A model generated the notes under the pieces. That model worked only from the letters and a program-made list of their open reading frames with translations, made no database searches and was not told where the DNA came from. Position numbers and translations under genes: made by a program. Positions 1-64,000 of a DNA stretch of 64,000 bases are shown in pieces. Source of the DNA: Dehalococcoidia bacterium (GTDB taxonomy: Bacteria > Chloroflexota > Dehalococcoidia > Lucifugimonadales > UBA3495); NCBI GenBank assembly GCA_034420695.1, contig DAOULB010000002.1:151644-215643 (forward strand), read 5' to 3'. Every line of letters starts with the position of its first letter. Position 1 is the first letter of the stretch.

Positions 1-1097
1 CCGAGCGGGAGCGGCTGGCCGGCGTGGCGGTGGACGCCGTGGTGGACAGCGTTTCGGTGGCCACCACCTACCAAGAGACCCTGGAAAAGGCCGGCATCAT
101 CTTCTGCCCCATCAGCGAGGCAATCCAGAACCACCCCGAGCTGGTGCAGAAGTACTTGGGCTCGGTGGTCCCCTACGGCGACAACTTCTACGCCACTCTG
201 AACTCGGCGGTGTTCAGCGACGGTTCATTTGCCTACATCCCCAAGGGAGTCCGCTGTCCCATCGAGTTGATGACCTACTTCCGCATCAACCAAGCCGATT
301 CCGGGCAGTTCGAACGCACCTTGATCATTGCGGACGAAGGCAGCTACGTCAGCTACTTGGAAGGATGCACCGCCCCGGCCCGGAAGACCCACCAGCTTCA
401 CGCTGCCGTGGTGGAACTGGTGGCCCTGGAAGACGCCGAGATCAAGTACTCCACGCTGCAGAACTGGTTCCCCGGCGATAAGGAGGGCCAAGGCGGCGTC
501 TACAACTTTGTCACCAAGCGGGGCAAGGCCAAGGGCAGGAACTCCAAGATTTCCTGGACCCAGGTGGAGACGGGGTCAGCCATCACTTGGAAGTACCCCA
601 GCGTTGTGCTGGAAGGCGACAACTCCGTCGGCGAGTTCTACTCGGTGGCCTTGGTCAACAACCATCAGCAGGCCGACACCGGCACCAAGATGTTCCACTT
701 GGGCAAGAACACCCGGAGCACCATCGTCGCCAAGGGCATCTCCGCCGGCCAAGGCAACTCCACCTACCGCGGGCTGGTCAAGGTCAACCCCTCGGCCGAC
801 GGCGCCCGGAACTTCACCCAGTGCGACTCGCTGCTCATCGGGGACCGGTGCGGCGCCCACACCGTCCCCTACATCGAGGTGCGGAACCCTACGGCCCAGC
901 TGGAGCACGAGGCCTCCACCTCCAAGGTCAGCGACGAGCAGCTCTTCTACTGCCAGCAGCGGGGCATCTCCGTGGAGGACGCCCACCACATGATAATCAA
1001 CGGCTTCTGCCGGGGCATCTTCCAGGAACTCCCCTTCGAATTCGCTATGGAAGCTTCCCAGCTCCTCAAAGTAAGCCTGGAAGGAGCGGTAGGGTAA
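1..1097 (+). CDS. sufB: Fe-S cluster assembly protein SufB (C-terminal part; 5' end lies outside the window)
   Basis: The reading frame of ORF 24..1097 is open to the window edge. It contains the conserved SufB region ...[28 protein letters not shown]...[20 protein letters not shown]...STYRGLVKV...[22 protein letters not shown]. sufC, sufD, sufS and sufU follow on the same strand. Confidence 0.95.
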
Positions 1098-1180
1098 AAG
1101 GCGAATTGAAATCAAGATCATCAGAAACAGATGATTCGGAGAAAGGAGCCCGACAACAAATCTCCAAATGGGGATTTGGG

Positions 1181-2179
1181 ATGGCCCCGATTTCATCGCG
1201 CATGGAGACGAGATATACCACTGCATCGCACGCCATGTTAGAGGCGCTGCGAGGAACAACTGATATCGCCGAACTTGATCTGGACGCAGTTAGCGAAGTC
1301 AAAGGCATGTTTAATCGTTGTGTTCGCCAAGACCAGTGGGATTGGTTTAGCGTTCATACTAGACTCGGGCGTCCACATCTCCCCCAAATGCGCAGCATTG
1401 CTAGAGATTTGGACAATCTTCGCAAGTCGTTAAAGTTGGGAAATGACACATCCGCTCGAAACCACGTCGCTTCATTGGTTAGCAATAACCTTCACACCCT
1501 ACTGACAAATTACACTTCTCAACCAACTCATCTAAAGGGGTCTCAAGATTCTGGCTGGGTGTACATTTTGTCAACTCGTAAGCAACCTAACTACCTAAAA
1601 ATAGGAATGACTCACCGTCCCGTAGAGGATAGGGTCAAGGAAATCAATTCAGCGACGGGAGTTCTATTTCCATATTCTGTGCGTGCTGCCTTCCCTGTGA
1701 AGGATGCGAAGGTTGCTGAGAAGGCGGTTTTTGAGAGTCTTGAGGATTTTAGAGTAAGGGCTGATAGGGAATTCTTCGAGATCGATTTTGGGGAAGCGGC
1801 AAGAATCGTGCGGCAGGTCCTACACGAAGGTGGGATGATAGAACGCCCGAAGGGCAAAATCTCTTGGTTCGACAAGAAGAAAGGGTATGGACTCATAAAC
1901 ACATCTAATGGGGTGGATGTATTCCTTCATCATTCCCGGATTTCTAGGGCAAACACGGAGTTCTTGAGTGAGGGAACAACGGTTGAGTTTGACCTAGAAG
2001 TTACAGAGAGAGGACTAGCTGCCCTAAATGTAAAACTGTTGCCAGAACAGTTTGCTTTGCAAGAAGAAGACGAGGTGCCCGCGACGGCGCTGCTCAGTGA
2101 AGCCGCTCTAGCTGATGACTGGCTTAGTCCGGAAGAGGAAGAGGCATGGGCCCACTTGAAGGATCTGCCGTCGTTATAA
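1181..2179 (+). CDS. T5orf172 (MUG113, GIY-YIG-like) domain protein fused to a cold-shock domain, with an unknown N-terminal region of about 130 aa and an acidic C-terminal tail
   Basis: This is the in-frame ATG at 1181 of ORF 587..2179; the upstream part of that ORF is out-of-frame overlap with sufB. GWVYILSTRKQPNYLKIGMTHRPVEDRVKEINSATGV...REFFEIDF matches the T5orf172 pattern. GKISWFDKKKGYGLINTSNGVDVFLHHSRI matches the CSD RNP1/RNP2 motifs. The segment is visibly AT-richer (one sampled line is 47% GC). The start is uncertain; an alternative ATG is at 1202. Confidence 0.75.
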   Translation: MAPISSRMETRYTTASHAMLEALRGTTDIAELDLDAVSEVKGMFNRCVRQDQWDWFSVHTRLGRPHLPQMRSIARDLDNLRKSLKLGNDTSARNHVASLVSNNLHTLLTNYTSQPTHLKGSQDSGWVYILSTRKQPNYLKIGMTHRPVEDRVKEINSATGVLFPYSVRAAFPVKDAKVAEKAVFESLEDFRVRADREFFEIDFGEAARIVRQVLHEGGMIERPKGKISWFDKKKGYGLINTSNGVDVFLHHSRISRANTEFLSEGTTVEFDLEVTERGLAALNVKLLPEQFALQEEDEVPATALLSEAALADDWLSPEEEEAWAHLKDLPSL

Positions 2180-2285
2180 CGAGGTTCCCTTTCTCTAACT
2201 TATCCAGTCAGACCCTCAGGCCCGCCGTGGTTTTAGCCAGGACGGACTTGGGCGATTGGATTTTGGGACTAAGTCAAAGCCGAAA

Positions 2286-3068
2286 ATGACGACAAACGGC
2301 GATAATCAACCGCTACTTTCAGTCAGAGGCCTCCACGTCTCCGCCGGCGACCTAGCCATCCTGCGCGGGGTGGACCTCACGGTAAATGCCGGCGAAGTCC
2401 ACGCCATCATGGGGCCCAACGGCTCCGGCAAGAGCACCCTGGCCAACGTCCTGGCCGGACGCCCCGATTACACCGTGACCCAAGGCTCAGTTATCTACCA
2501 AGGCGAAGACCTCCTGGCCATGGAGCCGGAGGAGCGGGCCCGGTGGGGCGTTTTCCTGGCGTTTCAGTACCCGATAGAGCTCCCCGGCGTCAGGGATTGG
2601 CAGTTCCTCAAAGCGGCGGTGGACGCCCAGCGGCAGCACCGGGGCGAAGAGGAGATGGGAGCCCGTGAGTTCGACCGGCTGCTGCGGGAAAAAATAGAAA
2701 TGGTGGAGATCGGTCAGGACCTTGTGCGCCGCGCGGTCAACGAGGGTTTCTCCGGCGGCGAGAAGAAGCGCAACGAAGTGCTGCAGATGGCCGTGTTGGA
2801 ACCGACCCTGGCCCTGCTCGATGAGACCGACTCCGGCTTGGACATCGATGCCCTGCGCATCGTCTCCAACGGCGTGAACCAGTTGCGCCGGCCCGACAAC
2901 GCCATGATTGTCGTGACCCACTATCAACGCATTCTCGACTACATCACCCCTGACTACGTCCACGTCCTGCTGGAAGGGCGTATCGTCGAGTCAGGAAACG
3001 CCGACCTGGCCCGGGAGCTGGAAGCCAAGGGCTACGACTGGATTCGCGACTCCGTGGAGGCAGGGTAG
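2286..3068 (+). CDS. sufC: Fe-S cluster assembly ATPase SufC
   Basis: Walker A GPNGSGKST, the ABC signature FSGGEKKR and Walker B LALLDETDSGLD are present, and the gene lies within the suf operon. I chose the ATG at 2286, which is in frame with the TTG at 2256 used by the ORF track. Confidence 0.95.
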   Translation: MTTNGDNQPLLSVRGLHVSAGDLAILRGVDLTVNAGEVHAIMGPNGSGKSTLANVLAGRPDYTVTQGSVIYQGEDLLAMEPEERARWGVFLAFQYPIELPGVRDWQFLKAAVDAQRQHRGEEEMGAREFDRLLREKIEMVEIGQDLVRRAVNEGFSGGEKKRNEVLQMAVLEPTLALLDETDSGLDIDALRIVSNGVNQLRRPDNAMIVVTHYQRILDYITPDYVHVLLEGRIVESGNADLARELEAKGYDWIRDSVEAG

Positions 3069-3094
3069 TAGCCCGCCGTTGCGATTACGTTCAA

Positions 3095-3310
3095 ATGAGC
3101 TATTGGGTTCACGAAGATAGGCCGACAAACTCCGCGGTTACCCACCGGGGTAGCTGTAGATTCTGCAACGAAGGTCGCGGTCTGCGTAACCTTCCCAATA
3201 CTGCCGAGCGAATGTGGCACGGGCCTTTTGCAGAAGTAAAATCGGCGCGGGCCAAGGCGCGTATTACCAGACGTACTGACGTGCGTGACTGCAAAGTGTG
3301 CGCTCCATAG
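3095..3310 (+). CDS. Small hypothetical protein (71 aa) with two Cys pairs, zinc-ribbon-like
   Basis: The ORF is MSYWVHEDRPTNSAVTHRGSCRFCNEG...WHGPF...CKVCAP, with CxxC near the N-terminus and CxxC at the C-terminus. It occupies the sufC-sufD spacer. No function is recognisable. Confidence 0.5.
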   Translation: MSYWVHEDRPTNSAVTHRGSCRFCNEGRGLRNLPNTAERMWHGPFAEVKSARAKARITRRTDVRDCKVCAP

Positions 3311-3343
3311 GAATTTCTTGGCAGTGAGCAAATCGTTTCAGAA

Positions 3344-4696
3344 ATGACGTTGACTGCTTCGCTACACGAAGGATACGCGGCCGGGTTTGAGGCACTGCGA
3401 GCGGCCGCGCCCGTCCCGTCTTGGCTTGCCGAGCTGCGGGCCCAAGGCTGGGAGCGCTTCAATGCCCTGGGCTTTCCAACCGCCCGCCGTGGCAACGAAA
3501 AGTGGAAATACACCAACGTCCGCCCGGTAGCCGCCGCCCGGTTGGAAGTACCCTTGGCGCTGGACCCGGCGCAGGAACCCGCTCTTGAAGCCCTTAAGTC
3601 TGACGCCCCCTGGGACGATTCCTGGGTCAACCTGGTTTTCGTGGACGGAGTCTATTCACCGGCCCTTTCCTCTCCTCGCAGCCTGGGGGATGAAACCGGG
3701 GCCGCCAGCATCGGCAGCGCCCTGAACGCCGGGGACGGACCCTTGCACAACCATTTGGGACAATTGGCTTCGGTGGAAGATGATGCCTTTGTGGCCTTGA
3801 ACACCGCCTTCCTGCGGGATGGCGCCTTGGTCCAAGCCCCGCCCGGCCGGGACTGCCCTGCCGTGTTGAACTTGGTTTACGTGTCCACCGAAAGCGCCCG
3901 GCCCAAGGCAGCCTTCCCCAGGACCTTGGTGGTGGCGGGGGCCAACAGCCGCCTCACCGTGGCCGAGAGCTACGTCGGCCCATCCGCTGGAGGAAATCTG
4001 ACCAATGCCGTCACCGAAATTGTCCTTGAAGAGGGCGCCCACGTCGACCACTACAGTCTCCTCAAGGAGAGTCCCGGCGGCTATCATGTTGGGACCACCC
4101 GGGTGGTCCAGGCCGCGGATAGTTTCTTTGCCTCAACCGACTGTTCCTTCGGGATGGCCCTGGGGCGCCACGATTTGCAGGTAGTGCTCGACGGGCCTGG
4201 CAGCAGCTGCGACCTGAAGGGGTTGTACCTGACCTCCGGCAGCCAGCACATGGACAACTTCATCAACATCGACCACGCCTGCCCCCATACCACCAGTGAC
4301 CTCTTTTACAAGGGGGTCCTCGACGGCCGTTCCAAGGCCATCTTTGGTGGCACGGTGCTGGTGCGGAAGGATTCCCAGAAGGCCAAGGCCCGCCAGACCG
4401 ACCGGAACCTGCTTCTGTCCCGCACTGCCGAGGTGGACAGCAAGCCCAGCCTGCTCATCTACGCCGACGACGTGCAGTGCGGCCACGGGGCCACCGCCGG
4501 CCACATTGACCCGGAGGCGCTGTTCTACTTGCGCAGCCGCGGCCTCGGGCTGGACACCGCCCGCCGGTTTCTGGTCGAAGCATTTGCCCGGGAGATAGTG
4601 GACGCAGTCAAGGTGGAGACCTTGCGGGACTTCCTTAACCAAGCATTCATCCAGGCACTGCCCACCTCCACAACCAATCAAGAGGCCGCGCTATGA
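3344..4696 (+). CDS. sufD: Fe-S cluster assembly protein SufD
   Basis: The 450-aa ORF has the SufB/SufD-fold C-terminal region (...HTTSDLFYKGVLDGRSKAIFGGTVLVRKDSQKAKARQTDRNLLLS...DSKPSLLIYADDVQCGHGATAGHIDPEALFYLRSRGL). Its stop overlaps the sufS start (ATGA). Confidence 0.93.
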   Translation: MTLTASLHEGYAAGFEALRAAAPVPSWLAELRAQGWERFNALGFPTARRGNEKWKYTNVRPVAAARLEVPLALDPAQEPALEALKSDAPWDDSWVNLVFVDGVYSPALSSPRSLGDETGAASIGSALNAGDGPLHNHLGQLASVEDDAFVALNTAFLRDGALVQAPPGRDCPAVLNLVYVSTESARPKAAFPRTLVVAGANSRLTVAESYVGPSAGGNLTNAVTEIVLEEGAHVDHYSLLKESPGGYHVGTTRVVQAADSFFASTDCSFGMALGRHDLQVVLDGPGSSCDLKGLYLTSGSQHMDNFINIDHACPHTTSDLFYKGVLDGRSKAIFGGTVLVRKDSQKAKARQTDRNLLLSRTAEVDSKPSLLIYADDVQCGHGATAGHIDPEALFYLRSRGLGLDTARRFLVEAFAREIVDAVKVETLRDFLNQAFIQALPTSTTNQEAAL

Positions 4697-5952
4697 CTAC
4701 TTCCGGCGCCTCCGGCCCGCGGCCGGCGCTTTCACCTGTTGAAGTCGCCGAAATCCGGCGGGACTTTCCGATACTGTCCCAGACCGTCAACGGCCACCCA
4801 TTGGTGTACTTGGACAACGCCGCAACCAGCCAGAAGCCCCAAGTGGTCATAGACGCCCTGATGGACTACTACACCACCGAGAACTCCAATGTGCACCGGG
4901 GCGTCCACACCCTCAGCCAGCAGGCTACCGAAGACTACGAGGGTTCGAGAAGCAAAATCCGCCGCCTGCTGAACGCCGAAAAAGACGAGGAGATAATCTT
5001 CGTCCGCGGCACCACCGAGGGCATCAACTTGGTTGCCCAGACCTTTGGACGCCAGCGAATTGGCGAAGGCGATGAGGTGGTCATCTCTTCATTGGAGCAC
5101 CACTCCAACATAGTCCCCTGGCAGATTATCTGCCAGGAACGCGGCGCCAGCCTGAAGGTCGTCCCCATCAACGATGCCGGCGAGCTGTTGATGGAGGAAT
5201 ACGAGGCCCTGCTGACCCCGCGGACCAAGCTGGTGTCGATGCTCCATATCTCCAACGCCCTGGGCACCATCAACCCGGTGAAGCAAGTGATCGAACTGGC
5301 CCACAGCCGGGGGATCCCGGTGCTTCTGGACGGAGCTCAAGCCGCCCCCCACATGCCCGTGGACGTGCGGGACTTGGACTGCGACTTTTACGCCTTCTCC
5401 GGCCACAAGCTCTATGGCCCCACCGGCATCGGGATACTCTACGGCAAGGCCGGCCTCCTGAACGAAATGCCTCCCTTCCAAGCCGGAGGGGACATGATAA
5501 AGTCCGTCACCTTTGAAAAGACCCTGTACAACGACCTGCCCTACAAGTTCGAAGCCGGCACCCCCAACATCGCCGGGGCCATCGGCCTTGGCGCCGCCGT
5601 CGATTACGTCACCTCCATAGGCTTGGACCGCATCTTCGCCTACGAGCATGAACTGACGGAGTACGGGACTGGCTGCTTGTCCGGCATCGAGGGGCTGAGG
5701 CTGGTTGGCACTGCCCCGGAAAAAGCGGCCATCCTCTCCTTCGTCATGAAGCAGGCCCACCCCCACGACATCGGCACCATCCTGGACTCTCAAGGAATCG
5801 CCATACGCACCGGCCACCACTGCACCCAGCCCCTGATGGACCGGTTCGGCATCCCGGCCACCGCCCGGGCTTCCATGTCCTTCTACAACACTAAAGAGGA
5901 GCTCGACGCCCTGGCCAAGGGCATCGACCGGGTAATCGAGGTTTTCAGCTAA
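4693..5952 (+). CDS. sufS: Cysteine desulfurase SufS (class V aminotransferase, group II)
   Basis: It contains YLDNAATSQKP, the PLP-lysine region FSGHKLYGPTGIG and the catalytic-loop region RTGHHCTQPLM. It sits in the suf operon. Confidence 0.95.
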   Translation: MTTSGASGPRPALSPVEVAEIRRDFPILSQTVNGHPLVYLDNAATSQKPQVVIDALMDYYTTENSNVHRGVHTLSQQATEDYEGSRSKIRRLLNAEKDEEIIFVRGTTEGINLVAQTFGRQRIGEGDEVVISSLEHHSNIVPWQIICQERGASLKVVPINDAGELLMEEYEALLTPRTKLVSMLHISNALGTINPVKQVIELAHSRGIPVLLDGAQAAPHMPVDVRDLDCDFYAFSGHKLYGPTGIGILYGKAGLLNEMPPFQAGGDMIKSVTFEKTLYNDLPYKFEAGTPNIAGAIGLGAAVDYVTSIGLDRIFAYEHELTEYGTGCLSGIEGLRLVGTAPEKAAILSFVMKQAHPHDIGTILDSQGIAIRTGHHCTQPLMDRFGIPATARASMSFYNTKEELDALAKGIDRVIEVFS

Positions 5953-6401
5953 TGTCCAACTTGGGTGACCTCTACCAGGAAATCCTGCTTGAGCACAACA
6001 GCCGCCCCCGGAACTTCAGGGAACTGGACGACGCCACCGCCCGGGCCGACGGTTTCAACCCGCTTTGCGGCGACCAAGTGTCCCTGTACCTGAAACTCGA
6101 GGACGGCACGGTGTCCGACGCGGCATTCCAAGGCTCCGGCTGTGCCATCTCAAGGGCGTCGGCCTCCATGCTGACCCAGAGTATCAAGGGGCAGACCGTC
6201 GAGCGAGCCCGGGAAATCTTCGAAGCCTTCCACTCCCTGCTCACCGACCCCGGCGCCGAGCCCGACTACGACACCCTGGGTGACCTTGAGACTATGGCCG
6301 GAGTGGCTGAATACCCGGCCCGCATCAAGTGCGCCGTGCTGGCCTGGCACACCATGCGCTCTGCGCTGGACGGGAGCGGCGATTCGGTGACCACCGAGTA
6401 G
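5952..6401 (+). CDS. sufU: SUF-system NifU/IscU-like sulfur-transfer protein SufU
   Basis: All three conserved Cys contexts are present: NPLCGDQV, GSGCAISRASASM and RIKCAVLAW. The start overlaps the sufS stop (TAATG). Confidence 0.9.
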   Translation: MSNLGDLYQEILLEHNSRPRNFRELDDATARADGFNPLCGDQVSLYLKLEDGTVSDAAFQGSGCAISRASASMLTQSIKGQTVERAREIFEAFHSLLTDPGAEPDYDTLGDLETMAGVAEYPARIKCAVLAWHTMRSALDGSGDSVTTE

Positions 6402-6416
6402 CCGACGGCCTTGCGG

Positions 6417-6474
6417 CCAGGACAGAACCCCCAGGACTGATCGCCCAGGACAGAACCCCCAGGACAGAGCCCCC
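6417..6474. repeat. Short tandem repeat (about 3 copies of CCAGGACAGAACCCC, one copy degenerate) ending exactly at the ATG of the second sufU-like gene
   Basis: Read directly: ccaggacagaaccccc aggactgatcg cccaggacagaaccccc aggacagagccccc ATG. Confidence 0.85.
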
Positions 6475-6939
6475 ATGACACAAGGCCCCGACCTCCCCCT
6501 CAGCGGTCTCTACGGCGACCGCATCCTCGACCATTTCCGGAATCCCCGCAATCGCGCTCCCCTTCCGGCCCCTGACCTCACGGCCAAGGAGTTCAACCCC
6601 TTCTGCGGAGACCGTGTCCTGCTCCAGTTCAAACTGGACGGGTCAGGGAAAGTGGCCCAAAGCTGCGCCGCGGCCGAAGGCTGCTCCATCATCCAGGCCT
6701 CGGCATCCATGCTGTCCTGCCAGTTGGAGGGAAAGTCCCTGGAAGAAGTCGAAGCTCTTTCGGCAAACTTCCGCTCGATGATGGAGGGCGAAGAGTTGCC
6801 CCCGGAAATCTTGGAGGCCTTGGGAGAATTGGAAGCCCTGAGGGTGGTCTTGGCCTACCCCGTACGCATCAAGTGCGCCCTCCTGCCCTGGGTAGCCTTG
6901 GAAGAAGGGGTGGAGTCATACCGGAAGGGCCCGCCTTAG
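6475..6939 (+). CDS. Second SufU/IscU-like protein (tandem paralog)
   Basis: It has NPFCGDRV, AEGCSIIQASASM and RIKCALLPW, the same three-Cys architecture as the upstream sufU. No Shine-Dalgarno is visible because the tandem repeat abuts the ATG. Confidence 0.8.
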   Translation: MTQGPDLPLSGLYGDRILDHFRNPRNRAPLPAPDLTAKEFNPFCGDRVLLQFKLDGSGKVAQSCAAAEGCSIIQASASMLSCQLEGKSLEEVEALSANFRSMMEGEELPPEILEALGELEALRVVLAYPVRIKCALLPWVALEEGVESYRKGPP

Positions 6940-6968
6940 GAAAACCGCCGCCCTTCGCCAAGTTAAGC

Positions 6969-7288
6969 ATGGACGGGAAGTCACGGTACTCCAACAACAC
7001 CTTCGTGGAGCGTCAGTGGCGGACGCCAAAGTACGAAGAGGCGCACTTGAAAGCCTGCCCCAACGTCCTGGAGGCCCACAGGGGGATAGAAGGCTACTTC
7101 CGGGTCTACAACGACCAGAGGTCCCACCAGGCCCTCGCCTACCGGACCCCGGCAGAGGCGTCCCACGGGGTACAGAGAGTCGTAGAAGAGAAACCCAACG
7201 AAAGGAAGTGTTCACCGGGAGAAGGCTCAGAACCACTGGCAGTGCACCGGGACTCTCGCTTAACTCTGCGCTAATTTTGTCCAGATGA
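6969..7288 (+). pseudogene. Relic of an IS3-family transposase (C-terminal end of the integrase-core OrfB); 5' truncated and probably frameshifted near the end
   Basis: SMDGKSRYSNNTFVERQWRTPKYEEAHLKACPNVLEAHRGIEGYFRVYNDQRSHQALAYRTPAEA matches the conserved ...DN.FIER.WR.LKYEEVYL...EA...I..YF.FYN..RPHQALGYRTPAEV tail. No catalytic DDE region lies upstream. An alternative frame (7016..7288) ends in ...SLNSALILSR. Confidence 0.75.
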
Positions 7289-7592
7289 CCAGGTACACTT
7301 CATTTTGCCTCCGTCCCCAACGAATCAAACGTGAGAATCTCTATTCACCTACATAAGGGCAGTAGTCCCTTGCCGGCCACAACGGGAAGGTCCGAATGGG
7401 CGGTCAGATTCACAGGCATTGAGCGAGTCGTTGGACCAAGCCGACAAATATTGACAGAACGTGGATGATAATTGGCCCAGAGGCATAGTACCGGACGTAC
7501 AGGTGACTTTGGCGGTGATCAGAGCGAAAGGGAACTTACGTGGGACCTGTCCCTAGGGTTAACAACGGAGGCTGTTCTGTTGTAGGCTAGAG

Positions 7593-7635
7593 ACGGTCCG
7601 AGTCAGTAGCTGCAACGCTAGTGACTCGGCACCGT
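7593..7635. other. Strong hairpin (13 bp with one bulge, 16-nt loop) flanked by TAGGCTAG direct repeats, upstream of dcm
   Basis: ACGGTCCGAGTCA (7593-7605) pairs with TGACTCGG(C)ACCGT (7622-7635). TAGGCTAG occurs at 7583-7590 and 7636-7643. No T-tract follows. Confidence 0.6.
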
Positions 7636-7721
7636 TAGGCTAGTAATACAAACCCCGAGCCAAATTACTCCAAATGGGGTGAATAGCTAGAAGTCCTAAC
7701 TGCCGTTTAGGCGGGAAGCGA

Positions 7722-8903
7722 TTGGATTCGTATAATTATTTTTGCTCAGAAGAAGATGACTCCCCAAAATTAGTGGATCTGTTCTGTGGAGTGGGAGGCC
7801 TTAGCCTTGGCTCTTCGAGAGCGGGGTTTTCGGTTCATGGCGCCTTCGACGTGGATCCTGAGGCTATTCATGCCCACAGCCGCAACTTCCCAGGCACAGT
7901 TCATTTTAACACCGACGTAGCTGGGGTGAAGGGGCGGTCACTCAAGCGTCAGTTGAACCTTAAAGGAAATAGTCTCGACGGGATCGTGGGAGGACCACCT
8001 TGCCAGGGTTTCAGTTCAATTGGAAGAAGGGATCAAGCTGATGCTCGGAACGAACTGTTTGTCGAGTTCTTCCGAGTAGTTTCGGAAGCAATGCCTCGCT
8101 TCTTCTTGGCCGAAAACGTCCCGGGAATCATGCGGGAAAGTTATCGTGAGACTAGGGAGCGTGCTTTTTCCCTCGTCGAGAGGAAATACTCGATTTTGCC
8201 GCCGATGGAATTTGCCGCAAACGAGTACGGAGTGGCCACAACTCGCAATCGGGTTTTTTTCTTTGGTTACCTTCAAGACAGAATGGAACCTCTGACCAGC
8301 GATTGCTTCAGTGCTCCTTCGGACGTGGAACGAGTTTACGTGAAGGATGCCTTGCGCGGATTGCCGGCGAAGATAGACCCGGCATGGCAGACTGAAGAGC
8401 TGAGTTGGCGGACAATCCAGGGTTACGAGGACAGCAACTACGCGGGAAGGCTTCACGGCCATATTCCGAAGGGAGTAGGTGAAGCCATTGCTTTAGAGCG
8501 CCTCAAAGTGTTCAACCAGGTTTCAGGATTCCTCGGAACGAGACATACGCCACGAGTAGCTAAGCGTTACGCAAACACAGAGCAGGGAAAGCACGATGGC
8601 ATCTCAAAATCGTACCGACTCGATCCCGAGGGCTTTTGTCCTACCCTGCGGGCGGGTACCGGTCCCGACCAGGGGAGCTTCCAAGCTGTTAGACCCATTC
8701 ACCCAACAGAAGCTCGAGTCATAACTCCCCGAGAAGGGGCTCGGCTACAAGGTTTTCCTGACTGGTTCCAGTTTTCTCACACAAAGTGGCATAGTTTTCG
8801 CCAAATTGGAAACAGCGTTAGCCCAATTCTCGCGGAGCATATTTTCACGGTCATTGCTGCGGCGTTAGGTACTACAGCTCAAGCGGTGCATTGGCAGGGT
8901 TAA
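7722..8903 (+). CDS. dcm: DNA (cytosine-5)-methyltransferase
   Basis: The C5-MTase motifs are in canonical order: DLFCGVGG (I), GGPPCQGFS (IV), ENV (VI), RVITPREGARLQGFPD (IX region) and QIGNSVSP (X). The start is ambiguous: TTG at 7722 as in the ORF track, or the in-frame GTG at 7773 just before DLFCGVGG. Confidence 0.93.
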   Translation: MDSYNYFCSEEDDSPKLVDLFCGVGGLSLGSSRAGFSVHGAFDVDPEAIHAHSRNFPGTVHFNTDVAGVKGRSLKRQLNLKGNSLDGIVGGPPCQGFSSIGRRDQADARNELFVEFFRVVSEAMPRFFLAENVPGIMRESYRETRERAFSLVERKYSILPPMEFAANEYGVATTRNRVFFFGYLQDRMEPLTSDCFSAPSDVERVYVKDALRGLPAKIDPAWQTEELSWRTIQGYEDSNYAGRLHGHIPKGVGEAIALERLKVFNQVSGFLGTRHTPRVAKRYANTEQGKHDGISKSYRLDPEGFCPTLRAGTGPDQGSFQAVRPIHPTEARVITPREGARLQGFPDWFQFSHTKWHSFRQIGNSVSPILAEHIFTVIAAALGTTAQAVHWQG

Positions 8904-9051
8904 CGCACAACAACTTCAATTCTGGGAAGTAGATGCCTCAGCAGTCAAGTCGTTTTTCGTTTCAATGATTACGAGGGACATAAAGCTGGAGGAGGTGTTC
9001 CTCGCCTTACTGGACGATTTTGACGATGGCATTCTCCGCTTCGGTAGCTGA
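8904..9051 (+). pseudogene. Decayed N-terminal relic (about 48 codons) of a GHKL ATPase gene immediately 3' of dcm
   Basis: The frame beginning right after the dcm stop reads ...EVDASAVKSFFVSMITRDIKLEEVFLALLDDFDDGILRFGS*. It aligns without gaps to the N-terminus of the intact GHKL protein at 10572..11900 (TVDASPTKGLFVEMLTRDIRMAMAILDLVDNCIDGAIRIRG). Over the last 25 positions I count 11 identities plus many conservative matches, and 9 of the 11 positions just before that (VDAS, K, FV, M). There is no start codon at the relic's 5' end and an early stop. Confidence 0.55.
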
Positions 9052-9130
9052 AAGGGCAAGAGACCCTATGCTGCCTTCCAAAGACATTCACCATACTCAC
9101 TAAGAGGAGTCCCGTATCGTTCCTTGTCTC

Positions 9131-9565
9131 ATGGATACGCGCACAGAGAAACAGCGCAGCAAAATCATGGCCGCAGTCCGGAGCAAGAACACTGGCCCGG
9201 AACTGCGGGTACGCCGTTACTTATGGTCCAAAGGATTGAGGTACCGTGTCAATGTGGCAAGCTTGCCGGGGACGCCCGATATTGTTCTGTCTCGGCACAA
9301 ATTGGCTATTTTCGTTCACGGGTGTTTCTGGCATAGCCATGCAGGTTGTCCGAGAGGGAAGCTGCCAAAGTCTAGAACGGACTACTGGAGTAATAAGGTC
9401 GACGCGAATAAGGCCCGCGATACCAAGATCAAGGAAACACTGGAACAGGACGGCTGGCGTCATCTTGTTGTCTGGGAGTGCCAGATACGGACCAAAGGGG
9501 CGGCCTCGGTAGCTCTGCCCAAGCTTCTCGAAGAGATTAGTACAATTTGTGCTGAGGTTATCTGA
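9131..9565 (+). CDS. vsr: Very short patch repair endonuclease Vsr
   Basis: RSKIMAAVRSKNTGPELRVRRYL...GLRYRVN...LPGTPDIVL...LAIFVHGCFWHSH.GC...PKSRTDYWSNKV..N..RD...LEQDGWRHLVVWECQ is the Vsr family signature. It is the classic companion of dcm. Confidence 0.93.
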   Translation: MDTRTEKQRSKIMAAVRSKNTGPELRVRRYLWSKGLRYRVNVASLPGTPDIVLSRHKLAIFVHGCFWHSHAGCPRGKLPKSRTDYWSNKVDANKARDTKIKETLEQDGWRHLVVWECQIRTKGAASVALPKLLEEISTICAEVI

Positions 9566-9640
9566 GTCCTCTCCCTAAAGACCTTCGTCACGCTTCCGTC
9601 CTCCCTAAATGGCCGAGGGGAGCCATCCACTGATCTGTCG

Positions 9641-10582
9641 TCAAAGGTCGGTTTCCATAAATGTTGGGTAGTAACGATACACAGTGCTATATCCGGACAC
9701 GTCTCTTGGTGCCAAAAATGCAGGGGTAGAGTTTCCAGAAGGCAATGCAGCAGATAGTTTCATCTGTTCCTTATACGTTAAAGGCGGGACACTAATTTCA
9801 AGCGGAACGTCTCCTTCCCGCAAGAAATCGTAGTCTTCGAATTCACAATTCGCAAGCCGTTGAGATTGGTCGGCTCGATAAATTACTCCACCAACAGTGG
9901 TCATTCGAACATCATCAGCGTATATGACATTAAACAATTGCCTATATTCGACCTTATTTTGGGAAGGGAGTGCGGCGTTCCTCAGGCTTAATGCCCGATG
10001 GAGTTCATTGTCGACAATCTGACGAATCAGCTTTTGAAACCTTTTGCCTCTCATATCCTCAGGCGTAGCATCAGCAGGTACCGAATCCCCCAATGTAGAT
10101 CGCAGTTCGTCTAACGGACTTTGGTCTTCCGACCTGAATGACCCGCCTTCAGCTTGGATAGTAAACAGAGCCATGCTGCCAGGTTCAACCTGTCTGAAAA
10201 TCGTGCCGATATCCGAAAGCATTCCTTCATTGATTGGGTCGTCGTAATCCATCCAGATGATTGAGGGAATTCCATTCCACAGAAGATTGGGCAGCATTTC
10301 AGTCGATTCTCCCCAGCACATTTCAATGCAATCAAAAGGTTTGTTGAAGAGAAATCTGTCTTTGTCCTGAGACTCGCGTTCGATGCAGTTTAAATTAGTG
10401 ATTCCGTAGCGTCGATGAATCGACGCGAAATCGTTAAAGAACGGGGATCCGAGCCCGATGTATCTGAATCCCAGAAGATTCGAGAAGGCACCTAATCTCG
10501 AGCAAACTTCGACTATCATTTTTCGCTCTACCGCCTTGGCAGGACGAAGCCTGAAGTTAACGAGTCGATAACTAGGAGGCAT
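9641..10582 (-). CDS. Uncharacterised partner protein (about 314 aa) translationally coupled to the GHKL ATPase; the N-terminal half resembles a Rossmann/class-I-methyltransferase fold
   Basis: The ATG at 10582 is preceded by GGAGG-containing sequence and overlaps the GHKL stop (TAG 10574..10572) by 11 nt. The ORF track's alternative start is 10612. FRYIGLGSPFFNDF (Gly-rich loop), an acidic NCIERE about 25 aa later, and IIWMDYDDP about 50 aa later resemble SAM-MTase motifs I, II and IV. That resemblance is my inference only. I see no clear nuclease motif. Confidence 0.7.
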   Translation of the reverse strand: MPPSYRLVNFRLRPAKAVERKMIVEVCSRLGAFSNLLGFRYIGLGSPFFNDFASIHRRYGITNLNCIERESQDKDRFLFNKPFDCIEMCWGESTEMLPNLLWNGIPSIIWMDYDDPINEGMLSDIGTIFRQVEPGSMALFTIQAEGGSFRSEDQSPLDELRSTLGDSVPADATPEDMRGKRFQKLIRQIVDNELHRALSLRNAALPSQNKVEYRQLFNVIYADDVRMTTVGGVIYRADQSQRLANCEFEDYDFLREGDVPLEISVPPLTYKEQMKLSAALPSGNSTPAFLAPRDVSGYSTVYRYYPTFMETDL

Positions 10583-11900
10583 CGATGTTCTCTTGATCCA
10601 CGTAATAATCAAAAGTCATTTCTCCCGCTGCTCGAGCGCTCCCTGCACTAAGACTTTTCCTGACCGCGGTAACTAGCCATGCAGGCTTCTGGTATTGAAT
10701 TGAAATTAGTCGCTCGGTCACCGGAGGCGGAGGCGGAGGGGCCTGATAGGTGAAGTTCTCTGAACGGGACAGACTTACGATGGAAGCTGGCTTGGCGGTC
10801 CTGTCTACTAGGTTCATTAGGGGTCTCGAACCCTCCGGATTTTCATTGTCGCGGTCCACTGCATCCAAGAACCGGATCACCTGCTCCATCACAGTTAGCA
10901 TCAACCCATAGGCCTCTACGAAAACGGGTACACCCTCGTCTACTCCATCTTTGGTTGTATTCCATGGGAGCAAGGTAGAATCAGCGCTATCAAAAAAAGC
11001 GGCTCCTCTAAAGCGGGCATACTGATTGTGAAACCTCGGCATAATCCCAGGCTCGCCCCACCCAGTCGTTCTAGTTCTATCTCCCTCCAACACCATTCTC
11101 CCATTGCAATACACGTACCAACCAGCTTCTCGCGGGCTTGAATGCCCAACTCCCGCTACAAGACGTACATGAACCCCTTCCCGCTCGTATGCCCTATACG
11201 CAGGTCGTAGCAAGGGAGAGTCCGAGGTCAAGAACTCCAAACGAGAGGTCGGTATCGTTACTCCGTTCAATGAAATGGATATCCCATTGTCTATCTGGTA
11301 CTGATGGCGCCTGGATATTTCTCTCGTTAGATTCGTCAAATTATATGGAATCCCAACCCAACTCTTGGCTTCCTCAGTCAATTGAGTAACAGTTATTGTT
11401 GTGCCTATATCAGTCTCAGGCGGAGCCTCGGTCAAATGTTCGATATCTAGGACTGGGAAAGTCCATTCCTCAAGATCCATCCACTCGTCAACATCAGCGG
11501 TAATCCTGTACCTCTCATTTATGTTCGTGGTTGCAACGTCGAAGTAGCGCCCTAGTTTGAAGAGAGCTCTCTTCATCCCTACCCCGAATCGTCCAACGGA
11601 GTGCCTAACGCTGGGGGCTCCCGAAGGTCTTCCAAACCGAAACGCATAGTCAGTCGCCAAAGCCAATGGGATCCCGCCGCAGTTGTCTCCAATAATGAAG
11701 TGCTCTTGGTCAAATGTAATTTGAACAGTCAGGCCTTCTAGCGGAGCTTCACCTCGAATTCTTATTGCGCCATCAATGCAGTTATCGACGAGGTCCAATA
11801 TGGCCATTGCCATACGGATGTCTCTTGTGAGCATCTCTACGAATAGTCCCTTCGTAGGTGAGGCGTCGACGGTTACGCGCCCCTGATTGGTGCTCATCAT
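10572..11900 (-). CDS. GHKL-superfamily ATPase (HATPase_c_3 type, MORC-like/paraMORC)
   Basis: It has the N-box ILDLVDNCIDGA, the G1/G2-type motifs IIGDNCGGIP and GRFGVGMKRALFKLG, and a C-terminal GWYVYCNGRMV...LPWNTTKDGV region like the MORC S5-type module. I chose ATGATG at 11900/11897, directly after GGAGGAA. The ORF track's TTG at 11993 is the alternative start. Confidence 0.8.
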   Translation of the reverse strand: MMSTNQGRVTVDASPTKGLFVEMLTRDIRMAMAILDLVDNCIDGAIRIRGEAPLEGLTVQITFDQEHFIIGDNCGGIPLALATDYAFRFGRPSGAPSVRHSVGRFGVGMKRALFKLGRYFDVATTNINERYRITADVDEWMDLEEWTFPVLDIEHLTEAPPETDIGTTITVTQLTEEAKSWVGIPYNLTNLTREISRRHQYQIDNGISISLNGVTIPTSRLEFLTSDSPLLRPAYRAYEREGVHVRLVAGVGHSSPREAGWYVYCNGRMVLEGDRTRTTGWGEPGIMPRFHNQYARFRGAAFFDSADSTLLPWNTTKDGVDEGVPVFVEAYGLMLTVMEQVIRFLDAVDRDNENPEGSRPLMNLVDRTAKPASIVSLSRSENFTYQAPPPPPPVTERLISIQYQKPAWLVTAVRKSLSAGSARAAGEMTFDYYVDQENIDAS

Positions 11901-12784
11901 TTCCTCCAAGCAATCTAGTACGCGGTGTCCTGACAGACTGGGCAATTGCACCGATGCGACTATCGACAGCCAGTCGACCAAAGGGGTTGCCAAGCCTATT
12001 CCTAAGGAGACGGCCTGACTCGGAAAAACAGGGGTTTGGTAGCCGGATTTATACTAGACTCTTCAGGTCGCAGATGATCGACCCAAATCACTTTCGAGTT
12101 CTGAAGCGAAAACCGCCCGAGCACTTTTTGCTTCACCATTGTGGCTGCTCACCGCGGTAGTTTCATTAAGTGTGGTGTGGAATGTTAAAACCCAATTGAC
12201 CAGGCCGTCAACTAAGCCCGCCTCGCACGACGCCGCGTAAGCCCGTGCAATTGGACCAATACAAGGCTAAGTTTCTTCCGCCCATGTTTCTGTCGAAGAT
12301 TCGGGCGCGGGTCAGTACTAACAAGCTGGGATAGCGCCTTGGTTGGGGCTGTACCTAGGCATTTTCGTGAGCCTAACCGTCCGACTTCTGCGTTCAGACC
12401 ATCCAACAAGACTGGCGCCTTTAGTTGACCAGTTTTCGGGAATCAGGTCACTACACCCAACCACCTCTCAAACACGGTCTGGCCCACCGTCAAAATAGCC
12501 CCACCTAAGAAAATTCAAACCCGCTGCAACAGCGCTGAAGAACCGACAACCCATTCTGCCAGCCCTGCTTGGTCGCCTGCCAGGCTTCTAACCCTGTAGC
12601 CTTACCGCAATTCATTCGCCACGCCCTCCCTTCAAGTGCACGCCCCACGAGCATCGCAATCTTCCGTTGCGATTACTCTCTAAGCTTGACGATGAGAAGG
12701 TAGGCGGGACAGGGCGCGCCCAGAGACAAGCTGAGCCCTGCGACAGGAACGGTACGAGAAAGAGGTGGGGCCGGGGTTGGGGGC

Positions 12785-14080
12785 CTAAACTTCCTTGTTG
12801 AGGTTGGTCAGGAACTCCTGGTTGCTCCGGGTCTTCCCCATCCGCTCCAGCACCCGTTCCGTCGCATTGACCGAACCGTCGTTGGAGATGAGGCTGATCA
12901 TCCGCCGCAGCAGCCATATCTGCTTCAGCGTGTCCTCCGAAAACAGCAGCTCCTCCCGCCGCGTGCCGCTGCGCAGCAGGTCGATGGCCGGGAAGAAGCG
13001 CCGCTCCGCCAATCGCCGGTCCAAGTGCAGCTCCATGTTGCCGGTGCCCTTGAACTCCTCGTAGATGACCTCGTCCATCCGGCTCCCCGTGTCCACCAAG
13101 CAGTTGGCGATGATGGTCAGGCTGCCCCCCTCCTCGATGTTCCGCGCCGCGCCGATGAACTTCTTGGGCGGGTACAGGGCCACCGGGTCGATGCCTCCCG
13201 ACAGGGTGCGCCCGCTGGTGGGGGCCGCCAGGTTGTAGGCCCGGGTGAACCGGGTGATGCTGTCCAGCAGGATGACCACGTCCTGCCCGAACTCCACCAG
13301 CCGCTTTGCCCTCTCCAAGGCCAGCTCTCCCACCCGGCACTGGTCCTCCACCGACTCGTCGAAGGTCGAGGCGAAAACGTCGCCGTTAACCGCCCGCCTC
13401 ATTTCGGTCACTTCCTCGGGGCGCTCGCCGATGAGCACCACCATCAGGGTGATTTCCGGGTAGTTCAGGGCGATGGCGTAGGCCATGTTCTTCAGGATGG
13501 TGGTCTTCCCCGCCTTGGGCGGTGAAACGATCAGCCCCCTTTGGCCCATGCCCACCGGGGCGAAAAGGTCAACCATTCGGGTCGAAAGGTTGCTGTGTTC
13601 CGTCTCCAGCACCAGTTGCTTCTCCGGGAAGATGGGGGTCAGGTGCTCGAACAGCGGCCGGGAGCGGGACTGCACCTGCTCCGTGGTCAGCCCGTTGATC
13701 CTCTCCACCCGCACCAAGCCGAAATAGCGCTCCCCCTCCTTGGGCGGCCGCACCTGCCCGGTGACAGTGTCGCCGGTCCGCAGCCCGAAGCGCCGTATCT
13801 GCGACTGGGAAATATAAACGTCCCCGGAACGCGTGTGGGACTCCGCCTTGCGCAGGAAGCCGTAGCCGTCGTCCATTATCTCCAGGATGCCCGTGGCAAT
13901 CAGCGCCTGTTGCGAAGATGCCACTTGGAACAGCCGGCTCAGCAGGTCCTCCCGCCGCAGGTTGGTCAGGGAGCCGTTGTCGGCCAGACCCACGTCCGGC
14001 GCCAGGGCCAGGAGCTCGTCCTTCGTCTTGGCCCCCAAGTCCGCTACGTCCACGGGTCGTTGAGCAGTTGCCATGTTCAC
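12785..14080 (-). CDS. rho: Transcription termination factor Rho
   Basis: It has the N-terminal Rho_N (DELLALA...), a cold-shock-like RNA-binding domain ([14 protein letters not shown]...[18 protein letters not shown]), Walker A (PPKAGKTT) and the conserved C-terminal region. Confidence 0.96.
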
Positions 14081-14148
14081 CTCTCTGATATCCCGGCCCG
14101 CCGGTATCCCGGTCCGCCGGTATCCCGAGCCCCCAATATTCTGGCTCG

Positions 14149-14808
14149 CTAAATTTTCGCCGCTTTATCCCAGTCCGACTGGAACCGGGCCACCCCCGCG
14201 TCGGTCAGTGGGTGGTTGATCATCTGCACCAGCACCTTGTAGGGCACCGTCGCTATGTCCGCCCCCGCCCGCGCCGCCAAGGTGCAGTGCAGGGTGTGGC
14301 GGATGCTGGCGGCCATCACCAGTGTCTTGATGCCGTAACTCTTGAATATGGACGCAATGTCGGTGACCAAGTCCATCCCCGTCTCACCGATGTCGTCCAG
14401 CCGCCCCACGAAGGGGCTCACCACCGTGCTTCCCGCCTGGGCTCCCAGCAGGGCCTGGTTCGTGGAAAAGCACAGCGTCTGGTTCACCTTGATGCCGTCC
14501 CGGGCCAGCGCCGAAATCGCCTCGAAGCCGGCCTCCGTGCTCGGAATCTTCACCCAAGGGTTGGGAATCCACTCGGCAATGTCCCGCCCCTCTTCGATCA
14601 TCCCCTTGGCGTCCTGGCTGACCACTTCCACCGAGATGGGGCCGTCCACCACGTCGGAAATGGCCTGCACCGCGTTCCGGTAGCCCTCCCGGCTGCCGAT
14701 GCCCTCGCTGGCCGCCAAGGATGGGTTGGTGGTCACCCCGCTGATAACTCCCAAGCGGGCGCCATCCTCAATTTCCTGGAAATTCGCTGTATCCAAAAAC
14801 AGCTTCAC
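14149..14808 (-). CDS. tal: Transaldolase, short type (fructose-6-phosphate aldolase-like family)
   Basis: MKLFLDTANFQEIE...GVTTNPSL...VKIP.T..G...I..L...GI.VN.TLCFS...AL.A..AG...VSPFVGRLDD. The start codon is GTG. Confidence 0.92.
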   Translation of the reverse strand: MKLFLDTANFQEIEDGARLGVISGVTTNPSLAASEGIGSREGYRNAVQAISDVVDGPISVEVVSQDAKGMIEEGRDIAEWIPNPWVKIPSTEAGFEAISALARDGIKVNQTLCFSTNQALLGAQAGSTVVSPFVGRLDDIGETGMDLVTDIASIFKSYGIKTLVMAASIRHTLHCTLAARAGADIATVPYKVLVQMINHPLTDAGVARFQSDWDKAAKI

Positions 14809-14934
14809 GACGTCACCCCCTTCCCTGGTCTTCTCTTACGGCTCCGGCCTGCAACCCGTGCCGGTGGTTGAATCTGGGTGGTTGAACCGGCGGCATGGGA
14901 GACTCCCTTCTCGACTGTCCCCCGCTCCCGATTC

Positions 14935-14986
14935 CCGGCCCTGTCATGCCCGGTCCTGTCGTGCCCGGTCCTGTCGTGCCCGGTAT
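14935..14986. repeat. Tandem 15-mer repeat (about 3.5 copies of CCCGGTCCTGTCGTG) in the tal-pyrG spacer
   Basis: Read directly: cccggccctgtcatg cccggtcctgtcgtg cccggtcctgtcgtg cccggta. Confidence 0.9.
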
Positions 14987-15004
14987 AGACCCATCGCTGG
15001 CGCA

Positions 15005-16639
15005 TCAAACAAGGGGCAGGGGCTGCTGTGACCCCTCCCGGATGGTCTGCCGCGCCGCTTCGATGAACTGGCCGAACAGCGGATGCGGCCGGTTCGGCCG
15101 GGACCGGAACTCCGGGTGGAACTGCACCCCTACCATAAAAGGATGCTTGGCCACTTCTCCCGTCTCCACCAAGTTCCCGTCCGGCGATACCCCGCCGATG
15201 ATGAACCCCGAATTCTCCAAGGCCTCCCGGTAGGCGTTGTTCAGCTCAAACCGGTGCCGGTGCCGCTCGCTTATCTCCCCTGCCTTGTACGCCGCCATGG
15301 TCCGGGTGTTCGACTGCGGCCGGCAGGGGTAGGCCCCCAGCCGCATCGTCCCGCCAAGGTCCGTCACCGACCGCTGGTCCGGCATTATGTGTATCACCGG
15401 GTCCGGCGTGTCCGGGTCCAGCTCCGACGAGTTCGCCTGCGGCAGCCCCATCACGTTCCGGGCCCACTCTATCACCATCACCTGCAACCCCAGGCAGAGC
15501 CCAAGGTAGGGCACCTGGTGCTCCCGGGCGTACCGCACCGTCTCCACCATCCCCTCCACGCCCCGGGGGCCGAACCCGCCCGGCACCACAATCCCGCAGG
15601 CGTTGGCCAGCAGTTGGTCCGGGCCCTCTCTTTCTATGTCCTCGGAGTGCACCCATTGAATGTCTATGTCCCGGTCGTGGGCCAGCCCCGCGTGCCGCAG
15701 GGCCTCCTTCACCGAGATATAAGAGTCGGGGTACTCCACGTACTTCCCGACCAGCGCAATGGGCAGCTCCTCCTTCATCGTCTTCATCCGCTCCACCATC
15801 GCCGACCAGTCCGCCATGTCCCGCGGCTGCGCCTTCAGCGAAAGGTGGTCGTTGATTATCTCCCCCAGTCCCGCGTCCTCCAGTATCAGCGGCACCTCGT
15901 AAACGTTGTCCACCGTCGTCAGCGGTATCACCGACCCCGAAGGCACGTCGCAGAAGGAGGAAATCTTGCTCCTGATGGAGTCCGGCACCGGGTAGTCGCT
16001 CCGGCAGATGATGGCGTCCGGCTGTATTCCGATGGCCCGCAGCTCCTTCACGCTGTGCTGCGTCGGCTTCGTCTTCAGCTCCGCCGCCGCCGACAAGTAG
16101 GGCAGCAACGTCAGGTGCACGTAGAACACCTTGTCCCGCCCCACGTCGTTCCGTATCTGCCTTATCGCCTCTAGGAACGGCAGCCCCTCGATGTCGCCCA
16201 CCGTCCCGCCGACCTCCACCACGATCACGTCCGCCCCCGACTCGTCGGCTAGCGCGATGATCTTGTCCTTGATCTCGTTGGTCACGTGGGGTACCGCCTG
16301 TATCGTCCCTCCCAGGAAGTCCCCCCGCCGCTCCTTGGCCAGCAGGCTCAGGTACACCTGCCCGGCGGTGAGGTTGGAAGTGCGGGTCAGGTCGGCGTCG
16401 ATGAAGCGTTCGTAGTGCCCCAGGTCCAAGTCCGTCTCCCCGCCGTCGTTGGTGACGAACACCTCTCCGTGCTGGTAGGGCGACATCGTCCCGGGGTCCA
16501 CGTTCAAGTAGGGGTCCAGCTTCAATACGGAGACGGCGATACCGCGGCTTTTCAGGATGCGCCCTATTGAAGCAACGCTTATCCCTTTGCCGATGGAACT
16601 GACTACTCCGCCGGTGACGAAGATATAGTTAGCGGCCAT
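15005..16639 (-). CDS. pyrG: CTP synthase
   Basis: The 544-aa ORF begins YIFVTGGVVSSIGKGI and contains DPYLNVDPGTMSPYQHGEVFVT. Its glutaminase domain has GLCLGLQ and HRHRFE. Confidence 0.97.
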   Translation of the reverse strand: MAANYIFVTGGVVSSIGKGISVASIGRILKSRGIAVSVLKLDPYLNVDPGTMSPYQHGEVFVTNDGGETDLDLGHYERFIDADLTRTSNLTAGQVYLSLLAKERRGDFLGGTIQAVPHVTNEIKDKIIALADESGADVIVVEVGGTVGDIEGLPFLEAIRQIRNDVGRDKVFYVHLTLLPYLSAAAELKTKPTQHSVKELRAIGIQPDAIICRSDYPVPDSIRSKISSFCDVPSGSVIPLTTVDNVYEVPLILEDAGLGEIINDHLSLKAQPRDMADWSAMVERMKTMKEELPIALVGKYVEYPDSYISVKEALRHAGLAHDRDIDIQWVHSEDIEREGPDQLLANACGIVVPGGFGPRGVEGMVETVRYAREHQVPYLGLCLGLQVMVIEWARNVMGLPQANSSELDPDTPDPVIHIMPDQRSVTDLGGTMRLGAYPCRPQSNTRTMAAYKAGEISERHRHRFELNNAYREALENSGFIIGGVSPDGNLVETGEVAKHPFMVGVQFHPEFRSRPNRPHPLFGQFIEAARQTIREGSQQPLPLV

Positions 16640-16933
16640 GCACCTGGACTAGGGCTGAATTATGAGGAATGAGTTATGGATCACCAAGCCGGGCGCGCTG
16701 GAAAAGGGTAGTGTGAAAAGAGCGAAACAAAAAGAAAGGGAAGCATGGTCCACGGGGACCGATGGGGGTCGGCAGAACCGACGCCGCAATTATACTTTTC
16801 CCGAATTAACCCTGTCAACCGCCCCGCTGACGCCTTGCTGAGGCTTTCCCGGCCCCCGGCGGCATAGGAAGGATGGGGGCAGGGTATCCCGAAAGGACAA
16901 ATGCCAAGAGGAAATAGGAGAAACCCGGAAACC

Positions 16934-17149
16934 CTACCCCGCCAGGTACAACCCGATAATCGTACCCATCAGGGTTACCCAGCTCCCGCCCATGAACAGC
17001 ACCAAGGCGGTGAGCTTGCGGTCCATCTCCTGGCGCAGGGTGCTGACTTCCGACCGCACCGACTCTATCCCTCCGTTCAGGTCCGACAGCCGGCGGTCCA
17101 CCTGCTCGTAAGCGCCTTCCAGCCTGCTTACTCTCTGCTCCAGCGTCAT
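16934..17149 (-). CDS. Small tail-anchored coiled-coil protein (71 aa)
   Basis: MTLEQRVSRLEGAYEQVDRRLSDLNGGIESVRSEVSTLRQEMDRK is followed by one C-terminal hydrophobic helix, LTALVLFMGGSWVTLMGTIIGLYL. The architecture matches the two upstream genes. Confidence 0.6.
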   Translation of the reverse strand: MTLEQRVSRLEGAYEQVDRRLSDLNGGIESVRSEVSTLRQEMDRKLTALVLFMGGSWVTLMGTIIGLYLAG

Positions 17150-17287
17150 TCCAATACCTGCTGGCCTACTCTACAACGAGACGAAACATACGGCTTCATT
17201 TGAACTATCCTGAAGCCCCTCGAGTTGCCCCCAAAGTCCTCCCCCTCCCCGGGAATGCCACCCCAAGTCCATGAACTTTGCCGCCAG

Positions 17288-17791
17288 CTACCCGCCCCGC
17301 ACAATCAGCGTCACCATCACCCCCACAAGCGCCGCCGCCATACCACCGCCGATCGTCCACGTTGCCAGTATCAGCCGGTCTATCCTTCCATTCACCTGCT
17401 GGAAGCCCGCCGTCGTGTCGGCGTGAAGCCGGTCAACCCGCCCGTTCACCTGGTCAATCCTTCCGTTTACCTGCTGGAAGCCCGCCGTCGTGTCGGCGTG
17501 AAGCTGGTCAATCCGCCCGTTCACTCGGTCCAACCCGGTGGCCATTTCGCCCCGCACCTGCTGGAAGCCTGCCGTCATGTCGGCGTGAAGCTGGTCAGCC
17601 CGCCCGTTCACCTGGTCAACCCGCCCGTTTACCTGCTGCAACCCGGTGGCCATTTCGCCCCGCACCTGCTGGAAGCCCGCCGTCATGTCGGCGTGAAGCT
17701 GGTGCACCAAGGCAGACAGTTCCTCTACCCGGCCCTCCAGGTTGCCCAGGGTCCTGTCGTCCAGGGTCCTGTCTCCCGTATCTTGTGTCAT
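17288..17791 (-). CDS. Repeat-expanded tail-anchored coiled-coil protein (167 aa)
   Basis: The N-terminus is MTQDTGDRTLDDRTLGNLEGR. Repeated units follow (QLHADMTAGFQQVRGEMATGL..VNGR.DQVNGR), then a C-terminal TM helix TIGGGMAAALVGVMVTLIV. The DNA contains near-identical direct repeats, e.g. 17395-17429 = 17470-17504 and 17557-17594 ~ 17665-17702. Confidence 0.7.
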   Translation of the reverse strand: MTQDTGDRTLDDRTLGNLEGRVEELSALVHQLHADMTAGFQQVRGEMATGLQQVNGRVDQVNGRADQLHADMTAGFQQVRGEMATGLDRVNGRIDQLHADTTAGFQQVNGRIDQVNGRVDRLHADTTAGFQQVNGRIDRLILATWTIGGGMAAALVGVMVTLIVRGG

Positions 17792-17870
17792 GCCGCCCCT
17801 TGCTCCAGTTGCGCCAAAGTCATTCCGGCGCCTGATAACCAGTCATACCGTCCGGCTTGGTAAGCAATAC

Positions 17871-18137
17871 CTACCCTCTTTGCAGAATCAGCAACATGAT
17901 CATTACGACAAGACCCGCTGCCACGCCCCCGTTGATGACCACCATTGCCAGTATCAGCCCGTCTATCCGCCCATTCACGCGGTCAAACCCTGCAGTCATC
18001 TCGCCCCGCACCTGCTGGAACCCGGTGGCCATTTCGCCCCGCACCAGGTCAACCCGTCGGTTCACCTGGTCTATCCGCCCTTCCACGTTGCCCAGGGTCC
18101 GGTCGTCCAGGGTCCTGTCTCCCGTATCTCGCGTCAT
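17871..18137 (-). CDS. Tail-anchored coiled-coil protein (88 aa), short paralog of 17288..17791
   Basis: It has the same N-terminus (MTRDTGDRTLDDRTLGNVEGRIDQVN), one copy of the GEMATGFQQVRGEMTAGFDRVNGRID unit, and a C-terminal TM helix. Confidence 0.7.
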   Translation of the reverse strand: MTRDTGDRTLDDRTLGNVEGRIDQVNRRVDLVRGEMATGFQQVRGEMTAGFDRVNGRIDGLILAMVVINGGVAAGLVVMIMLLILQRG

Positions 18138-18330
18138 GCGGCCCCTCGCTCCGGTCGCTCCACGGTCATCCAGGAAGGGTCATTCCGCCGCCCGTTAAGC
18201 GGTCATGCCGTCCGCCAAAGCGATTATACCGCGAAGGACGCGTCCCGCAGGGCGCGCCCCCCTGTCCCCGCCCGCCCCCTCTGTGGCAATATATCGCCCG
18301 TGCGCCATAATATATGGTGCCGACACCCAT

Positions 18331-18366
18331 CCCGTAGGCGCGGCCCTGGTGGCCGCCCGCCGCGCC
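18331..18366. repeat. REP-like GC-rich hairpin element, copy A, upstream of the DinB-family gene
   Basis: The sequence is CCCGTAGGCGCGGCCCTGGTGGCCGCCCGCCGCGCC. The GCGGCC/GGCCGC stem has a 5-nt loop. It is about 30/36 identical to copy B and in the same orientation. Confidence 0.6.
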
Positions 18367-18397
18367 AACGCCAACCCATCCCGCCCGGAGGCCCAAC

Positions 18398-18904
18398 ATG
18401 GACCTGAACCTCTTCATCCAAGACGCCCTCGCCAAGGAACAGGAACTCCTCGACGATGCCCTCGACGGCCTCACCCCCGCCGACCTCGCCTGGCGTCCCG
18501 GCCCCGAAGCCAACCCCATCGGCTGGATCCTCTGGCACATGCTCCGCGTCGAAGACATGTGGTTCCAGTTCTTCATCCAGCGCCAAAACGAAATCTGGGA
18601 GCGCGACGGCTGGAACCAGAAGTTCGGCCTGCCCGCCCGCGACAACGGCTTCGGCCACACCCCCGACCAAGTCGCCGAATTCCCCCTCCTCGACCTCGCC
18701 GAACTCCGCCGCTACGGCCAAGCCGTCCGCCAAGCCACCCTCGACTACCTCGACACCCTGGCTCCCGAAGACTACGACGCCGTCCCCCGGGAACAGCGCC
18801 CCGAAATGTCCGTCGCCGCCGTCTTCCGCCAGATAATCGGCGAACTCTACCAGCACCAAGGCCACATCGCCTACCTCAAGGGCCTCGCCCGCTCCCAACC
18901 CTGA
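18398..18904 (+). CDS. DinB-family (DinB_2/YfiT-like four-helix-bundle) protein
   Basis: ...LDGLTPADLAWRPGPEANPIGWILWHMLRVED...GELYQHQGHIAYLKG shows the typical His-containing helices of the DinB superfamily. Confidence 0.75.
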   Translation: MDLNLFIQDALAKEQELLDDALDGLTPADLAWRPGPEANPIGWILWHMLRVEDMWFQFFIQRQNEIWERDGWNQKFGLPARDNGFGHTPDQVAEFPLLDLAELRRYGQAVRQATLDYLDTLAPEDYDAVPREQRPEMSVAAVFRQIIGELYQHQGHIAYLKGLARSQP

Positions 18905-18930
18905 CCCCCAACCCCCGCCAACCGGCCATA

Positions 18931-18966
18931 CCGTAGGGGCGACCCTTGTGGTCGCCCGCCGCCCGC
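18931..18966. repeat. REP-like GC-rich hairpin element, copy B, downstream of the DinB-family gene
   Basis: The sequence is CCGTAGGGGCGACCCTTGTGGTCGCCCGCCGCCCG. GGGCGACC (18937-44) pairs with GGTCGCCC (18950-57) as 8 perfect bp around a CTTGT loop. Confidence 0.65.
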
Positions 18967-19185
18967 GGTCGCCCACCCGCGGCCCCCGCCCCCCGGGCTA
19001 CTGACACTTCCCGCTGGCCTCCTCCCCCGTCCCTCCCTTATCATGGTTGTAGCCGTCTCGCCCTGCATCGCTCACCCCCGAAAAGGGCAACCCCAAAAGA
19101 CCAACCCCAAAAGGGCAGCCAAACGCCAGTCAAAAATGCCAAGAAGACCAGCCGGAAAGAACCCCCAACAACCCCGCTCCGCCCC

Positions 19186-19335
19186 AAAATGTCCCTTTTT
19201 GTCCCACATGTCCGTTTTTGTCCCGATTTTCCCGAATTTCAAAGCTGCCAGCTAGGACAAACCGGGACAAAATTGGACAAACCGGCCCAAAACAACGACA
19301 AACTCGGCCAAAACCAAGACAGACCGGGTCAAAAC
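19186..19335. repeat. Array of about 10-11-bp-phased short motifs in inverted orientation: TTTGTCC(C) on the left arm and GGACAAA-like on the right arm
   Basis: Left-arm GTCC(C/G) cores lie at about 19191, 19201, 19210, 19220 and 19231. Right-arm G(G)ACAAA-like cores lie at about 19254, 19265, 19275, 19296, 19317 and 19327. TTTTGTCCCG (19217-26) is the exact reverse complement of CGGGACAAAA (19263-72). Confidence 0.6.
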
Positions 19336-19383
19336 TGGCAACACCGGGACCCGGTAACCCGCGTCCCTCCGCCGCCCTCCCGC

Positions 19384-19421
19384 GTGACCAACGAGCGTGA
19401 CCAACGAGCGTGACCAACGAG
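19384..19421. repeat. Tandem 13-mer repeat (GTGACCAACGAGC, 3 copies)
   Basis: Read directly from the sequence. Confidence 0.9.
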
Positions 19422-19671
19422 ATCGCCGCCCCGCGCCCCCTCCCCCCATGCGCCCTCCCCCAAACACACCCCCTCCACCGCCCCCCGGCGGCCCGCGCCG
19501 GTAATAGTCCGGTAATTCTAGGCAACCTCTTAACAACCCCCGTCATAACATCCAGGGTTGCTGGTCCCCATCATCCCGCAGGGGCGGCTTTCAAACCCGC
19601 CCTGCCCTGGGCCGTCAATTCCGGAAAGGGCCTGGGCAAACAACCCCGCACTCCCTTCTCCCTCGCCCGAA

Positions 19672-19738
19672 GGATGGAAGGATGGAAGGATGGAAGGATG
19701 GCAGAATGGAAGGATGGCAGAAGGTCAGGATGAAGGTG
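19672..19738. repeat. Tandem repeat of GGATGGAA (3 copies) followed by GGATGGCAGAA(TGGAA) variants
   Basis: Read directly from the sequence. The ORFs crossing it translate to MEGWKDGRMEGW low-complexity peptides. Confidence 0.9.
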
Positions 19739-19857
19739 GCCATGCCCGCCCCCCTCGTCAACCGGCGCCCAAGTCATGGCCCTTGTACATGGCAAAACCC
19801 CAAGGAGTATAATCAGTGCGGGCCATTCACCCGGACCTTGGCACCGGACCCCGGCGC

Positions 19858-19913
19858 CAGTCCCGGTAAACCAGTCCCGGTGAACCAGTCCCGGTAGACC
19901 AGTCCCGGCAAAC
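19858..19913. repeat. Tandem 14-mer repeat (CCAGTCCCGGTNAA, 4 copies)
   Basis: Read directly: ccagtcccggtaaa ccagtcccggtgaa ccagtcccggtaga ccagtcccggcaaa. Confidence 0.9.
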
Positions 19914-19974
19914 GAAACAAGGAGGGCGGCGGTTGGGAATAGCTCAAATTGACCTAACCCGTGGTGCAAAGACG

Positions 19975-20003
19975 TTGACACAAATACCCTCTGATGTTAG
20001 ATT
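19975..20003 (+). promoter_or_regulatory. Sigma70-type promoter with an extended -10 for the giant cadherin-repeat gene
   Basis: TTGACA (19975-80), a 17-nt spacer ending in TGt, then TAGATT (19998-20003). It lies about 68 nt upstream of the ATG at 20071. Confidence 0.6.
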
Positions 20004-20070
20004 TTCAGGCATTGTGCGACTCTAGGATTGGGAGAGCCGCGCTAGCAAGAACGCCGAAGTGAGGAATTAC

Positions 20071-23000
20071 ATGTTGAAACGGTATCCAATAGCGCTAAAT
20101 ACCTGGGTGGCAGTGGCCGTCGGCGCCTTCGTGTTGGCGCTTTCGGCCTTTTTAGTGCTGTCCCACAATTCTCCCGATTCTGTTTCCGCGCAGGCCACAC
20201 CGGCCCCGGGGCTCATACAATACGCCGAGAACGGCGAGGGCCCGGTGCGCGTCTTCACCTCCGAAGACCCCGAGGGCGCCGGTGTCCATTGGGACGTTAC
20301 CGGCACCGACGCCGACGACTTCTCCATCTCCGGTGGCGTGTTGACCTTTAACAAGCCGCCCAACTTCGAGAGTCCGACCGACAGGCCTCACGGCATTCTC
20401 GATTTCAATGGCGATACCGACACCGCCGACCCCGGCGAGTCTGCTGCCACGACCGAGGCCGACCGGATGTACCAGATAACCATCCGCGCCAGCGAAATGC
20501 GGTCCGGCTCTGGTGGATTGGCCCTTTCCACCGAGGCCCACTTCACCGTAGAAGTCACCGATGTGAACGAGCCCGGCGTCGTGACCATTGACCGGATACA
20601 ACCCGAGGTCGGCACCACGCTCACCGCCTCGGTAAGTGACCCCGACGGTACCACCGGTACAACCGACACCCCTACTACTGTGGCTTGGCAGTGGTACTAC
20701 TCCTCGGTCACCAACCCGGTGGCCAGCTCCGAACGCCATTGGCGCGCCATCAGCGGCGCCACTGACCCTGCCTACATCCCGTCAGGTGACAGAGTGGGGG
20801 ATGCTACAGACAGCACGCCGGATACTGCGGGTAAATATCTGCGGGCCGTTGCCACCTATACCGATTCCCTTGGCACTGAGAGGACTACCCCGGGAGTTAC
20901 CGATAACCCCGTCCGGCCCGAGGTTGCCTCGACCTCCGACACTGGGGTTTCCAACCCCGCCAACGGTTCCCCCGGCTTTACCCAGGGGGTGGACTACAGC
21001 AGGACCGTGTCTGAAAGCCTCGGCAGGGGGATGAATGTGGGCGCCCCGGTGGTAGCCACCGACCCCCAAAACGACGTGCTGACCTACTTCCTGGATGACG
21101 ACGACGACGCCACCAACGGATTGGGTACGACCGGCGACGTGGGGCTCTTCTCCATAAACAAGGCCACCGGCCAGCTCATGGTGGCAAAGTCCCTTGACTA
21201 CGACAACAACGCCGACCGGAGGTACCGGTTCTACGTCCGGGCTTATGACCCCAGCGGCGAGGACGCCCAGGTGCAGGTGACCGTCAACGTTACCGACGCC
21301 AACGACGCCCCGGAGATAAAGGGGAACAAGCCATCGACTGCGGGGCCTACTGATCCCACACCCGACGCGCCGTCGGAACTGCGGGTCAATGAGCAGGACA
21401 GCGACAAGGGCGCGGACCCCTACGACGGTGCACCCGGCATGCCAATTGGATACGAACTGGGCAGTACGACTATTAACAGTCCGAACGTCTTCACCGCTCC
21501 TGACGAGGATGACCGCGGTCAGATTACCTGGACCTTGGAGGGAGATGATAAGGACCAGTTTGTTCTTACCCAGGCCAACCTTTCCGGTTCCGATGAGCCG
21601 GTGGCTGTCGTTTTCCAGAGTCCCCCCGATTACGAAAATCCCACCGACGCCAACGGCGACAGCGTTTACAAGGTGACCCTCGTCGCCACCGACAGCACCA
21701 GCCTGCCCGGCAGTTCCGCGCTGCGGGACGAGCGGCCCCTGACCGTGTTCGTGGACAACGTTCACGAACTGGGTAAGGTGACGATGAAGGCCGGCGGGGC
21801 CAACGAGGACCAGCCCCACATAGGAGAAGCGGTAACCGCCGAGGTAACCGATCCTGATGGCGGAGTGGCCGTGGTCACCTGGCAATGGTCCAGGGCCGGA
21901 TACGTCGAATCCGGGACCCAGGTTGCTGACACCGACGCAACGACTTACGAAGTCATACCAGGCGCAACCTCCAGCAGCTATACGCCGAGGACTCTCAGGA
22001 ATTCCAGGGGCGTCATAACGTATGACGACGACGGCGCTACACTGCGGGTTACGGCCACCTACATTGACGTGACCAGCGATGTGGACGATCCAGACTCGGC
22101 TACTGTGGACGAGCGTGTGCAGGGCACCGGGCCGGTAGCCAAGGTCGCCGATACCGGCGACGGTTCGGCTGCCGGAGCCACCAGACTGTACCGGGTGATG
22201 GCCACCTCGGAGAACGCCGTGCGGGTCGCCCCCGGCGATCCCAGTGCCACTGACGACCCGGTGTTCGAAATGGCCTCCTACGACAGGACCGTCGCCGAGA
22301 ACGCTGAGACCAATACCCTCGTGGGAGAGCCGGTCACGGTGAACCCGGAAAGAAACGTCACCTTCAACTACAACCTGGACGCCACCGTGACCAACGCCAA
22401 CGCCTACTTCACCATCGACAATCATGGGCAGATTAGGGTGGGCGAGGTCCCCTTCCCCGACCCGCTGCCCGCCGGCGTTGAGGCCATCCCGACCGGTGCC
22501 GACCCCGCCGATGGCCCCGTTATGGATGACCCGACGCTGGACTACGAGGGCACCAGCAACACCTTCTCCCTCATAGTCACCGCCACCGACGCCAGTGACA
22601 GCAGCCGCACCGCCACCGCCGGGGTGACCGTCACCCTCGACGACCTGAATGAAAGGCCCTATTTCGACATGGTGTCTAGGGCCGCTGGCGGTACCGCGAC
22701 CGACCCGCTAACCTACATCGAGACCCGGACCAACGCCGTGGTGGAATTGGAGGCGGTGGAGCCCGACGGTGATACCCTTCGCTGGGAGACCGCCGGCGCT
22801 GACGGCCCGGACTTCGAGGTTCGCCAGTTGTCCGACATCCCCGGCTCCGGCAAGGACCGGGTCGCCCTCTACTTCAAGTCCCAGCCGGACTTCGAGAACG
22901 GGAAAGGCTCCGGCGATTTTGATGATGATGGCACATCATCGCCAATCGAGTACGAGGTAACGGTGCGCGCCATCGAAACCACCGCCGTGGGCGGGGGTCC

Positions 23001-25809
23001 CAACCTCGCCGCCGAGCTGATGGTTTTCGTTACCGTGCAGAACGGTGACGAAGACGGTACGGTGGATATTTCCCTGCTCCAGCCCGAGGTGGGTACCGGG
23101 CTCACCGCCTCGGTAAGCGACCCGGACGGCGGCGTCACGGGCGCGACCTGGACATGGTACAGGTCCAAAACAGTCAACCCCGTCCAGGATGAGACGGACA
23201 CTACCGATTCCACTTTCGTAGCCTCTTGGGAGGCGATTACGGGGGCACCTACTGACGGGACCTATACGCCTGCCGTCGATGACGTAGGCAGGTACCTGCT
23301 GGCCAGGGTAGCCTACGGGGATACTCAGGATACTACCGCCGACGCTAAGGCAGCAGTGGCAAGAACGGGCGAAAGAGCGCGGGCGGATGTGGCGGACGAT
23401 GCCAACAACTCCCCCGACTTCAGGAATGCCGAAACCACTAGGACCATACCGGAAAATGCCGCTGTGGGAACTAACGTGGGCCGTCCGGTGATTGTAGATG
23501 TCAATGAGGACAATGACGTTCTGACCTACGTGTTGGACAACGACGCCATCGTCACCGGCGATGTGGACACGACCGGCGACGTGGGATTCTTCTCCATCAA
23601 CAAGAGGACCGGGCAGATCACGGTGGCCAAGAAGCTGGACTTCGACCAGAAGCCGGAGCACCCGGAGCCCGCCGACGGCAAGTATGTGTTCTGGGTCAGG
23701 GCCTGGGACTCCTCCGGGGAATCCACCGGCGACGAGAATAACGACCACATTGAGGTTACGGTCACCGCCACCGACGTCAACGATGCCCCGAAAATCACGG
23801 GAGGAGCTGCGGAAATCTCCATTAACGAGGTGGACAGCAGTAAGAAGAGCAGCGACGTTACCCGGTTTGTGGGGCTTGGCAAACGGTTGAACACCGCCGG
23901 CGATGCGCAGGAGGATGACCCTGATAACCCCAACCTCTACCGCCGGACCGATGAGGATCGCGTCGATAGCGGCAGGTGGCCCGACCAACCCATCGGGGGG
24001 CCGGACGGCAGCCTCTTTGAGTACAGCGTCCCGACCGGCGAGGCCGACATCGGGCGTAGGCTCCACTTCAAGAGGACCAACCTGCCCGACTACGAGAACC
24101 CCATGGACTCCAACCGGGACAACGTTTACGAGGTGACTGTAAGGGTCTTGGACAATGACGGCGCAGCCGGCACCAAGAACGTCCGCATCACCGTGATGAA
24201 CGTGGACGAGGCCGGCAAGCTGGTGTTGACCCCCGAGCAGCCCGACGCTGGGATGCCCGTGGTGGCGACGCTGACCGACCCCGACGGCGTAACCAGCATC
24301 ACCAACTGGCGCTGGGCCATCGCCGACGGCACCGTGGCTGATTTCGCCGCCGCAGTTGCCCTCGACGACACTATCGACGATGACGGCTTGGGCGAAGTCG
24401 CTGGCGCGACCATGTCCCAGTACATGGCCGACGAAGGCAAGTTCGTGTGGGCTGAGGTGGACTACCGGGACGGAGCCAGTGCGGTGAACCACCCGGTTAC
24501 CGCCTTGGACGAAAGGAACGACGATCCAGATACGGATCCAACCCCCATCGAAACGGCCTTCGATTCCGACGAGACCCTGGAGAAGGTGACCGACAACGCC
24601 GTGGAGCCGGACCCTGACACTACGACCGGCCCGGACGCGCCCTCCGCGGACATCATCGAGGTCGAGAGGATGGTTTACGAGAACGTCCCATCCACCGGCT
24701 ACGTGGGTATCCCGCTTGACCCCAATGCGCACATAGACTATCGGGCCAACGGCGGCACGGCGTCGCGGGACACCATAGCCGGCCCCGACGCGGCTACCTT
24801 CGTCTTCGCCGAGGAGCAAGACGATTCGGGCGACACCTTCTACGACACGACTCTGGCGCCCACGGACGACGATCTTACGGACAAGAAGGGCCAGCTTGCG
24901 GCGGCGGTGGTAACCCACTTCGACCGTGAGACCAAGCCCCAGTACATCATCGAGGTCAGGGACCCCGACGCCCAGGTTACCGTCGGCGCAGTGCGGGTCA
25001 CCATCAACGTGATGGACGTGAACGAAGCCCCGTCCGCGCCGGAGCAACTCCGGGCCGCCCTCACCGTGACCGGCACCCAGAGGTTCGAAATCGGCGAGGT
25101 AATCGACCCCGCCGGCGCAATGCCCGAGGTGGGTACCTTTAACACCCTGGGAGCCGACGCCGCCAGTTCCACTTGGACCCTGGCCGGCGCCGACATGGAC
25201 GACTTCACCATCACCCCGGGCCCGGGCAGCATGGCGACGGTAACCTTCGCCGCCCTCCCGGACTTCGAGAACGAGGCCGACGCCGACACGGACAACGTCT
25301 ACAACATAACGGTGACCGCCAACGACGGCTCCAACACCGCTACCCGTGACGTGACCGTAACCGTCACCAACATGAAAGAGGAAGGCACCGTCTCCCTGGA
25401 CATGGCTACCCCCAGGGTAGGTGAGGCTGTGACCGCGGAGGTCAGCGACCCCGACATGGTCGACATGGCCACCGTGACCTGGCAGTGGGCTGTTGAAGAC
25501 GCCGCCAACGGCGGGGACTACATGGACATCGCCGGAGCCACCACCGCCAGCTACACCCCGGTTGCCGACGACGTTGGCAAGAAAGTCAGGGCCACCGCCA
25601 GCTACACCGACGGCTTCGGTGCCGACGAGGCGGTGAAAGCTTCCACTAACCCGGTGGCGGCCGGAGGAATACCGGGCGACACCGACGGAGATGACTCCAT
25701 CAGCACCACGGAAATGTTGGCGGCCATAGGGCTGTACTTCCAAGACCCGCCGGGGCTCACTCTGATGGAAATGCTGGAAATCATAGGTGCCTACTTTAGC
25801 GGAAGCTAG
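20071..25809 (+). CDS. Giant secreted/surface protein (about 1,912 aa) with many cadherin-like repeats and a C-terminal dockerin/EF-hand-like module
   Basis: It has an N-terminal signal/anchor (MLKRYPIALNTWVAVAVGAFVLALSAFLVL...AQA). Repeated ...V.V.DVNE.P / VTDANDAPEI / ATDVNDAPKI / VMDVNEAPSAP motifs are cadherin DxNDxP-like. It also has recurring L(T)A.VSDPDG......W.W....Y.P...DVG..LRA.A.Y.D modules. The C-terminus is GDTDGDDSISTTEMLAAIGLYFQ...LMEMLEIIGAYF. The ATG at 20071 follows GAGGAA; the ORF track begins at the GTG at 20059. Confidence 0.85.
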   Translation: MLKRYPIALNTWVAVAVGAFVLALSAFLVLSHNSPDSVSAQATPAPGLIQYAENGEGPVRVFTSEDPEGAGVHWDVTGTDADDFSISGGVLTFNKPPNFESPTDRPHGILDFNGDTDTADPGESAATTEADRMYQITIRASEMRSGSGGLALSTEAHFTVEVTDVNEPGVVTIDRIQPEVGTTLTASVSDPDGTTGTTDTPTTVAWQWYYSSVTNPVASSERHWRAISGATDPAYIPSGDRVGDATDSTPDTAGKYLRAVATYTDSLGTERTTPGVTDNPVRPEVASTSDTGVSNPANGSPGFTQGVDYSRTVSESLGRGMNVGAPVVATDPQNDVLTYFLDDDDDATNGLGTTGDVGLFSINKATGQLMVAKSLDYDNNADRRYRFYVRAYDPSGEDAQVQVTVNVTDANDAPEIKGNKPSTAGPTDPTPDAPSELRVNEQDSDKGADPYDGAPGMPIGYELGSTTINSPNVFTAPDEDDRGQITWTLEGDDKDQFVLTQANLSGSDEPVAVVFQSPPDYENPTDANGDSVYKVTLVATDSTSLPGSSALRDERPLTVFVDNVHELGKVTMKAGGANEDQPHIGEAVTAEVTDPDGGVAVVTWQWSRAGYVESGTQVADTDATTYEVIPGATSSSYTPRTLRNSRGVITYDDDGATLRVTATYIDVTSDVDDPDSATVDERVQGTGPVAKVADTGDGSAAGATRLYRVMATSENAVRVAPGDPSATDDPVFEMASYDRTVAENAETNTLVGEPVTVNPERNVTFNYNLDATVTNANAYFTIDNHGQIRVGEVPFPDPLPAGVEAIPTGADPADGPVMDDPTLDYEGTSNTFSLIVTATDASDSSRTATAGVTVTLDDLNERPYFDMVSRAAGGTATDPLTYIETRTNAVVELEAVEPDGDTLRWETAGADGPDFEVRQLSDIPGSGKDRVALYFKSQPDFENGKGSGDFDDDGTSSPIEYEVTVRAIETTAVGGGPNLAAELMVFVTVQNGDEDGTVDISLLQPEVGTGLTASVSDPDGGVTGATWTWYRSKTVNPVQDETDTTDSTFVASWEAITGAPTDGTYTPAVDDVGRYLLARVAYGDTQDTTADAKAAVARTGERARADVADDANNSPDFRNAETTRTIPENAAVGTNVGRPVIVDVNEDNDVLTYVLDNDAIVTGDVDTTGDVGFFSINKRTGQITVAKKLDFDQKPEHPEPADGKYVFWVRAWDSSGESTGDENNDHIEVTVTATDVNDAPKITGGAAEISINEVDSSKKSSDVTRFVGLGKRLNTAGDAQEDDPDNPNLYRRTDEDRVDSGRWPDQPIGGPDGSLFEYSVPTGEADIGRRLHFKRTNLPDYENPMDSNRDNVYEVTVRVLDNDGAAGTKNVRITVMNVDEAGKLVLTPEQPDAGMPVVATLTDPDGVTSITNWRWAIADGTVADFAAAVALDDTIDDDGLGEVAGATMSQYMADEGKFVWAEVDYRDGASAVNHPVTALDERNDDPDTDPTPIETAFDSDETLEKVTDNAVEPDPDTTTGPDAPSADIIEVERMVYENVPSTGYVGIPLDPNAHIDYRANGGTASRDTIAGPDAATFVFAEEQDDSGDTFYDTTLAPTDDDLTDKKGQLAAAVVTHFDRETKPQYIIEVRDPDAQVTVGAVRVTINVMDVNEAPSAPEQLRAALTVTGTQRFEIGEVIDPAGAMPEVGTFNTLGADAASSTWTLAGADMDDFTITPGPGSMATVTFAALPDFENEADADTDNVYNITVTANDGSNTATRDVTVTVTNMKEEGTVSLDMATPRVGEAVTAEVSDPDMVDMATVTWQWAVEDAANGGDYMDIAGATTASYTPVADDVGKKVRATASYTDGFGADEAVKASTNPVAAGGIPGDTDGDDSISTTEMLAAIGLYFQDPPGLTLMEMLEIIGAYFSGS

Positions 25810-25852
25810 GGTAGCACTCGTTCCCGGCGGGAACCCGGGATAGACAAGACAA

Positions 25853-25900
25853 GGTCCCGCTTGCTCTAGGGGCAAAGCCCCAGTGAATGCAAGCGGGACC
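25853..25900 (+). other. Perfect 12-bp inverted repeat (with a nested GGGGC-AAA-GCCCC hairpin in the loop) between the cadherin gene and the next gene
   Basis: GGTCCCGCTTGC (25853-64) pairs with GCAAGCGGGACC (25889-900). A smaller hairpin, GTTCCC-GGC-GGGAAC, lies at 25820-34. The structure sequesters the ATG at 25887. Confidence 0.6.
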
Positions 25901-25916
25901 AAGAAGGAGAATAAGA

Positions 25917-27656
25917 TTGAATAGAGCATTGACGCTGCTGGTGATAGCGGCGGTGGTCATGGGAATAGCTGGGCTGGTGGTGGTAGGTACAGTGGCCGCT
26001 TCCCAGCATCCGGAGAGGACTTTCTCCCCTGCGTCAGTGGCTCCGGGCGGTGAGGTGGAAGTGACCTTGACGCGCACTGGCTTGGGTGCCGGTGTGGGCC
26101 AGGTCAGGGAGACCCTGCCGGCAGGCTTCACCTATGTAGCCGGCTCGGTGGCGGTTGCCGACGCGGCCCCCGCTCCCCGCGCTGGGGTAAGCGTGGACGC
26201 AAGGACCACCCAAGGCCAAGTGGTTAGCTTCAACGTGGCCGTGGCGGATTCTATCAAGTACAAGGTGATGGTGGCAGACTCCGTTGCGGACGGGCCCCAT
26301 GAATTCACCGGCCAAGTCTTGGGCTTGGCTGGCCAACAGGACATCGCTGCCAACTCGGTTACTGTGGCAACCGGTGCCACTCCGGACCCCTCGCCCTCGC
26401 CTTCCCCATCGCCTTCTCCCACCACACCGGCAGCCGGGCTGAATAGGTCCTTCTCGGCGGCCTCGGTTCGCCCGGGTGCCCGGGTTGAAGTGACTATCAG
26501 CGGAATTGGCGCCGCCAATGGGGTTGCCCAAGTGGTTGAGACCCTGCCCGGCGGATTCAGTTATGTTCACGGCTCGGCGGCCGTCGCCGACGCCAGTCCG
26601 GCTTCCCGTTCTGGAGTAACCGGTACGGTGGATAGCCAGAATTCCCAGATTGTGAGGTTCGACCTCGTAGCGGCTGACTCTATCAAGTACCGGGTCGACG
26701 TGGACTCCGGCGCCGCGGAGCAGTCCTACACTTTCTCCGGCGGCATTGTTAAGAGCCTTACCGGCTCCGATGAGTCTATTCCCGACAGCTCAATAACGGT
26801 AAGTGCCACCGCCGGGTTGCAACCCACTGGGGCGGTGCGCTCCTTCAACCCTGCGACCATCCCTGTGGCGGCTGCGCCGGGAGCCAATGTGACCGTAACA
26901 ATCACAGGGCTGGGAATTCCCAGCGGAGTGGGGCAGGTGTTAGAGACCCTGCCGGACGGGTTCAGCTTTGTCGACGAGTCGGAAATGATTGCCGACGCTA
27001 ACCCTTCAGACAGGTCGGCGATCTTGGCCACAGTGGACGGCCAGGTTGTTACCTTCGACATCATCGCCGCCAATTCGGTGAGTTACCAAGTGGAAATTGG
27101 CGCCGACATTCAACCCGGTACCCACACTTTCCGGGGCGTCTTGAAAGAACTGACCTCCGAGGGAGCGATCGAGGCGACTTCCGTGAGAGTGGACGCGCCT
27201 CCCCCGCCCCCAACGCGGGTCCGCCGCAGCGGCGGTGGTGGCGGCTTCCGCTACATTCCGCCCCCGGAAACCCCCACCCCCGCGCCCACGGCAACGCCGC
27301 GGCCGACGGCCACCATGGCCCCGCCCACGCCGGTGCCCACCCTCTCCGCCATGGAAATGGAAGCGGTCAAGGGCGACAAGGGTGACCAAGGTGACCCCGG
27401 CGACCAAGGCGACAAGGGAGCCAAGGGCGACAGGGGTGACACCGGAGCCAAGGGCCCGACCGGCGACGCCGGCGCAGCGGGCGCAGATGGGGCCCCCGGC
27501 GCAGCCGGCGCCAAGGGCGACGCCGGAGACGCTGGACGCGCCGGTGGAGCTGGACCCGACGGCGGCGGCAGTCCCCTGGGACTCATCGCCTTCATCCTGG
27601 CCGTGGTCGCAGTGCTCGGAGCCGGCGGAGTCTTCCTGGCGCGGCGCGGCGGCTAG
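25917..27656 (+). CDS. Surface protein: signal/TM, three copies of a domain of about 125-140 aa, a Pro/Thr-rich linker, a collagen-like GXY repeat, Gly-Gly, a TM helix and a basic tail
   Basis: The three repeats start at R(T/S)F(S/N)P/A at 26016, 26445 and 26838. Each contains ...V(R/V/L)ETLP(A/G/D)GF(T/S)(Y/F)V... and ...(V/I)(S/R/T)F(N/D)(V/L/I)...DS(I/V)(K/S)Y(K/R/Q)V. The GXY run is KGDKGDQGDPGDQGDKGAKGDRGDTGAKGPTGDAGAAGADGAPGAAGAKGDAGDAGRAGGAGPDGG (27372-27569). The C-terminus is GSPLGLIAFILAVVAVLGAGGVFLARRGG. I chose the TTG at 25917, 7 nt after AAGGAG; the ORF-track ATG at 25887 lies inside the hairpin. Confidence 0.8.
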   Translation: MNRALTLLVIAAVVMGIAGLVVVGTVAASQHPERTFSPASVAPGGEVEVTLTRTGLGAGVGQVRETLPAGFTYVAGSVAVADAAPAPRAGVSVDARTTQGQVVSFNVAVADSIKYKVMVADSVADGPHEFTGQVLGLAGQQDIAANSVTVATGATPDPSPSPSPSPSPTTPAAGLNRSFSAASVRPGARVEVTISGIGAANGVAQVVETLPGGFSYVHGSAAVADASPASRSGVTGTVDSQNSQIVRFDLVAADSIKYRVDVDSGAAEQSYTFSGGIVKSLTGSDESIPDSSITVSATAGLQPTGAVRSFNPATIPVAAAPGANVTVTITGLGIPSGVGQVLETLPDGFSFVDESEMIADANPSDRSAILATVDGQVVTFDIIAANSVSYQVEIGADIQPGTHTFRGVLKELTSEGAIEATSVRVDAPPPPPTRVRRSGGGGGFRYIPPPETPTPAPTATPRPTATMAPPTPVPTLSAMEMEAVKGDKGDQGDPGDQGDKGAKGDRGDTGAKGPTGDAGAAGADGAPGAAGAKGDAGDAGRAGGAGPDGGGSPLGLIAFILAVVAVLGAGGVFLARRGG

Positions 27657-27687
27657 CCCGCAACCGCCAGCAACCCCAGACCCGACC

Positions 27688-27717
27688 AAGCCGGGGGCCC
27701 CAACAGGCCCCCGGTTT
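27688..27717 (+). terminator. Putative intrinsic terminator after the 589-aa surface-protein gene
   Basis: CCGGGGGCC (27691-99) pairs with GGCCCCCGG (27706-14) around a 6-nt loop. Only TTT follows. Confidence 0.5.
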
Positions 27718-28020
27718 CGCTGTAATGTTCCCGGGTAATCGACCCGGCCGGAATTCGGGCTGGTTCCCAACAATCAGTGCCACCCTCGGTGGGGTTCTTG
27801 ACCCCCGCCGGCTGTGAGAAGAAACAGGGACCCCGCGCCTCCGGCCCATGCCGGCATACCGCCTGGAAGGCCTGTATCCCCAAGCTTGTAATACTGGCGT
27901 AATACAGACCGGGCTACACTCACCCCAAGTCCGGCCCCCTGTTCCACTCCCCACGGCTGGCCCTGCCCGGAGGGAACCCCGGGGGCAAACAAAACTGGCT
28001 TATTACGGTGTCCAAACTCG

Positions 28021-28050
28021 TTGACTTGGAATTTGGCCGGATGCTAGAAA
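28021..28050 (+). promoter_or_regulatory. Sigma70-type promoter with an extended -10, similar in architecture to the promoter at 19975
   Basis: TTGACT (28021-26), an 18-nt spacer ending in TGc, then TAGAAA (28045-50). It would give a leader of about 360 nt before the ATG at 28414. Confidence 0.45.
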
Positions 28051-28413
28051 TAGTAGGCCGGAAACTATGGGCCAGATTTGATGAGCCAGGCTCTATGAAA
28101 ACGGACCTGGACCCCGGTCCCGGGCTTAAATCTAACGGAGGTTTCGGGGAACTCTCGGGGAGAGCAGGGGAATGAGGCAAATGAACGCACTGCTTAACAC
28201 TACAGTTCCGGCTTTCTTGCTCCGGGCTTTTTTGCCTCCGGTTCCCTTGTTTATGGACCCTTCGCTGGTGCCCCGGTCCCGGGAGGAGGTGCCTATGTGA
28301 GCACCGGCCAAGCCGGCTGGGCCAAGCCCGCCGCAAAGGCCCCGAAGATAGAGAACGCCAGTCCAGGTCTTCCACTTGGCCCAAGGGGGCCAGAACACAG
28401 GAGAGTAGAGTAG

Positions 28414-30744
28414 ATGAAAACTAAAATCGGAGTATCTTCCGGACTTGCCCTGACCCTGCTGGTCGGCGTCTTCGCTACCATGCTGGCCCTGGGCATGTTC
28501 AACACCAGCCCCGTGGCCGCGCAGGCAGGCCTTCCCAGCGTGGAACATATACCCACTGGAACCGGGGACGCAGCCAAGGTCACGGTGAAATTTGTGACCG
28601 CTGCCGGACTGTCCCCCGGGGACTCGATCATGATCGAGTTTGAGGACGACGTAAAAGTGCCTGACGTGTTGAATCCTAGGCACGTTACCATCGGTGCCGG
28701 TGGTGTAGGCAGCAGCGGTAACAGCTTCGTTCCAGGAACGTCAACGTCTGGAGTAGCTCTGGGCGGCAGCGTAGTAGTGGAGTTTGTGGGAACCCCGGCC
28801 GATGAGGCCCTGGTTACCATAGACGTTGGCGACATGATTCCCGGAGACACCGCCCCCGGTTTGCAGGGAATTGAGGCGGGGTCGCCGGTAACTGTTACCT
28901 TCTCACAGTCGGCGGGGATCACGAACCCCACCGAGGGTGGCACTTGGAACGTCAAGGTGTCGACCACCAATGACGCTACCATGACTAGCGCGGACGATAA
29001 CAGCTTCGACACTCTGCGCACCATCTCCTTGAGCTCCAAGGACGGTGAGCGGGGTTCCAAGGTGACCGTAACCGGCGCCGGGTTCAAGAACAGCACCACC
29101 GCAGTGGCGTGGCTGGATAAGAACAATGACCGCAACCACGACACCGGCGAGATAGAGCTGTGCAACGCCGTCGTGGCCCGGGACGACACCTTCACCTGCG
29201 ACTTCACCGTCAACCCCAACCACTTCCCCGCTGGCGTGAAGCAGTACGTTGCCGCCTCCGACGGGCGTGGCAATAAGACCGATGAGGGCCAGAGTGGTGA
29301 GTGGACCCTGAAGGGACAGGTCAAGGCAGTACCCGACGAGGCCGCCATCGGCGACGTCGTCACCCTGGAATTCCGGGACTTCCCCGCTGGTCAAACCCTC
29401 AGCAGGCTGAGGATCGGGAGTACCAATTTGCTCAACGAGATGGGCGGGTTGGCTGACAGCTTCATTCCCGGCGCCAGCAATTCCGCTACAATCACGATTC
29501 CCAATGACGTGGACTTGGGCAAGCAGTCCTTGTCCGTTGCGACTGGTTCTGGCTCCACTGGGTCGGGCACCCGCCGCGACACCGTGAACATCCTGGGCGC
29601 CCGGGTGAACGTGGTCCCTGACACCCTCGTGGCCAACCAGTCGGTGACCATCAGCGGCAGCGGCTTCACCGGACGTTCGGTTGTTAGTTCCATCTCTCTG
29701 GGTGGGACCGACATCGCTTCCGGCAAGATCGACGGCGGAGATACCGTCCAAGTCGACGACGGCGGCAACTGGACCGCCACCGTGGTCATCCCGGTGGAAG
29801 GCCCCGCTGTCACCCCTGGCACCTACGACCTGAAGGTGACCGACGACGCCAACAGGGCCGGCGTGGCCCGGGTCACCGTCAAGGGCCGGACCATCTCCTT
29901 CGAGCCCGAAGAGAGCCACATCGGCACCCCGGTGACCGTCAGCGGTGAAGGCTGGCCCGCCAGCAACTCCGCCTCCGGCGCCGACAACACCCGCATCGAG
30001 GTCGAGTACAACGTCGGCGCTTCCATCGAAGAAGACGCCACCGTCACCGCCGATGCCGACGGCCGTTTCTCGGTGCAGCTGACCGTCCCCAGGGGCGCCA
30101 GCATACCCTCCACCAACCGGGTGGACGTGTGGTTCACCGCAACGGATAACAGCCGGGTCACCGAGACGGTGTCCCACCGGGTGCCCAGCGCATCCATAGC
30201 CATCAGCCCCACCAGCGGCCCCGGTGGCACCACCATCACCCTGACCGGCGGCGGCTTCAAGGGCTTCACCGGCTTGGAAAGCCTGCAGGTCAGCGGGCTG
30301 AACGTTACCCCCAGCCCGGGCAACCCCAACACCGACCGGGACGGCAACCTGCCCGAAATGACCGTCTTGATCCCCGGACTGGATCCCGGAACCGCTTCGG
30401 TGCGGATTAACGTCGGCGGCACCGTCGCCAGCGCCCCCTTCACCGTAACCTCCGGGGCAGTCGGTCCCAGCATGATGATGAAGACCGAGGACGCACCGGT
30501 CGAAGAGTTCCTTAAGGACCTCATCGACAACCAGGTGGAAGGCCAGCCCAACTTGGTGGACGCCTACTACCTTGACGAATCAACCCAGACCTACCAGTCC
30601 TTCGTGACCGACCCGGCCTTCGCCGCCTTCAACACCCTGACTACGGTCAACAGCGGCGACGTGCTGAACGTCCGCATCCGTGCGGCGCAGACCTTCCTGG
30701 GCAAGGACCGGCCCGGTCCCTGGACCAACGTGGTAGTACCCTAA
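28414..30744 (+). CDS. Secreted surface protein (776 aa) with several IPT/TIG-like Ig-fold repeats
   Basis: It has a signal peptide (MKTKIGVSSGLALTLLVGVFATMLALGMF...AAQA). It also has recurring G(S/T).VT(V/I)(T/S)G.GF motifs: GSKVTVTGAGFKN, NQSVTISGSGFTG, GTPVTVSGEGWPA and GGTTITLTGGGFKG. The RBS GGAGAG lies upstream. Confidence 0.8.
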   Translation: MKTKIGVSSGLALTLLVGVFATMLALGMFNTSPVAAQAGLPSVEHIPTGTGDAAKVTVKFVTAAGLSPGDSIMIEFEDDVKVPDVLNPRHVTIGAGGVGSSGNSFVPGTSTSGVALGGSVVVEFVGTPADEALVTIDVGDMIPGDTAPGLQGIEAGSPVTVTFSQSAGITNPTEGGTWNVKVSTTNDATMTSADDNSFDTLRTISLSSKDGERGSKVTVTGAGFKNSTTAVAWLDKNNDRNHDTGEIELCNAVVARDDTFTCDFTVNPNHFPAGVKQYVAASDGRGNKTDEGQSGEWTLKGQVKAVPDEAAIGDVVTLEFRDFPAGQTLSRLRIGSTNLLNEMGGLADSFIPGASNSATITIPNDVDLGKQSLSVATGSGSTGSGTRRDTVNILGARVNVVPDTLVANQSVTISGSGFTGRSVVSSISLGGTDIASGKIDGGDTVQVDDGGNWTATVVIPVEGPAVTPGTYDLKVTDDANRAGVARVTVKGRTISFEPEESHIGTPVTVSGEGWPASNSASGADNTRIEVEYNVGASIEEDATVTADADGRFSVQLTVPRGASIPSTNRVDVWFTATDNSRVTETVSHRVPSASIAISPTSGPGGTTITLTGGGFKGFTGLESLQVSGLNVTPSPGNPNTDRDGNLPEMTVLIPGLDPGTASVRINVGGTVASAPFTVTSGAVGPSMMMKTEDAPVEEFLKDLIDNQVEGQPNLVDAYYLDESTQTYQSFVTDPAFAAFNTLTTVNSGDVLNVRIRAAQTFLGKDRPGPWTNVVVP

Positions 30745-30878
30745 ATGGCCGCAAGCCAAGAGCTTAAACCCGGGGCCGCCCCCTCTCCCGGATTCCCCGT
30801 AGAAACGGAAGAAGGAAGAACGGAAGGGCGGCCCCGGCAGCCCACCCCCGGATCCCACCCCAGGATAAGGAGAATTAG

Positions 30879-31613
30879 ATGAAAAAGGTCAGAATACTAG
30901 CCTTGGCGGCCGTAGCGGCCCTGCTGCTGCTGTTCCCGGCAGTGGTATCGGCCCAGCCGGCGCCGCCCCACCTGACCAACCTGATGGTCAGCTTGGACGG
31001 CAACCCGGCCCCCGACGGCACCGAGGTAAAGGTGATGGTTGACGGGGCCATGGTCCAGGTCCAGGTCGGGGCCGAGATGATGGACTCGGTTATGACCAAG
31101 GGAGGCATGGTGGCCCTCGCCATTCCCGGCGATGCCGCTACCTCCGGCAAGACTATTAGCTTCATGATCAACGGAATGGACGCCGCCGAGACCGACAACT
31201 GGGAGCGGGGCGGTCACGTTGACAAGAACTTCTCCATCTCGGCCATGGGCGCCATGATGCCCAAGCCCGATGAAAAGCCCGCCATGACCGATGAAGAAAA
31301 GATGATGGCCATGAAGGGCGAGAAGGGAGACAAGGGCGACCAAGGCGAAAAGGGCGACACAGGACCTAAGGGCGACAAGGGCGACACTGGTGGCGCTGGC
31401 CCCAAGGGCGACACCGGTCCCGCCGGAGCCGACGGCGCCCCCGGCGCTCCCGGTGAAAAAGGCGACAAGGGCGACGCCGGAGCCCCAGGCCAGACCGGCC
31501 CTGCCGGAGCCGACGGCGGCGGCGGAGCCTTGGGCCTGGTTGCTCTCATCCTGGCAATCGTTGCCCTCGTGGGCGTAGCTGGCGCTTTCGTAATGGGCCG
31601 CTCCGGCTCATAA
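30879..31613 (+). CDS. Small surface protein (244 aa): signal peptide, a domain of about 95 aa, a Met-rich linker, a collagen-like GXY repeat, Gly-Gly, a TM helix and a basic tail
   Basis: The signal is MKKVRILALAAVAALLLLFPAVVSAQP. The GXY run is KGEKGDKGDQGEKGDTGPKGDKGDTGGAGPKGDTGPAGADGAPGAPGEKGDKGDAGAPGQTGPAGADGG (31317-31527). The C-terminus is GGALGLVALILAIVALVGVAGAFVMGRSGS. The RBS AAGGAG is 6 nt upstream. Confidence 0.85.
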   Translation: MKKVRILALAAVAALLLLFPAVVSAQPAPPHLTNLMVSLDGNPAPDGTEVKVMVDGAMVQVQVGAEMMDSVMTKGGMVALAIPGDAATSGKTISFMINGMDAAETDNWERGGHVDKNFSISAMGAMMPKPDEKPAMTDEEKMMAMKGEKGDKGDQGEKGDTGPKGDKGDTGGAGPKGDTGPAGADGAPGAPGEKGDKGDAGAPGQTGPAGADGGGGALGLVALILAIVALVGVAGAFVMGRSGS

Positions 31614-31678
31614 CCACCGCTGCCCCCACACCGGTTGCCGGCCAAGGGCCGGTAACCCCGCAACCCACGGAACCCCAA

Positions 31679-31713
31679 GAAGCCCCGGGTCAAACCCCGG
31701 GGCTTCCCCTTTT
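31679..31713 (+). terminator. Intrinsic terminator closing the surface-protein cluster
   Basis: GAAGCCCCGG (31679-88) pairs with CCGGGGCTTC (31697-706) as 10 bp, followed by CCCTTTTG. A second 11-bp hairpin without a T-tract lies at 31632-31656. Confidence 0.7.
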
Positions 31714-31824
31714 GTTAGGGCTGCGCGAAACCCGGCCCAAACCCGGACCGGTGCTGGCAAGAAGAGGCGTAAGGACGTAAGGGCGGTTGAACCGGCGGAG
31801 AAGAGGAGCGGCGTTGTGAGGTCC

Positions 31825-32607
31825 CTACGCCGCCCGGGCGGTGGGGCTGAGCACCACCACCCGCCGGTCGGTCGGCAGGTTGTTCTGGGTGACCACCAGC
31901 CGGGGTTGCGGCTGGACCTCGTCGAGCCCCATGCGCCGGAGGAACAGGTCCAAGGAGTAGATAGGTCGGTCGGAGGGCTGCCCCGCCCCGGCCCCGGAGC
32001 CCGCGCCGTCAGCATCCCCGGCCCCCGGCTCTGCCCCGGCAGGTTGTGCGGCAGGTTGTCCCGCTGGTCCCTCCTGCCCTTCACCGCCGCCGGCTGGCGC
32101 TGCAGCGGTCGTTGCTGCGGGCAGGTGGTGCATGGGTATAACTATCTTCGGGTCCAAGTCCTGCATCGCCTGGATGGCCTGGTCCAAGTCCAAGGTGGAT
32201 CCCCCGCCGGTGGGCAACAGGAGCACGTCAACCGGGGAAAGTTCGTCCACCAGCCGGGTGGTCAGCGGAACGGAAATATCACCCAAGTGGCAGATGTTCA
32301 CCCGGTCCATCTCGATGGAATAAGCGACGGTCCGGCTTTCCGGGGAAGCGCCGGGCGGCAGCGGTGTCATGACTCCCCGCACCGACACTCCGGAATATTC
32401 GTACTCGCCGGGGGCGTCGAATATCCGGGGGGAGCCTGCCACTTCGCCCCAGTTGCTGTGGTTGGGGTGAGCGCTGCTGACCGTCACCACGGTAGCCGGG
32501 CGGTTGTCGGGCCGTAGTCCCACCGCCAAGGGAAAGGGGTCGGTGATCACTACCAGGTCGTCGGCCCGCAGCCGAAAGCAGGAATGGCCTATCCAGGTGA
32601 TGTCCAT
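31825..32607 (-). CDS. Metallo-beta-lactamase-fold hydrolase (UPF0173-like) with a Gly/Ala/Pro-rich low-complexity insertion
   Basis: MDITWIGHSCFRLRADDLVVITDPF...SSAHPNHSN...ICHLGD...VDVLLLPTGG. I chose the ATG at 32607. The longer ORF-track version (to 33051) overlaps bioY out of frame. Confidence 0.8.
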   Translation of the reverse strand: MDITWIGHSCFRLRADDLVVITDPFPLAVGLRPDNRPATVVTVSSAHPNHSNWGEVAGSPRIFDAPGEYEYSGVSVRGVMTPLPPGASPESRTVAYSIEMDRVNICHLGDISVPLTTRLVDELSPVDVLLLPTGGGSTLDLDQAIQAMQDLDPKIVIPMHHLPAATTAAAPAGGGEGQEGPAGQPAAQPAGAEPGAGDADGAGSGAGAGQPSDRPIYSLDLFLRRMGLDEVQPQPRLVVTQNNLPTDRRVVVLSPTARAA

Positions 32608-33263
32608 GAGTCTCCACCGCCCCTCCGCCGCTCCAGCAGCCCCCAGGCGGTGGGCACTATCAGCGACGCCAAATAGAGTTTGACCAAGTCTCCCACGATG
32701 AATGGGTACAGGCCGTACTCGAAGACCTTGTCGCCGGGTACGAAAAGAGAAAGCTGCAGCAGGCCGGGCAGGTACAGCATCACGTTGCCGGCCAGCATTG
32801 CCACTATGATCCAAGGCTTGCGGTCCCAGCCCCGCTCGCAGAGCCAGCCAACGATGAACGCGGCGGGGATGAAGCCGATGAGATAGCCGCCCGAGGCCAG
32901 GTCCCAGAAGAGCCCCGCCGAACCCGAGGTGAATCCGAATACGGCGCTGCCGGCGGTGAGCTGCCAGAGGTAGTCGCCGCTGCCCCCGGCATAGACCGGG
33001 AACTGCATCCCCTCCAGCAGGTACAGCGTGAGTGCGGCGGCGCCCCGCCAACTGCCCAAGACGGCGCCGGTGAGCAGCACGCCCAGGGTCTGGCCGGTGA
33101 TGGGCACGGGAGTGAATGGCAGGTGGATGGAGATGCGGGCCAGCAGGACCATGAACAGGCTGAAGAAGATAATCAGCAGCACGTCCCGGGCCAGCCGGCG
33201 GGTTGGGTCGTCCACCGGCAGGAGGGCTTCAACGAAAGGAGTTGCAGTTGAGCGTTGGAACAA
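32589..33263 (-). CDS. bioY: Biotin transporter BioY (ECF S-component)
   Basis: ...ARISIHLPFTPVPITGQTLGVLLTGAVLGSWRGAAALTLYLLEG... is the BioY signature, with multiple TM helices. The start is TTG. The 3' end overlaps the next gene by 19 nt. Confidence 0.88.
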   Translation of the reverse strand: MFQRSTATPFVEALLPVDDPTRRLARDVLLIIFFSLFMVLLARISIHLPFTPVPITGQTLGVLLTGAVLGSWRGAAALTLYLLEGMQFPVYAGGSGDYLWQLTAGSAVFGFTSGSAGLFWDLASGGYLIGFIPAAFIVGWLCERGWDRKPWIIVAMLAGNVMLYLPGLLQLSLFVPGDKVFEYGLYPFIVGDLVKLYLASLIVPTAWGLLERRRGGGDSWTSPG

Positions 33264-33326
33264 GTTAGTTTTCGTGTGGTCTGCGTATAGGTATAGCCGG
33301 AAAGCTGCGATGGACCGGACCGGCCG

Positions 33327-33635
33327 TCAGTTGCCCAGCGGCCTAACCAAGGAAGTAACCAGGGTGGCCAAGGTAGTGCCCAAGAGGCCCATGCCCAGCC
33401 ATATCAGCTTGTCGACCTTAGCCTCCACCCGGTCAATCCGGGAATTGAGTTGGTCGTCCAGGCGATCCACCCGGGCGTTGAGCTGGCGCTGGCCCTCCAT
33501 CAACTCACCTAAGGTCTGGGCGGTATTTATCGCCGATTCGGATGCTATGTACTTTACCCCTGGCGCAAAGGCCACCGGATATGCGGCCACGTATGCCTGC
33601 CAAAATTGTACTATACCCAAGGGGTCGTTTGACAC
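33327..33635 (-). CDS. Tail-anchored coiled-coil protein, distant member of the 16934-18137 family
   Basis: ...MEGQRQLNARVDRLDDQLNSRIDRVEAKVDKL is followed by a single C-terminal TM helix, IWLGMGLLGTTLATLVTSLV. The true start may be the internal ATG at 33500, giving 57 aa. Confidence 0.55.
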   Translation of the reverse strand: MSNDPLGIVQFWQAYVAAYPVAFAPGVKYIASESAINTAQTLGELMEGQRQLNARVDRLDDQLNSRIDRVEAKVDKLIWLGMGLLGTTLATLVTSLVRPLGN

Positions 33636-33693
33636 CTCTTTTGAGCCCGTGGTACGTTGCCTTTACGAGTGCCCCGGATGGCCTTTCTCAGGT

Positions 33694-34398
33694 ATGGCAG
33701 TTAGCAACAAAGAAATTGCGACAGAGCGTGATCTGGCCGTGGGAGAACCCGAGGCGGTGAACCACGCCAGGGAAGCCCTGGAGGCAGGGGAGCCTTGGCA
33801 CCGGGCGTTGCTGTCGGCCATGGGCCTCTGGACGCTGCCCTACGAGGTGCACCAAGGCCGCCAGTTCAACTACCTCATAGCCGGAGAAGCCTTCGACTGG
33901 CTGCTATTGGCGGAGCGGCTCTGCCTTTCCTTGGACGAGGCCATTCCCCCCGATCACAGGGAGCGGCTGCTGTTCCACGGGAAACTTCCGGAGGAGGTTG
34001 GCGACGAGGAGTTCCGGGACCTCTTGGGGGCGAACAAGTTCCGGGGCTATCTGAACTTCTGGTATGGCGTGGTGGTGGAGGAAGCGTTGCAACTGGCGGT
34101 TGAAGAGGACGTGAGGAAGCGCCAGATTGCCCGCTGCTACCCGGACAGCGAGGACCTCATCGAAGAAGCCTACCAGCACCTGTATGGAGAGACCAGGACG
34201 GAGCTGCTGGCCGATTTCCGCCACAGGGAGGGTCTGGGGCAAGAGGGCCCCTTGAGCTTGGCCAACCTGAAGGAGTTCACCTACGGGCTGCACAAGCTGC
34301 GACTGGAAAAGTGGGACCCGGCCCGGGTGGCCAGCGATACCCAGCGGGGGATACGCAAGCTACGCCAGTTGGAGCAAGCAGCGGGTTTGGTAAAATAG
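33694..34398 (+). CDS. Hypothetical protein (234 aa)
   Basis: This is the in-frame ATG at 33694 of ORF 33028..34398. The upstream 222 codons overlap bioY and the coiled-coil gene on the opposite strand. I recognise no motif. Confidence 0.55.
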   Translation: MAVSNKEIATERDLAVGEPEAVNHAREALEAGEPWHRALLSAMGLWTLPYEVHQGRQFNYLIAGEAFDWLLLAERLCLSLDEAIPPDHRERLLFHGKLPEEVGDEEFRDLLGANKFRGYLNFWYGVVVEEALQLAVEEDVRKRQIARCYPDSEDLIEEAYQHLYGETRTELLADFRHREGLGQEGPLSLANLKEFTYGLHKLRLEKWDPARVASDTQRGIRKLRQLEQAAGLVK

Positions 34399-34432
34399 CG
34401 GCAGCAAGCGAGGAGAAGGGGAACAGGGCGGT

Positions 34433-35539
34433 ATGCAGGATTCCGACATCCAGGATTCCCATTTTCAGGTATCCGATTTCAATGAAATGGCTGATCTACC
34501 CGAGGAACTGCTGGGTCCGAAGACGCGGCAGAGGGGAGAATCGGTCGAGGGCGAGATTGTCCGGATAGACGACGAGGGCATTGTCATCAGTGTGGGCCTC
34601 AAGATGGAAGGAATGGTGCCGATGAGCGAGATGCGCACCATTCCCAGGGAGGAACTGGCCGGCTTCAAGCCGGGAGACACTCTCCTGGCTACGCTGGTGA
34701 GCAACCGGGGCCCCGGCGACATGGCCCTCCTTTCCGTGGACCAAGCCCGGGAAGAGCTGTACTGGCGGGAGTTGGAACACTCCTTGGACAGCGGAGAAAC
34801 GGTTGAAGTAAAGGTTACGGGCCACAACAGCGGCGGCATTGAGGTGGATTTCCGGGGCATCAGAGGTTTTGTGCCTTTCTCCCACTTGGCGCCGGCGGAG
34901 GACGGACAAGAGGCAGCCGGCCGTGTTGGCCAAGAATGCTCGTTCAACGTCTTGGAGGTTGACCAGGACGCCGGCCGGTTGGTCCTCACCGAGCGGTCAA
35001 TCTGGCGGCGGCGGCAGGAGGAGCTTCGGCTCCAGAAAATAGCGGACTTGCAGCCGGGGAGCATTATCTCAGGCCGTGTGGTGTCGGTGCGGGGCTTCGG
35101 GGCCTTCGTGGACTTGGGAGGGGTGCAGGGACTGGTTCACATCTCTGAATTGTCCTGGGGCACGGTGAAGGACCCTGCGGACGTGGTTTCGGTCGGCGAT
35201 GAAATCAACGTTTACGTGGTGGCGGTGGATGTGGAGAGCCAACGCATCAACCTGAGCCTTAAACGCACCATGCCGGAGCCTTGGGAGACAGTGCCGGAAC
35301 GCTACCGGGTCGGCGAGATCGTGGAAGGCTCGGTCACCAGCTTGGCCCAGTTCGGTGCATTCGTCAAAATCGAGGACGGGGTGGAAGGACTGGTCCACAT
35401 CTCGGAACTGTCCGCCCGGCGGGTGAACCACGCCAAGGAGTGTGTGTACCCGGGGCAGGCGGTGCGTGTAATGGTGACCGGGATAGACTCGGAACGCCGG
35501 CGGATGAGCCTTAGCTACCGCAAGGCCTTCGGTCTGTAG
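34433..35539 (+). CDS. rpsA: 30S ribosomal protein S1-like protein (four S1 RNA-binding domains)
   Basis: It has repeated S1 motifs: GEIVRIDDEGIVISVG, ...VKVTGHNSGGIEVDFRGIRGFVPFSHL, GSIISGRVVSVRGFGAFVDLGGVQGLVHISELSW and GEIVEGSVTSLAQFGAFVKIEDGVEGLVHISELS. Confidence 0.88.
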   Translation: MQDSDIQDSHFQVSDFNEMADLPEELLGPKTRQRGESVEGEIVRIDDEGIVISVGLKMEGMVPMSEMRTIPREELAGFKPGDTLLATLVSNRGPGDMALLSVDQAREELYWRELEHSLDSGETVEVKVTGHNSGGIEVDFRGIRGFVPFSHLAPAEDGQEAAGRVGQECSFNVLEVDQDAGRLVLTERSIWRRRQEELRLQKIADLQPGSIISGRVVSVRGFGAFVDLGGVQGLVHISELSWGTVKDPADVVSVGDEINVYVVAVDVESQRINLSLKRTMPEPWETVPERYRVGEIVEGSVTSLAQFGAFVKIEDGVEGLVHISELSARRVNHAKECVYPGQAVRVMVTGIDSERRRMSLSYRKAFGL

Positions 35540-35547
35540 AATCGCAC

Positions 35548-35571
35548 CGCGGCCCCTCGACGGCCGCGTTT
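35548..35571 (+). terminator. Possible terminator hairpin after rpsA
   Basis: CGCGGCC (35548-54) pairs with GGCCGCG (35562-68) around a 7-nt loop, followed by TTT. Confidence 0.4.
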
Positions 35572-35603
35572 CCAGACCGGATGCTGGCTGAAAGGAGATA
35601 GCC

Positions 35604-36701
35604 TTGCCACAGACAGGACTGACGGTCCACAAGCCAAGCCACGCCTACCCTGGGTACACCCTGATAGCCCCCATGGAACGCACCGACGCCTACTTGGTCG
35701 ACATGGAGGGGCGCATAGTACATCGTTGGCCTCTGCCCTACCGGCCGGGGGACTACGGCTACCTGCTGGAAAACGGCAACCTGCTTGTCGCCGGGCGCAC
35801 CGGCCGCAGCCCGGTGAACATCGGCGGGCACAGCGGTGTGGTCATGGAAATGGACTGGGATGGGAACATCCTGTGGGAGTACGTGGAAGACACGCTGCAC
35901 CACGACTTTTGCCGGATGCCCAACGGCAACACCATGGTGCTGGGCTGGGAGACGGTCCCCAAGGAGATGATAGACCAGGTCAGGGGCGGAGTGCCCGACA
36001 GCGAGCCCGAGGCCGGCATCTGGTGTGACTACTTCCGGGAGATAACCCCCGGCGGCGAAATCGCCTGGGAGTGGCACGCCTACGAGCATCTGGACACGGA
36101 AACCGACGTCATCTGCTACCTGCACCGCCGGGATGAGTGGACCCACACCAACACCTGCGAAGTGCTTCCCGACGGAAACATTCTGACCAGTTGGAGGCTG
36201 CTGGACACCGTGGCCATCTTGGACAAGGCCACCGGGGACTTTTCTTGGAAGTGGGGCCGGGGGGAACTGGGCCACCAGCACGACCCCACCCTGCTGGACA
36301 ACGGCAACATACTGATTTTCGACAACGGCTGGCACGCGATTACGGCCCCAATGCCCGGCTCCCGGGTGATAGAGGTCAACCCCGGCACCAACCGGATCGA
36401 GTGGGAGTACAAGACCCGTCCGCCTTGGAACTTCTTCAGCGCCTTCATCAGCGGGGCGCAGCGGTTGCCCAATGGCAACACCTTGGTGTGTGAGGGCATG
36501 ACCGGCAGGGTCTTTGAGGTTACCCGGGAGGGTGAGATGGTCTGGGAGTTCACCAACCCGTTCTACGGACCGGACGACAGGTTCGACCGGGTGAACCGGC
36601 TCTTCCGGGCCTACCGCTACGGTCCCGACTTCCCAGGTTTCAAGGGCAAGAGCCTCGATCCCTCAGGTCATTCCTGGAGCAGCCACCTCTACAGCCGCTG
36701 A
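35604..36701 (+). CDS. Arylsulfotransferase (ASST)-family beta-propeller protein
   Basis: ...YPGYTLIAP......YLVDMEGRIVHRW.......GDYGYLLENGNLL...HHDF.RMPNGNTMVL...H.N....LPDGNIL.S.......I.D..TG...W.WG....HQHDPTLLDNGNILIFDNG... is the typical ASST repeat pattern. The TTG start follows AAGGAG. Confidence 0.7.
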   Translation: MPQTGLTVHKPSHAYPGYTLIAPMERTDAYLVDMEGRIVHRWPLPYRPGDYGYLLENGNLLVAGRTGRSPVNIGGHSGVVMEMDWDGNILWEYVEDTLHHDFCRMPNGNTMVLGWETVPKEMIDQVRGGVPDSEPEAGIWCDYFREITPGGEIAWEWHAYEHLDTETDVICYLHRRDEWTHTNTCEVLPDGNILTSWRLLDTVAILDKATGDFSWKWGRGELGHQHDPTLLDNGNILIFDNGWHAITAPMPGSRVIEVNPGTNRIEWEYKTRPPWNFFSAFISGAQRLPNGNTLVCEGMTGRVFEVTREGEMVWEFTNPFYGPDDRFDRVNRLFRAYRYGPDFPGFKGKSLDPSGHSWSSHLYSR

Positions 36702-36762
36702 GGTGCCGTTAGCTGCGATCAGGTCTGGCATGGAGACTGGTCGAAATTAGAAGGCGTCCTGG

Positions 36763-37146
36763 CTAGGCTCCGGCCAACTCCTCGGCGTTCCTGATATAGT
36801 CCAGCGTCTCTCGGATATCCGAGGCAATGACGTCCTCCGGTTCGCAGTTTCCATCGTAGAAACAGGCGCCGTGCAGTTCGGATTGCCGTGCCAAGTACCG
36901 GATCCTCAACTGTTGTATGCCAGGATCCATTCTCTGCAATAAGCGCATCCCTTGGGATACCTTGCCTGAGGTGCGGGGCTCTTCCCCGCTCCTGGCCAGT
37001 ACGAAGGCCACTGTAGCCCTCATGGTTGCTCCCCATGCCTTTTCTGCGGCATTACGGGTACGTCCCTGCTCTAACATCGCCAAGGCATCTTCGTAGAGGA
37101 TTCGGGCGTCGGCGAAAATTTCTGCGACCCGTTCAACCACTGCCAT
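36763..37146 (-). CDS. PaREP1/HEPN-like helical protein (127 aa)
   Basis: ...ILYEDALAMLEQGRTRNAAEKAWGATMRATVAFVLARSG... resembles PaREP1/HEPN-type four-helix proteins. I chose the ATG at 37146; the ORF-track start is 37167. Confidence 0.5.
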   Translation of the reverse strand: MAVVERVAEIFADARILYEDALAMLEQGRTRNAAEKAWGATMRATVAFVLARSGEEPRTSGKVSQGMRLLQRMDPGIQQLRIRYLARQSELHGACFYDGNCEPEDVIASDIRETLDYIRNAEELAGA

Positions 37147-37217
37147 CGTTCGTTCCCTGCAGAGCAATTCGGTATATAATTTCCATTACTACTATGGATT
37201 TACCTTGAGATAAGAGC

Positions 37218-39932
37218 ATGGCTTCCGATTATACGACTCCTACCACCAACATACCCAGCGCCTACGCCCCCGCGGATGTGGAGCCCCGGGTCTACCAGCA
37301 ATGGCTGGACCAAGGCTACTTCACCCCGTCGGTGGACCCGGAAAAGAGGCCATTCTGCATCATAATGCCGCCGCCCAACGTGACCGGCGAACTTCACTTG
37401 GGCCACGCCTTGACCGCCTCGGTAGAAGACGCCCTGTGCCGCTGGAGGCGCATGATGGGCGATTCCACCCTCTGGCTGCCGGGCAAGGACCACGCCGGCA
37501 TTGCCACCCAATGGGTGGTGGAGCGCCTGTTGGCCGAGGAAGGCTTGACCCGCCACGACCTGGGCCGGGAGAAGTTTCTGGAGCGGGTCTGGGAGTGGGT
37601 GGCCCGGTATGGGAACACCATCGATGAACAGCACAAGCGGTTGGGTGCGTCTTGCGACTGGAGCCGCCTCCGCTTTACCTTGGACCCCGGACCTGCCAGG
37701 GCGGTGCGGACCACCTTCGTCAACCTTTTCCAAAAAGGGCTCATCTACCGCCACGAACGGATTATCAACTGGTGTCCCCGTTGCGCCACCGCGCTCTCCG
37801 ACTTGGAGGTGGAGTACCAGGAAACCAACGGCAAGCTGTACCATATCAAATACCCCACGGCGGACCGTGAGGGAGAATTCATCACGGTTGCCACCACCCG
37901 TCCTGAGTCCATGCTGGGGGATACCGGCGTTGCCGTGCACCCCGACGACTCACGTTACAGCGGCATGGTGGGCCATAACGTTATCCTGCCCATCATGGAC
38001 CGCCCGATTCCCGTGGTGGCCGATGCCGCTCTGGACATGGAGTTCGGCACCGGCGCCTTGAAGGTAACCCCGGGCCACGACCCCGTGGACTTCGAAATCG
38101 GAGAACGCCACGGCCTGGAAATCATTAACATCATTGGCTTCGATGGCTTGATGACCGGCGCAGCGGGTAAGTACCAGGGGGTTGAGCGTTTTCAAGCCCG
38201 GCGGGACGTTGTGGCTGAGTTGGGTTCCCTGGGCTTGCTGGAACGGGTAGACGATTATGTTCACTCGGTGGGGCACTGCCAGCGTTGCGACTCGGTGGTG
38301 GAGCCCCTCGTCAGCCTGCAGTGGTTCCTGAACGTGGGAAGCCACGACGACCCGCAGAGCATCGCCGGGAGGGCCCACGGGGCGGTCACTCAGGGCCGCA
38401 TCAAAATGGTGCCGGACCGTTTCAGCCGGGTCTATCTCAACTGGCTGGAAAACATCCGCGATTGGTGCATCAGCCGCCAGCTTTGGTGGGGCCACCGGAT
38501 TCCGGTCTGGTATTGCGCCAACTGTCCCGAACCCTTTGCGTCAATTGAGGACCTGGACCGCTGTCCCAACTGCGGCTCGGCGGACCTGCAGCAGGACCCG
38601 GACGTTCTGGACACTTGGTTCAGTTCCGGGTTGTGGCCTCATTCCACCTTGGGGTGGCCTGAAGAGACCGGGGACTTGGACTACTTTTACCCCACCACGG
38701 TAATGGAAACCGGGTACGATATTCTCTTTTTCTGGGTTGCCCGCATGATCATGATGGGCATAGAGAATACCGGCGACATTCCCTTTCAAACGGTGTACCT
38801 CCACGGGTTGGTCCGGGATGCCCAAGGGGCGAAAATGAGCAAGACCCGGGGCAACACTATGGATCCCCTGGACCTCATCCAAGTGTACGGCACCGACGCG
38901 CTGCGGTTTGCCCTCACCACCGGCACTGCTCCGGGCAACGACCTGCGGATAACCGAAGGCAAGCTGGAGGCAGCCCGCAACTTCGCCAACAAGGTCTGGA
39001 ACGCATCCCGCTTTGTGTTGACCAGCCTCGATTCTGCCGGCAGCCCTGCGGACTTTTCCGATTGGCAGCAGTTGTCCGGGCTCTCCCACCGCGAAGACCG
39101 CTGGATAGTGAGCCGGATGCACCGGGTGATTGCCGACGCCAATCGGCTATTGGAGAGCTTCGAACTGGGGGAGGCCCAGCAAAGGCTCTACGACTTCTTC
39201 TGGAACGATTTCTGCGACTGGTACATCGAAATGGCCAAGATTCGGTTGCGCCAGGACGGTGGGTCGTCGCCTCTCCCTGTACTGGTCCACGTCCTGGAGT
39301 CCGTGCTGCGGGCCATGCATCCATTCCTTCCCTTTGTCACCGAGGAAATCTGGCAAGGGTTGCGGGCCCGGCTGCCCGGGTCCGCCTCCCTCGAGGAATC
39401 CATCATGGTTTCCCCTTATCCACAAGCGGATGAGTCCCGCCTTGACCCTGGGGCGGAAGACCAGATGGAACTGGTGATGCAGACGGTGCGCGCGGTACGA
39501 AACGCGCGGGCGCAGTTGCGCATCCCGGCCAATCAGCAACTTGAAGCGTTGTTGGAGACCGATGGACAACAGGGGACCATGGAAGAGGAGTCTCCGGTGA
39601 TCCGGTCTCTATCCAGGGTCGATCCCCTGAGGATTGTATCCGGCGGGTCTGCCGGCGCCGACGGGCGCAGAGGCGTCACCTTGGTTGTGAATCCCCTGGT
39701 GATACGCCTGCCCTTGGAAGGGGTTGTGGACGTGCCCGGGGAAAGCCAGCGGTTGCAAGGGGAGCTGGACGACTGCCTTAAGAACCTCAACCGGGTTGAG
39801 GCTTTGGTCGCCAACCCGAACTTTACTGCCAAGGCCCGGCCGGAAGTGGTCCAGAAAGAACAGGAGCGCCTGGGAGAACTGGTGGAACGCCGGCAGCGAT
39901 TGGAGGAAATCCTGGCGCAACTGTCCGGCTGA
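37218..39932 (+). CDS. valS: Valine--tRNA ligase
   Basis: The 904-aa ORF has the HIGH motif (PPPNVTGELHLGHAL), KMSKS (KMSKTRGN), an editing domain and a C-terminal coiled coil. Confidence 0.97.
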   Translation: MASDYTTPTTNIPSAYAPADVEPRVYQQWLDQGYFTPSVDPEKRPFCIIMPPPNVTGELHLGHALTASVEDALCRWRRMMGDSTLWLPGKDHAGIATQWVVERLLAEEGLTRHDLGREKFLERVWEWVARYGNTIDEQHKRLGASCDWSRLRFTLDPGPARAVRTTFVNLFQKGLIYRHERIINWCPRCATALSDLEVEYQETNGKLYHIKYPTADREGEFITVATTRPESMLGDTGVAVHPDDSRYSGMVGHNVILPIMDRPIPVVADAALDMEFGTGALKVTPGHDPVDFEIGERHGLEIINIIGFDGLMTGAAGKYQGVERFQARRDVVAELGSLGLLERVDDYVHSVGHCQRCDSVVEPLVSLQWFLNVGSHDDPQSIAGRAHGAVTQGRIKMVPDRFSRVYLNWLENIRDWCISRQLWWGHRIPVWYCANCPEPFASIEDLDRCPNCGSADLQQDPDVLDTWFSSGLWPHSTLGWPEETGDLDYFYPTTVMETGYDILFFWVARMIMMGIENTGDIPFQTVYLHGLVRDAQGAKMSKTRGNTMDPLDLIQVYGTDALRFALTTGTAPGNDLRITEGKLEAARNFANKVWNASRFVLTSLDSAGSPADFSDWQQLSGLSHREDRWIVSRMHRVIADANRLLESFELGEAQQRLYDFFWNDFCDWYIEMAKIRLRQDGGSSPLPVLVHVLESVLRAMHPFLPFVTEEIWQGLRARLPGSASLEESIMVSPYPQADESRLDPGAEDQMELVMQTVRAVRNARAQLRIPANQQLEALLETDGQQGTMEEESPVIRSLSRVDPLRIVSGGSAGADGRRGVTLVVNPLVIRLPLEGVVDVPGESQRLQGELDDCLKNLNRVEALVANPNFTAKARPEVVQKEQERLGELVERRQRLEEILAQLSG

Positions 39933-39976
39933 GTTCCCCGCGGCCTGCCCCGGAATTCCGCCTCTGGAATCCCATC

Positions 39977-40846
39977 TTGGGAGTTAGTGGATTGGAATCT
40001 GCCCTCGGCGTTATCGGTTCTCCCATAGGTCATTCCATGTCCCCGGCCTTTCAGCAAGCCGCCTTGGACCACCTTGGAATCGGTGCCGACTACTTGGCTT
40101 ATGACGTGGCCCCGGAGGACGTTGGGCAGTTCGTGACCGGCCTCCGTAAGCCGGGAGTGATGGGCATCAACATCACCGCGCCCCATAAGGGGGCCGTAAT
40201 TCCCTTTCTGGACGAACTTGACGACTGGGCCGCTGTGGCCGGGGCGGTCAACACCGTCGTCAACCGGGACGGCCGCCTCACCGGGCATAACACCGACGGC
40301 TCAGGATTCCTGCGGGCGCTGCAGGATGAGGCTGGGTTCTCTCCAGAAGGCTGCCGCGCCTTGGTGCTGGGAGCGGGAGGGTCCGCCAGGGCGGTCGTGC
40401 TCGCCCTGACCCGGGACAGAATCGGCAGTTTGACTATCGCCAACCGGACTGCGTCCAAGGCAGCAGACCTGGCGGCATTGGCCCGGCAGAACGGCGCCGC
40501 CTCATCGGCCATCGGCTTGGAACGGGAAGTCCTGTCAGCCGCCGCCCGCGAGGCCGACCTGATTGTGAATTGTACCTCCGTCGGCATGGTCCGGGGCCCC
40601 GACGAGAGCGGCTCGGTGTTGGACCGGGAACAGATCCCGGCCAAGGCCCTGGTCAATGACCTGGTGTATAATCCCGCTGAAACTCCGCTGCTGCAGGAAG
40701 CCCAAGTGGCCGGGGCCAAGGTCTTGGGCGGAATCTACATGCTGGTATATCAGGGCGCGGCCTCCTTCGAAATGTGGACCGGCCAACCCGCTCCGGTGCA
40801 GGTAATGCTCCAAGCAGCCCTGAGGGCCTTGGCGGCCCGGGGCTGA
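39977..40846 (+). CDS. aroE: Shikimate dehydrogenase
   Basis: GVIGSPIGHSMSPAFQQAAL..LG....Y........L.......GINITAPHK...NTV......L.GHNTDG.GF...VLGAGGSARAV. The start is uncertain (TTG at 39977 or 39992). Confidence 0.9.
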   Translation: MGVSGLESALGVIGSPIGHSMSPAFQQAALDHLGIGADYLAYDVAPEDVGQFVTGLRKPGVMGINITAPHKGAVIPFLDELDDWAAVAGAVNTVVNRDGRLTGHNTDGSGFLRALQDEAGFSPEGCRALVLGAGGSARAVVLALTRDRIGSLTIANRTASKAADLAALARQNGAASSAIGLEREVLSAAAREADLIVNCTSVGMVRGPDESGSVLDREQIPAKALVNDLVYNPAETPLLQEAQVAGAKVLGGIYMLVYQGAASFEMWTGQPAPVQVMLQAALRALAARG

Positions 40847-40903
40847 GCCCCCGGCTGGCTTGGGAGTCTCTCATCTCTCCAGTGCCTCTCACGAGTGTAT
40901 TAA

Positions 40904-42094
40904 ATGATCAGATTTTTCACGGCTGGTGAGTCCCACGGACCGGGACTGGTGATAATAGTCGAAGGCGTGCCCGCAGGCTTGCCCTTGGACGAAGAGTACA
41001 TTGCAGGTCAGTTGGCCCGGCGGCAGCGGGGGTACGGCCGCGGTGGCCGGATGCTCATCGAACAGGACCGGGCGCAAATCCATTCGGGTGTGCGCCACGG
41101 AACGACGTTGGGAAGCCCCATCGGAATGACCCTGGAGAACAAGGACTGGGTCAACTGGCAACAGTCCATGTCGGTGGGAGAAGTGCCGGAAGAAGACTAC
41201 GACCCCGGCGACCCCCGGTCACAGCGGGTTACCCGCATCCGGCCCGGCCACGCCGACTTGCCAGGGGTGATGAAGTACGGGTTCGATGACGTGCGCAACG
41301 CGCTGGAACGCTCCAGCGCCCGGGAGACGGCGGCCAGGGTTGCCGCCGGGGCCGTAGCGGTGAAAATGTTGGAGCAGTTCGACGTACGCCTTCACAGCCA
41401 TGTGATATCCATTGCGGGAGTATTCGCCAACCCCCCTGAGTCCATCGACTGGGAGGCCGTTGAAGAGTCGCCGGTGCGCTGCGCCGACCCCACGGCAAGC
41501 AAGTTGATGATGGCCGAGATCGACGCCGCCAAGGAATCTGGGGACACCGTCGGCGGCACTGTTGAGGTCATAGCGGAAAACGTCCCCATTGGCCTTGGCT
41601 CCCACGTACACTGGGACCGGAAGATCGATGGTCAGATTGCCCAAGCCTTGATGTCGATCAATGCAGTCAAGGCCGTTGAGGTGGGTCCCGGCTGGGAGAT
41701 GGTGCAGAAGCGGGGATCCCAAGTGCATGATGTAATCGAGCCTGTTACCAACCCGGATCATCCTTGGCAGAGGAAAACAAACCGCTTGGGTGGCACCGAG
41801 GGAGGCATGACCAACGGAATGCCCTTGGTGGCCCGTTTCGGTATCAAGCCCATTGCCACCATGTTGAATCCCCTCCCCTCGGTGGACTTGGACACCGGGG
41901 AAGGTGTGCAAGCCCACTACGAGCGGTCCGACATCTGCCAAGTCCCGCCCGCCGGGGTGATAGGAGAAGCCATGGTGGCATTGGTGCTGGCGAACTCCTT
42001 CGCTGAAAAGTTCGGCGGCGACTCCATCCCCGAAATGGACCGCAACCTCCGCAACTACCTCAAGACGGTGGGACCCCGCCGGGTCTTCCAATAA
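40904..42094 (+). CDS. aroC: Chorismate synthase
   Basis: MIRFFTAGESHGPGLVIIVEGVPAGL...RRQRGYGRGGRM...RPGHAD...ERSSARETAARVAAGA. Confidence 0.96.
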   Translation: MIRFFTAGESHGPGLVIIVEGVPAGLPLDEEYIAGQLARRQRGYGRGGRMLIEQDRAQIHSGVRHGTTLGSPIGMTLENKDWVNWQQSMSVGEVPEEDYDPGDPRSQRVTRIRPGHADLPGVMKYGFDDVRNALERSSARETAARVAAGAVAVKMLEQFDVRLHSHVISIAGVFANPPESIDWEAVEESPVRCADPTASKLMMAEIDAAKESGDTVGGTVEVIAENVPIGLGSHVHWDRKIDGQIAQALMSINAVKAVEVGPGWEMVQKRGSQVHDVIEPVTNPDHPWQRKTNRLGGTEGGMTNGMPLVARFGIKPIATMLNPLPSVDLDTGEGVQAHYERSDICQVPPAGVIGEAMVALVLANSFAEKFGGDSIPEMDRNLRNYLKTVGPRRVFQ

Positions 42095-42125
42095 GGGGGA
42101 TGGGTCTCCGGCGCGCACAGGGCGG

Positions 42126-42153
42126 TTGACTTCCGGGATTTAGCGGTTAAAAT
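42126..42153 (+). promoter_or_regulatory. Sigma70-type promoter for the SelW-like selenoprotein gene
   Basis: TTGACT (42126-31), a 16-nt spacer, then TAAAAT (42148-53). GGAGG at 42174-78 lies 6 nt before the ATG at 42185. Confidence 0.55.
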
Positions 42154-42184
42154 TCAATTATCTTATTTCCTATGGAGGCCCTTA

Positions 42185-42466
42185 ATGGAAGGGAAAGTTC
42201 AGGTTGAGATCACCTACTGCGTAGCTTGACAGCACTTGGGAACTGCCACGTGGATGGCAAACGAGTTCTTTAAGGCCTTTGGACCCGACGTTTCGGTAGC
42301 TATCTCCCCCAGGGGACAGGGCATCATGGAAGTCTTCCTGGATGGCGAGAGGATCTTCGACAAGAAGGGCGAAGGCGATATCTTCCCCGACCTGAAGCGG
42401 GTCAGGGCAATGACGCAGCAAATTTCCAGCAAGATCAACAGCCTGGAGCCTGCCCCCGCCGACTAA
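42185..42466 (+). CDS. SelW/Rdx-family selenoprotein with an in-frame UGA (Sec) at 42227..42229
   Basis: Reading upstream of ORF 42236..42466 in the same frame gives ATG(42185) MEGKVQVEITYCVA-TGA-QHLGTATWMANEFF... This is the Rdx-family IxYCxxU motif followed by ...GIMEVFLDGERIFDKKGEGDIFPDLKRV. An RBS and promoter lie upstream, and a hairpin starts 11 nt after the UGA. Confidence 0.7.
42240..42268 (+). promoter_or_regulatory. Candidate bacterial SECIS hairpin
   Basis: GAAC (42240-43) pairs with GTTC (42265-68). TGCCA (42244-48) pairs with TGGCA (42055+200=42255-59) around the apical loop CGTGGA. There is a 5-nt 3' internal loop. The structure begins 11 nt downstream of the UGA. Confidence 0.5.
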
Positions 42467-42497
42467 CCGGGCCTGAGCCTGTGAACCGGGAACCAAG

Positions 42498-42525
42498 AGA
42501 GCCCCTCTCTTAAAGGAGGGGCTCT
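42498..42525. terminator. Possible bidirectional terminator hairpin between the convergent selW-like gene and tmk (overlaps the tmk 3' end)
   Basis: AGAGCCCCTC (42498-507) pairs with GAGGGGCTCT (42516-25) as 10 bp around an 8-nt loop. There is no clear T-tract on either side. Confidence 0.35.
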
Positions 42526-43118
42526 ACTCTTGTCCAGATCTCCCTTGAGAGCTGTCTTACACTGAGCGAGCCGGCCAGCACCAACCAGCAGGAAGGTTCC
42601 CTTTCGGCTTGGGCCCAATACCCCTTGCGCACCCTTTGCTGGAACTCCAATGGGGCAGAGTCGAAGTTGTCCATAGGGGCAGCAGACTCAGGGTCTCCTC
42701 TGAGGGCTGCCGTCTCGGGAGATAGGTCCAACAGGATTGTAAGGTCGGGCGCCAGCCCTGCCGTGGCCTCCCGGTTGACCTGCTCTATCAAGTTAAAGTC
42801 TAACCCCCGCCCGTAGCCTTGGTAAGCCACTGTAGAGGCACTGAACCGGTCGGCGACGACTATTTTGCCTTCTGCGAGTTCCGGACGTATAACTTTTTCC
42901 ACCAAGTGGGACCTGGCAGCGGAAAAAAGGAACAGTTCGTCCAAAGGACTGAGGCCGGGCTGGGTTTTGACCCAACGTCGGATTGTTTCTCCCAGGGGAG
43001 TGCCGCCGGGCTCCCGGATTCCTCGCGTCCGTCTGCGTGCGCTTTGCAGGCGACGCAATAGGGCACGCGCCTGCGTGCTCTTACCAGCCCTGTCGATCCC
43101 CTCGAATACTATGAACAC
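42510..43118 (-). CDS. tmk: Thymidylate kinase
   Basis: (M)FIVFEGIDRAGKSTQ...REPGGTPLGE.IR...DRF..S..AYQG.GRGL. The start codon is GTG. Confidence 0.93.
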   Translation of the reverse strand: MFIVFEGIDRAGKSTQARALLRRLQSARRRTRGIREPGGTPLGETIRRWVKTQPGLSPLDELFLFSAARSHLVEKVIRPELAEGKIVVADRFSASTVAYQGYGRGLDFNLIEQVNREATAGLAPDLTILLDLSPETAALRGDPESAAPMDNFDSAPLEFQQRVRKGYWAQAEREPSCWLVLAGSLSVRQLSREIWTRVEPLL

Positions 43119-43135
43119 TGGAGAGGACCCAATCG

Positions 43136-44782
43136 CTAGGGCTTGTAGAACATTACGGACCGGGCTGGGTCCCGTCCGTGGCTGATGGACGACACGTTGT
43201 ATCGTTGGCCAAGGATATGCTGCAACCGGCGCACGTAGGACTTCTGCGGCGCCAGCTTGATTGAGGACTCTCCTTCCAGCACTCTTTGCGCAGCTTCTTC
43301 CGCCTCCCGAATTGCCTCTTCCATTACGTCACGGAATTCTTCCTCGGACTCTTGGGAAGGCTTGTTGATTCCCTTCCCCTCCTTGGAGATAGTCCGGACG
43401 AAGTCTTGTATCTGGGGCATGGTGTTTTTTCTCAGCACGTAAACCGGGGTCCCGCTGCCCTCGGCGGTCCGCACCAAGTGAGAACCCCGCCGGTAGTGGG
43501 TCTTGGTGGTCAGGACCGCGTCGGCCCGCCGGAGCTCGTTTACCACTTCCACGGGGACGCCGGATTCGGCCACCGCTGCCTCCAGCTTGTCCCTGCCCAC
43601 TCCGAATAGGAACACCCGCACGTCGGGTTGCTGTTGTTGCGGTTCAGAGGCCTGAGGCTGGCGGGAAGGCGGAGGAGCCGGTTGTTCTTCGACATAGCTC
43701 TTGTAGCTGCCGGGCTGGGCTGCCCAGGGAGCGGGTCCGCCGTCGCTGCGGCGCAGTGCCTCCCTCTCCCGGTGAACCTGCCCCTCCTCGTCCAGCCACC
43801 GCACTTCGGGAGCTATTGAGAACCCGCGAAGCCACTGGTCAACCACTTGGGCTACGTTGTCGTGTACCGCCAGCCTTTCCCAGCTTTGAATCTCTACCAC
43901 CACGTCGAAGGTTGGCGGGGCCTTTCTCTCCAAGACCGTCTTCTGGGTGCCCCGGTAGCTCGCTTCTTGGTCTCCCAAGGTGACGGTCTGTACTCCCCCC
44001 ACCAAGTCGGACAAGGTGGGATTCATGATCAAGTTGTCCAGCGTATTGCCGTGGGCGGTTGCTATTAGCTGCACGCCCCTCTCCGCTATGGTGCGGGCAG
44101 CGGTGGCTTCCCTTTCCGTGCCCATTTCGTCTATGACCACGACCTCGGGCATGTGATTCTCTACGGCTTCGATCATCACACCGTGCTGCTTGTCGGGGCT
44201 TGAGACCTGCATGCGCCGGGAACGGCCAATAGCAGGGTGAGGAACGTCTCCGTCACCTGCTATTTCATTGGAGGTGTCCACGATCACCACCCGTTTGCCC
44301 GGTCCTCCGGTGTCAGAAGAAAGAACTCTTGCCATCTCCCTCAGCATGGTGGTCTTACCCACTCCGGGCCGGCCCAGGAGCAGTATGTTCTTCCCTGAGA
44401 AGGCGAGGTCTTCAATAATCTTGATGGTGCCGAACACCGCGCGGCCCACGCGGCAGGTGATTCCTACAACCTGGCCTTTGCGGTTTCTAATGGCCGATAT
44501 CCGGTGCAGAGTGCGTTCGATTCCGGCCCGGTTGTCTCCGCCGAATTCGCCGATGTTTTCCACTACGTAGTCCAAGTCTTCGCGCGTGACTTCCTCCTGA
44601 CTCAAGGGAATATCACCGTCGGTGAAGCGGGCTTCGGGCAGGCGACCCAAGTCCAGGACAATTTCAAGCAATTCCCCGTGGCCCTCGTTCTCACGAAGGG
44701 TATGTATCACCCGCGAGGGCAGCACCTCCAATAGCTCATCCAATTCGCTCCGGACCGATTCCTGGGAGTCAATCAACCCCAT
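43136..44782 (-). CDS. SpoIIIAA/Ycf45-like AAA ATPase with a C-terminal R3H nucleic-acid-binding domain
   Basis: ...LLEIVLDLGRLPEARF...GDNRAGIERTLHRISAIRNR.G.VVG.T.RVGR...LLLGRPGVGKTTMLRE...VVIVDTSNEIAG...IEAVENHMPEVVVIDE.GT..E..AA..IAERGVQLIATAHG... The C-terminus is LAPQKSYVRRLQHILGQRYNVSSISHGRDPARSVMFY (R3H-like). The ATG at 44782 overlaps the upstream gene's stop. Confidence 0.8.
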   Translation of the reverse strand: MGLIDSQESVRSELDELLEVLPSRVIHTLRENEGHGELLEIVLDLGRLPEARFTDGDIPLSQEEVTREDLDYVVENIGEFGGDNRAGIERTLHRISAIRNRKGQVVGITCRVGRAVFGTIKIIEDLAFSGKNILLLGRPGVGKTTMLREMARVLSSDTGGPGKRVVIVDTSNEIAGDGDVPHPAIGRSRRMQVSSPDKQHGVMIEAVENHMPEVVVIDEMGTEREATAARTIAERGVQLIATAHGNTLDNLIMNPTLSDLVGGVQTVTLGDQEASYRGTQKTVLERKAPPTFDVVVEIQSWERLAVHDNVAQVVDQWLRGFSIAPEVRWLDEEGQVHREREALRRSDGGPAPWAAQPGSYKSYVEEQPAPPPSRQPQASEPQQQQPDVRVFLFGVGRDKLEAAVAESGVPVEVVNELRRADAVLTTKTHYRRGSHLVRTAEGSGTPVYVLRKNTMPQIQDFVRTISKEGKGINKPSQESEEEFRDVMEEAIREAEEAAQRVLEGESSIKLAPQKSYVRRLQHILGQRYNVSSISHGRDPARSVMFYKP

Positions 44783-45732
44783 GCCTCCACAGCCGCGGTA
44801 GTGTAACTGTACTTTTGTGCTGTCGCTGTCCTGACCAAGACCGTAATCGGCGGCCCTTCCCGGAATCCTTGGTTTAGCAACCTGAGCCTTACCGATTCTT
44901 GGTGTTCCGGGACCCGCCACAGGCGCAGCCCCGGTTGGTCCGAAGCGATTTCCAAGAGAAGGCCCGCAACCTCAGGGCGGTCGGGATGTACCATCACCTC
45001 GCCCTCGTGCCGCCCATAGCGGCGCCACAAGCCGGTCCAGCCGACGATCCTGTCGCGGTGGCTTACTATCCACTGGCGGCTGGGACCGGGCTGCTGGGCG
45101 TCCAGCCATTGGTCAAGGGTGAACCCCAGGCCTGTCCTGACCGGTTGCGGTGTAGCGGCGCAAAACAACTGGAACAGACCCATAGTGTCTTGGGGCAGTC
45201 GTTCCCGAACACACAGGTCTGGGGCGGTTTGTGGAGCCGGGCGGCGGCCCTGGTTGCCTTCCAAGAGGGTTTCTCTCAGGAACGGGTAGAACCCAATGCG
45301 CCGTAAGGCGCTCACCAATGCGCTGCCAGCGAGGCAGCGCAGGAACACCCGGTGGCCCCCCCTTTCCAAGCACTCCTGCATCAGGCCGTCCAGCAGTTCC
45401 AGCATAGTCTCCCCGGCCGTAGCCTCCTGACCGGAAACAGGGTCTAGACTGTACGGGTCCCAGCCTTCGACATAGAGGCGGTCCACCTCCCAGGCCCCTG
45501 GACCGGACAGTTCCTTGGCCGAAGCCAAGGCGGCCAATGCCGTACCCTGGCGGGACACCCTGGTTATTCGATTCGAACCCTGGGTGACCACCTCAATCCA
45601 GAGCCTGGTGGTGGCGGACCTGGGATTGCCCTGGTCCCGGCAGACCCCTTTCCCCGCGACCAAGTTCTCACTGCCGGGACGGTTCAGAAGAACGCTCATT
45701 ACGGCGTCGCTTATTCGACAGTCTTGGATCAT
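44773..45732 (-). CDS. Hypothetical protein (319 aa), possibly two GNAT-like acetyltransferase folds
   Basis: ...GGHRVFLRCLAGSALVSALRRIGFYPF... and ...LRLWRVPEHQESVRLRLLNQGFRE... resemble GNAT beta4-alpha3 and C-terminal elements. This is a weak by-eye call. The start overlaps the pdxT stop (ATGA). Confidence 0.35.
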   Translation of the reverse strand: MIQDCRISDAVMSVLLNRPGSENLVAGKGVCRDQGNPRSATTRLWIEVVTQGSNRITRVSRQGTALAALASAKELSGPGAWEVDRLYVEGWDPYSLDPVSGQEATAGETMLELLDGLMQECLERGGHRVFLRCLAGSALVSALRRIGFYPFLRETLLEGNQGRRPAPQTAPDLCVRERLPQDTMGLFQLFCAATPQPVRTGLGFTLDQWLDAQQPGPSRQWIVSHRDRIVGWTGLWRRYGRHEGEVMVHPDRPEVAGLLLEIASDQPGLRLWRVPEHQESVRLRLLNQGFREGPPITVLVRTATAQKYSYTTAAVEAWG

Positions 45733-46361
45733 TCGGGAACGGCGGGGCTTTCCTTCGGAGACGGGACTGATGTAGCCGGACTACTGTCCACCAGTTCCAT
45801 GAAGAACCGGTGGAACCTGGGGTCGGAGGTCAATTCGGGATGGAACGACGAAGCCAGCAGGTTGCCATCGCGGACCGCTACTGCCTGGCCGTCGGGAAGA
45901 GAGGCGAGGACCTCCACTGCAGGCCCGGTTCTGATGATGCCGGGGGCGCGTATAAAAATCCCGCGGAAGGGTGAAGGGTCCAAGACGGAGATTTCCAAGT
46001 CCTGCTCGAAGCTGTCCACCTGGCGGCCAAAGGAGTTGCGCCTTACCCCAATGTCCATCAGGCCCAGTGGCACCGGGTCCTCTTCGGTAATCTCCCGGGC
46101 CAGCATTATCATCCCGGCGCAGGTGCCCCAGATGCACTTGCCCGCCTCGGCCATTTGCCGGACGGGTTCCCGCAGATGGTAGATGGACATCAAGCGGCTC
46201 AGCGTGGTGCTTTCTCCACCGGGGATTATCAACCCCCTCAAGCCTTGCAACTGGTGGGGCAACCGCACCTCTTGGCTCTCCACTCCCAGCTTGCGAAGCA
46301 CCGCCTTATGTTCTGCGAAGTCCCCTTGTACCGCTAATACACCGACTCTTGGTTCGGTCAG
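45729..46361 (-). CDS. pdxT: PLP synthase glutaminase subunit PdxT; the conserved N-terminus extends beyond the ORF-track GTG and probably starts at a non-canonical CTG
   Basis: It contains ...GLIIPGGESTT...GTCAGMI...RN.FGRQ.DSF...IRAP...FHPELT. The 20 codons upstream of the ORF-track start (46301) read (L)TEPRVGVLAVQGDFAEHKA. This is the conserved first beta-strand of PdxT, and it contains no ATG, GTG or TTG back to the in-frame TGA. The CTG at 46361 lies 9 nt after AGGAG. Confidence 0.8.
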   Translation of the reverse strand: MTEPRVGVLAVQGDFAEHKAVLRKLGVESQEVRLPHQLQGLRGLIIPGGESTTLSRLMSIYHLREPVRQMAEAGKCIWGTCAGMIMLAREITEEDPVPLGLMDIGVRRNSFGRQVDSFEQDLEISVLDPSPFRGIFIRAPGIIRTGPAVEVLASLPDGQAVAVRDGNLLASSFHPELTSDPRFHRFFMELVDSSPATSVPSPKESPAVPE

Positions 46362-46425
46362 TTGTATCCGCTCCTGTCAGGAGTTTATGAATATGGCTGG
46401 AATCGACGGCTCTTGGGCCGGTGGC

Positions 46426-47316
46426 CTACTTGCTCCTGGGCGCCAGTAGCTGTTCGGCCGGAATGGACTTGGCGCTAATACCCACCATCGGCTCTCCCAA
46501 GTCCTTGGAAACATCGGCCAGAATCTTGGGGTCCCTGTAGTGCGTGACCGCTTGGACTATGGAATGGCCCCGCTGTGCCGGGTCTCCGGACTTGAAGATA
46601 CCCGACCCGACAAAAACGCCGTCGGCCCCAAGTTGCATCATCAGGGCCGCATCAGCCGGAGTTGCCACTCCGCCGGCGGCGAAATTGACCACCGGCAGGC
46701 GGCCCATCTCCTTGGTCTTCAGCAAAAGTTCCAAGCTGACTCCCAAGTCCCGCGCCTCGACCACCAGTTCGTCTTCGGGCATATTCTGCAGCTTGCGAAT
46801 GGAGTCCTGTACCGACCGCATGTGCCGTACCGCTTCCACCACGTCGCCGGTGCCCGCTTCGCCCTTGGTGCGGATCATCGTTGCTCCCTCGGAGATGCGC
46901 CGCAGGGCTTCACCCAAGTCGCGGCAACCGCAAACAAAAGGAACGGTGAAGTCGTGCTTCCAGACATGGTGTAATTCGTCGGCAGGAGTCAGCACCTCCG
47001 ACTCGTCGATGTAGTCGACCCCGATGGCTTCCAGAATCTGGGCTTCCACGAAGTGGCCGATGCGCACCTTGGCCATCACCGGGATGCTGACCGCATCCAT
47101 GATCGAACAGATAATGCCGGGGTCGGTCATACGGGCTACGCCGCCGTCGGCGCGTATGTCCGCCGGCACCCGCTCCAAGGCCATCACCGCCACAGCTCCC
47201 GCCTCTTCCGCTATCCTGGCCTGGTCGGGAGTGACCACATCCATGATTACTCCACCCTTCAGCATTTGGGCGTGGCCTTCTTTGACTGTGGAAGTGCCGG
47301 TCAGGACGTCCACCAT
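46426..47316 (-). CDS. pdxS: PLP synthase subunit PdxS
   Basis: ...[48 protein letters not shown]...[28 protein letters not shown]...[15 protein letters not shown]... The ATG at 47316 lies 9 nt after GGAGG. Confidence 0.96.
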
Positions 47317-47478
47317 GGCTGAAATCCTCCATGCGGAATGGGTTGCTCTCGTCACCCATTATACGACGCTGCCCAGTTGGTTATCAATTGACTGCTCCGG
47401 GCCAAGCTTGGCAGGGACTTTCAAGACGGCAAAAGAAAAAGACCCGGTCTCAAACCGGGTCTCTTCGGGATGTTCACT

Positions 47479-47553
<75 letters not shown>

Positions 47554-47582
47554 CCGTGTGTTTGTTCGGCCCTGCGGGGCGG

Positions 47583-47658
47583 TGGTGCCGAGGGACAGAA
47601 TCGAACTGTCGACACCGGCATTTTCAGTGCCGTGCTCTACCAACTGAGCTACCTCGGC
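47583..47658 (-). tRNA. tRNA-Phe (anticodon GAA), CCA encoded
   Basis: The reverse complement is GCCGAGGTAGCTCAGTTGGTAGAGCACGGCACTGAAAATGCCGGTGTCGACAGTTCGATTCTGTCCCTCGGCACCA. The anticodon loop is CTGAAAA and the T-arm is AGTTCGATTCT. Confidence 0.93.
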
Positions 47659-47712
47659 AGGGGATTTAATCTTACGGCTGGCCCCGGAACGCTGTCAAGA
47701 CGAGGGCCGCGG

Positions 47713-49989
47713 TTAGGCAACCCCCGCCTTGAAGGCCTGCCGGTTGCGAAACAGGGCCGGTTCGACGTAGGCGCTGGGGGATGATAGGGCCTCCTCGATA
47801 ATCTGCAGCACCGCCTGCACCGCCGGGTCCTTCATCAAGTTGTCCCGCTTTTCCTGGCTGTCGGTCATGGCCCAATGGTCTGGGTTGTCTGCGTTCTGAC
47901 GGTCCACTATGGCGGCGGCTTCCCGGATGGCCGACTCTATCTCTTCTTGCGTAACCACCCCGTGCAGCTTCCAGTTGGCGATTAGGGCGCTGTCTATTCG
48001 CTCGGTGGCCCGGTCCTTCATCTCTTCAATCTGGTCGAAGTTGAGCACCCCGGTGCAGCCGATTCCCCGGTGCACCCAAGGGGCCACGTAGGCCATCATG
48101 CTGTGGACGTAACGCAGCAGGTAGCCTTGTCGGGCGCCGGATTCTTCCAACTTGGCCCCTTCCAGCAGCGGGAATGTAAGCAACCCTTGCCGGGTGATGT
48201 CTTTGGGCGGCGAGTCTTCCATGGTGCGTTGTACTTGATCGACGTCGATGATGTGGTAGTGCATTGAATGTATATCGCTGGGATAGGGAGCGGGCACCCA
48301 GGCAGTGTTGCCCCCGCTGCGGGGATGGTCTATCTTCCGCTCCAGCATCTCCGCCATCGCCCGGTTCCTCACCTGCATCCCTTTGCCAATCTTGCCGCTC
48401 TTGTGCACCCCGGCTTGGATACCCACGTCCACGTTGTGCAGCTCGTAGCTGGTGTTGAAGGTCTTTTGGGTGAGATCGTCCCGCAGGTCCACGGGGCCTG
48501 CCTGCATCTGCACCCGTATCTGTGAGCCGGTGCGGTCAAGGAAGCCGGTGTTGGTGAAAAAGGTGCGGCTCTGGGATGCCCTGAGTGACTCCGTCAATTG
48601 CAGGGTCATGCCCAGTTCTTCGTTCATGATGCCGATCAATATCGTCCCGGCAGCCAGGCCCAAGGCCGACTCCACGGCTTCAAAGAAGCGCACCTGCTCT
48701 GCCACCTCTTCTGAGGTCTGCAGCTTGGGCGTCACTTGATAGACGTAGCCCAGTTTGCTGTTTGGTCCCCTCCGGGGCATTGCGCCTTCGCCATTCCCCG
48801 GTGAACGCTCCTCGCCGTCGGAGCCCCTGTCGTGAAAGGAGGCAATGAGGGTAGTCAGGAACACCCCCAGAGTTCTTTCAGGGATGTCCCGCCCGTCCAG
48901 CCGTACCATGCCGGTGTACATATGCAGGGACACGTTCCGCACCGACATAAGGCTGGTGCCCTTCAGGGTGATTGAATTCTCCGCCGGGTCAAGGCAGGTC
49001 TTGTCGGAATTGAGGGTCTTGATATTGCCCCGCGAGCCATGTGCCTGGAGGTCTCCCTTCATCAACCCCAAGTAATTTCTCAGCCCCACAACCATGTCCT
49101 CGGCATCTACGATGGCCACAGCGTCCTCAAAGTCCACGATATTGGTGATGGCAGACTCGACGATCAGGTCCTTGAACTGCCCGTTGCCCGGGTCAACCCG
49201 GCCCCCTTCGTACAACTGGAACTGGATTCTCAACCCGTTGTTCTGGAGTAGAAACTCGGTCAACTCCCCATCTTGGCTGCGGTTGAAGCCGGCGAACTTA
49301 TCCGATTCCAGCAGGCCGAAAGCCGCTCCGGATGCGTTTACCCCCTTCAGTTCGTAGTTTCCCTGGTTGTTCTGCTCCACTCTGTAGCCGGTAAAATCTT
49401 CGAATGTTGCGCCGCCCTCCCACCGGGCAACGTGCTGTTCCAGGAAGGCATTGGTTTCCTCAACCACCATTCTGAGCCGGGCGGGCCGCTGCGCCTCCCG
49501 GTCTATTTCCGGGTGTATGTCGCTCAGGAAGTAGGCGTCGTACAAACTACCCCAGCGGGCGTTGGCCCCCCCAACCGCCATGCTGGCATTGGTGACGGGG
49601 GTCACTAGCTCGGGGCCGTTCTGGTCCATTTCGGCGTCGAGCTTGGGCGTGGTCATGGTAAAGCCCCCGTCCTGCCGGGGTAGCAGGTAGCCAATTTCAA
49701 CTAGGAATCTCTCCAAGTCCAGTGCATCTTGCGGTGCCGAATCTCCGGATGGCCGCCAACCGGCGGCCCGTTTGCTGACGAAGTATTCGTCTATCCGCGC
49801 TTGGACCTGGGTGCGCCGCTCCAGAAGCTCCCGGTTGCGGGGTTCGAACTCTTCCACCAGCCGGCCCAGCGTCTTGAACACTTGCTCGGGACTCCAATCC
49901 GAACCGGGCAGTACCTCGTCTCTGACGAATTCGAATAGAACGTCGGCAACCTGGAGAGTTGCGCCGGACTCAAGGGTAATTGCAGCCAT
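47713..49989 (-). CDS. glcB: Malate synthase G
   Basis: The 758-aa ORF has an N-terminus (...VADVLFEFVRDEVLPGS...LLERRTQVQARIDEY...) and overall length typical of the G-type malate synthase. It contains the conserved ...NTGFLDRTG... and ...GNTAWVPAP... regions. Confidence 0.85.
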   Translation of the reverse strand: MAAITLESGATLQVADVLFEFVRDEVLPGSDWSPEQVFKTLGRLVEEFEPRNRELLERRTQVQARIDEYFVSKRAAGWRPSGDSAPQDALDLERFLVEIGYLLPRQDGGFTMTTPKLDAEMDQNGPELVTPVTNASMAVGGANARWGSLYDAYFLSDIHPEIDREAQRPARLRMVVEETNAFLEQHVARWEGGATFEDFTGYRVEQNNQGNYELKGVNASGAAFGLLESDKFAGFNRSQDGELTEFLLQNNGLRIQFQLYEGGRVDPGNGQFKDLIVESAITNIVDFEDAVAIVDAEDMVVGLRNYLGLMKGDLQAHGSRGNIKTLNSDKTCLDPAENSITLKGTSLMSVRNVSLHMYTGMVRLDGRDIPERTLGVFLTTLIASFHDRGSDGEERSPGNGEGAMPRRGPNSKLGYVYQVTPKLQTSEEVAEQVRFFEAVESALGLAAGTILIGIMNEELGMTLQLTESLRASQSRTFFTNTGFLDRTGSQIRVQMQAGPVDLRDDLTQKTFNTSYELHNVDVGIQAGVHKSGKIGKGMQVRNRAMAEMLERKIDHPRSGGNTAWVPAPYPSDIHSMHYHIIDVDQVQRTMEDSPPKDITRQGLLTFPLLEGAKLEESGARQGYLLRYVHSMMAYVAPWVHRGIGCTGVLNFDQIEEMKDRATERIDSALIANWKLHGVVTQEEIESAIREAAAIVDRQNADNPDHWAMTDSQEKRDNLMKDPAVQAVLQIIEEALSSPSAYVEPALFRNRQAFKAGVA

Positions 49990-50211
49990 TCCATCGCTCC
50001 CATGAGGCTCAAGACGGGTGTCCTGCCAGCCCGAATGTCAACGGGCCAAACCATAACATAGGACAGGTCGAGTGGGTAGCTCCCGCTGTACCCTGCCGCC
50101 GTCACGGGCTATAATCCCTTGGTGCGTTCCCAGACAGGCCCGGGGCGCCGGCCCGGGTAGTGGAGATAGCCCCCCGTGTAACGGGCGGCGCCGTCCGAAG
50201 GGAGAAGAGAG

Positions 50212-50661
50212 ATGCCAGACCGTAAGTTCACTTCATGGGTACACGGGTCCAGCATGCAGATCGAATACGCAGCCCGGATAACCTCGGTGCGCCACTGCGG
50301 GCCTTTCGTCCGCATTGAAGGCGCCAGAGGACAAAACACCTGGGTGCATTTCCCCATCCCTACTCCCGCCGTGGTCGATGGGGCTAGGATGCAGGTTGAT
50401 TCGGCAATGGTGTCGTTCCGCACCCGTGCCAATGCAGTTGTCCACGAGGTGATCGTTTACGACGGAGAAAAGCGGATTGCCGAGCACATGGACCTGAATA
50501 TGCGGGAAGACCACCTTGACGCCCGGTTCGATGTCCCCGGCTCGCCGGAGGTGAACCAGGGGATCAACATCACAGTGGGGGTCACCTTCGACAGCAGCGC
50601 TCCCGACGTTCGGTCCATGCAGGTGGAGATAGTCGGGGCTGGAATCGAGTTCAGCGGTTAA
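50212..50661 (+). CDS. Hypothetical protein (149 aa)
   Basis: It is a clean ORF with GAGAAGAGAG upstream of the ATG. No recognisable motif. Confidence 0.55.
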   Translation: MPDRKFTSWVHGSSMQIEYAARITSVRHCGPFVRIEGARGQNTWVHFPIPTPAVVDGARMQVDSAMVSFRTRANAVVHEVIVYDGEKRIAEHMDLNMREDHLDARFDVPGSPEVNQGINITVGVTFDSSAPDVRSMQVEIVGAGIEFSG

Positions 50662-50720
50662 ATACCGGCCAGTCTGGAGCGGCGGGGCTGGGCCCTGTCA
50701 ACAAGCAGAGGAGACGGCAG

Positions 50721-52232
50721 ATGACTAGCAACCCAGGGGCATCGGGCGGTGTTCCCGTGTACGAGAATTACATCGGCGGTCAATGGGTTCCTACCGGGAC
50801 CGGCCGCACCTACCCGGTCAATAACCCCGCTAGGAAATCCGAAGTGCTCGGTGAGTTCCAGACCTCCAATGTGGATGATGCCCTGGCAGCGGTTGAGGCT
50901 GCCCGTAGCGCCCTGCCCGCCTGGGGCGGCATGCCGGCCCCGGTGCGTGCCGGTTTCCTTTTCCGCGCCTTGGAGATAATGCGTGAACGGGCAGACGACA
51001 TAGCCCAAACCATCACCATGGAAGAGGGCAAACCCATCGCCGACGCCCAAGGCGAAGTCAAGAGGGCTATGAACATCATCGAATATGCCGCCGGGGAAGG
51101 CCGGCGCATGTTCGGCTACACCACGCCCTCGGAGTTGCCCAACACGGTTGCTTATACGGTGCGCCGGCCCCTGGGGGTAGTGGCCATCATTACCCCTTGG
51201 AACTTCCCCATCGCCATTCCGGCTTGGAAGATCGCCCCGGCGCTGATTTGCGGCAACACCCTGGTGTTCAAGCCGGCATCCGGCACTCCCCTCAGCGCGG
51301 TCAAGCTGGTGCAGGTGTTCGAGGACGCCGGTCTGCCTCCCGGGGTATTAAACCTGATTACCGGACCTGGCGGCTCGGTCGGCAACGCCTTGGTGGAGAG
51401 TCCCGACGTTAAGGCCATCTCCTTCACCGGTTCCACCGGCATCGGCACCGATATCTACGCCGAAGGCGCCCGCCGCTTGAAGAAGGTGCAGTGTGAAATG
51501 GGCGGCAAGAACGCCGTAATTCTGCTGGCCGACGCCGACATGGACAAAGCCATGGGCGGAATAGTCCAAGGGGCCTTTGGTTCCACGGGACAACGATGTA
51601 CTGCCACCAGCAGGGTAATTGTGGAGGACTCGGCCTACGACCAGTTCCTGGAGGAATTGATCGACCGGGCCAGCAAGCTGAAGATTGGAGACGGGCTGGA
51701 CCCCAGCGTGGACTTGGCCCCGCTATCCAGCCAGTCCCAGATGGACACGGTCCTGGAATACATCGGCATTGGCACGGAAGAAGGGGCGAGGCTGGCCTAT
51801 GGCGGCCGGGCAGTGACCGGGGGAGATTACGACCAAGGCTATTACGTGGAACCCACTATATTCACCGATGTGAAGCCAGGCATGCGCATTGCTCAAGAGG
51901 AGATTTTCGGTCCGGTCCTGACCGTGTTCCGGGCTTCGGGGTTGGAAGAGGCCATCGAGATTTCCAACAGCGTAGAATTCGGCCTTTCGTCGTCGGTTTA
52001 CACTAAGGACCTTACCCAAGCCTTCCAGTACATCGACACCGTGGAATCCGGCATGGTCCACGTCAATGCTCCAACCCTGGGGGGCGAGGTGCACCTGCCC
52101 TTTGGCGGCCTGAAGTCTTCAGGTGTCGGCCAGCGGGAGCAGGGGGTGGAAGCCGTGGACTTCTTCAGTGAGGTTATCACGGTCTACATCGACCACGCCC
52201 AAGACACCCGGCAGCAAGCCCGGTTCATCTAG
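50721..52232 (+). CDS. NAD(P)+-dependent aldehyde dehydrogenase family protein
   Basis: [24 protein letters not shown], the catalytic-Glu context CEMGGKN, the catalytic Cys in GQRCTA, and EEIFGPV. Confidence 0.92.
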
Positions 52233-52243
52233 TAAGGGCCTGC

Positions 52244-53143
52244 GTGACCTTCGGGACCTCCCCAAGACCTGACGTTTTGACCGGAAACAAGAACAACTTT
52301 CAGGCCCAGGACATGGCCCTGCTAATCGACCGCAAGGGTCGTCGATATCTCCAGACGCTGGAAGACGAGCAGGTGTTCCATTCCCACTTGGGCCGGCTGT
52401 ACCACGACCAGTTGATAGGCAATCCGGTGGGTGACTGGCACCGTACCGACAAGGGCCACGTGCTTCTGGCGGTCCGGCCCACCATGGGAGACTACGTCCT
52501 GGAGATGCCCAGGGGCCCCCAGGTCATTTACCCCAAGGACCTCGGCAACATCATCACATTCGCCGATGTATTCCCTGGGGCTACCGTGGTGGAAGGAGGT
52601 CTCGGTTCCGGAGCGTTGACCTCGGCGTTGCTCCGGGCGGTGGGGACCTCCGGCCGGGTCATCACCTATGAGATAGACGAGAAGGTGATTCCCAGGGCCC
52701 GCCGCAATATCGAAAAGCTGGCGCCGGAGACGTCCAACTTCTCCGTGAAAGTAGGCGACATTTACCAGGGCATCTCGGAGCGGGACGTTGACCGGGTAGT
52801 GCTGGACGTTCCTGAGCCTTGGCAGGCCGTGAGCGCTGTCGGGGACGCCCTGGTGATGGGCGGCATTGTTTTAAGCTTCCTGCCCACCATCCTGCAGGTC
52901 AACCAGTTGGTGGAAGAGTTGAAAGGAGACGGGCGTTTTCAGCTCATCGAGTCCTTGGAGACCCTGCTGCGCCCCTGGCATCTCAAGGAGCGGAGCGTCC
53001 GTCCGGTGCACCGTATGGTGGCCCACAGCGGCTTCCTCACCACGGCGGTCCGTTGCCTGCCACGGAACGGTGGGCCAGCCAGGGAATCCCGGGAGGAGGC
53101 GGATGGCGGGGGGCCGGTCGAAGGTGAGGCGCCCTCGGAGTAG
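52244..53143 (+). CDS. trmI: tRNA (adenine-N1)-methyltransferase TrmI/GCD14-like
   Basis: ...RGPQVIYPKDLGNII...PGATVVEGGLGSGALT.AL...G..G.V..YE........AR.N.........V..GD......E..VDRVVLD.PEPW... The start is uncertain (GTG at 52244 or ATG at 52313). Confidence 0.8.
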   Translation: MTFGTSPRPDVLTGNKNNFQAQDMALLIDRKGRRYLQTLEDEQVFHSHLGRLYHDQLIGNPVGDWHRTDKGHVLLAVRPTMGDYVLEMPRGPQVIYPKDLGNIITFADVFPGATVVEGGLGSGALTSALLRAVGTSGRVITYEIDEKVIPRARRNIEKLAPETSNFSVKVGDIYQGISERDVDRVVLDVPEPWQAVSAVGDALVMGGIVLSFLPTILQVNQLVEELKGDGRFQLIESLETLLRPWHLKERSVRPVHRMVAHSGFLTTAVRCLPRNGGPARESREEADGGGPVEGEAPSE

Positions 53144-53200
53144 TACACTTTAATCGGACTACTGGGAGGAAGGCTGAACTCTTGGAAACCGTCTATTGGA

Positions 53201-53788
53201 GTGGCTGCATTGAACGTTATGGAGCGGAGCGAGACCATAGGGTTCCTTAATAACCACGTTAAGACCGACATGCTGATGAAGCACCTGCTATCCGTCGAAG
53301 CCTCGATGCGGGGATATGCCAGGCAGTTCGGTGAAGATGAACACCGCTGGGGAATCGCCGGACTATTGCACGACTTCGATTGGGAAATATGCCCTACTCC
53401 CGAAAGTCACCCGGAGTACGGAGCACAACTATTGAGAGATCAAGGTTACCCCGGCGACATAGTCCGGGCGGTGTTGACCCACGGAGACCACACCGACATG
53501 AAGAGAGAGTCGCTGATGGAGCGGACCCTCTTTGCCGTGGATGAACTATCGGGCTTCGTCAGGGCTGTGGCCTTGGTGCGCCCGACCAAATGTCTGGACG
53601 AAGTTACACCCCGGTCGATCAAGCGAAAGATGCGCGACAAAGGATTTGCCCAAGCCGTCAACCGGGATGATTTGGTGCGGGGGGCGGCGGAGCTGGGGGT
53701 GGACTTCGACGAACACATCGCCTTCGTGGTTGAGAGCATGAAGCCGGTATCAGAACAGATTGGGCTGGTCCCTCCCGGCGGCCCATAG
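53201..53788 (+). CDS. HD-domain metal-dependent phosphohydrolase
   Basis: ...KHLLSVEASMRGYA...WGIAGLLHDFDWE...HPEYGA..L...G......AVL.H... contains the H...HD...D motif pattern. Confidence 0.75.
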   Translation: MAALNVMERSETIGFLNNHVKTDMLMKHLLSVEASMRGYARQFGEDEHRWGIAGLLHDFDWEICPTPESHPEYGAQLLRDQGYPGDIVRAVLTHGDHTDMKRESLMERTLFAVDELSGFVRAVALVRPTKCLDEVTPRSIKRKMRDKGFAQAVNRDDLVRGAAELGVDFDEHIAFVVESMKPVSEQIGLVPPGGP

Positions 53789-53822
53789 GCCAACGCCTGG
53801 CCTTCCTTACGAATTTTTGCCC

Positions 53823-55088
53823 TCATGAGTCTGTCCCACCCGGCCATAGGGCGTCCAGTTCGAATCCGGTCTCGATCTCGGTGGAGGGATGCCGTCCTTT
53901 GACTTGGTCCAAGTGCCGTTCCGTCAAGAGGGGCGGGTCCAGGTCTTTAACCAAGTCTATAGATTCGCTGTCAGCTTGGAATCCCCATAATGCACCGCTT
54001 TCCACCCCTTTGCCTTGAAGCAGGACCGCAAAGTCGCCCAGTCCTCCAGAACGCGTCAAGTCCAACAATCCTGCCCGGTTTGATTCAGCTTGACGCTGTG
54101 GGAGACCCAGAGTCCTCAATTGGCGTTGCCACAAATCCAGCCCCAGGTTCTTCAGGAACCGCCCCTGATTGGTGAGTCCCATTGGTACAAGACCTGTTCG
54201 CCGCCCCTCCTCAATGAGCGAGGTGAAGTCCACTTGAGAGGTGATGTCCTGGGATCCAACCCGGCGCAGGGGGGCATCGGTCTGGGTATGGCGGTAAAAA
54301 GTAGTGAGGGTACCCCGCATGCGCTTTTCCGGGGAATAAAGCTCGGGGGCTTGCCTGCCGTAGTCGATTGTTAGAACGTAGCCGGAATCAATGGAGGTCG
54401 ACACGGTTTCCAACCAATCGGCTAGGCCAAGGTTTATCTCGGCAACCTGGCTTTCCTCCAGGGTTATATCCAAGTTCCGCAAACGCTGGGCTAAGGCCGG
54501 GGTGGATACCGGGCCCAATTGCTCGTTGATCTCTTGGCCATGCAGGACCACGTATATCTCCTTGAGTTCACCCTCCTCTACCTTAACTTGGTGGACCGGA
54601 AATGCGTCCAGCAACTCGTTGGACAACACACAACCGGTAATCCCTATGGGAGCCTCATCGGAACTGACTACCTTGAAGGGCAACTCTTCCCGGGCTAGGC
54701 CCGTGGGGCTCTGCCGCTCGATCCCAAGGTAGTCCAAGGCTGTTCCAAAGCCGGCGGGCAGGTGTGCGCTGAAGGCCAACACGTCCCGGCCCAATTGCAG
54801 GTTCCCGCAACCGTGCTCCACCACGGTGAACCGACCGGGCTCTCCAAGAAGCAGCCACATCTGGAAGAGTTGCACCGCAATGAGTCCGCCAAAGGTGGGG
54901 TGGACCATGGGGCTGGTGTAATAGTCACCAAGGGCGCCTGCCCTGCCGGATGCCCCGGTGTAGTACCCGCCCTCCGGCCAGTAGAGGGCCAGTTCCATGA
55001 ACTCGGCAAAGGTGATGGCCCCTCTTTCACCAATGCGGCGCCGTATTTCAGATTCCGCGGTCATTGGGCGCCATTGTACGACAGGCAT
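53823..55088 (-). CDS. Class I SAM-dependent methyltransferase of the MidA/NDUFAF7 (DUF185) family
   Basis: ...GAITFAEFMELALYWPEGGYYT.......GDYYTSP.VHP.FG..IA.Q......LG.P..F.VVE.G.G.G.L..D.L... Confidence 0.75.
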   Translation of the reverse strand: MPVVQWRPMTAESEIRRRIGERGAITFAEFMELALYWPEGGYYTGASGRAGALGDYYTSPMVHPTFGGLIAVQLFQMWLLLGEPGRFTVVEHGCGNLQLGRDVLAFSAHLPAGFGTALDYLGIERQSPTGLAREELPFKVVSSDEAPIGITGCVLSNELLDAFPVHQVKVEEGELKEIYVVLHGQEINEQLGPVSTPALAQRLRNLDITLEESQVAEINLGLADWLETVSTSIDSGYVLTIDYGRQAPELYSPEKRMRGTLTTFYRHTQTDAPLRRVGSQDITSQVDFTSLIEEGRRTGLVPMGLTNQGRFLKNLGLDLWQRQLRTLGLPQRQAESNRAGLLDLTRSGGLGDFAVLLQGKGVESGALWGFQADSESIDLVKDLDPPLLTERHLDQVKGRHPSTEIETGFELDALWPGGTDS

Positions 55089-55194
55089 GGCCCATGCTGA
55101 TGGGGTCCTTCGATTCCCGAAAATGGCTTCCCAAAGAAAAGGGGCCCGTTCAGGCCCCTTTGCATGCTTCGCTGTGCCTTGTCAGATTGCGGTC

Positions 55195-56328
55195 CTACCC
55201 CCGCTCCCCTATGGGCACGTACTCCAAGTCCATTTCGCCGGTGTACTCCAGCAGGGGCCGAATGAGGATGTTGTCCTTGTACTGCTCTACGCACTGAAGG
55301 GTCCAGCCGGGGATGCGCCCCAAGGCGAATATGGAAATGAACAGGTCGTCGGGGATGTCCAGTAGGTAATAGATAGCCCCGGCGAAGAAGTCCACGTTGA
55401 CACAGATTCCTCTGTCCCGGTAGGGGAGCATGGTCTTCTGTTCCAGATGGGAGAGAATCTGGAACCACCGCGGCTCACCCTTCTTTTCTCCCAGTGCCTG
55501 GGCGCGCTCCCTGAGGTGGCGGGCCCTGGGGTCCTCCGCTCGGTAAACCCGGTGGCCGAAGCCCATTATCCGCCCCCCGGACTCCAAGTGATTGCGGGCG
55601 TACTCCTCGGCATTCTCCGGGTTGCCTATGTCCAGAGACATTTTCATGACTTCTTCGGCGGCCCCGCCGTGGGCTGGGCCCTTCAGAACGCCGACGCCGG
55701 TGGTCACCGCGGAGTGCAGGTCGGAGATGGTTGAGGCGGTTACCCGGGCTCCGAAAGACGAGGCGTTGGCCCCGTGTTCGGCGTGCAGGATGAAGTCCAC
55801 GTCCAGCAGGCCAATGGTTTCCTCGTCCGGCACCTCTCCGAACATCATGTACAGGAAGTTGCCGGCGTGGTTGAGGTCCGGGTTTGGTGCGACCGGCTCC
55901 AAGCCCTGCCGCAGCCGGTGGTGGGCGGCGACAATGGTGGGACCTTGGGCAGTCAACCTGATGCCCTTACGAATGGTGGCCTCCACTGAATTGTCGGCCA
56001 CTTCTGGATCAAAGGCAGCTAGCGCGGAGATGCCGGTCCGCAAAGCGTCCATCGGGTGGCTGGCTTTCACCAAATCCAGGACTTGGATAATTTCGTCTGG
56101 AATACGACGGTTAGCCCGAAGTGTGTCGTCGAATTCCTGAAGCTGCTGCCGATTGGGTAGTGCCCCGTACAGAAGCAGGTAAATGACCTCTTCGAAGGTA
56201 GACTTTTCCGCCAAGTCATGAATGTTATAACCGCGGTACAGCAGCTTGCCTACCTGCCCGTCAATGAAGCTGGACTCTGTGGTGTCCAAATACACGTCCT
56301 TGAGTCCCTTCATAATTTCGGGTGCCAT
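55195..56328 (-). CDS. gltA: Citrate synthase (short, type I/2-methylcitrate synthase-like)
   Basis: ...GLKDVYLDTTESSFIDGQVGKLLYRGYNIHDLA...LHAEHG.NASS...GPAHGGA.E.V...GFGHRVY...DPRA... The ATG at 56328 lies 7 nt after GGAGG. The ORF-track start at 56406 adds 26 poorly supported codons. Confidence 0.9.
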   Translation of the reverse strand: MAPEIMKGLKDVYLDTTESSFIDGQVGKLLYRGYNIHDLAEKSTFEEVIYLLLYGALPNRQQLQEFDDTLRANRRIPDEIIQVLDLVKASHPMDALRTGISALAAFDPEVADNSVEATIRKGIRLTAQGPTIVAAHHRLRQGLEPVAPNPDLNHAGNFLYMMFGEVPDEETIGLLDVDFILHAEHGANASSFGARVTASTISDLHSAVTTGVGVLKGPAHGGAAEEVMKMSLDIGNPENAEEYARNHLESGGRIMGFGHRVYRAEDPRARHLRERAQALGEKKGEPRWFQILSHLEQKTMLPYRDRGICVNVDFFAGAIYYLLDIPDDLFISIFALGRIPGWTLQCVEQYKDNILIRPLLEYTGEMDLEYVPIGERG

Positions 56329-56616
56329 AAAGTGTCCTCCTTGTGTATGAGGGAAAGTCCCAGCAAGCGACCGGAGCAGTGTCCGCACGGGGCCAAATTG
56401 AGCCATCGAAAAGCAAAGGAAATATTGCCCGCCCGGCGGGCCGCCGCGGGCGATTCTAGCATCGGCCTATGTGAGTGTCAAGCTGAACCAGCTTTGAAGA
56501 GCCCTTGCGGGGACTCGCCCGGAGCCTCATTTCCCTCACAAGTCGGGCCGGATTATCAATGCAGGTCTCCTCCTGTGAAAGGAGCGTGAGCCAGTGAAAC
56601 TGCGAGCCGAAGTTGG

Positions 56617-57501
56617 CTAGGCGGACCGGTCGGCGCCGGGAAGGTAGCTGCTCAGCCAGGTCTGGAGCATTACCCGTACCTTTTCCCCGGTGCTGAGGCT
56701 TACCCGGTGGGTCAGCACGTCATAGTTCCTTTTTTCAATTCGTTCCAGGATCTTGCTGTAGAGCCGCCCAAGCACTGCCGGACAAGCCCGGGAACCGGGT
56801 GTGAGGTAGGGGAGCAACTGGAAGCCGCTGTGGAAGTAGTCCCTCGCCCTTTGGGCTTGGAACCGCATAAGGTCGATGAAGGACTGGTTAATGGCCCCTC
56901 TCTTCAAGTCCTCTTCCGAGTAGCCGAAGCGCACCAGTTCGTCCTGGGGCAGGTATATCCGCCCCATCTCCAGGTCCTCCTTCACGTCCCTAGCGATGTT
57001 GGTTAGTTGCATGGCCAAGCCCAAGTCTATCGCGTGCTGGCGGGCCCTGGAATCCCGGTAGCCAAAAATCTGCAGGCAGACCAGCCCAACCACCGATGCG
57101 ACCCGGTAGCAGTACTGGCGCAGCTCTTCAAAGTCCTGGTACCGCGTCTTGGTCAGGTCCATCTCCACCCCGGAGATTATGTCCAGAAAATATTCCTGGG
57201 GTATGTCATAGAGGCGGGCCACGTCGGATAGGGCCAGGAAGACGGGGGAACCGGAGCAGTCATCGTAGGAGCGTGCCAGGTCGTCACGTATTTGAGAGAG
57301 GGCCTCCAGCTTTTCTCCCGTGCTGCTCCAAGTGTCCACTGCGTCGTCGCAGTGGCGGCAGAAGGCATAGGCTACGTAAATTGCACGGCGTTTGGGATGG
57401 GGAAGGGTCAAGAAGGCGTAGTAGAAGTTCTTGGCCTCCCGCCGGGTGATGGACTGGCATTCCCGGTAGGCGGTCTCCAAGTCTATCAAAGGGGCCGCCA
57501 A
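56617..57501 (-). CDS. Squalene/phytoene synthase family protein (HpnD/Sqs/CrtB-like)
   Basis: It has the two Asp-rich regions YAFCRHCDDAVD and NIARDVKEDLEMGRIYLP. The start is TTG. It is adjacent to shc. Confidence 0.85.
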   Translation of the reverse strand: MAAPLIDLETAYRECQSITRREAKNFYYAFLTLPHPKRRAIYVAYAFCRHCDDAVDTWSSTGEKLEALSQIRDDLARSYDDCSGSPVFLALSDVARLYDIPQEYFLDIISGVEMDLTKTRYQDFEELRQYCYRVASVVGLVCLQIFGYRDSRARQHAIDLGLAMQLTNIARDVKEDLEMGRIYLPQDELVRFGYSEEDLKRGAINQSFIDLMRFQAQRARDYFHSGFQLLPYLTPGSRACPAVLGRLYSKILERIEKRNYDVLTHRVSLSTGEKVRVMLQTWLSSYLPGADRSA

Positions 57502-57507
57502 TGGGAC

Positions 57508-57951
57508 CTATTCCCCTACCACCTGCAGCATGACCTCCCGGGGCCTTGGGTGGTCTAGTTCAATAAAGAACACGCTCTGATAGGTGCCGAACTGCATGCC
57601 CCCATCGACCAATGGAATAGTCTCGCTGGTGCCCATCAACAGGTGTTGGATGTGTGCGTGACCGTTGGGGGCCTCGTCGGGCGTCATGTTCACGGTCCGG
57701 ATGCTGAAGTCGTTGTGCTGGTAGCAGCCGTGCCTCGGGGAGAACTGCTCCAAGAAATTCTCCATGTCTTTCACAAGCAAAGGCTCGTTTTCGTTGATCT
57801 TGACGGCCGCGGTGGTGTGCTTGGAATAAACCACCACGAACCCGTTGAAAACTTTCGATTTAGCGACGCATTCGCATACCCATTCGGTAATATCGATGAA
57901 CTGCGGCGCCTTCTCGGTATCCAGGTGGAGACAAAATGTCTTGGATTTCAT
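57508..57951 (-). CDS. yjbQ: YjbQ/UPF0047 family protein (secondary thiamine-phosphate synthase-like)
   Basis: ...IDITEWV...G.V.VYS.HTTAAV.INENEP.L..D...FL........Y.HN........NGHAH....L.G.S...P...G....GT.Q.V...E.D.PR.R.V... Confidence 0.8.
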   Translation of the reverse strand: MKSKTFCLHLDTEKAPQFIDITEWVCECVAKSKVFNGFVVVYSKHTTAAVKINENEPLLVKDMENFLEQFSPRHGCYQHNDFSIRTVNMTPDEAPNGHAHIQHLLMGTSETIPLVDGGMQFGTYQSVFFIELDHPRPREVMLQVVGE

Positions 57952-57978
57952 TTTTCAGCATCCTTGTTAGGGAAGAGT

Positions 57979-60033
57979 TCAGGACTTGGTTCCGTTAATG
58001 CGCCGGTCAAGGCCCGGATAGTCCTCTCTGGAATTGGACAACTTTCGGAACCGGCCCAAAGCCAAGAGCGGCCAATAGTTCCGGTAGTGGTGATAATTGA
58101 TCATGAATGCCCCGGGCATACTGGGGTCTTGGTAACCGCGCTCCCCGGGCTTGGGGAGCTTTTCAGGACGTTCTCCCACCAAGTAGCCGGGGAACCCTGC
58201 GCCAGTGAAGTAGGGCTCGTCCCAACATCCCTCGTCGGTCTGGCTTCCCAGGAGATACAGAATGCCCCTTTCTACTGCGCTGTTTTCCGTCTCCCCGGCA
58301 GCAAGCAAAGCCAGAATGGCCCATGCGGTCTGTGACGCGGTGCTGGGACCCACACCGTGAAAATTAGGGTCCACGTAAGACGCGCAGCTTTCACCCCAGC
58401 CCCCGTCCTCGTTCTGATGGTCCAGCAGCCAGTCCACGGCCCGTCGAACATAGGGCCGCCGCATGTCTTCCCCGATCGCTGCCAGGGCAGGCAGCACTGC
58501 GCCGATCCCGTAAATGTAGTTGACCCCCCAGCGTCCGAACCAAGAACCGTCCTGCTCCTGTTCCCGGCGAATGAAGTCGTAGGCCCGCTTGAGTGGAGGG
58601 AAGTTCAAGGTATATCCCAGCTTCCCGAACATCTCCACTAAGTGGGCGGTCACGTCCACGCTGGGTGGGTCCAGCACCTCACCAAAGTCCGAAAAGGGCA
58701 ACTCGGCCAGGTACCGGCGGTTGTTGTCCTTATCGAAGGCCGCCCAACCGCCGTTCTTGCTCTGCATGGCAAGGACCCAATCCACGCACCGGCTGATGGC
58801 GTCCTTGCGGCGTTTGTCATGGCCTGGGGGCAGCTCCGCCAAGGCCAAGGCCATCACAACCTCGCCGGCGTCGTCTATGTCCGGGTAATTATTGTTATTG
58901 AATTCGAAGGACCAACCGCCGGGCTGGGCATTCTTGGCCCGCACCTTCCAGTCCCCTGGAGTCAATATCTGCTGGTCCAGCAGCCAATCGGTGGATTTCT
59001 GAATCATCGGGTCTCCCGGCGGGACCCCGGACTCGGCTAAGGCAATTTGGGCCAAGCAGGTGTCCCAAACCGGCGAAATGCAGGGCTGCACAATGAAAGT
59101 CTCTTCGTCTTCAATGGCGAAGCCCTCGAAACCGTTGAAACCCGCTTCCATCATCGGGTCGTCCATGGGGAACCCCAAATGGTGCAAAGCAATCAAGCTG
59201 TACACCCAGGGAGGTTGAATACCTCCCCAAGACCCGTCCCCTTCCTGGTGGTCCTTGAGCCACTGCACGATCCTGCGTTCCGACTGGGAGCGCAGCGGGT
59301 GCAATGGCAACTTCTGATAGAGGGCGATGGCCCGGTCCAAGTAGTAGAAGAGCTTGGGCCATCCCCAACTCAGGTCTGAATCGGCCAGGGTATAGTCGGT
59401 CTCACTGCGCGGGGTGGGATAAAGCTCGTCGATGTTGGCATAATCGGGCACCGGGCAAGTGGGGCGGCGGGTGAGAATGACGAGCATTGGCACAATGGTG
59501 CCCCGCGCCCAACTGGAAAACTCGTAAATGTTGAAGGGCGCCCAAGTGGGCAGCAACATCATCTCCAGGGGCATGTTGGGAGTTCCCTCCCAGTCCCACT
59601 GGCCGAAAAGCGCCAGCCAGATCTTGGTGAAAACCCGGGTTTGCGGCACGCCGCCCTGAGACAGGATGAATTCCTTTGCTTTCAGCATCGGCTCGGAATC
59701 GGGCGCCTGCCCCGCCAGCTTCAGCGCGAAGTAGCACTCCACCGAGGTGCTCAGGTCTCCGGGGGCCTGGTAGTACTGGCCCCAGGAACCGTCTTTGCTC
59801 TGCTGCTGCAGAATGTAGTTGGATATTTTCCCCCAACGCACCGTGTCCCCCTTCCCCAGAAAATGGGAAAGGAGAAGGTATTCTGCCTCCATGGTCGCGT
59901 TGGCTTCCAGCCGCCCCCACCAGTAGCCCTCTTCGTACTGGTTGGAACGGAAAAACTCCTGACATCGGAGGATGGCCTGGTCTAGGCCCTCCTTGGTAAT
60001 AGAGCTTGTCAAACCCGTCGCTTCAGGAATCAT
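57979..60033 (-). CDS. shc: Squalene-hopene cyclase
   Basis: The 684-aa ORF has multiple QW repeats (e.g. Q..DGSWG, QNEDGGWGE, QTDEGCW) and the DxDD-type catalytic region (YPDIDDAGEV). Confidence 0.95.
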   Translation of the reverse strand: MIPEATGLTSSITKEGLDQAILRCQEFFRSNQYEEGYWWGRLEANATMEAEYLLLSHFLGKGDTVRWGKISNYILQQQSKDGSWGQYYQAPGDLSTSVECYFALKLAGQAPDSEPMLKAKEFILSQGGVPQTRVFTKIWLALFGQWDWEGTPNMPLEMMLLPTWAPFNIYEFSSWARGTIVPMLVILTRRPTCPVPDYANIDELYPTPRSETDYTLADSDLSWGWPKLFYYLDRAIALYQKLPLHPLRSQSERRIVQWLKDHQEGDGSWGGIQPPWVYSLIALHHLGFPMDDPMMEAGFNGFEGFAIEDEETFIVQPCISPVWDTCLAQIALAESGVPPGDPMIQKSTDWLLDQQILTPGDWKVRAKNAQPGGWSFEFNNNNYPDIDDAGEVVMALALAELPPGHDKRRKDAISRCVDWVLAMQSKNGGWAAFDKDNNRRYLAELPFSDFGEVLDPPSVDVTAHLVEMFGKLGYTLNFPPLKRAYDFIRREQEQDGSWFGRWGVNYIYGIGAVLPALAAIGEDMRRPYVRRAVDWLLDHQNEDGGWGESCASYVDPNFHGVGPSTASQTAWAILALLAAGETENSAVERGILYLLGSQTDEGCWDEPYFTGAGFPGYLVGERPEKLPKPGERGYQDPSMPGAFMINYHHYRNYWPLLALGRFRKLSNSREDYPGLDRRINGTKS

Positions 60034-61061
60034 ACTGTCACAGCCGCCTCAAGTTTCACGTATCCGTGGCCGGTGAACCAGTCGATAGCTTTACGTAGAG
60101 CCTCCTTCACAGGGGTCTGGGGCAGGCCCAACTCTCTAATTGCCTTTTCGCAGTTTACGTACATCGGATGCCTGGCTACCTGTACTCCCTCCAGCGGAAT
60201 GCGGGGTTGGCGGCCCATGAGGCGGCCCTCCACCAAGCCGTCCAAGTAACCCGCCGCTGTTACCATCCAAAAGGGCGCCTTCCAGCGGGGAGCCGGCAGT
60301 CCGGTCAGGTCTGCCAGTATGCGAAAAATTTCCCTCAAGGTCAGGTTGGTATTTCCCAAGAGGTACCGTTCCCCTTCCCGCCCCCTCTCCAAGGCCAGAA
60401 TGTGACCGGCCGCCACGTCTTCCACATCCACCACGTTCATTCCGCTGGAGAAATAGACCGGGATACGCCCGCGAAGAAAATCGAGCACCATCTGCCCGGT
60501 AGGAGTTGGCTTGACGTCCCAAGCTCCAACCGGAGCTGTGGGGTTTACCACCACCACCGGCACACCCTGAGACGCCCTTTGCAAAACGAGCCGCTCCGTT
60601 TGATACTTCGACTTCTTGTAGGTGCCAACCAAGTGGTGCTCCCGCACCGGCGTGTCTTCGTTCCCCAAGGCTCTGCGAGTGTCTTCTCCGGAAGAATCTC
60701 CGGTCAGTCCGATAGTGGACACCGTGCTCGTATAGACCATCCTGGACACCCCGGCGGCCTCCGCTGCGTCCAGCACGTTTGCGGTGCCGGTCACGTTTGT
60801 CTCGTAAATCAGCCGGGGGTCGGGGCTCCAGAAAGTATAGGCCGCGGCGCAATGGAAAACGGCTTCACAGCCCTCAACGGCCCTGTCCAAGGATGCCCGG
60901 TCCAATATATCCCCGGAAACCATCTCAATCCCGGTGCCCTCCAAGGGGATTGCACTGCTTTGTGGCCGTACCAATGCGCGGACACGATGGCCTTCATTCC
61001 AGAGCGCCCTGGCCAAGTTGCCGCCGATAAAACCTGTTCCCCCGGTCACCAAGACTTTCAT
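60030..61061 (-). CDS. hpnA: Hopanoid-associated sugar epimerase HpnA (NAD-dependent epimerase/dehydratase family)
   Basis: MKVLVTGGTGFIGGNLARAL, YxxxK (YKKSK), and its position between shc and hpnG with ATGA overlaps on both sides. Confidence 0.85.
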   Translation of the reverse strand: MKVLVTGGTGFIGGNLARALWNEGHRVRALVRPQSSAIPLEGTGIEMVSGDILDRASLDRAVEGCEAVFHCAAAYTFWSPDPRLIYETNVTGTANVLDAAEAAGVSRMVYTSTVSTIGLTGDSSGEDTRRALGNEDTPVREHHLVGTYKKSKYQTERLVLQRASQGVPVVVVNPTAPVGAWDVKPTPTGQMVLDFLRGRIPVYFSSGMNVVDVEDVAAGHILALERGREGERYLLGNTNLTLREIFRILADLTGLPAPRWKAPFWMVTAAGYLDGLVEGRLMGRQPRIPLEGVQVARHPMYVNCEKAIRELGLPQTPVKEALRKAIDWFTGHGYVKLEAAVTV

Positions 61062-61873
61062 CTATTCTCAGGCCCCGGGCGCAAGAGTATCTCGGAAGCC
61101 GGGATAGCCCCGGATAGAGATTCACCGGAAGATGTTGCGTATTCTTTCTGTTCCCAAGCCCTGAATTCGGAAACGAAGGCATTGGTAAACTTTGTCAATA
61201 CCCCTTGGGAGCGGCGCATCCTGGTGTATAGCGACAGAAGAACCGGGAATTGCCACGGTTTGGCCGCGGCGCTGATCGTTGCCACGGGGCCTGCTCCGGC
61301 AAGTTCTATCAGGTCATCTGGCAGGGTTTGTCCCTGCGGGTCCAACACTACCCGGGCGGAAAGGAAGGGTACCCCGGCATCGGCCGCAACCCCTGCCGCT
61401 GCGTAATCTTCCATGTTCACTGACGACGCAGAAAAGGCGTTGTAGATGAGCAGCTTTTCCCTGGGGCTGTGAACCATGCTGTCCACCGTCAGAGAAGGCC
61501 CGCAGTTCACCTTCAGGCCGGCCCTGGCGGCTGCTAGGCTGCCCAGTGCCAACATTTCCCGGTCCGGCTCCACCGACTCCAATGGCCCGGCCCCCCGGGA
61601 GTCGGTGCCCGGCGGAAGCCAATAGTAAAAGGATGCCAATACCAAGTCTCCCGTGTTCAGCGCCGGGTCGGCCCCGCCGGCGAACCCCACTAGCAGTACG
61701 GCCTGGCAGGGGGCGGAGGCGCCTTGCCCCTGCCGTGACAGCAGCTCTCCCATGGACGCCGAAGCCCGCTCCGGGCCTATGCCCAGCACGCCGAATTCCG
61801 CGCCTCCATCCTCCCCGCGGCCTTGGGTGAGGGACGGCAGCTCCCGTTCCATGCTGGCAATGATGGTTAACAT
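61058..61873 (-). CDS. hpnG: Hopanoid-associated phosphorylase/nucleosidase HpnG (PNP/UDP-1 family)
   Basis: The Gly-rich phosphorylase-family regions (...GIGPERA...VLLVGFAGG...) are present. It lies between hpnH and hpnA. Confidence 0.7.
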   Translation of the reverse strand: MLTIIASMERELPSLTQGRGEDGGAEFGVLGIGPERASASMGELLSRQGQGASAPCQAVLLVGFAGGADPALNTGDLVLASFYYWLPPGTDSRGAGPLESVEPDREMLALGSLAAARAGLKVNCGPSLTVDSMVHSPREKLLIYNAFSASSVNMEDYAAAGVAADAGVPFLSARVVLDPQGQTLPDDLIELAGAGPVATISAAAKPWQFPVLLSLYTRMRRSQGVLTKFTNAFVSEFRAWEQKEYATSSGESLSGAIPASEILLRPGPENR

Positions 61874-61897
61874 AGCAAGCTTGCGCCAGCCAGCAGG

Positions 61898-62938
61898 CTA
61901 GGCGGCGGTCAGTCCCCCTTTGCTGGCGGCGCCCGACTTTATCAGCGTGGCCCAGTCCCTGGGACTGGACACCGCTTGGAAGATGGTGGCCGATTCAAAG
62001 CCGCAATGCATCATGCAATTGGAGCAACGCGGGTCCTTTCCCACGCCGTACCGGTCCCACAGGCCGGAATCGTAGAGCTCTTCCAAGTCGTCCACATGCT
62101 CATCGGCCAAGGGGTAGCAGGGCTTGCGCCAGCCCATTACGGTGTAGGTTGGGTTGGACCAAGCGGTGCACTGGTATTCCTTCTGCCCCTTTAGGAAGTC
62201 CAAGTACAGGGGGTTGTTGTAAAAGCGCATACCCTCCGTCTTCTCGGGGTCCAGCAGTTCCTTGAACATCCCGTGGGACTCCCTGCGTGTCAGGAACATG
62301 TCCCGGTCAGGGGCGTCTTCGAAGTCGTACCCTGGCGAAATCATCGACCCTTCGACGCCCAAGTCGCTTACAAACCGGAACATCTCCCACAAGTCGGGCA
62401 CGTCGCTGCCCCGGAACACCGTAGTGTTGGTGCAGACCCGGTAGCCCCGGCTCAGGGCAAGCTCAATGCCCTGCACCGCCTTCTTGAAAACTCCGGAGCG
62501 CGCTACCGACTCGTCGTGATTCTCCTCCATTCCATCCAAGTGAATAACCCAGCTGAAGTACTTGGAGGGAGGTATCCGGTCCAGCATTCTCTCCAGCAGC
62601 AAGCCGTTGGAGCAGCAATAAACAAAGTACTTTTCTTCTACCAGGGTGTTTATGATTTCGTGAATCTTGGGGTGGATCGTGGGCTCCCCCCCCGCAATAG
62701 ACACGATGGGAGTTCCCGCTGCCCGCACCGCGGCTAGGGCTTCCTCCACCGGCATCAACTTGTCCAGCACCGGCTTGTATTCACGGATGCGCCCGCAGCC
62801 AATGCAAGCCAAGTTGCACATCTCCAAGGGCTCCAGCATGGTGACCAACGGAAACCTCTTCCTGCCCTTCAAACGGTTCTTCATTATGTAGTAAGCCAGC
62901 CGGACTGCCATTTCCGCTGGGCGCTTTGCAGTCTTCAT
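61898..62938 (-). CDS. hpnH: Adenosyl-hopene transferase HpnH (radical SAM)
   Basis: It has the radical-SAM CxxxCxxC (CNLACIGCG), ...SIAGGEPT..., and a C-terminal Cys-rich region (CSNCMMHCGFE) typical of HpnH. Confidence 0.88.
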   Translation of the reverse strand: MKTAKRPAEMAVRLAYYIMKNRLKGRKRFPLVTMLEPLEMCNLACIGCGRIREYKPVLDKLMPVEEALAAVRAAGTPIVSIAGGEPTIHPKIHEIINTLVEEKYFVYCCSNGLLLERMLDRIPPSKYFSWVIHLDGMEENHDESVARSGVFKKAVQGIELALSRGYRVCTNTTVFRGSDVPDLWEMFRFVSDLGVEGSMISPGYDFEDAPDRDMFLTRRESHGMFKELLDPEKTEGMRFYNNPLYLDFLKGQKEYQCTAWSNPTYTVMGWRKPCYPLADEHVDDLEELYDSGLWDRYGVGKDPRCSNCMMHCGFESATIFQAVSSPRDWATLIKSGAASKGGLTAA

Positions 62939-63064
62939 ATCACCTTCTTTTTCGGTCGTTCGGCAAAATCGCTGGAGTTTGATTTCTATACGGGATTATC
63001 TATATCGAGCCGAGGATTTCCAGGCCGTGAAGAACACACCCGTCAACCTGCTGTCAGCCTGGTA

Positions 63065-64000
63065 TCAGAATTCCCTGTTGGCCAGAAAATCGACCAGTGA
63101 CTCGGCTTCGGACTGGGCCCAGCTTGGCAGCCTCAGCCCTCCAATGGATTCCAGGGCTTGGTTGGCGCTGGCTTGGGTAATCCTGTGGGACTGCTCCCGT
63201 GCTCCCACCTCTTCCAGTATGTCCAGCACCCGTGCTACATCTTCATCTGGCATATCGGCTGGGCCGTCCCCATCGCCGTAAATGCGCATCAGGTCCTCCC
63301 GGTCGCTCCCATCGGCCTTCTCCAAGGCATATACCACCGGGAAAGTCTTCTTCCGCCGGCGTATGTCGTTGCCGGCCGCCTTGCCTGTTGTGGCTTGGTT
63401 TCCCCAGATTCCCAAGTAATCGTCCCTGATCTGAAAGGCCCGCCCCACGCCGTCGCCGAAGGCAGAGAAGGCCCGGAAGGTGGCAGGATCGTTGCTGGCC
63501 AATAGGGCCCCAATCTCCAGTCCGCTGCGAATTAGCGCGCCGGTCTTGAAGGCAATCATCTGCAGATAGTCATCGGCCAGGATGTTCGTTCTTGACTCGA
63601 ACTGCAGGTCAAGACATTGCCCCTGCATCATCTCCAGGCTGCATTCGGAAAGAATCCGTGAAACCCGGAGGGCCGTTTCCGCCGGAACCAAGGGCCCCGC
63701 CACGTTCAAAAGCGTCAAATCCCCCACCGCCTGCAGTCCGCTGCCGGCTGCCAGAGCCCTGGGAATTCCCCACAGCTTCCACAAAGTGGGCTGGTGACGG
63801 CGCTCTATATCTTGGTCCTGAATATCGTCGTGGACCAAGGAGAAGTTGTGGATAAGTTCCAAGGCAGCGGCGGCCGGGAGGGCCAGTGCTGGATCGGCTC
63901 TTAAAGCCTCGCAGGCAAAAAGGCACAAGGTGGGACGGAGGGCCTTCCCTTGGGAGAGAGGAGTAGCGGCCGGGTCCCCATCCCGGTCAACCCATCCCAA
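63065..64000 (-). CDS. Polyprenyl diphosphate synthase (FPP/GGPP synthase family); the N-terminus lies beyond the window edge
   Basis: It has the first Asp-rich motif LVHDDIQDQD and the second, FQIRDDYLG. The ORF is open to position 64000. Confidence 0.88.
   Translation of the reverse strand: MGWVDRDGDPAATPLSQGKALRPTLCLFACEALRADPALALPAAAALELIHNFSLVHDDIQDQDIERRHQPTLWKLWGIPRALAAGSGLQAVGDLTLLNVAGPLVPAETALRVSRILSECSLEMMQGQCLDLQFESRTNILADDYLQMIAFKTGALIRSGLEIGALLASNDPATFRAFSAFGDGVGRAFQIRDDYLGIWGNQATTGKAAGNDIRRRKKTFPVVYALEKADGSDREDLMRIYGDGDGPADMPDEDVARVLDILEEVGAREQSHRITQASANQALESIGGLRLPSWAQSEAESLVDFLANREF

Follow-up and report, generated by a model that had tools for sequence, protein, structure and literature searches.

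A probable SelW-like selenoprotein gene of the Rdx family, cut short at its in-frame UGA in a Dehalococcoidia genome

In a window of 64,000 nucleotides from a Dehalococcoidia bacterium (i.e. the whole stretch of DNA analysed here; contig DAOULB010000002.1, positions 151,644 to 215,643), the locus 42185-42466 very probably encodes a selenoprotein of the bacterial 'SelW-like' type, a 93-residue member of the Rdx (SelW/SelT/SelH) family in which a UGA codon would be read as selenocysteine (Sec). Because the codon of the active-site Sec is the UGA 'stop', gene finders drop the first 23 residues of this protein. This reading draws on comparative sequence data, on family and structure searches and on the gene content of the genome from which the window derives.

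Gene structure and flanking signals

The frame of the gene runs on the forward strand from an ATG at 42185-42187 through the in-frame TGA at 42227-42229 to a TAA stop at 42464-42466. Around the UGA it reads M-E-G-K-V-Q-V-E-I-T-Y-C-V-A-TGA-Q-H-L-G-T-A-T-W-M-A-N-E-F-F and then stays open up to the TAA; the features of the locus are collected in Table 1. In the mechanical ORF list, the gene begins at the TTG at 42236 and is 76 aa long. A first-pass annotation of this DNA had pointed to this start and to the ATG and in-frame UGA upstream of it, as well as to a GGAGG 6 nt before that ATG and a TTGACT-N16-TAAAAT promoter, and all of these are found in the sequence.

A purine run of the GGAGG/GAGGAG type stands at a similar distance 5′ of the ATG in most of 47 related loci (see below), as judged by eye and left untallied. 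Scanning the region for promoters returned two promoter-like sites, against 0.2 expected from shuffles. The one at 42126-42153 is a consensus match alone, and the upstream region in which it lies, with about 43% column identity in the relatives, is not conserved.

Table 1. Features of the SelW-like locus in the window
Feature	Coordinates	Strand	Basis
Promoter-like TTGACT (-35), 16-nt spacer, TAAAAT (-10)	42126..42153	+	Consensus scan, 10/12 positions
Shine-Dalgarno GGAGG	42174..42178	+	6 nt 5′ of ATG 42185, direct reading
SelW-like/Rdx selenoprotein CDS (probable), 93 aa	42185..42466	+	Translation MEGKVQVEITYCVAUQHLG...PAPAD, TAA 42464-66
Redox motif Cys12-Val-Ala-Sec15 (TGC GTA GCT TGA)	42218..42229	+	Alignment with CxxC of 2oka, 2obk, 2fa8; model
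UGA probably read as selenocysteine	42227..42229	+	In frame in 48/48 sequences; Sec machinery in genome
Window-specific outer stem GAAC (42240-43) / GUUC (42265-68)	42240..42268	+	MFE fold of window sequence
Conserved SECIS core (candidate): stem UGCCA/UGGCA (42244-48 with 42255-59), loop CGUGGA (42249-54)	42244..42259	+	RNAalifold, covariation
Strong inverted repeat between selenoprotein gene and convergent tmk	42494..42532	.	Fold -33.8 kcal/mol, z = -2.4

Downstream, the gene converges with tmk (ORF 42510-43118, minus strand). The inverted repeat at this junction has a 10-bp G+C-rich core and overlaps the 3′ end of tmk including its stop codon, and it is likely to be a terminator hairpin that both genes share in a bidirectional manner. 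A terminator scan made no call at 42494-42532 or elsewhere in the scanned region, missing the repeat because it is without a T run.

The product belongs to the Rdx family

For all family searches, the UGA was read through as Cys. The full 93-aa product matches the Pfam Rdx profile (PF10262) with an E-value of 4.8e-15 and 56 bits (cut-off 22.6) over profile positions 1-68 of 74, whereas the truncated 76-aa ORF reaches 3.2e-08 over positions 14-68 and thus loses profile positions 1-13. The full product also exceeds the cut-off of the NCBIfam model TIGR02174 'CXXU_selWTH' (38.1 versus 34.2 bits). Among solved structures, the best sequence matches are six bacterial SelW-related proteins (2oka, 2obk, 2fa8, 2ojl, 2p0g and 3dex), whose I-T-Y-C-T-Q-C matches I-T-Y-C-V-A-U of the window gene position by position, and therefore the UGA column corresponds to the second redox Cys of the CxxC motif. 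An alignment with homologs at precisely this column had been suggested beforehand, and it is the second Cys of CxxC in the solved bacterial structures on which it falls.

An AlphaFold2 model built from an alignment of 43 orthologs (mean pLDDT 89.1, pTM 0.80) predicts a strand at residues 5-12, a helix at 18-35, three further strands and a helix at 70-86, and it places C12-V-A-U15 between the first strand and the first helix. The predicted structure would thus be a thioredoxin-like fold with the order strand, helix, three strands, helix, as required for the Rdx family. In a Foldseek search against the PDB, each of the first 22 matches is a SelW-related protein or mouse SelW (2npb), with TM scores of 0.72-0.90, and thioredoxins rank lower in the list than these. 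The assignment to the SelW/Rdx family with its I.YC..U motif, which the first-pass annotation had made from the letters, is hence one on which the Pfam Rdx match from position 1, TIGR02174, the PDB alignment and the structure model agree.

The UGA is conserved among orthologs

Relatives of the gene were collected from one-genome-per-species contigs, yielding 47 related loci, all of them labelled Dehalococcoidia, Chloroflexota or SAR202. Their proteins share 64-86% identity, which rules out near-identical strains. Synteny is kept as well, with a convergent tmk on the downstream side in 37 of the 47 loci and an aroC on the upstream side in 19, and the loci are therefore considered orthologous. 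Every one of the 47 carries the in-frame sequence MEGKVQ[LIV]EITYCV[PSA]-TGA-QH, so that, with the window included, all 48 sequences keep the TGA in frame. No Cys-form orthologue occurs among the 47 species, i.e. every orthologue examined is of the Sec type. One database relative, P0013, shows Arg at the Sec column; it was considered as a genuine non-Sec form and set aside as a low-quality sequence that has several other odd substitutions.

Codons 1-14, which precede the UGA, display the classic signature of coding sequence, which shows them to be translated. Mean column identity within them is 0.945 at the first codon position, 0.996 at the second and 0.693 at the third, and conservation collapses upstream of the ATG, where the 42 nt preceding it, if divided into a pseudo-frame, give 0.436, 0.429 and 0.409. 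Since coding conservation and the TGA are both kept in 47 of 47 orthologous loci, neither a nonsense mutation nor a leader ORF explains the arrangement.

These data bear directly on the reading that the UGA is a true stop, in which case a mini-ORF of 14 leader codons would end at 42229 and the real protein would start at the ATG at 42254 or at the TTG at 42236. Such a protein is what the ORF list with its start at 42236 describes, and it is also what public gene calls describe for most relatives: among the best matches listed, most are 70-71-aa fragments that begin with MANEFF, and a few read W at the UGA. Yet the truncated product would be left without strand 1 and without CxxU/CxxC, and the Rdx profile recognises it only from position 14. 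The 14 upstream codons, for their part, are conserved as protein with variation at third positions across 47 species, and they align with the N-termini of the solved homologs. Moreover, the ATG at 42254 has no purine-rich ribosome-binding site before it and is itself located inside the hairpin described below. We consider termination at this UGA very improbable. Homologs that start after the UGA, which had been raised beforehand as an observation to look for, were not encountered: 47 of 47 encode the same 14 residues upstream of the conserved TGA.

A conserved hairpin downstream of the UGA

If the UGA is decoded as selenocysteine, as we propose, a bacterial SECIS element would be expected in the mRNA just downstream of it. 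To look for conserved structure, the segment from the TGA to +57 was aligned for the 48 sequences, which required no gaps. RNAalifold finds a single consensus helix in this alignment, pairing columns 18-22 with 29-33 (42244-48 with 42255-59 in the window), and 100% of the cells pair. The outermost of these pairs, 18-33, occurs as C-G (43 sequences) or as U-A (five) and is nowhere broken, with both sites being synonymous third positions. The U-A pair is found in the window and in a separate low-GC group, whereas L022 and L067, the relatives closest to the window, show C-G; this change has therefore had at least two origins. In addition, two fourfold-degenerate sites of the element, the third position of GCC at alignment column 21 and that of ACG at column 24, show no variation among the 48 sequences. 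Variation in the stem is confined to this one of the five pairs; the other four are invariant, which is partly forced by the conserved A-T-W-M-A peptide. The palindrome CACGTG is found inside the invariant hairpin core, at 42247-42252.

The published model of the bacterial SECIS element allows loops of 3-9 nt on stems of 4-16 bp and demands an MFE of -7.5 kcal/mol or lower (PMC13188914 Fig. 2A), a spacing of 16-37 nt between UGA and loop, and a G in the first two loop positions, with a loop of the form N1-G-[G or U]-N-N2-N in which N1 and N2 are able to pair (PMC13188914). The window hairpin has a 6-nt loop, C-G-U-G-G-A, whose C and G are able to pair, on a stem of 5 bp; its UGA-to-loop spacing is 19 nt and its MFE -13.3 kcal/mol. 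The candidate at 42244-42259 thus falls within the published constraints, and when the hairpin is enforced, 47 of the 48 sequences reach an MFE of -7.5 kcal/mol or lower.

Folded as a single sequence, 42227-42290 has no excess stability over shuffles (z = +0.25), and it is for this reason that the case for the hairpin is built on comparative data. A scan of 42000-42700 against Rfam detected no SECIS family and returned two sub-threshold chance matches, which lie over the downstream inverted repeat. The first-pass annotation had described a bipartite hairpin in a SECIS-like position. The letters are indeed in place, the hairpin stands at the right distance from the UGA with the right loop, and the TGCCA/CGTGGA/TGGCA core is conserved, but the lower GAAC/GTTC stem is not: in the consensus of the relatives, two of its four pairs (A16-U40 and C17-G39) can form. 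Accordingly, only the inner stem is retained as the element.

A competing fold also has to be weighed. The fold of lowest free energy in most relatives is a bulged 9-bp hairpin with a CAC triloop, which uses the same bases as the proposed hairpin, and the median pair probability of the latter in the relatives is 0.09. The CAC-triloop hairpin was considered as a SECIS element in its own right and rejected: some sequences cannot form all of its outer pairs, with as many as 10 of 42 failing at a single one, the window sequence does not form three of the nine pairs, and the triloop contains no G. It is possibly a competing conformer.

The genome encodes the selenocysteine pathway

The genome of the window comprises 61 contigs and 3.43 Mb and is 95% complete. 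It was searched for the four components of Sec decoding, and selA, selB, selD and tRNA-Sec all score above their curated cut-offs (four of four). SelA is found with 543 bits, selB with 323 bits (351 bits with its C-terminal match), and the tRNA-Sec scores 71 bits and is called tRNA-SeC with the anticodon TCA (UCA) by ARAGORN. For selD, the match of 394.8 bits includes one in-frame TGA, and its translated active site, SHCAGUAGK, is that of the canonical Sec form. A genome devoid of Sec machinery, the other observation singled out in advance, is therefore not what is seen here, given that selA, selB, a Sec-form selD and tRNA-Sec are present.

The selD locus (L001, contig C51:146449-147369, minus strand) is itself a selenoprotein gene and has an 8-bp hairpin with the loop GUC 3′ of its UGA. 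Standard gene callers likely truncate selD too.

Apart from its role in Sec decoding, TGA serves as an ordinary stop in the window, where it ends 17 of 42 long ORFs, and a reassigned genetic code is excluded on this ground. The same count is pertinent to the wider notion that the UGA specifies a standard amino acid, be it Trp under genetic code table 4 or 25, or a near-cognate Cys or Trp inserted by leaky read-through. What speaks for this notion is the W at the Sec column in the database entries of some relatives (P0001 and P0006), but the simplest origin of these is gene prediction under code 4 in short contigs. It also has to contend with the complete dedicated Sec pathway and the Sec-form selD that are kept in the genome, with a homologous column that is a redox Cys rather than Trp, and with a SECIS-type hairpin conserved at the canonical distance. 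Like true termination, a standard amino acid at this position strikes us as most unlikely.

Paralogs and distribution in the class

Two further CxxU Rdx paralogs exist in the genome of the window, both assigned to Rdx by Pfam and both followed by analogous hairpins. The first (L069, contig C18 at about 35880-36160, plus strand) encodes 98 aa, MPRSEFGKVEVDVVYCVPUGYYPVATWLATELW..., with an Rdx E-value of 1.9e-15 and 40% protein identity to the window gene; it has one in-frame TGA, at nt 326, within the motif CVPU. Its hairpin, GUCGCCA-CGUGGU-UGGCGAC, combines a 7-bp stem with a CGUGG loop at an offset from the UGA identical to that of the window gene. The second (L070, contig C32 at about 34770-35030, plus strand) encodes 87 aa, MATEKKLELEILYCWDUGHASRAAWMAGE..., with an Rdx E-value of 8.6e-12, an in-frame TGA at nt 315 within the motif CWDU and the hairpin CUGCC-UGGAU-GGCAG downstream. 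The paralog hairpins lend independent support to the SECIS element.

To gauge how widespread such genes are, the class was surveyed in an even sample of 120 genomes, 30 of which have an Rdx gene besides the window's own. An in-frame TGA is present in 11 of these 30, and the remaining 19 have apparent Cys forms, with no stop inside. Of the 11 genomes with a TGA-bearing gene, eight have selA and the other three are the least complete assemblies (54%, 71% and 85%), so that at a completeness of at least 90% selA accompanies a TGA-bearing Rdx gene in eight of eight genomes. Among the genomes with Cys-form Rdx genes, selA occurs in 11 of 19.

Such Cys forms in other genomes of the class are what a pseudogene would call for, i.e. 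a Cys-type Rdx gene inactivated by a change of its Cys codon (TGC or TGT) to TGA, but this explanation, the least credible of the three, is effectively refuted because the TGA is conserved across relatives that are not near-identical, in 47 of 47 orthologous loci of many Dehalococcoidia species and with purifying selection on both sides.

Proposed route to the selenoprotein

With selenocysteine as the preferred reading, translation would start at the ATG at 42185, behind the GGAGG ribosome-binding site. Once the ribosome reaches the UGA at 42227, the mRNA hairpin, with its stem at 42244-48/42255-59 and its loop 19 nt downstream, would recruit SelB together with Sec-tRNA(Sec), and SelB would insert selenocysteine in place of termination. 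The resulting product would fold like a thioredoxin and carry Cys12-x-x-Sec15 where strand 1 passes into helix 1. We infer that it most likely cycles between a selenol/thiol and a selenenylsulfide state, acting as a small thiol-dependent oxidoreductase.

Significance for annotation

By every sequence-level criterion of membership, the gene appears to be a SelW-like selenoprotein gene; it constitutes neither a new mechanism nor a new protein family. Rdx proteins and selenocysteine decoding at UGA have both long been described, so the gain is a corrected annotation, not a biological novelty. Its main value lies in the correct annotation of a protein whose active-site half is absent from most public records of the clade, and the same annotation problem affects the two Rdx paralogs and selD in the window's genome. 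Some relatives are publicly named 'hypothetical protein', others as specifically as 'predicted Rdx family selenoprotein'. P0001 and P0006, the ortholog gene calls with W at the Sec codon, carry spurious N-terminal residues in addition.

SAR202/Dehalococcoidia are a major, abundant lineage of the dark ocean. Restoring such genes would improve selenoproteome counts for this lineage as well as inferences about its selenium requirement. Furthermore, GCCA-CGUGGA-UGGC provides a compact and comparatively supported example of a SECIS element. On a more speculative note, a vertically inherited, Sec-only SelW-like gene, at least three Sec Rdx paralogs and a Sec-form SelD might together reflect an unrecognised, expanded and possibly essential dependence of Dehalococcoidia/SAR202 on selenium, a tentative idea that we hold to be rather less probable than its converse. 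Were it true, this dependence would be hidden because public records stop at the UGA.

Comparison with known systems

At the RNA level, the candidate hairpin resembles the bSECISearch consensus (PMC13188914) in its 6-nt loop, its 5-bp upper stem, the loop G2 followed by U and the pairable loop positions 1 and 5. It differs in that its conserved part is a minimal 5-bp upper stem, the lower stem not being conserved, and in that a rival fold exists.

At the protein level, mouse SelW (NMR structure 2npb) shares the fold (TM 0.75-0.79) and the CxxU redox motif with the window gene product, even though the identity to mammalian selenoprotein W is 17%. The decoding signals differ as well: mammalian SelW depends on a SECIS element in its 3′ UTR and on SBP2/eEFSec, whereas the SECIS candidate of the window gene is located in the CDS right after the UGA and would be read by SelB. 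Much closer are the bacterial structures 2oka, 2obk, 2fa8, 2ojl, 2p0g and 3dex, with 26-33% identity, a common fold (TM 0.76-0.90 among the top Foldseek matches) and the shared motif I-x-Y-C-x-x-[C/U]; these proteins, however, have Cys at the Sec column and stem from Proteobacteria and Actinobacteria.

The closest counterparts are the prokaryotic SelW-like selenoproteins, whose first catalogues came from the Sargasso Sea and GOS surveys (PMC1088965, PMC2398784, PMC1794560). Known since 2005 as abundant marine bacterial selenoproteins, SelW-like CxxU proteins accounted for 48 genes in the Sargasso Sea survey, more than any other selenoprotein family (PMC1088965). They have been recognised in bacterial selenoproteomes since 2006, with Sec seemingly being the original form (PMC1794560), and in Sec-using organisms their Sec forms are commoner than their Cys forms (PMC1088965, PMC1794560). 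The window gene shares with them a length of about 90 aa, a CxxU right after the first strand and a thioredoxin-like fold (here predicted), as well as an in-frame UGA and, downstream of it, a small hairpin whose apical loop contains a G. There is no difference in kind between the two, and the window gene represents the Dehalococcoidia/SAR202 orthologue group of these proteins.
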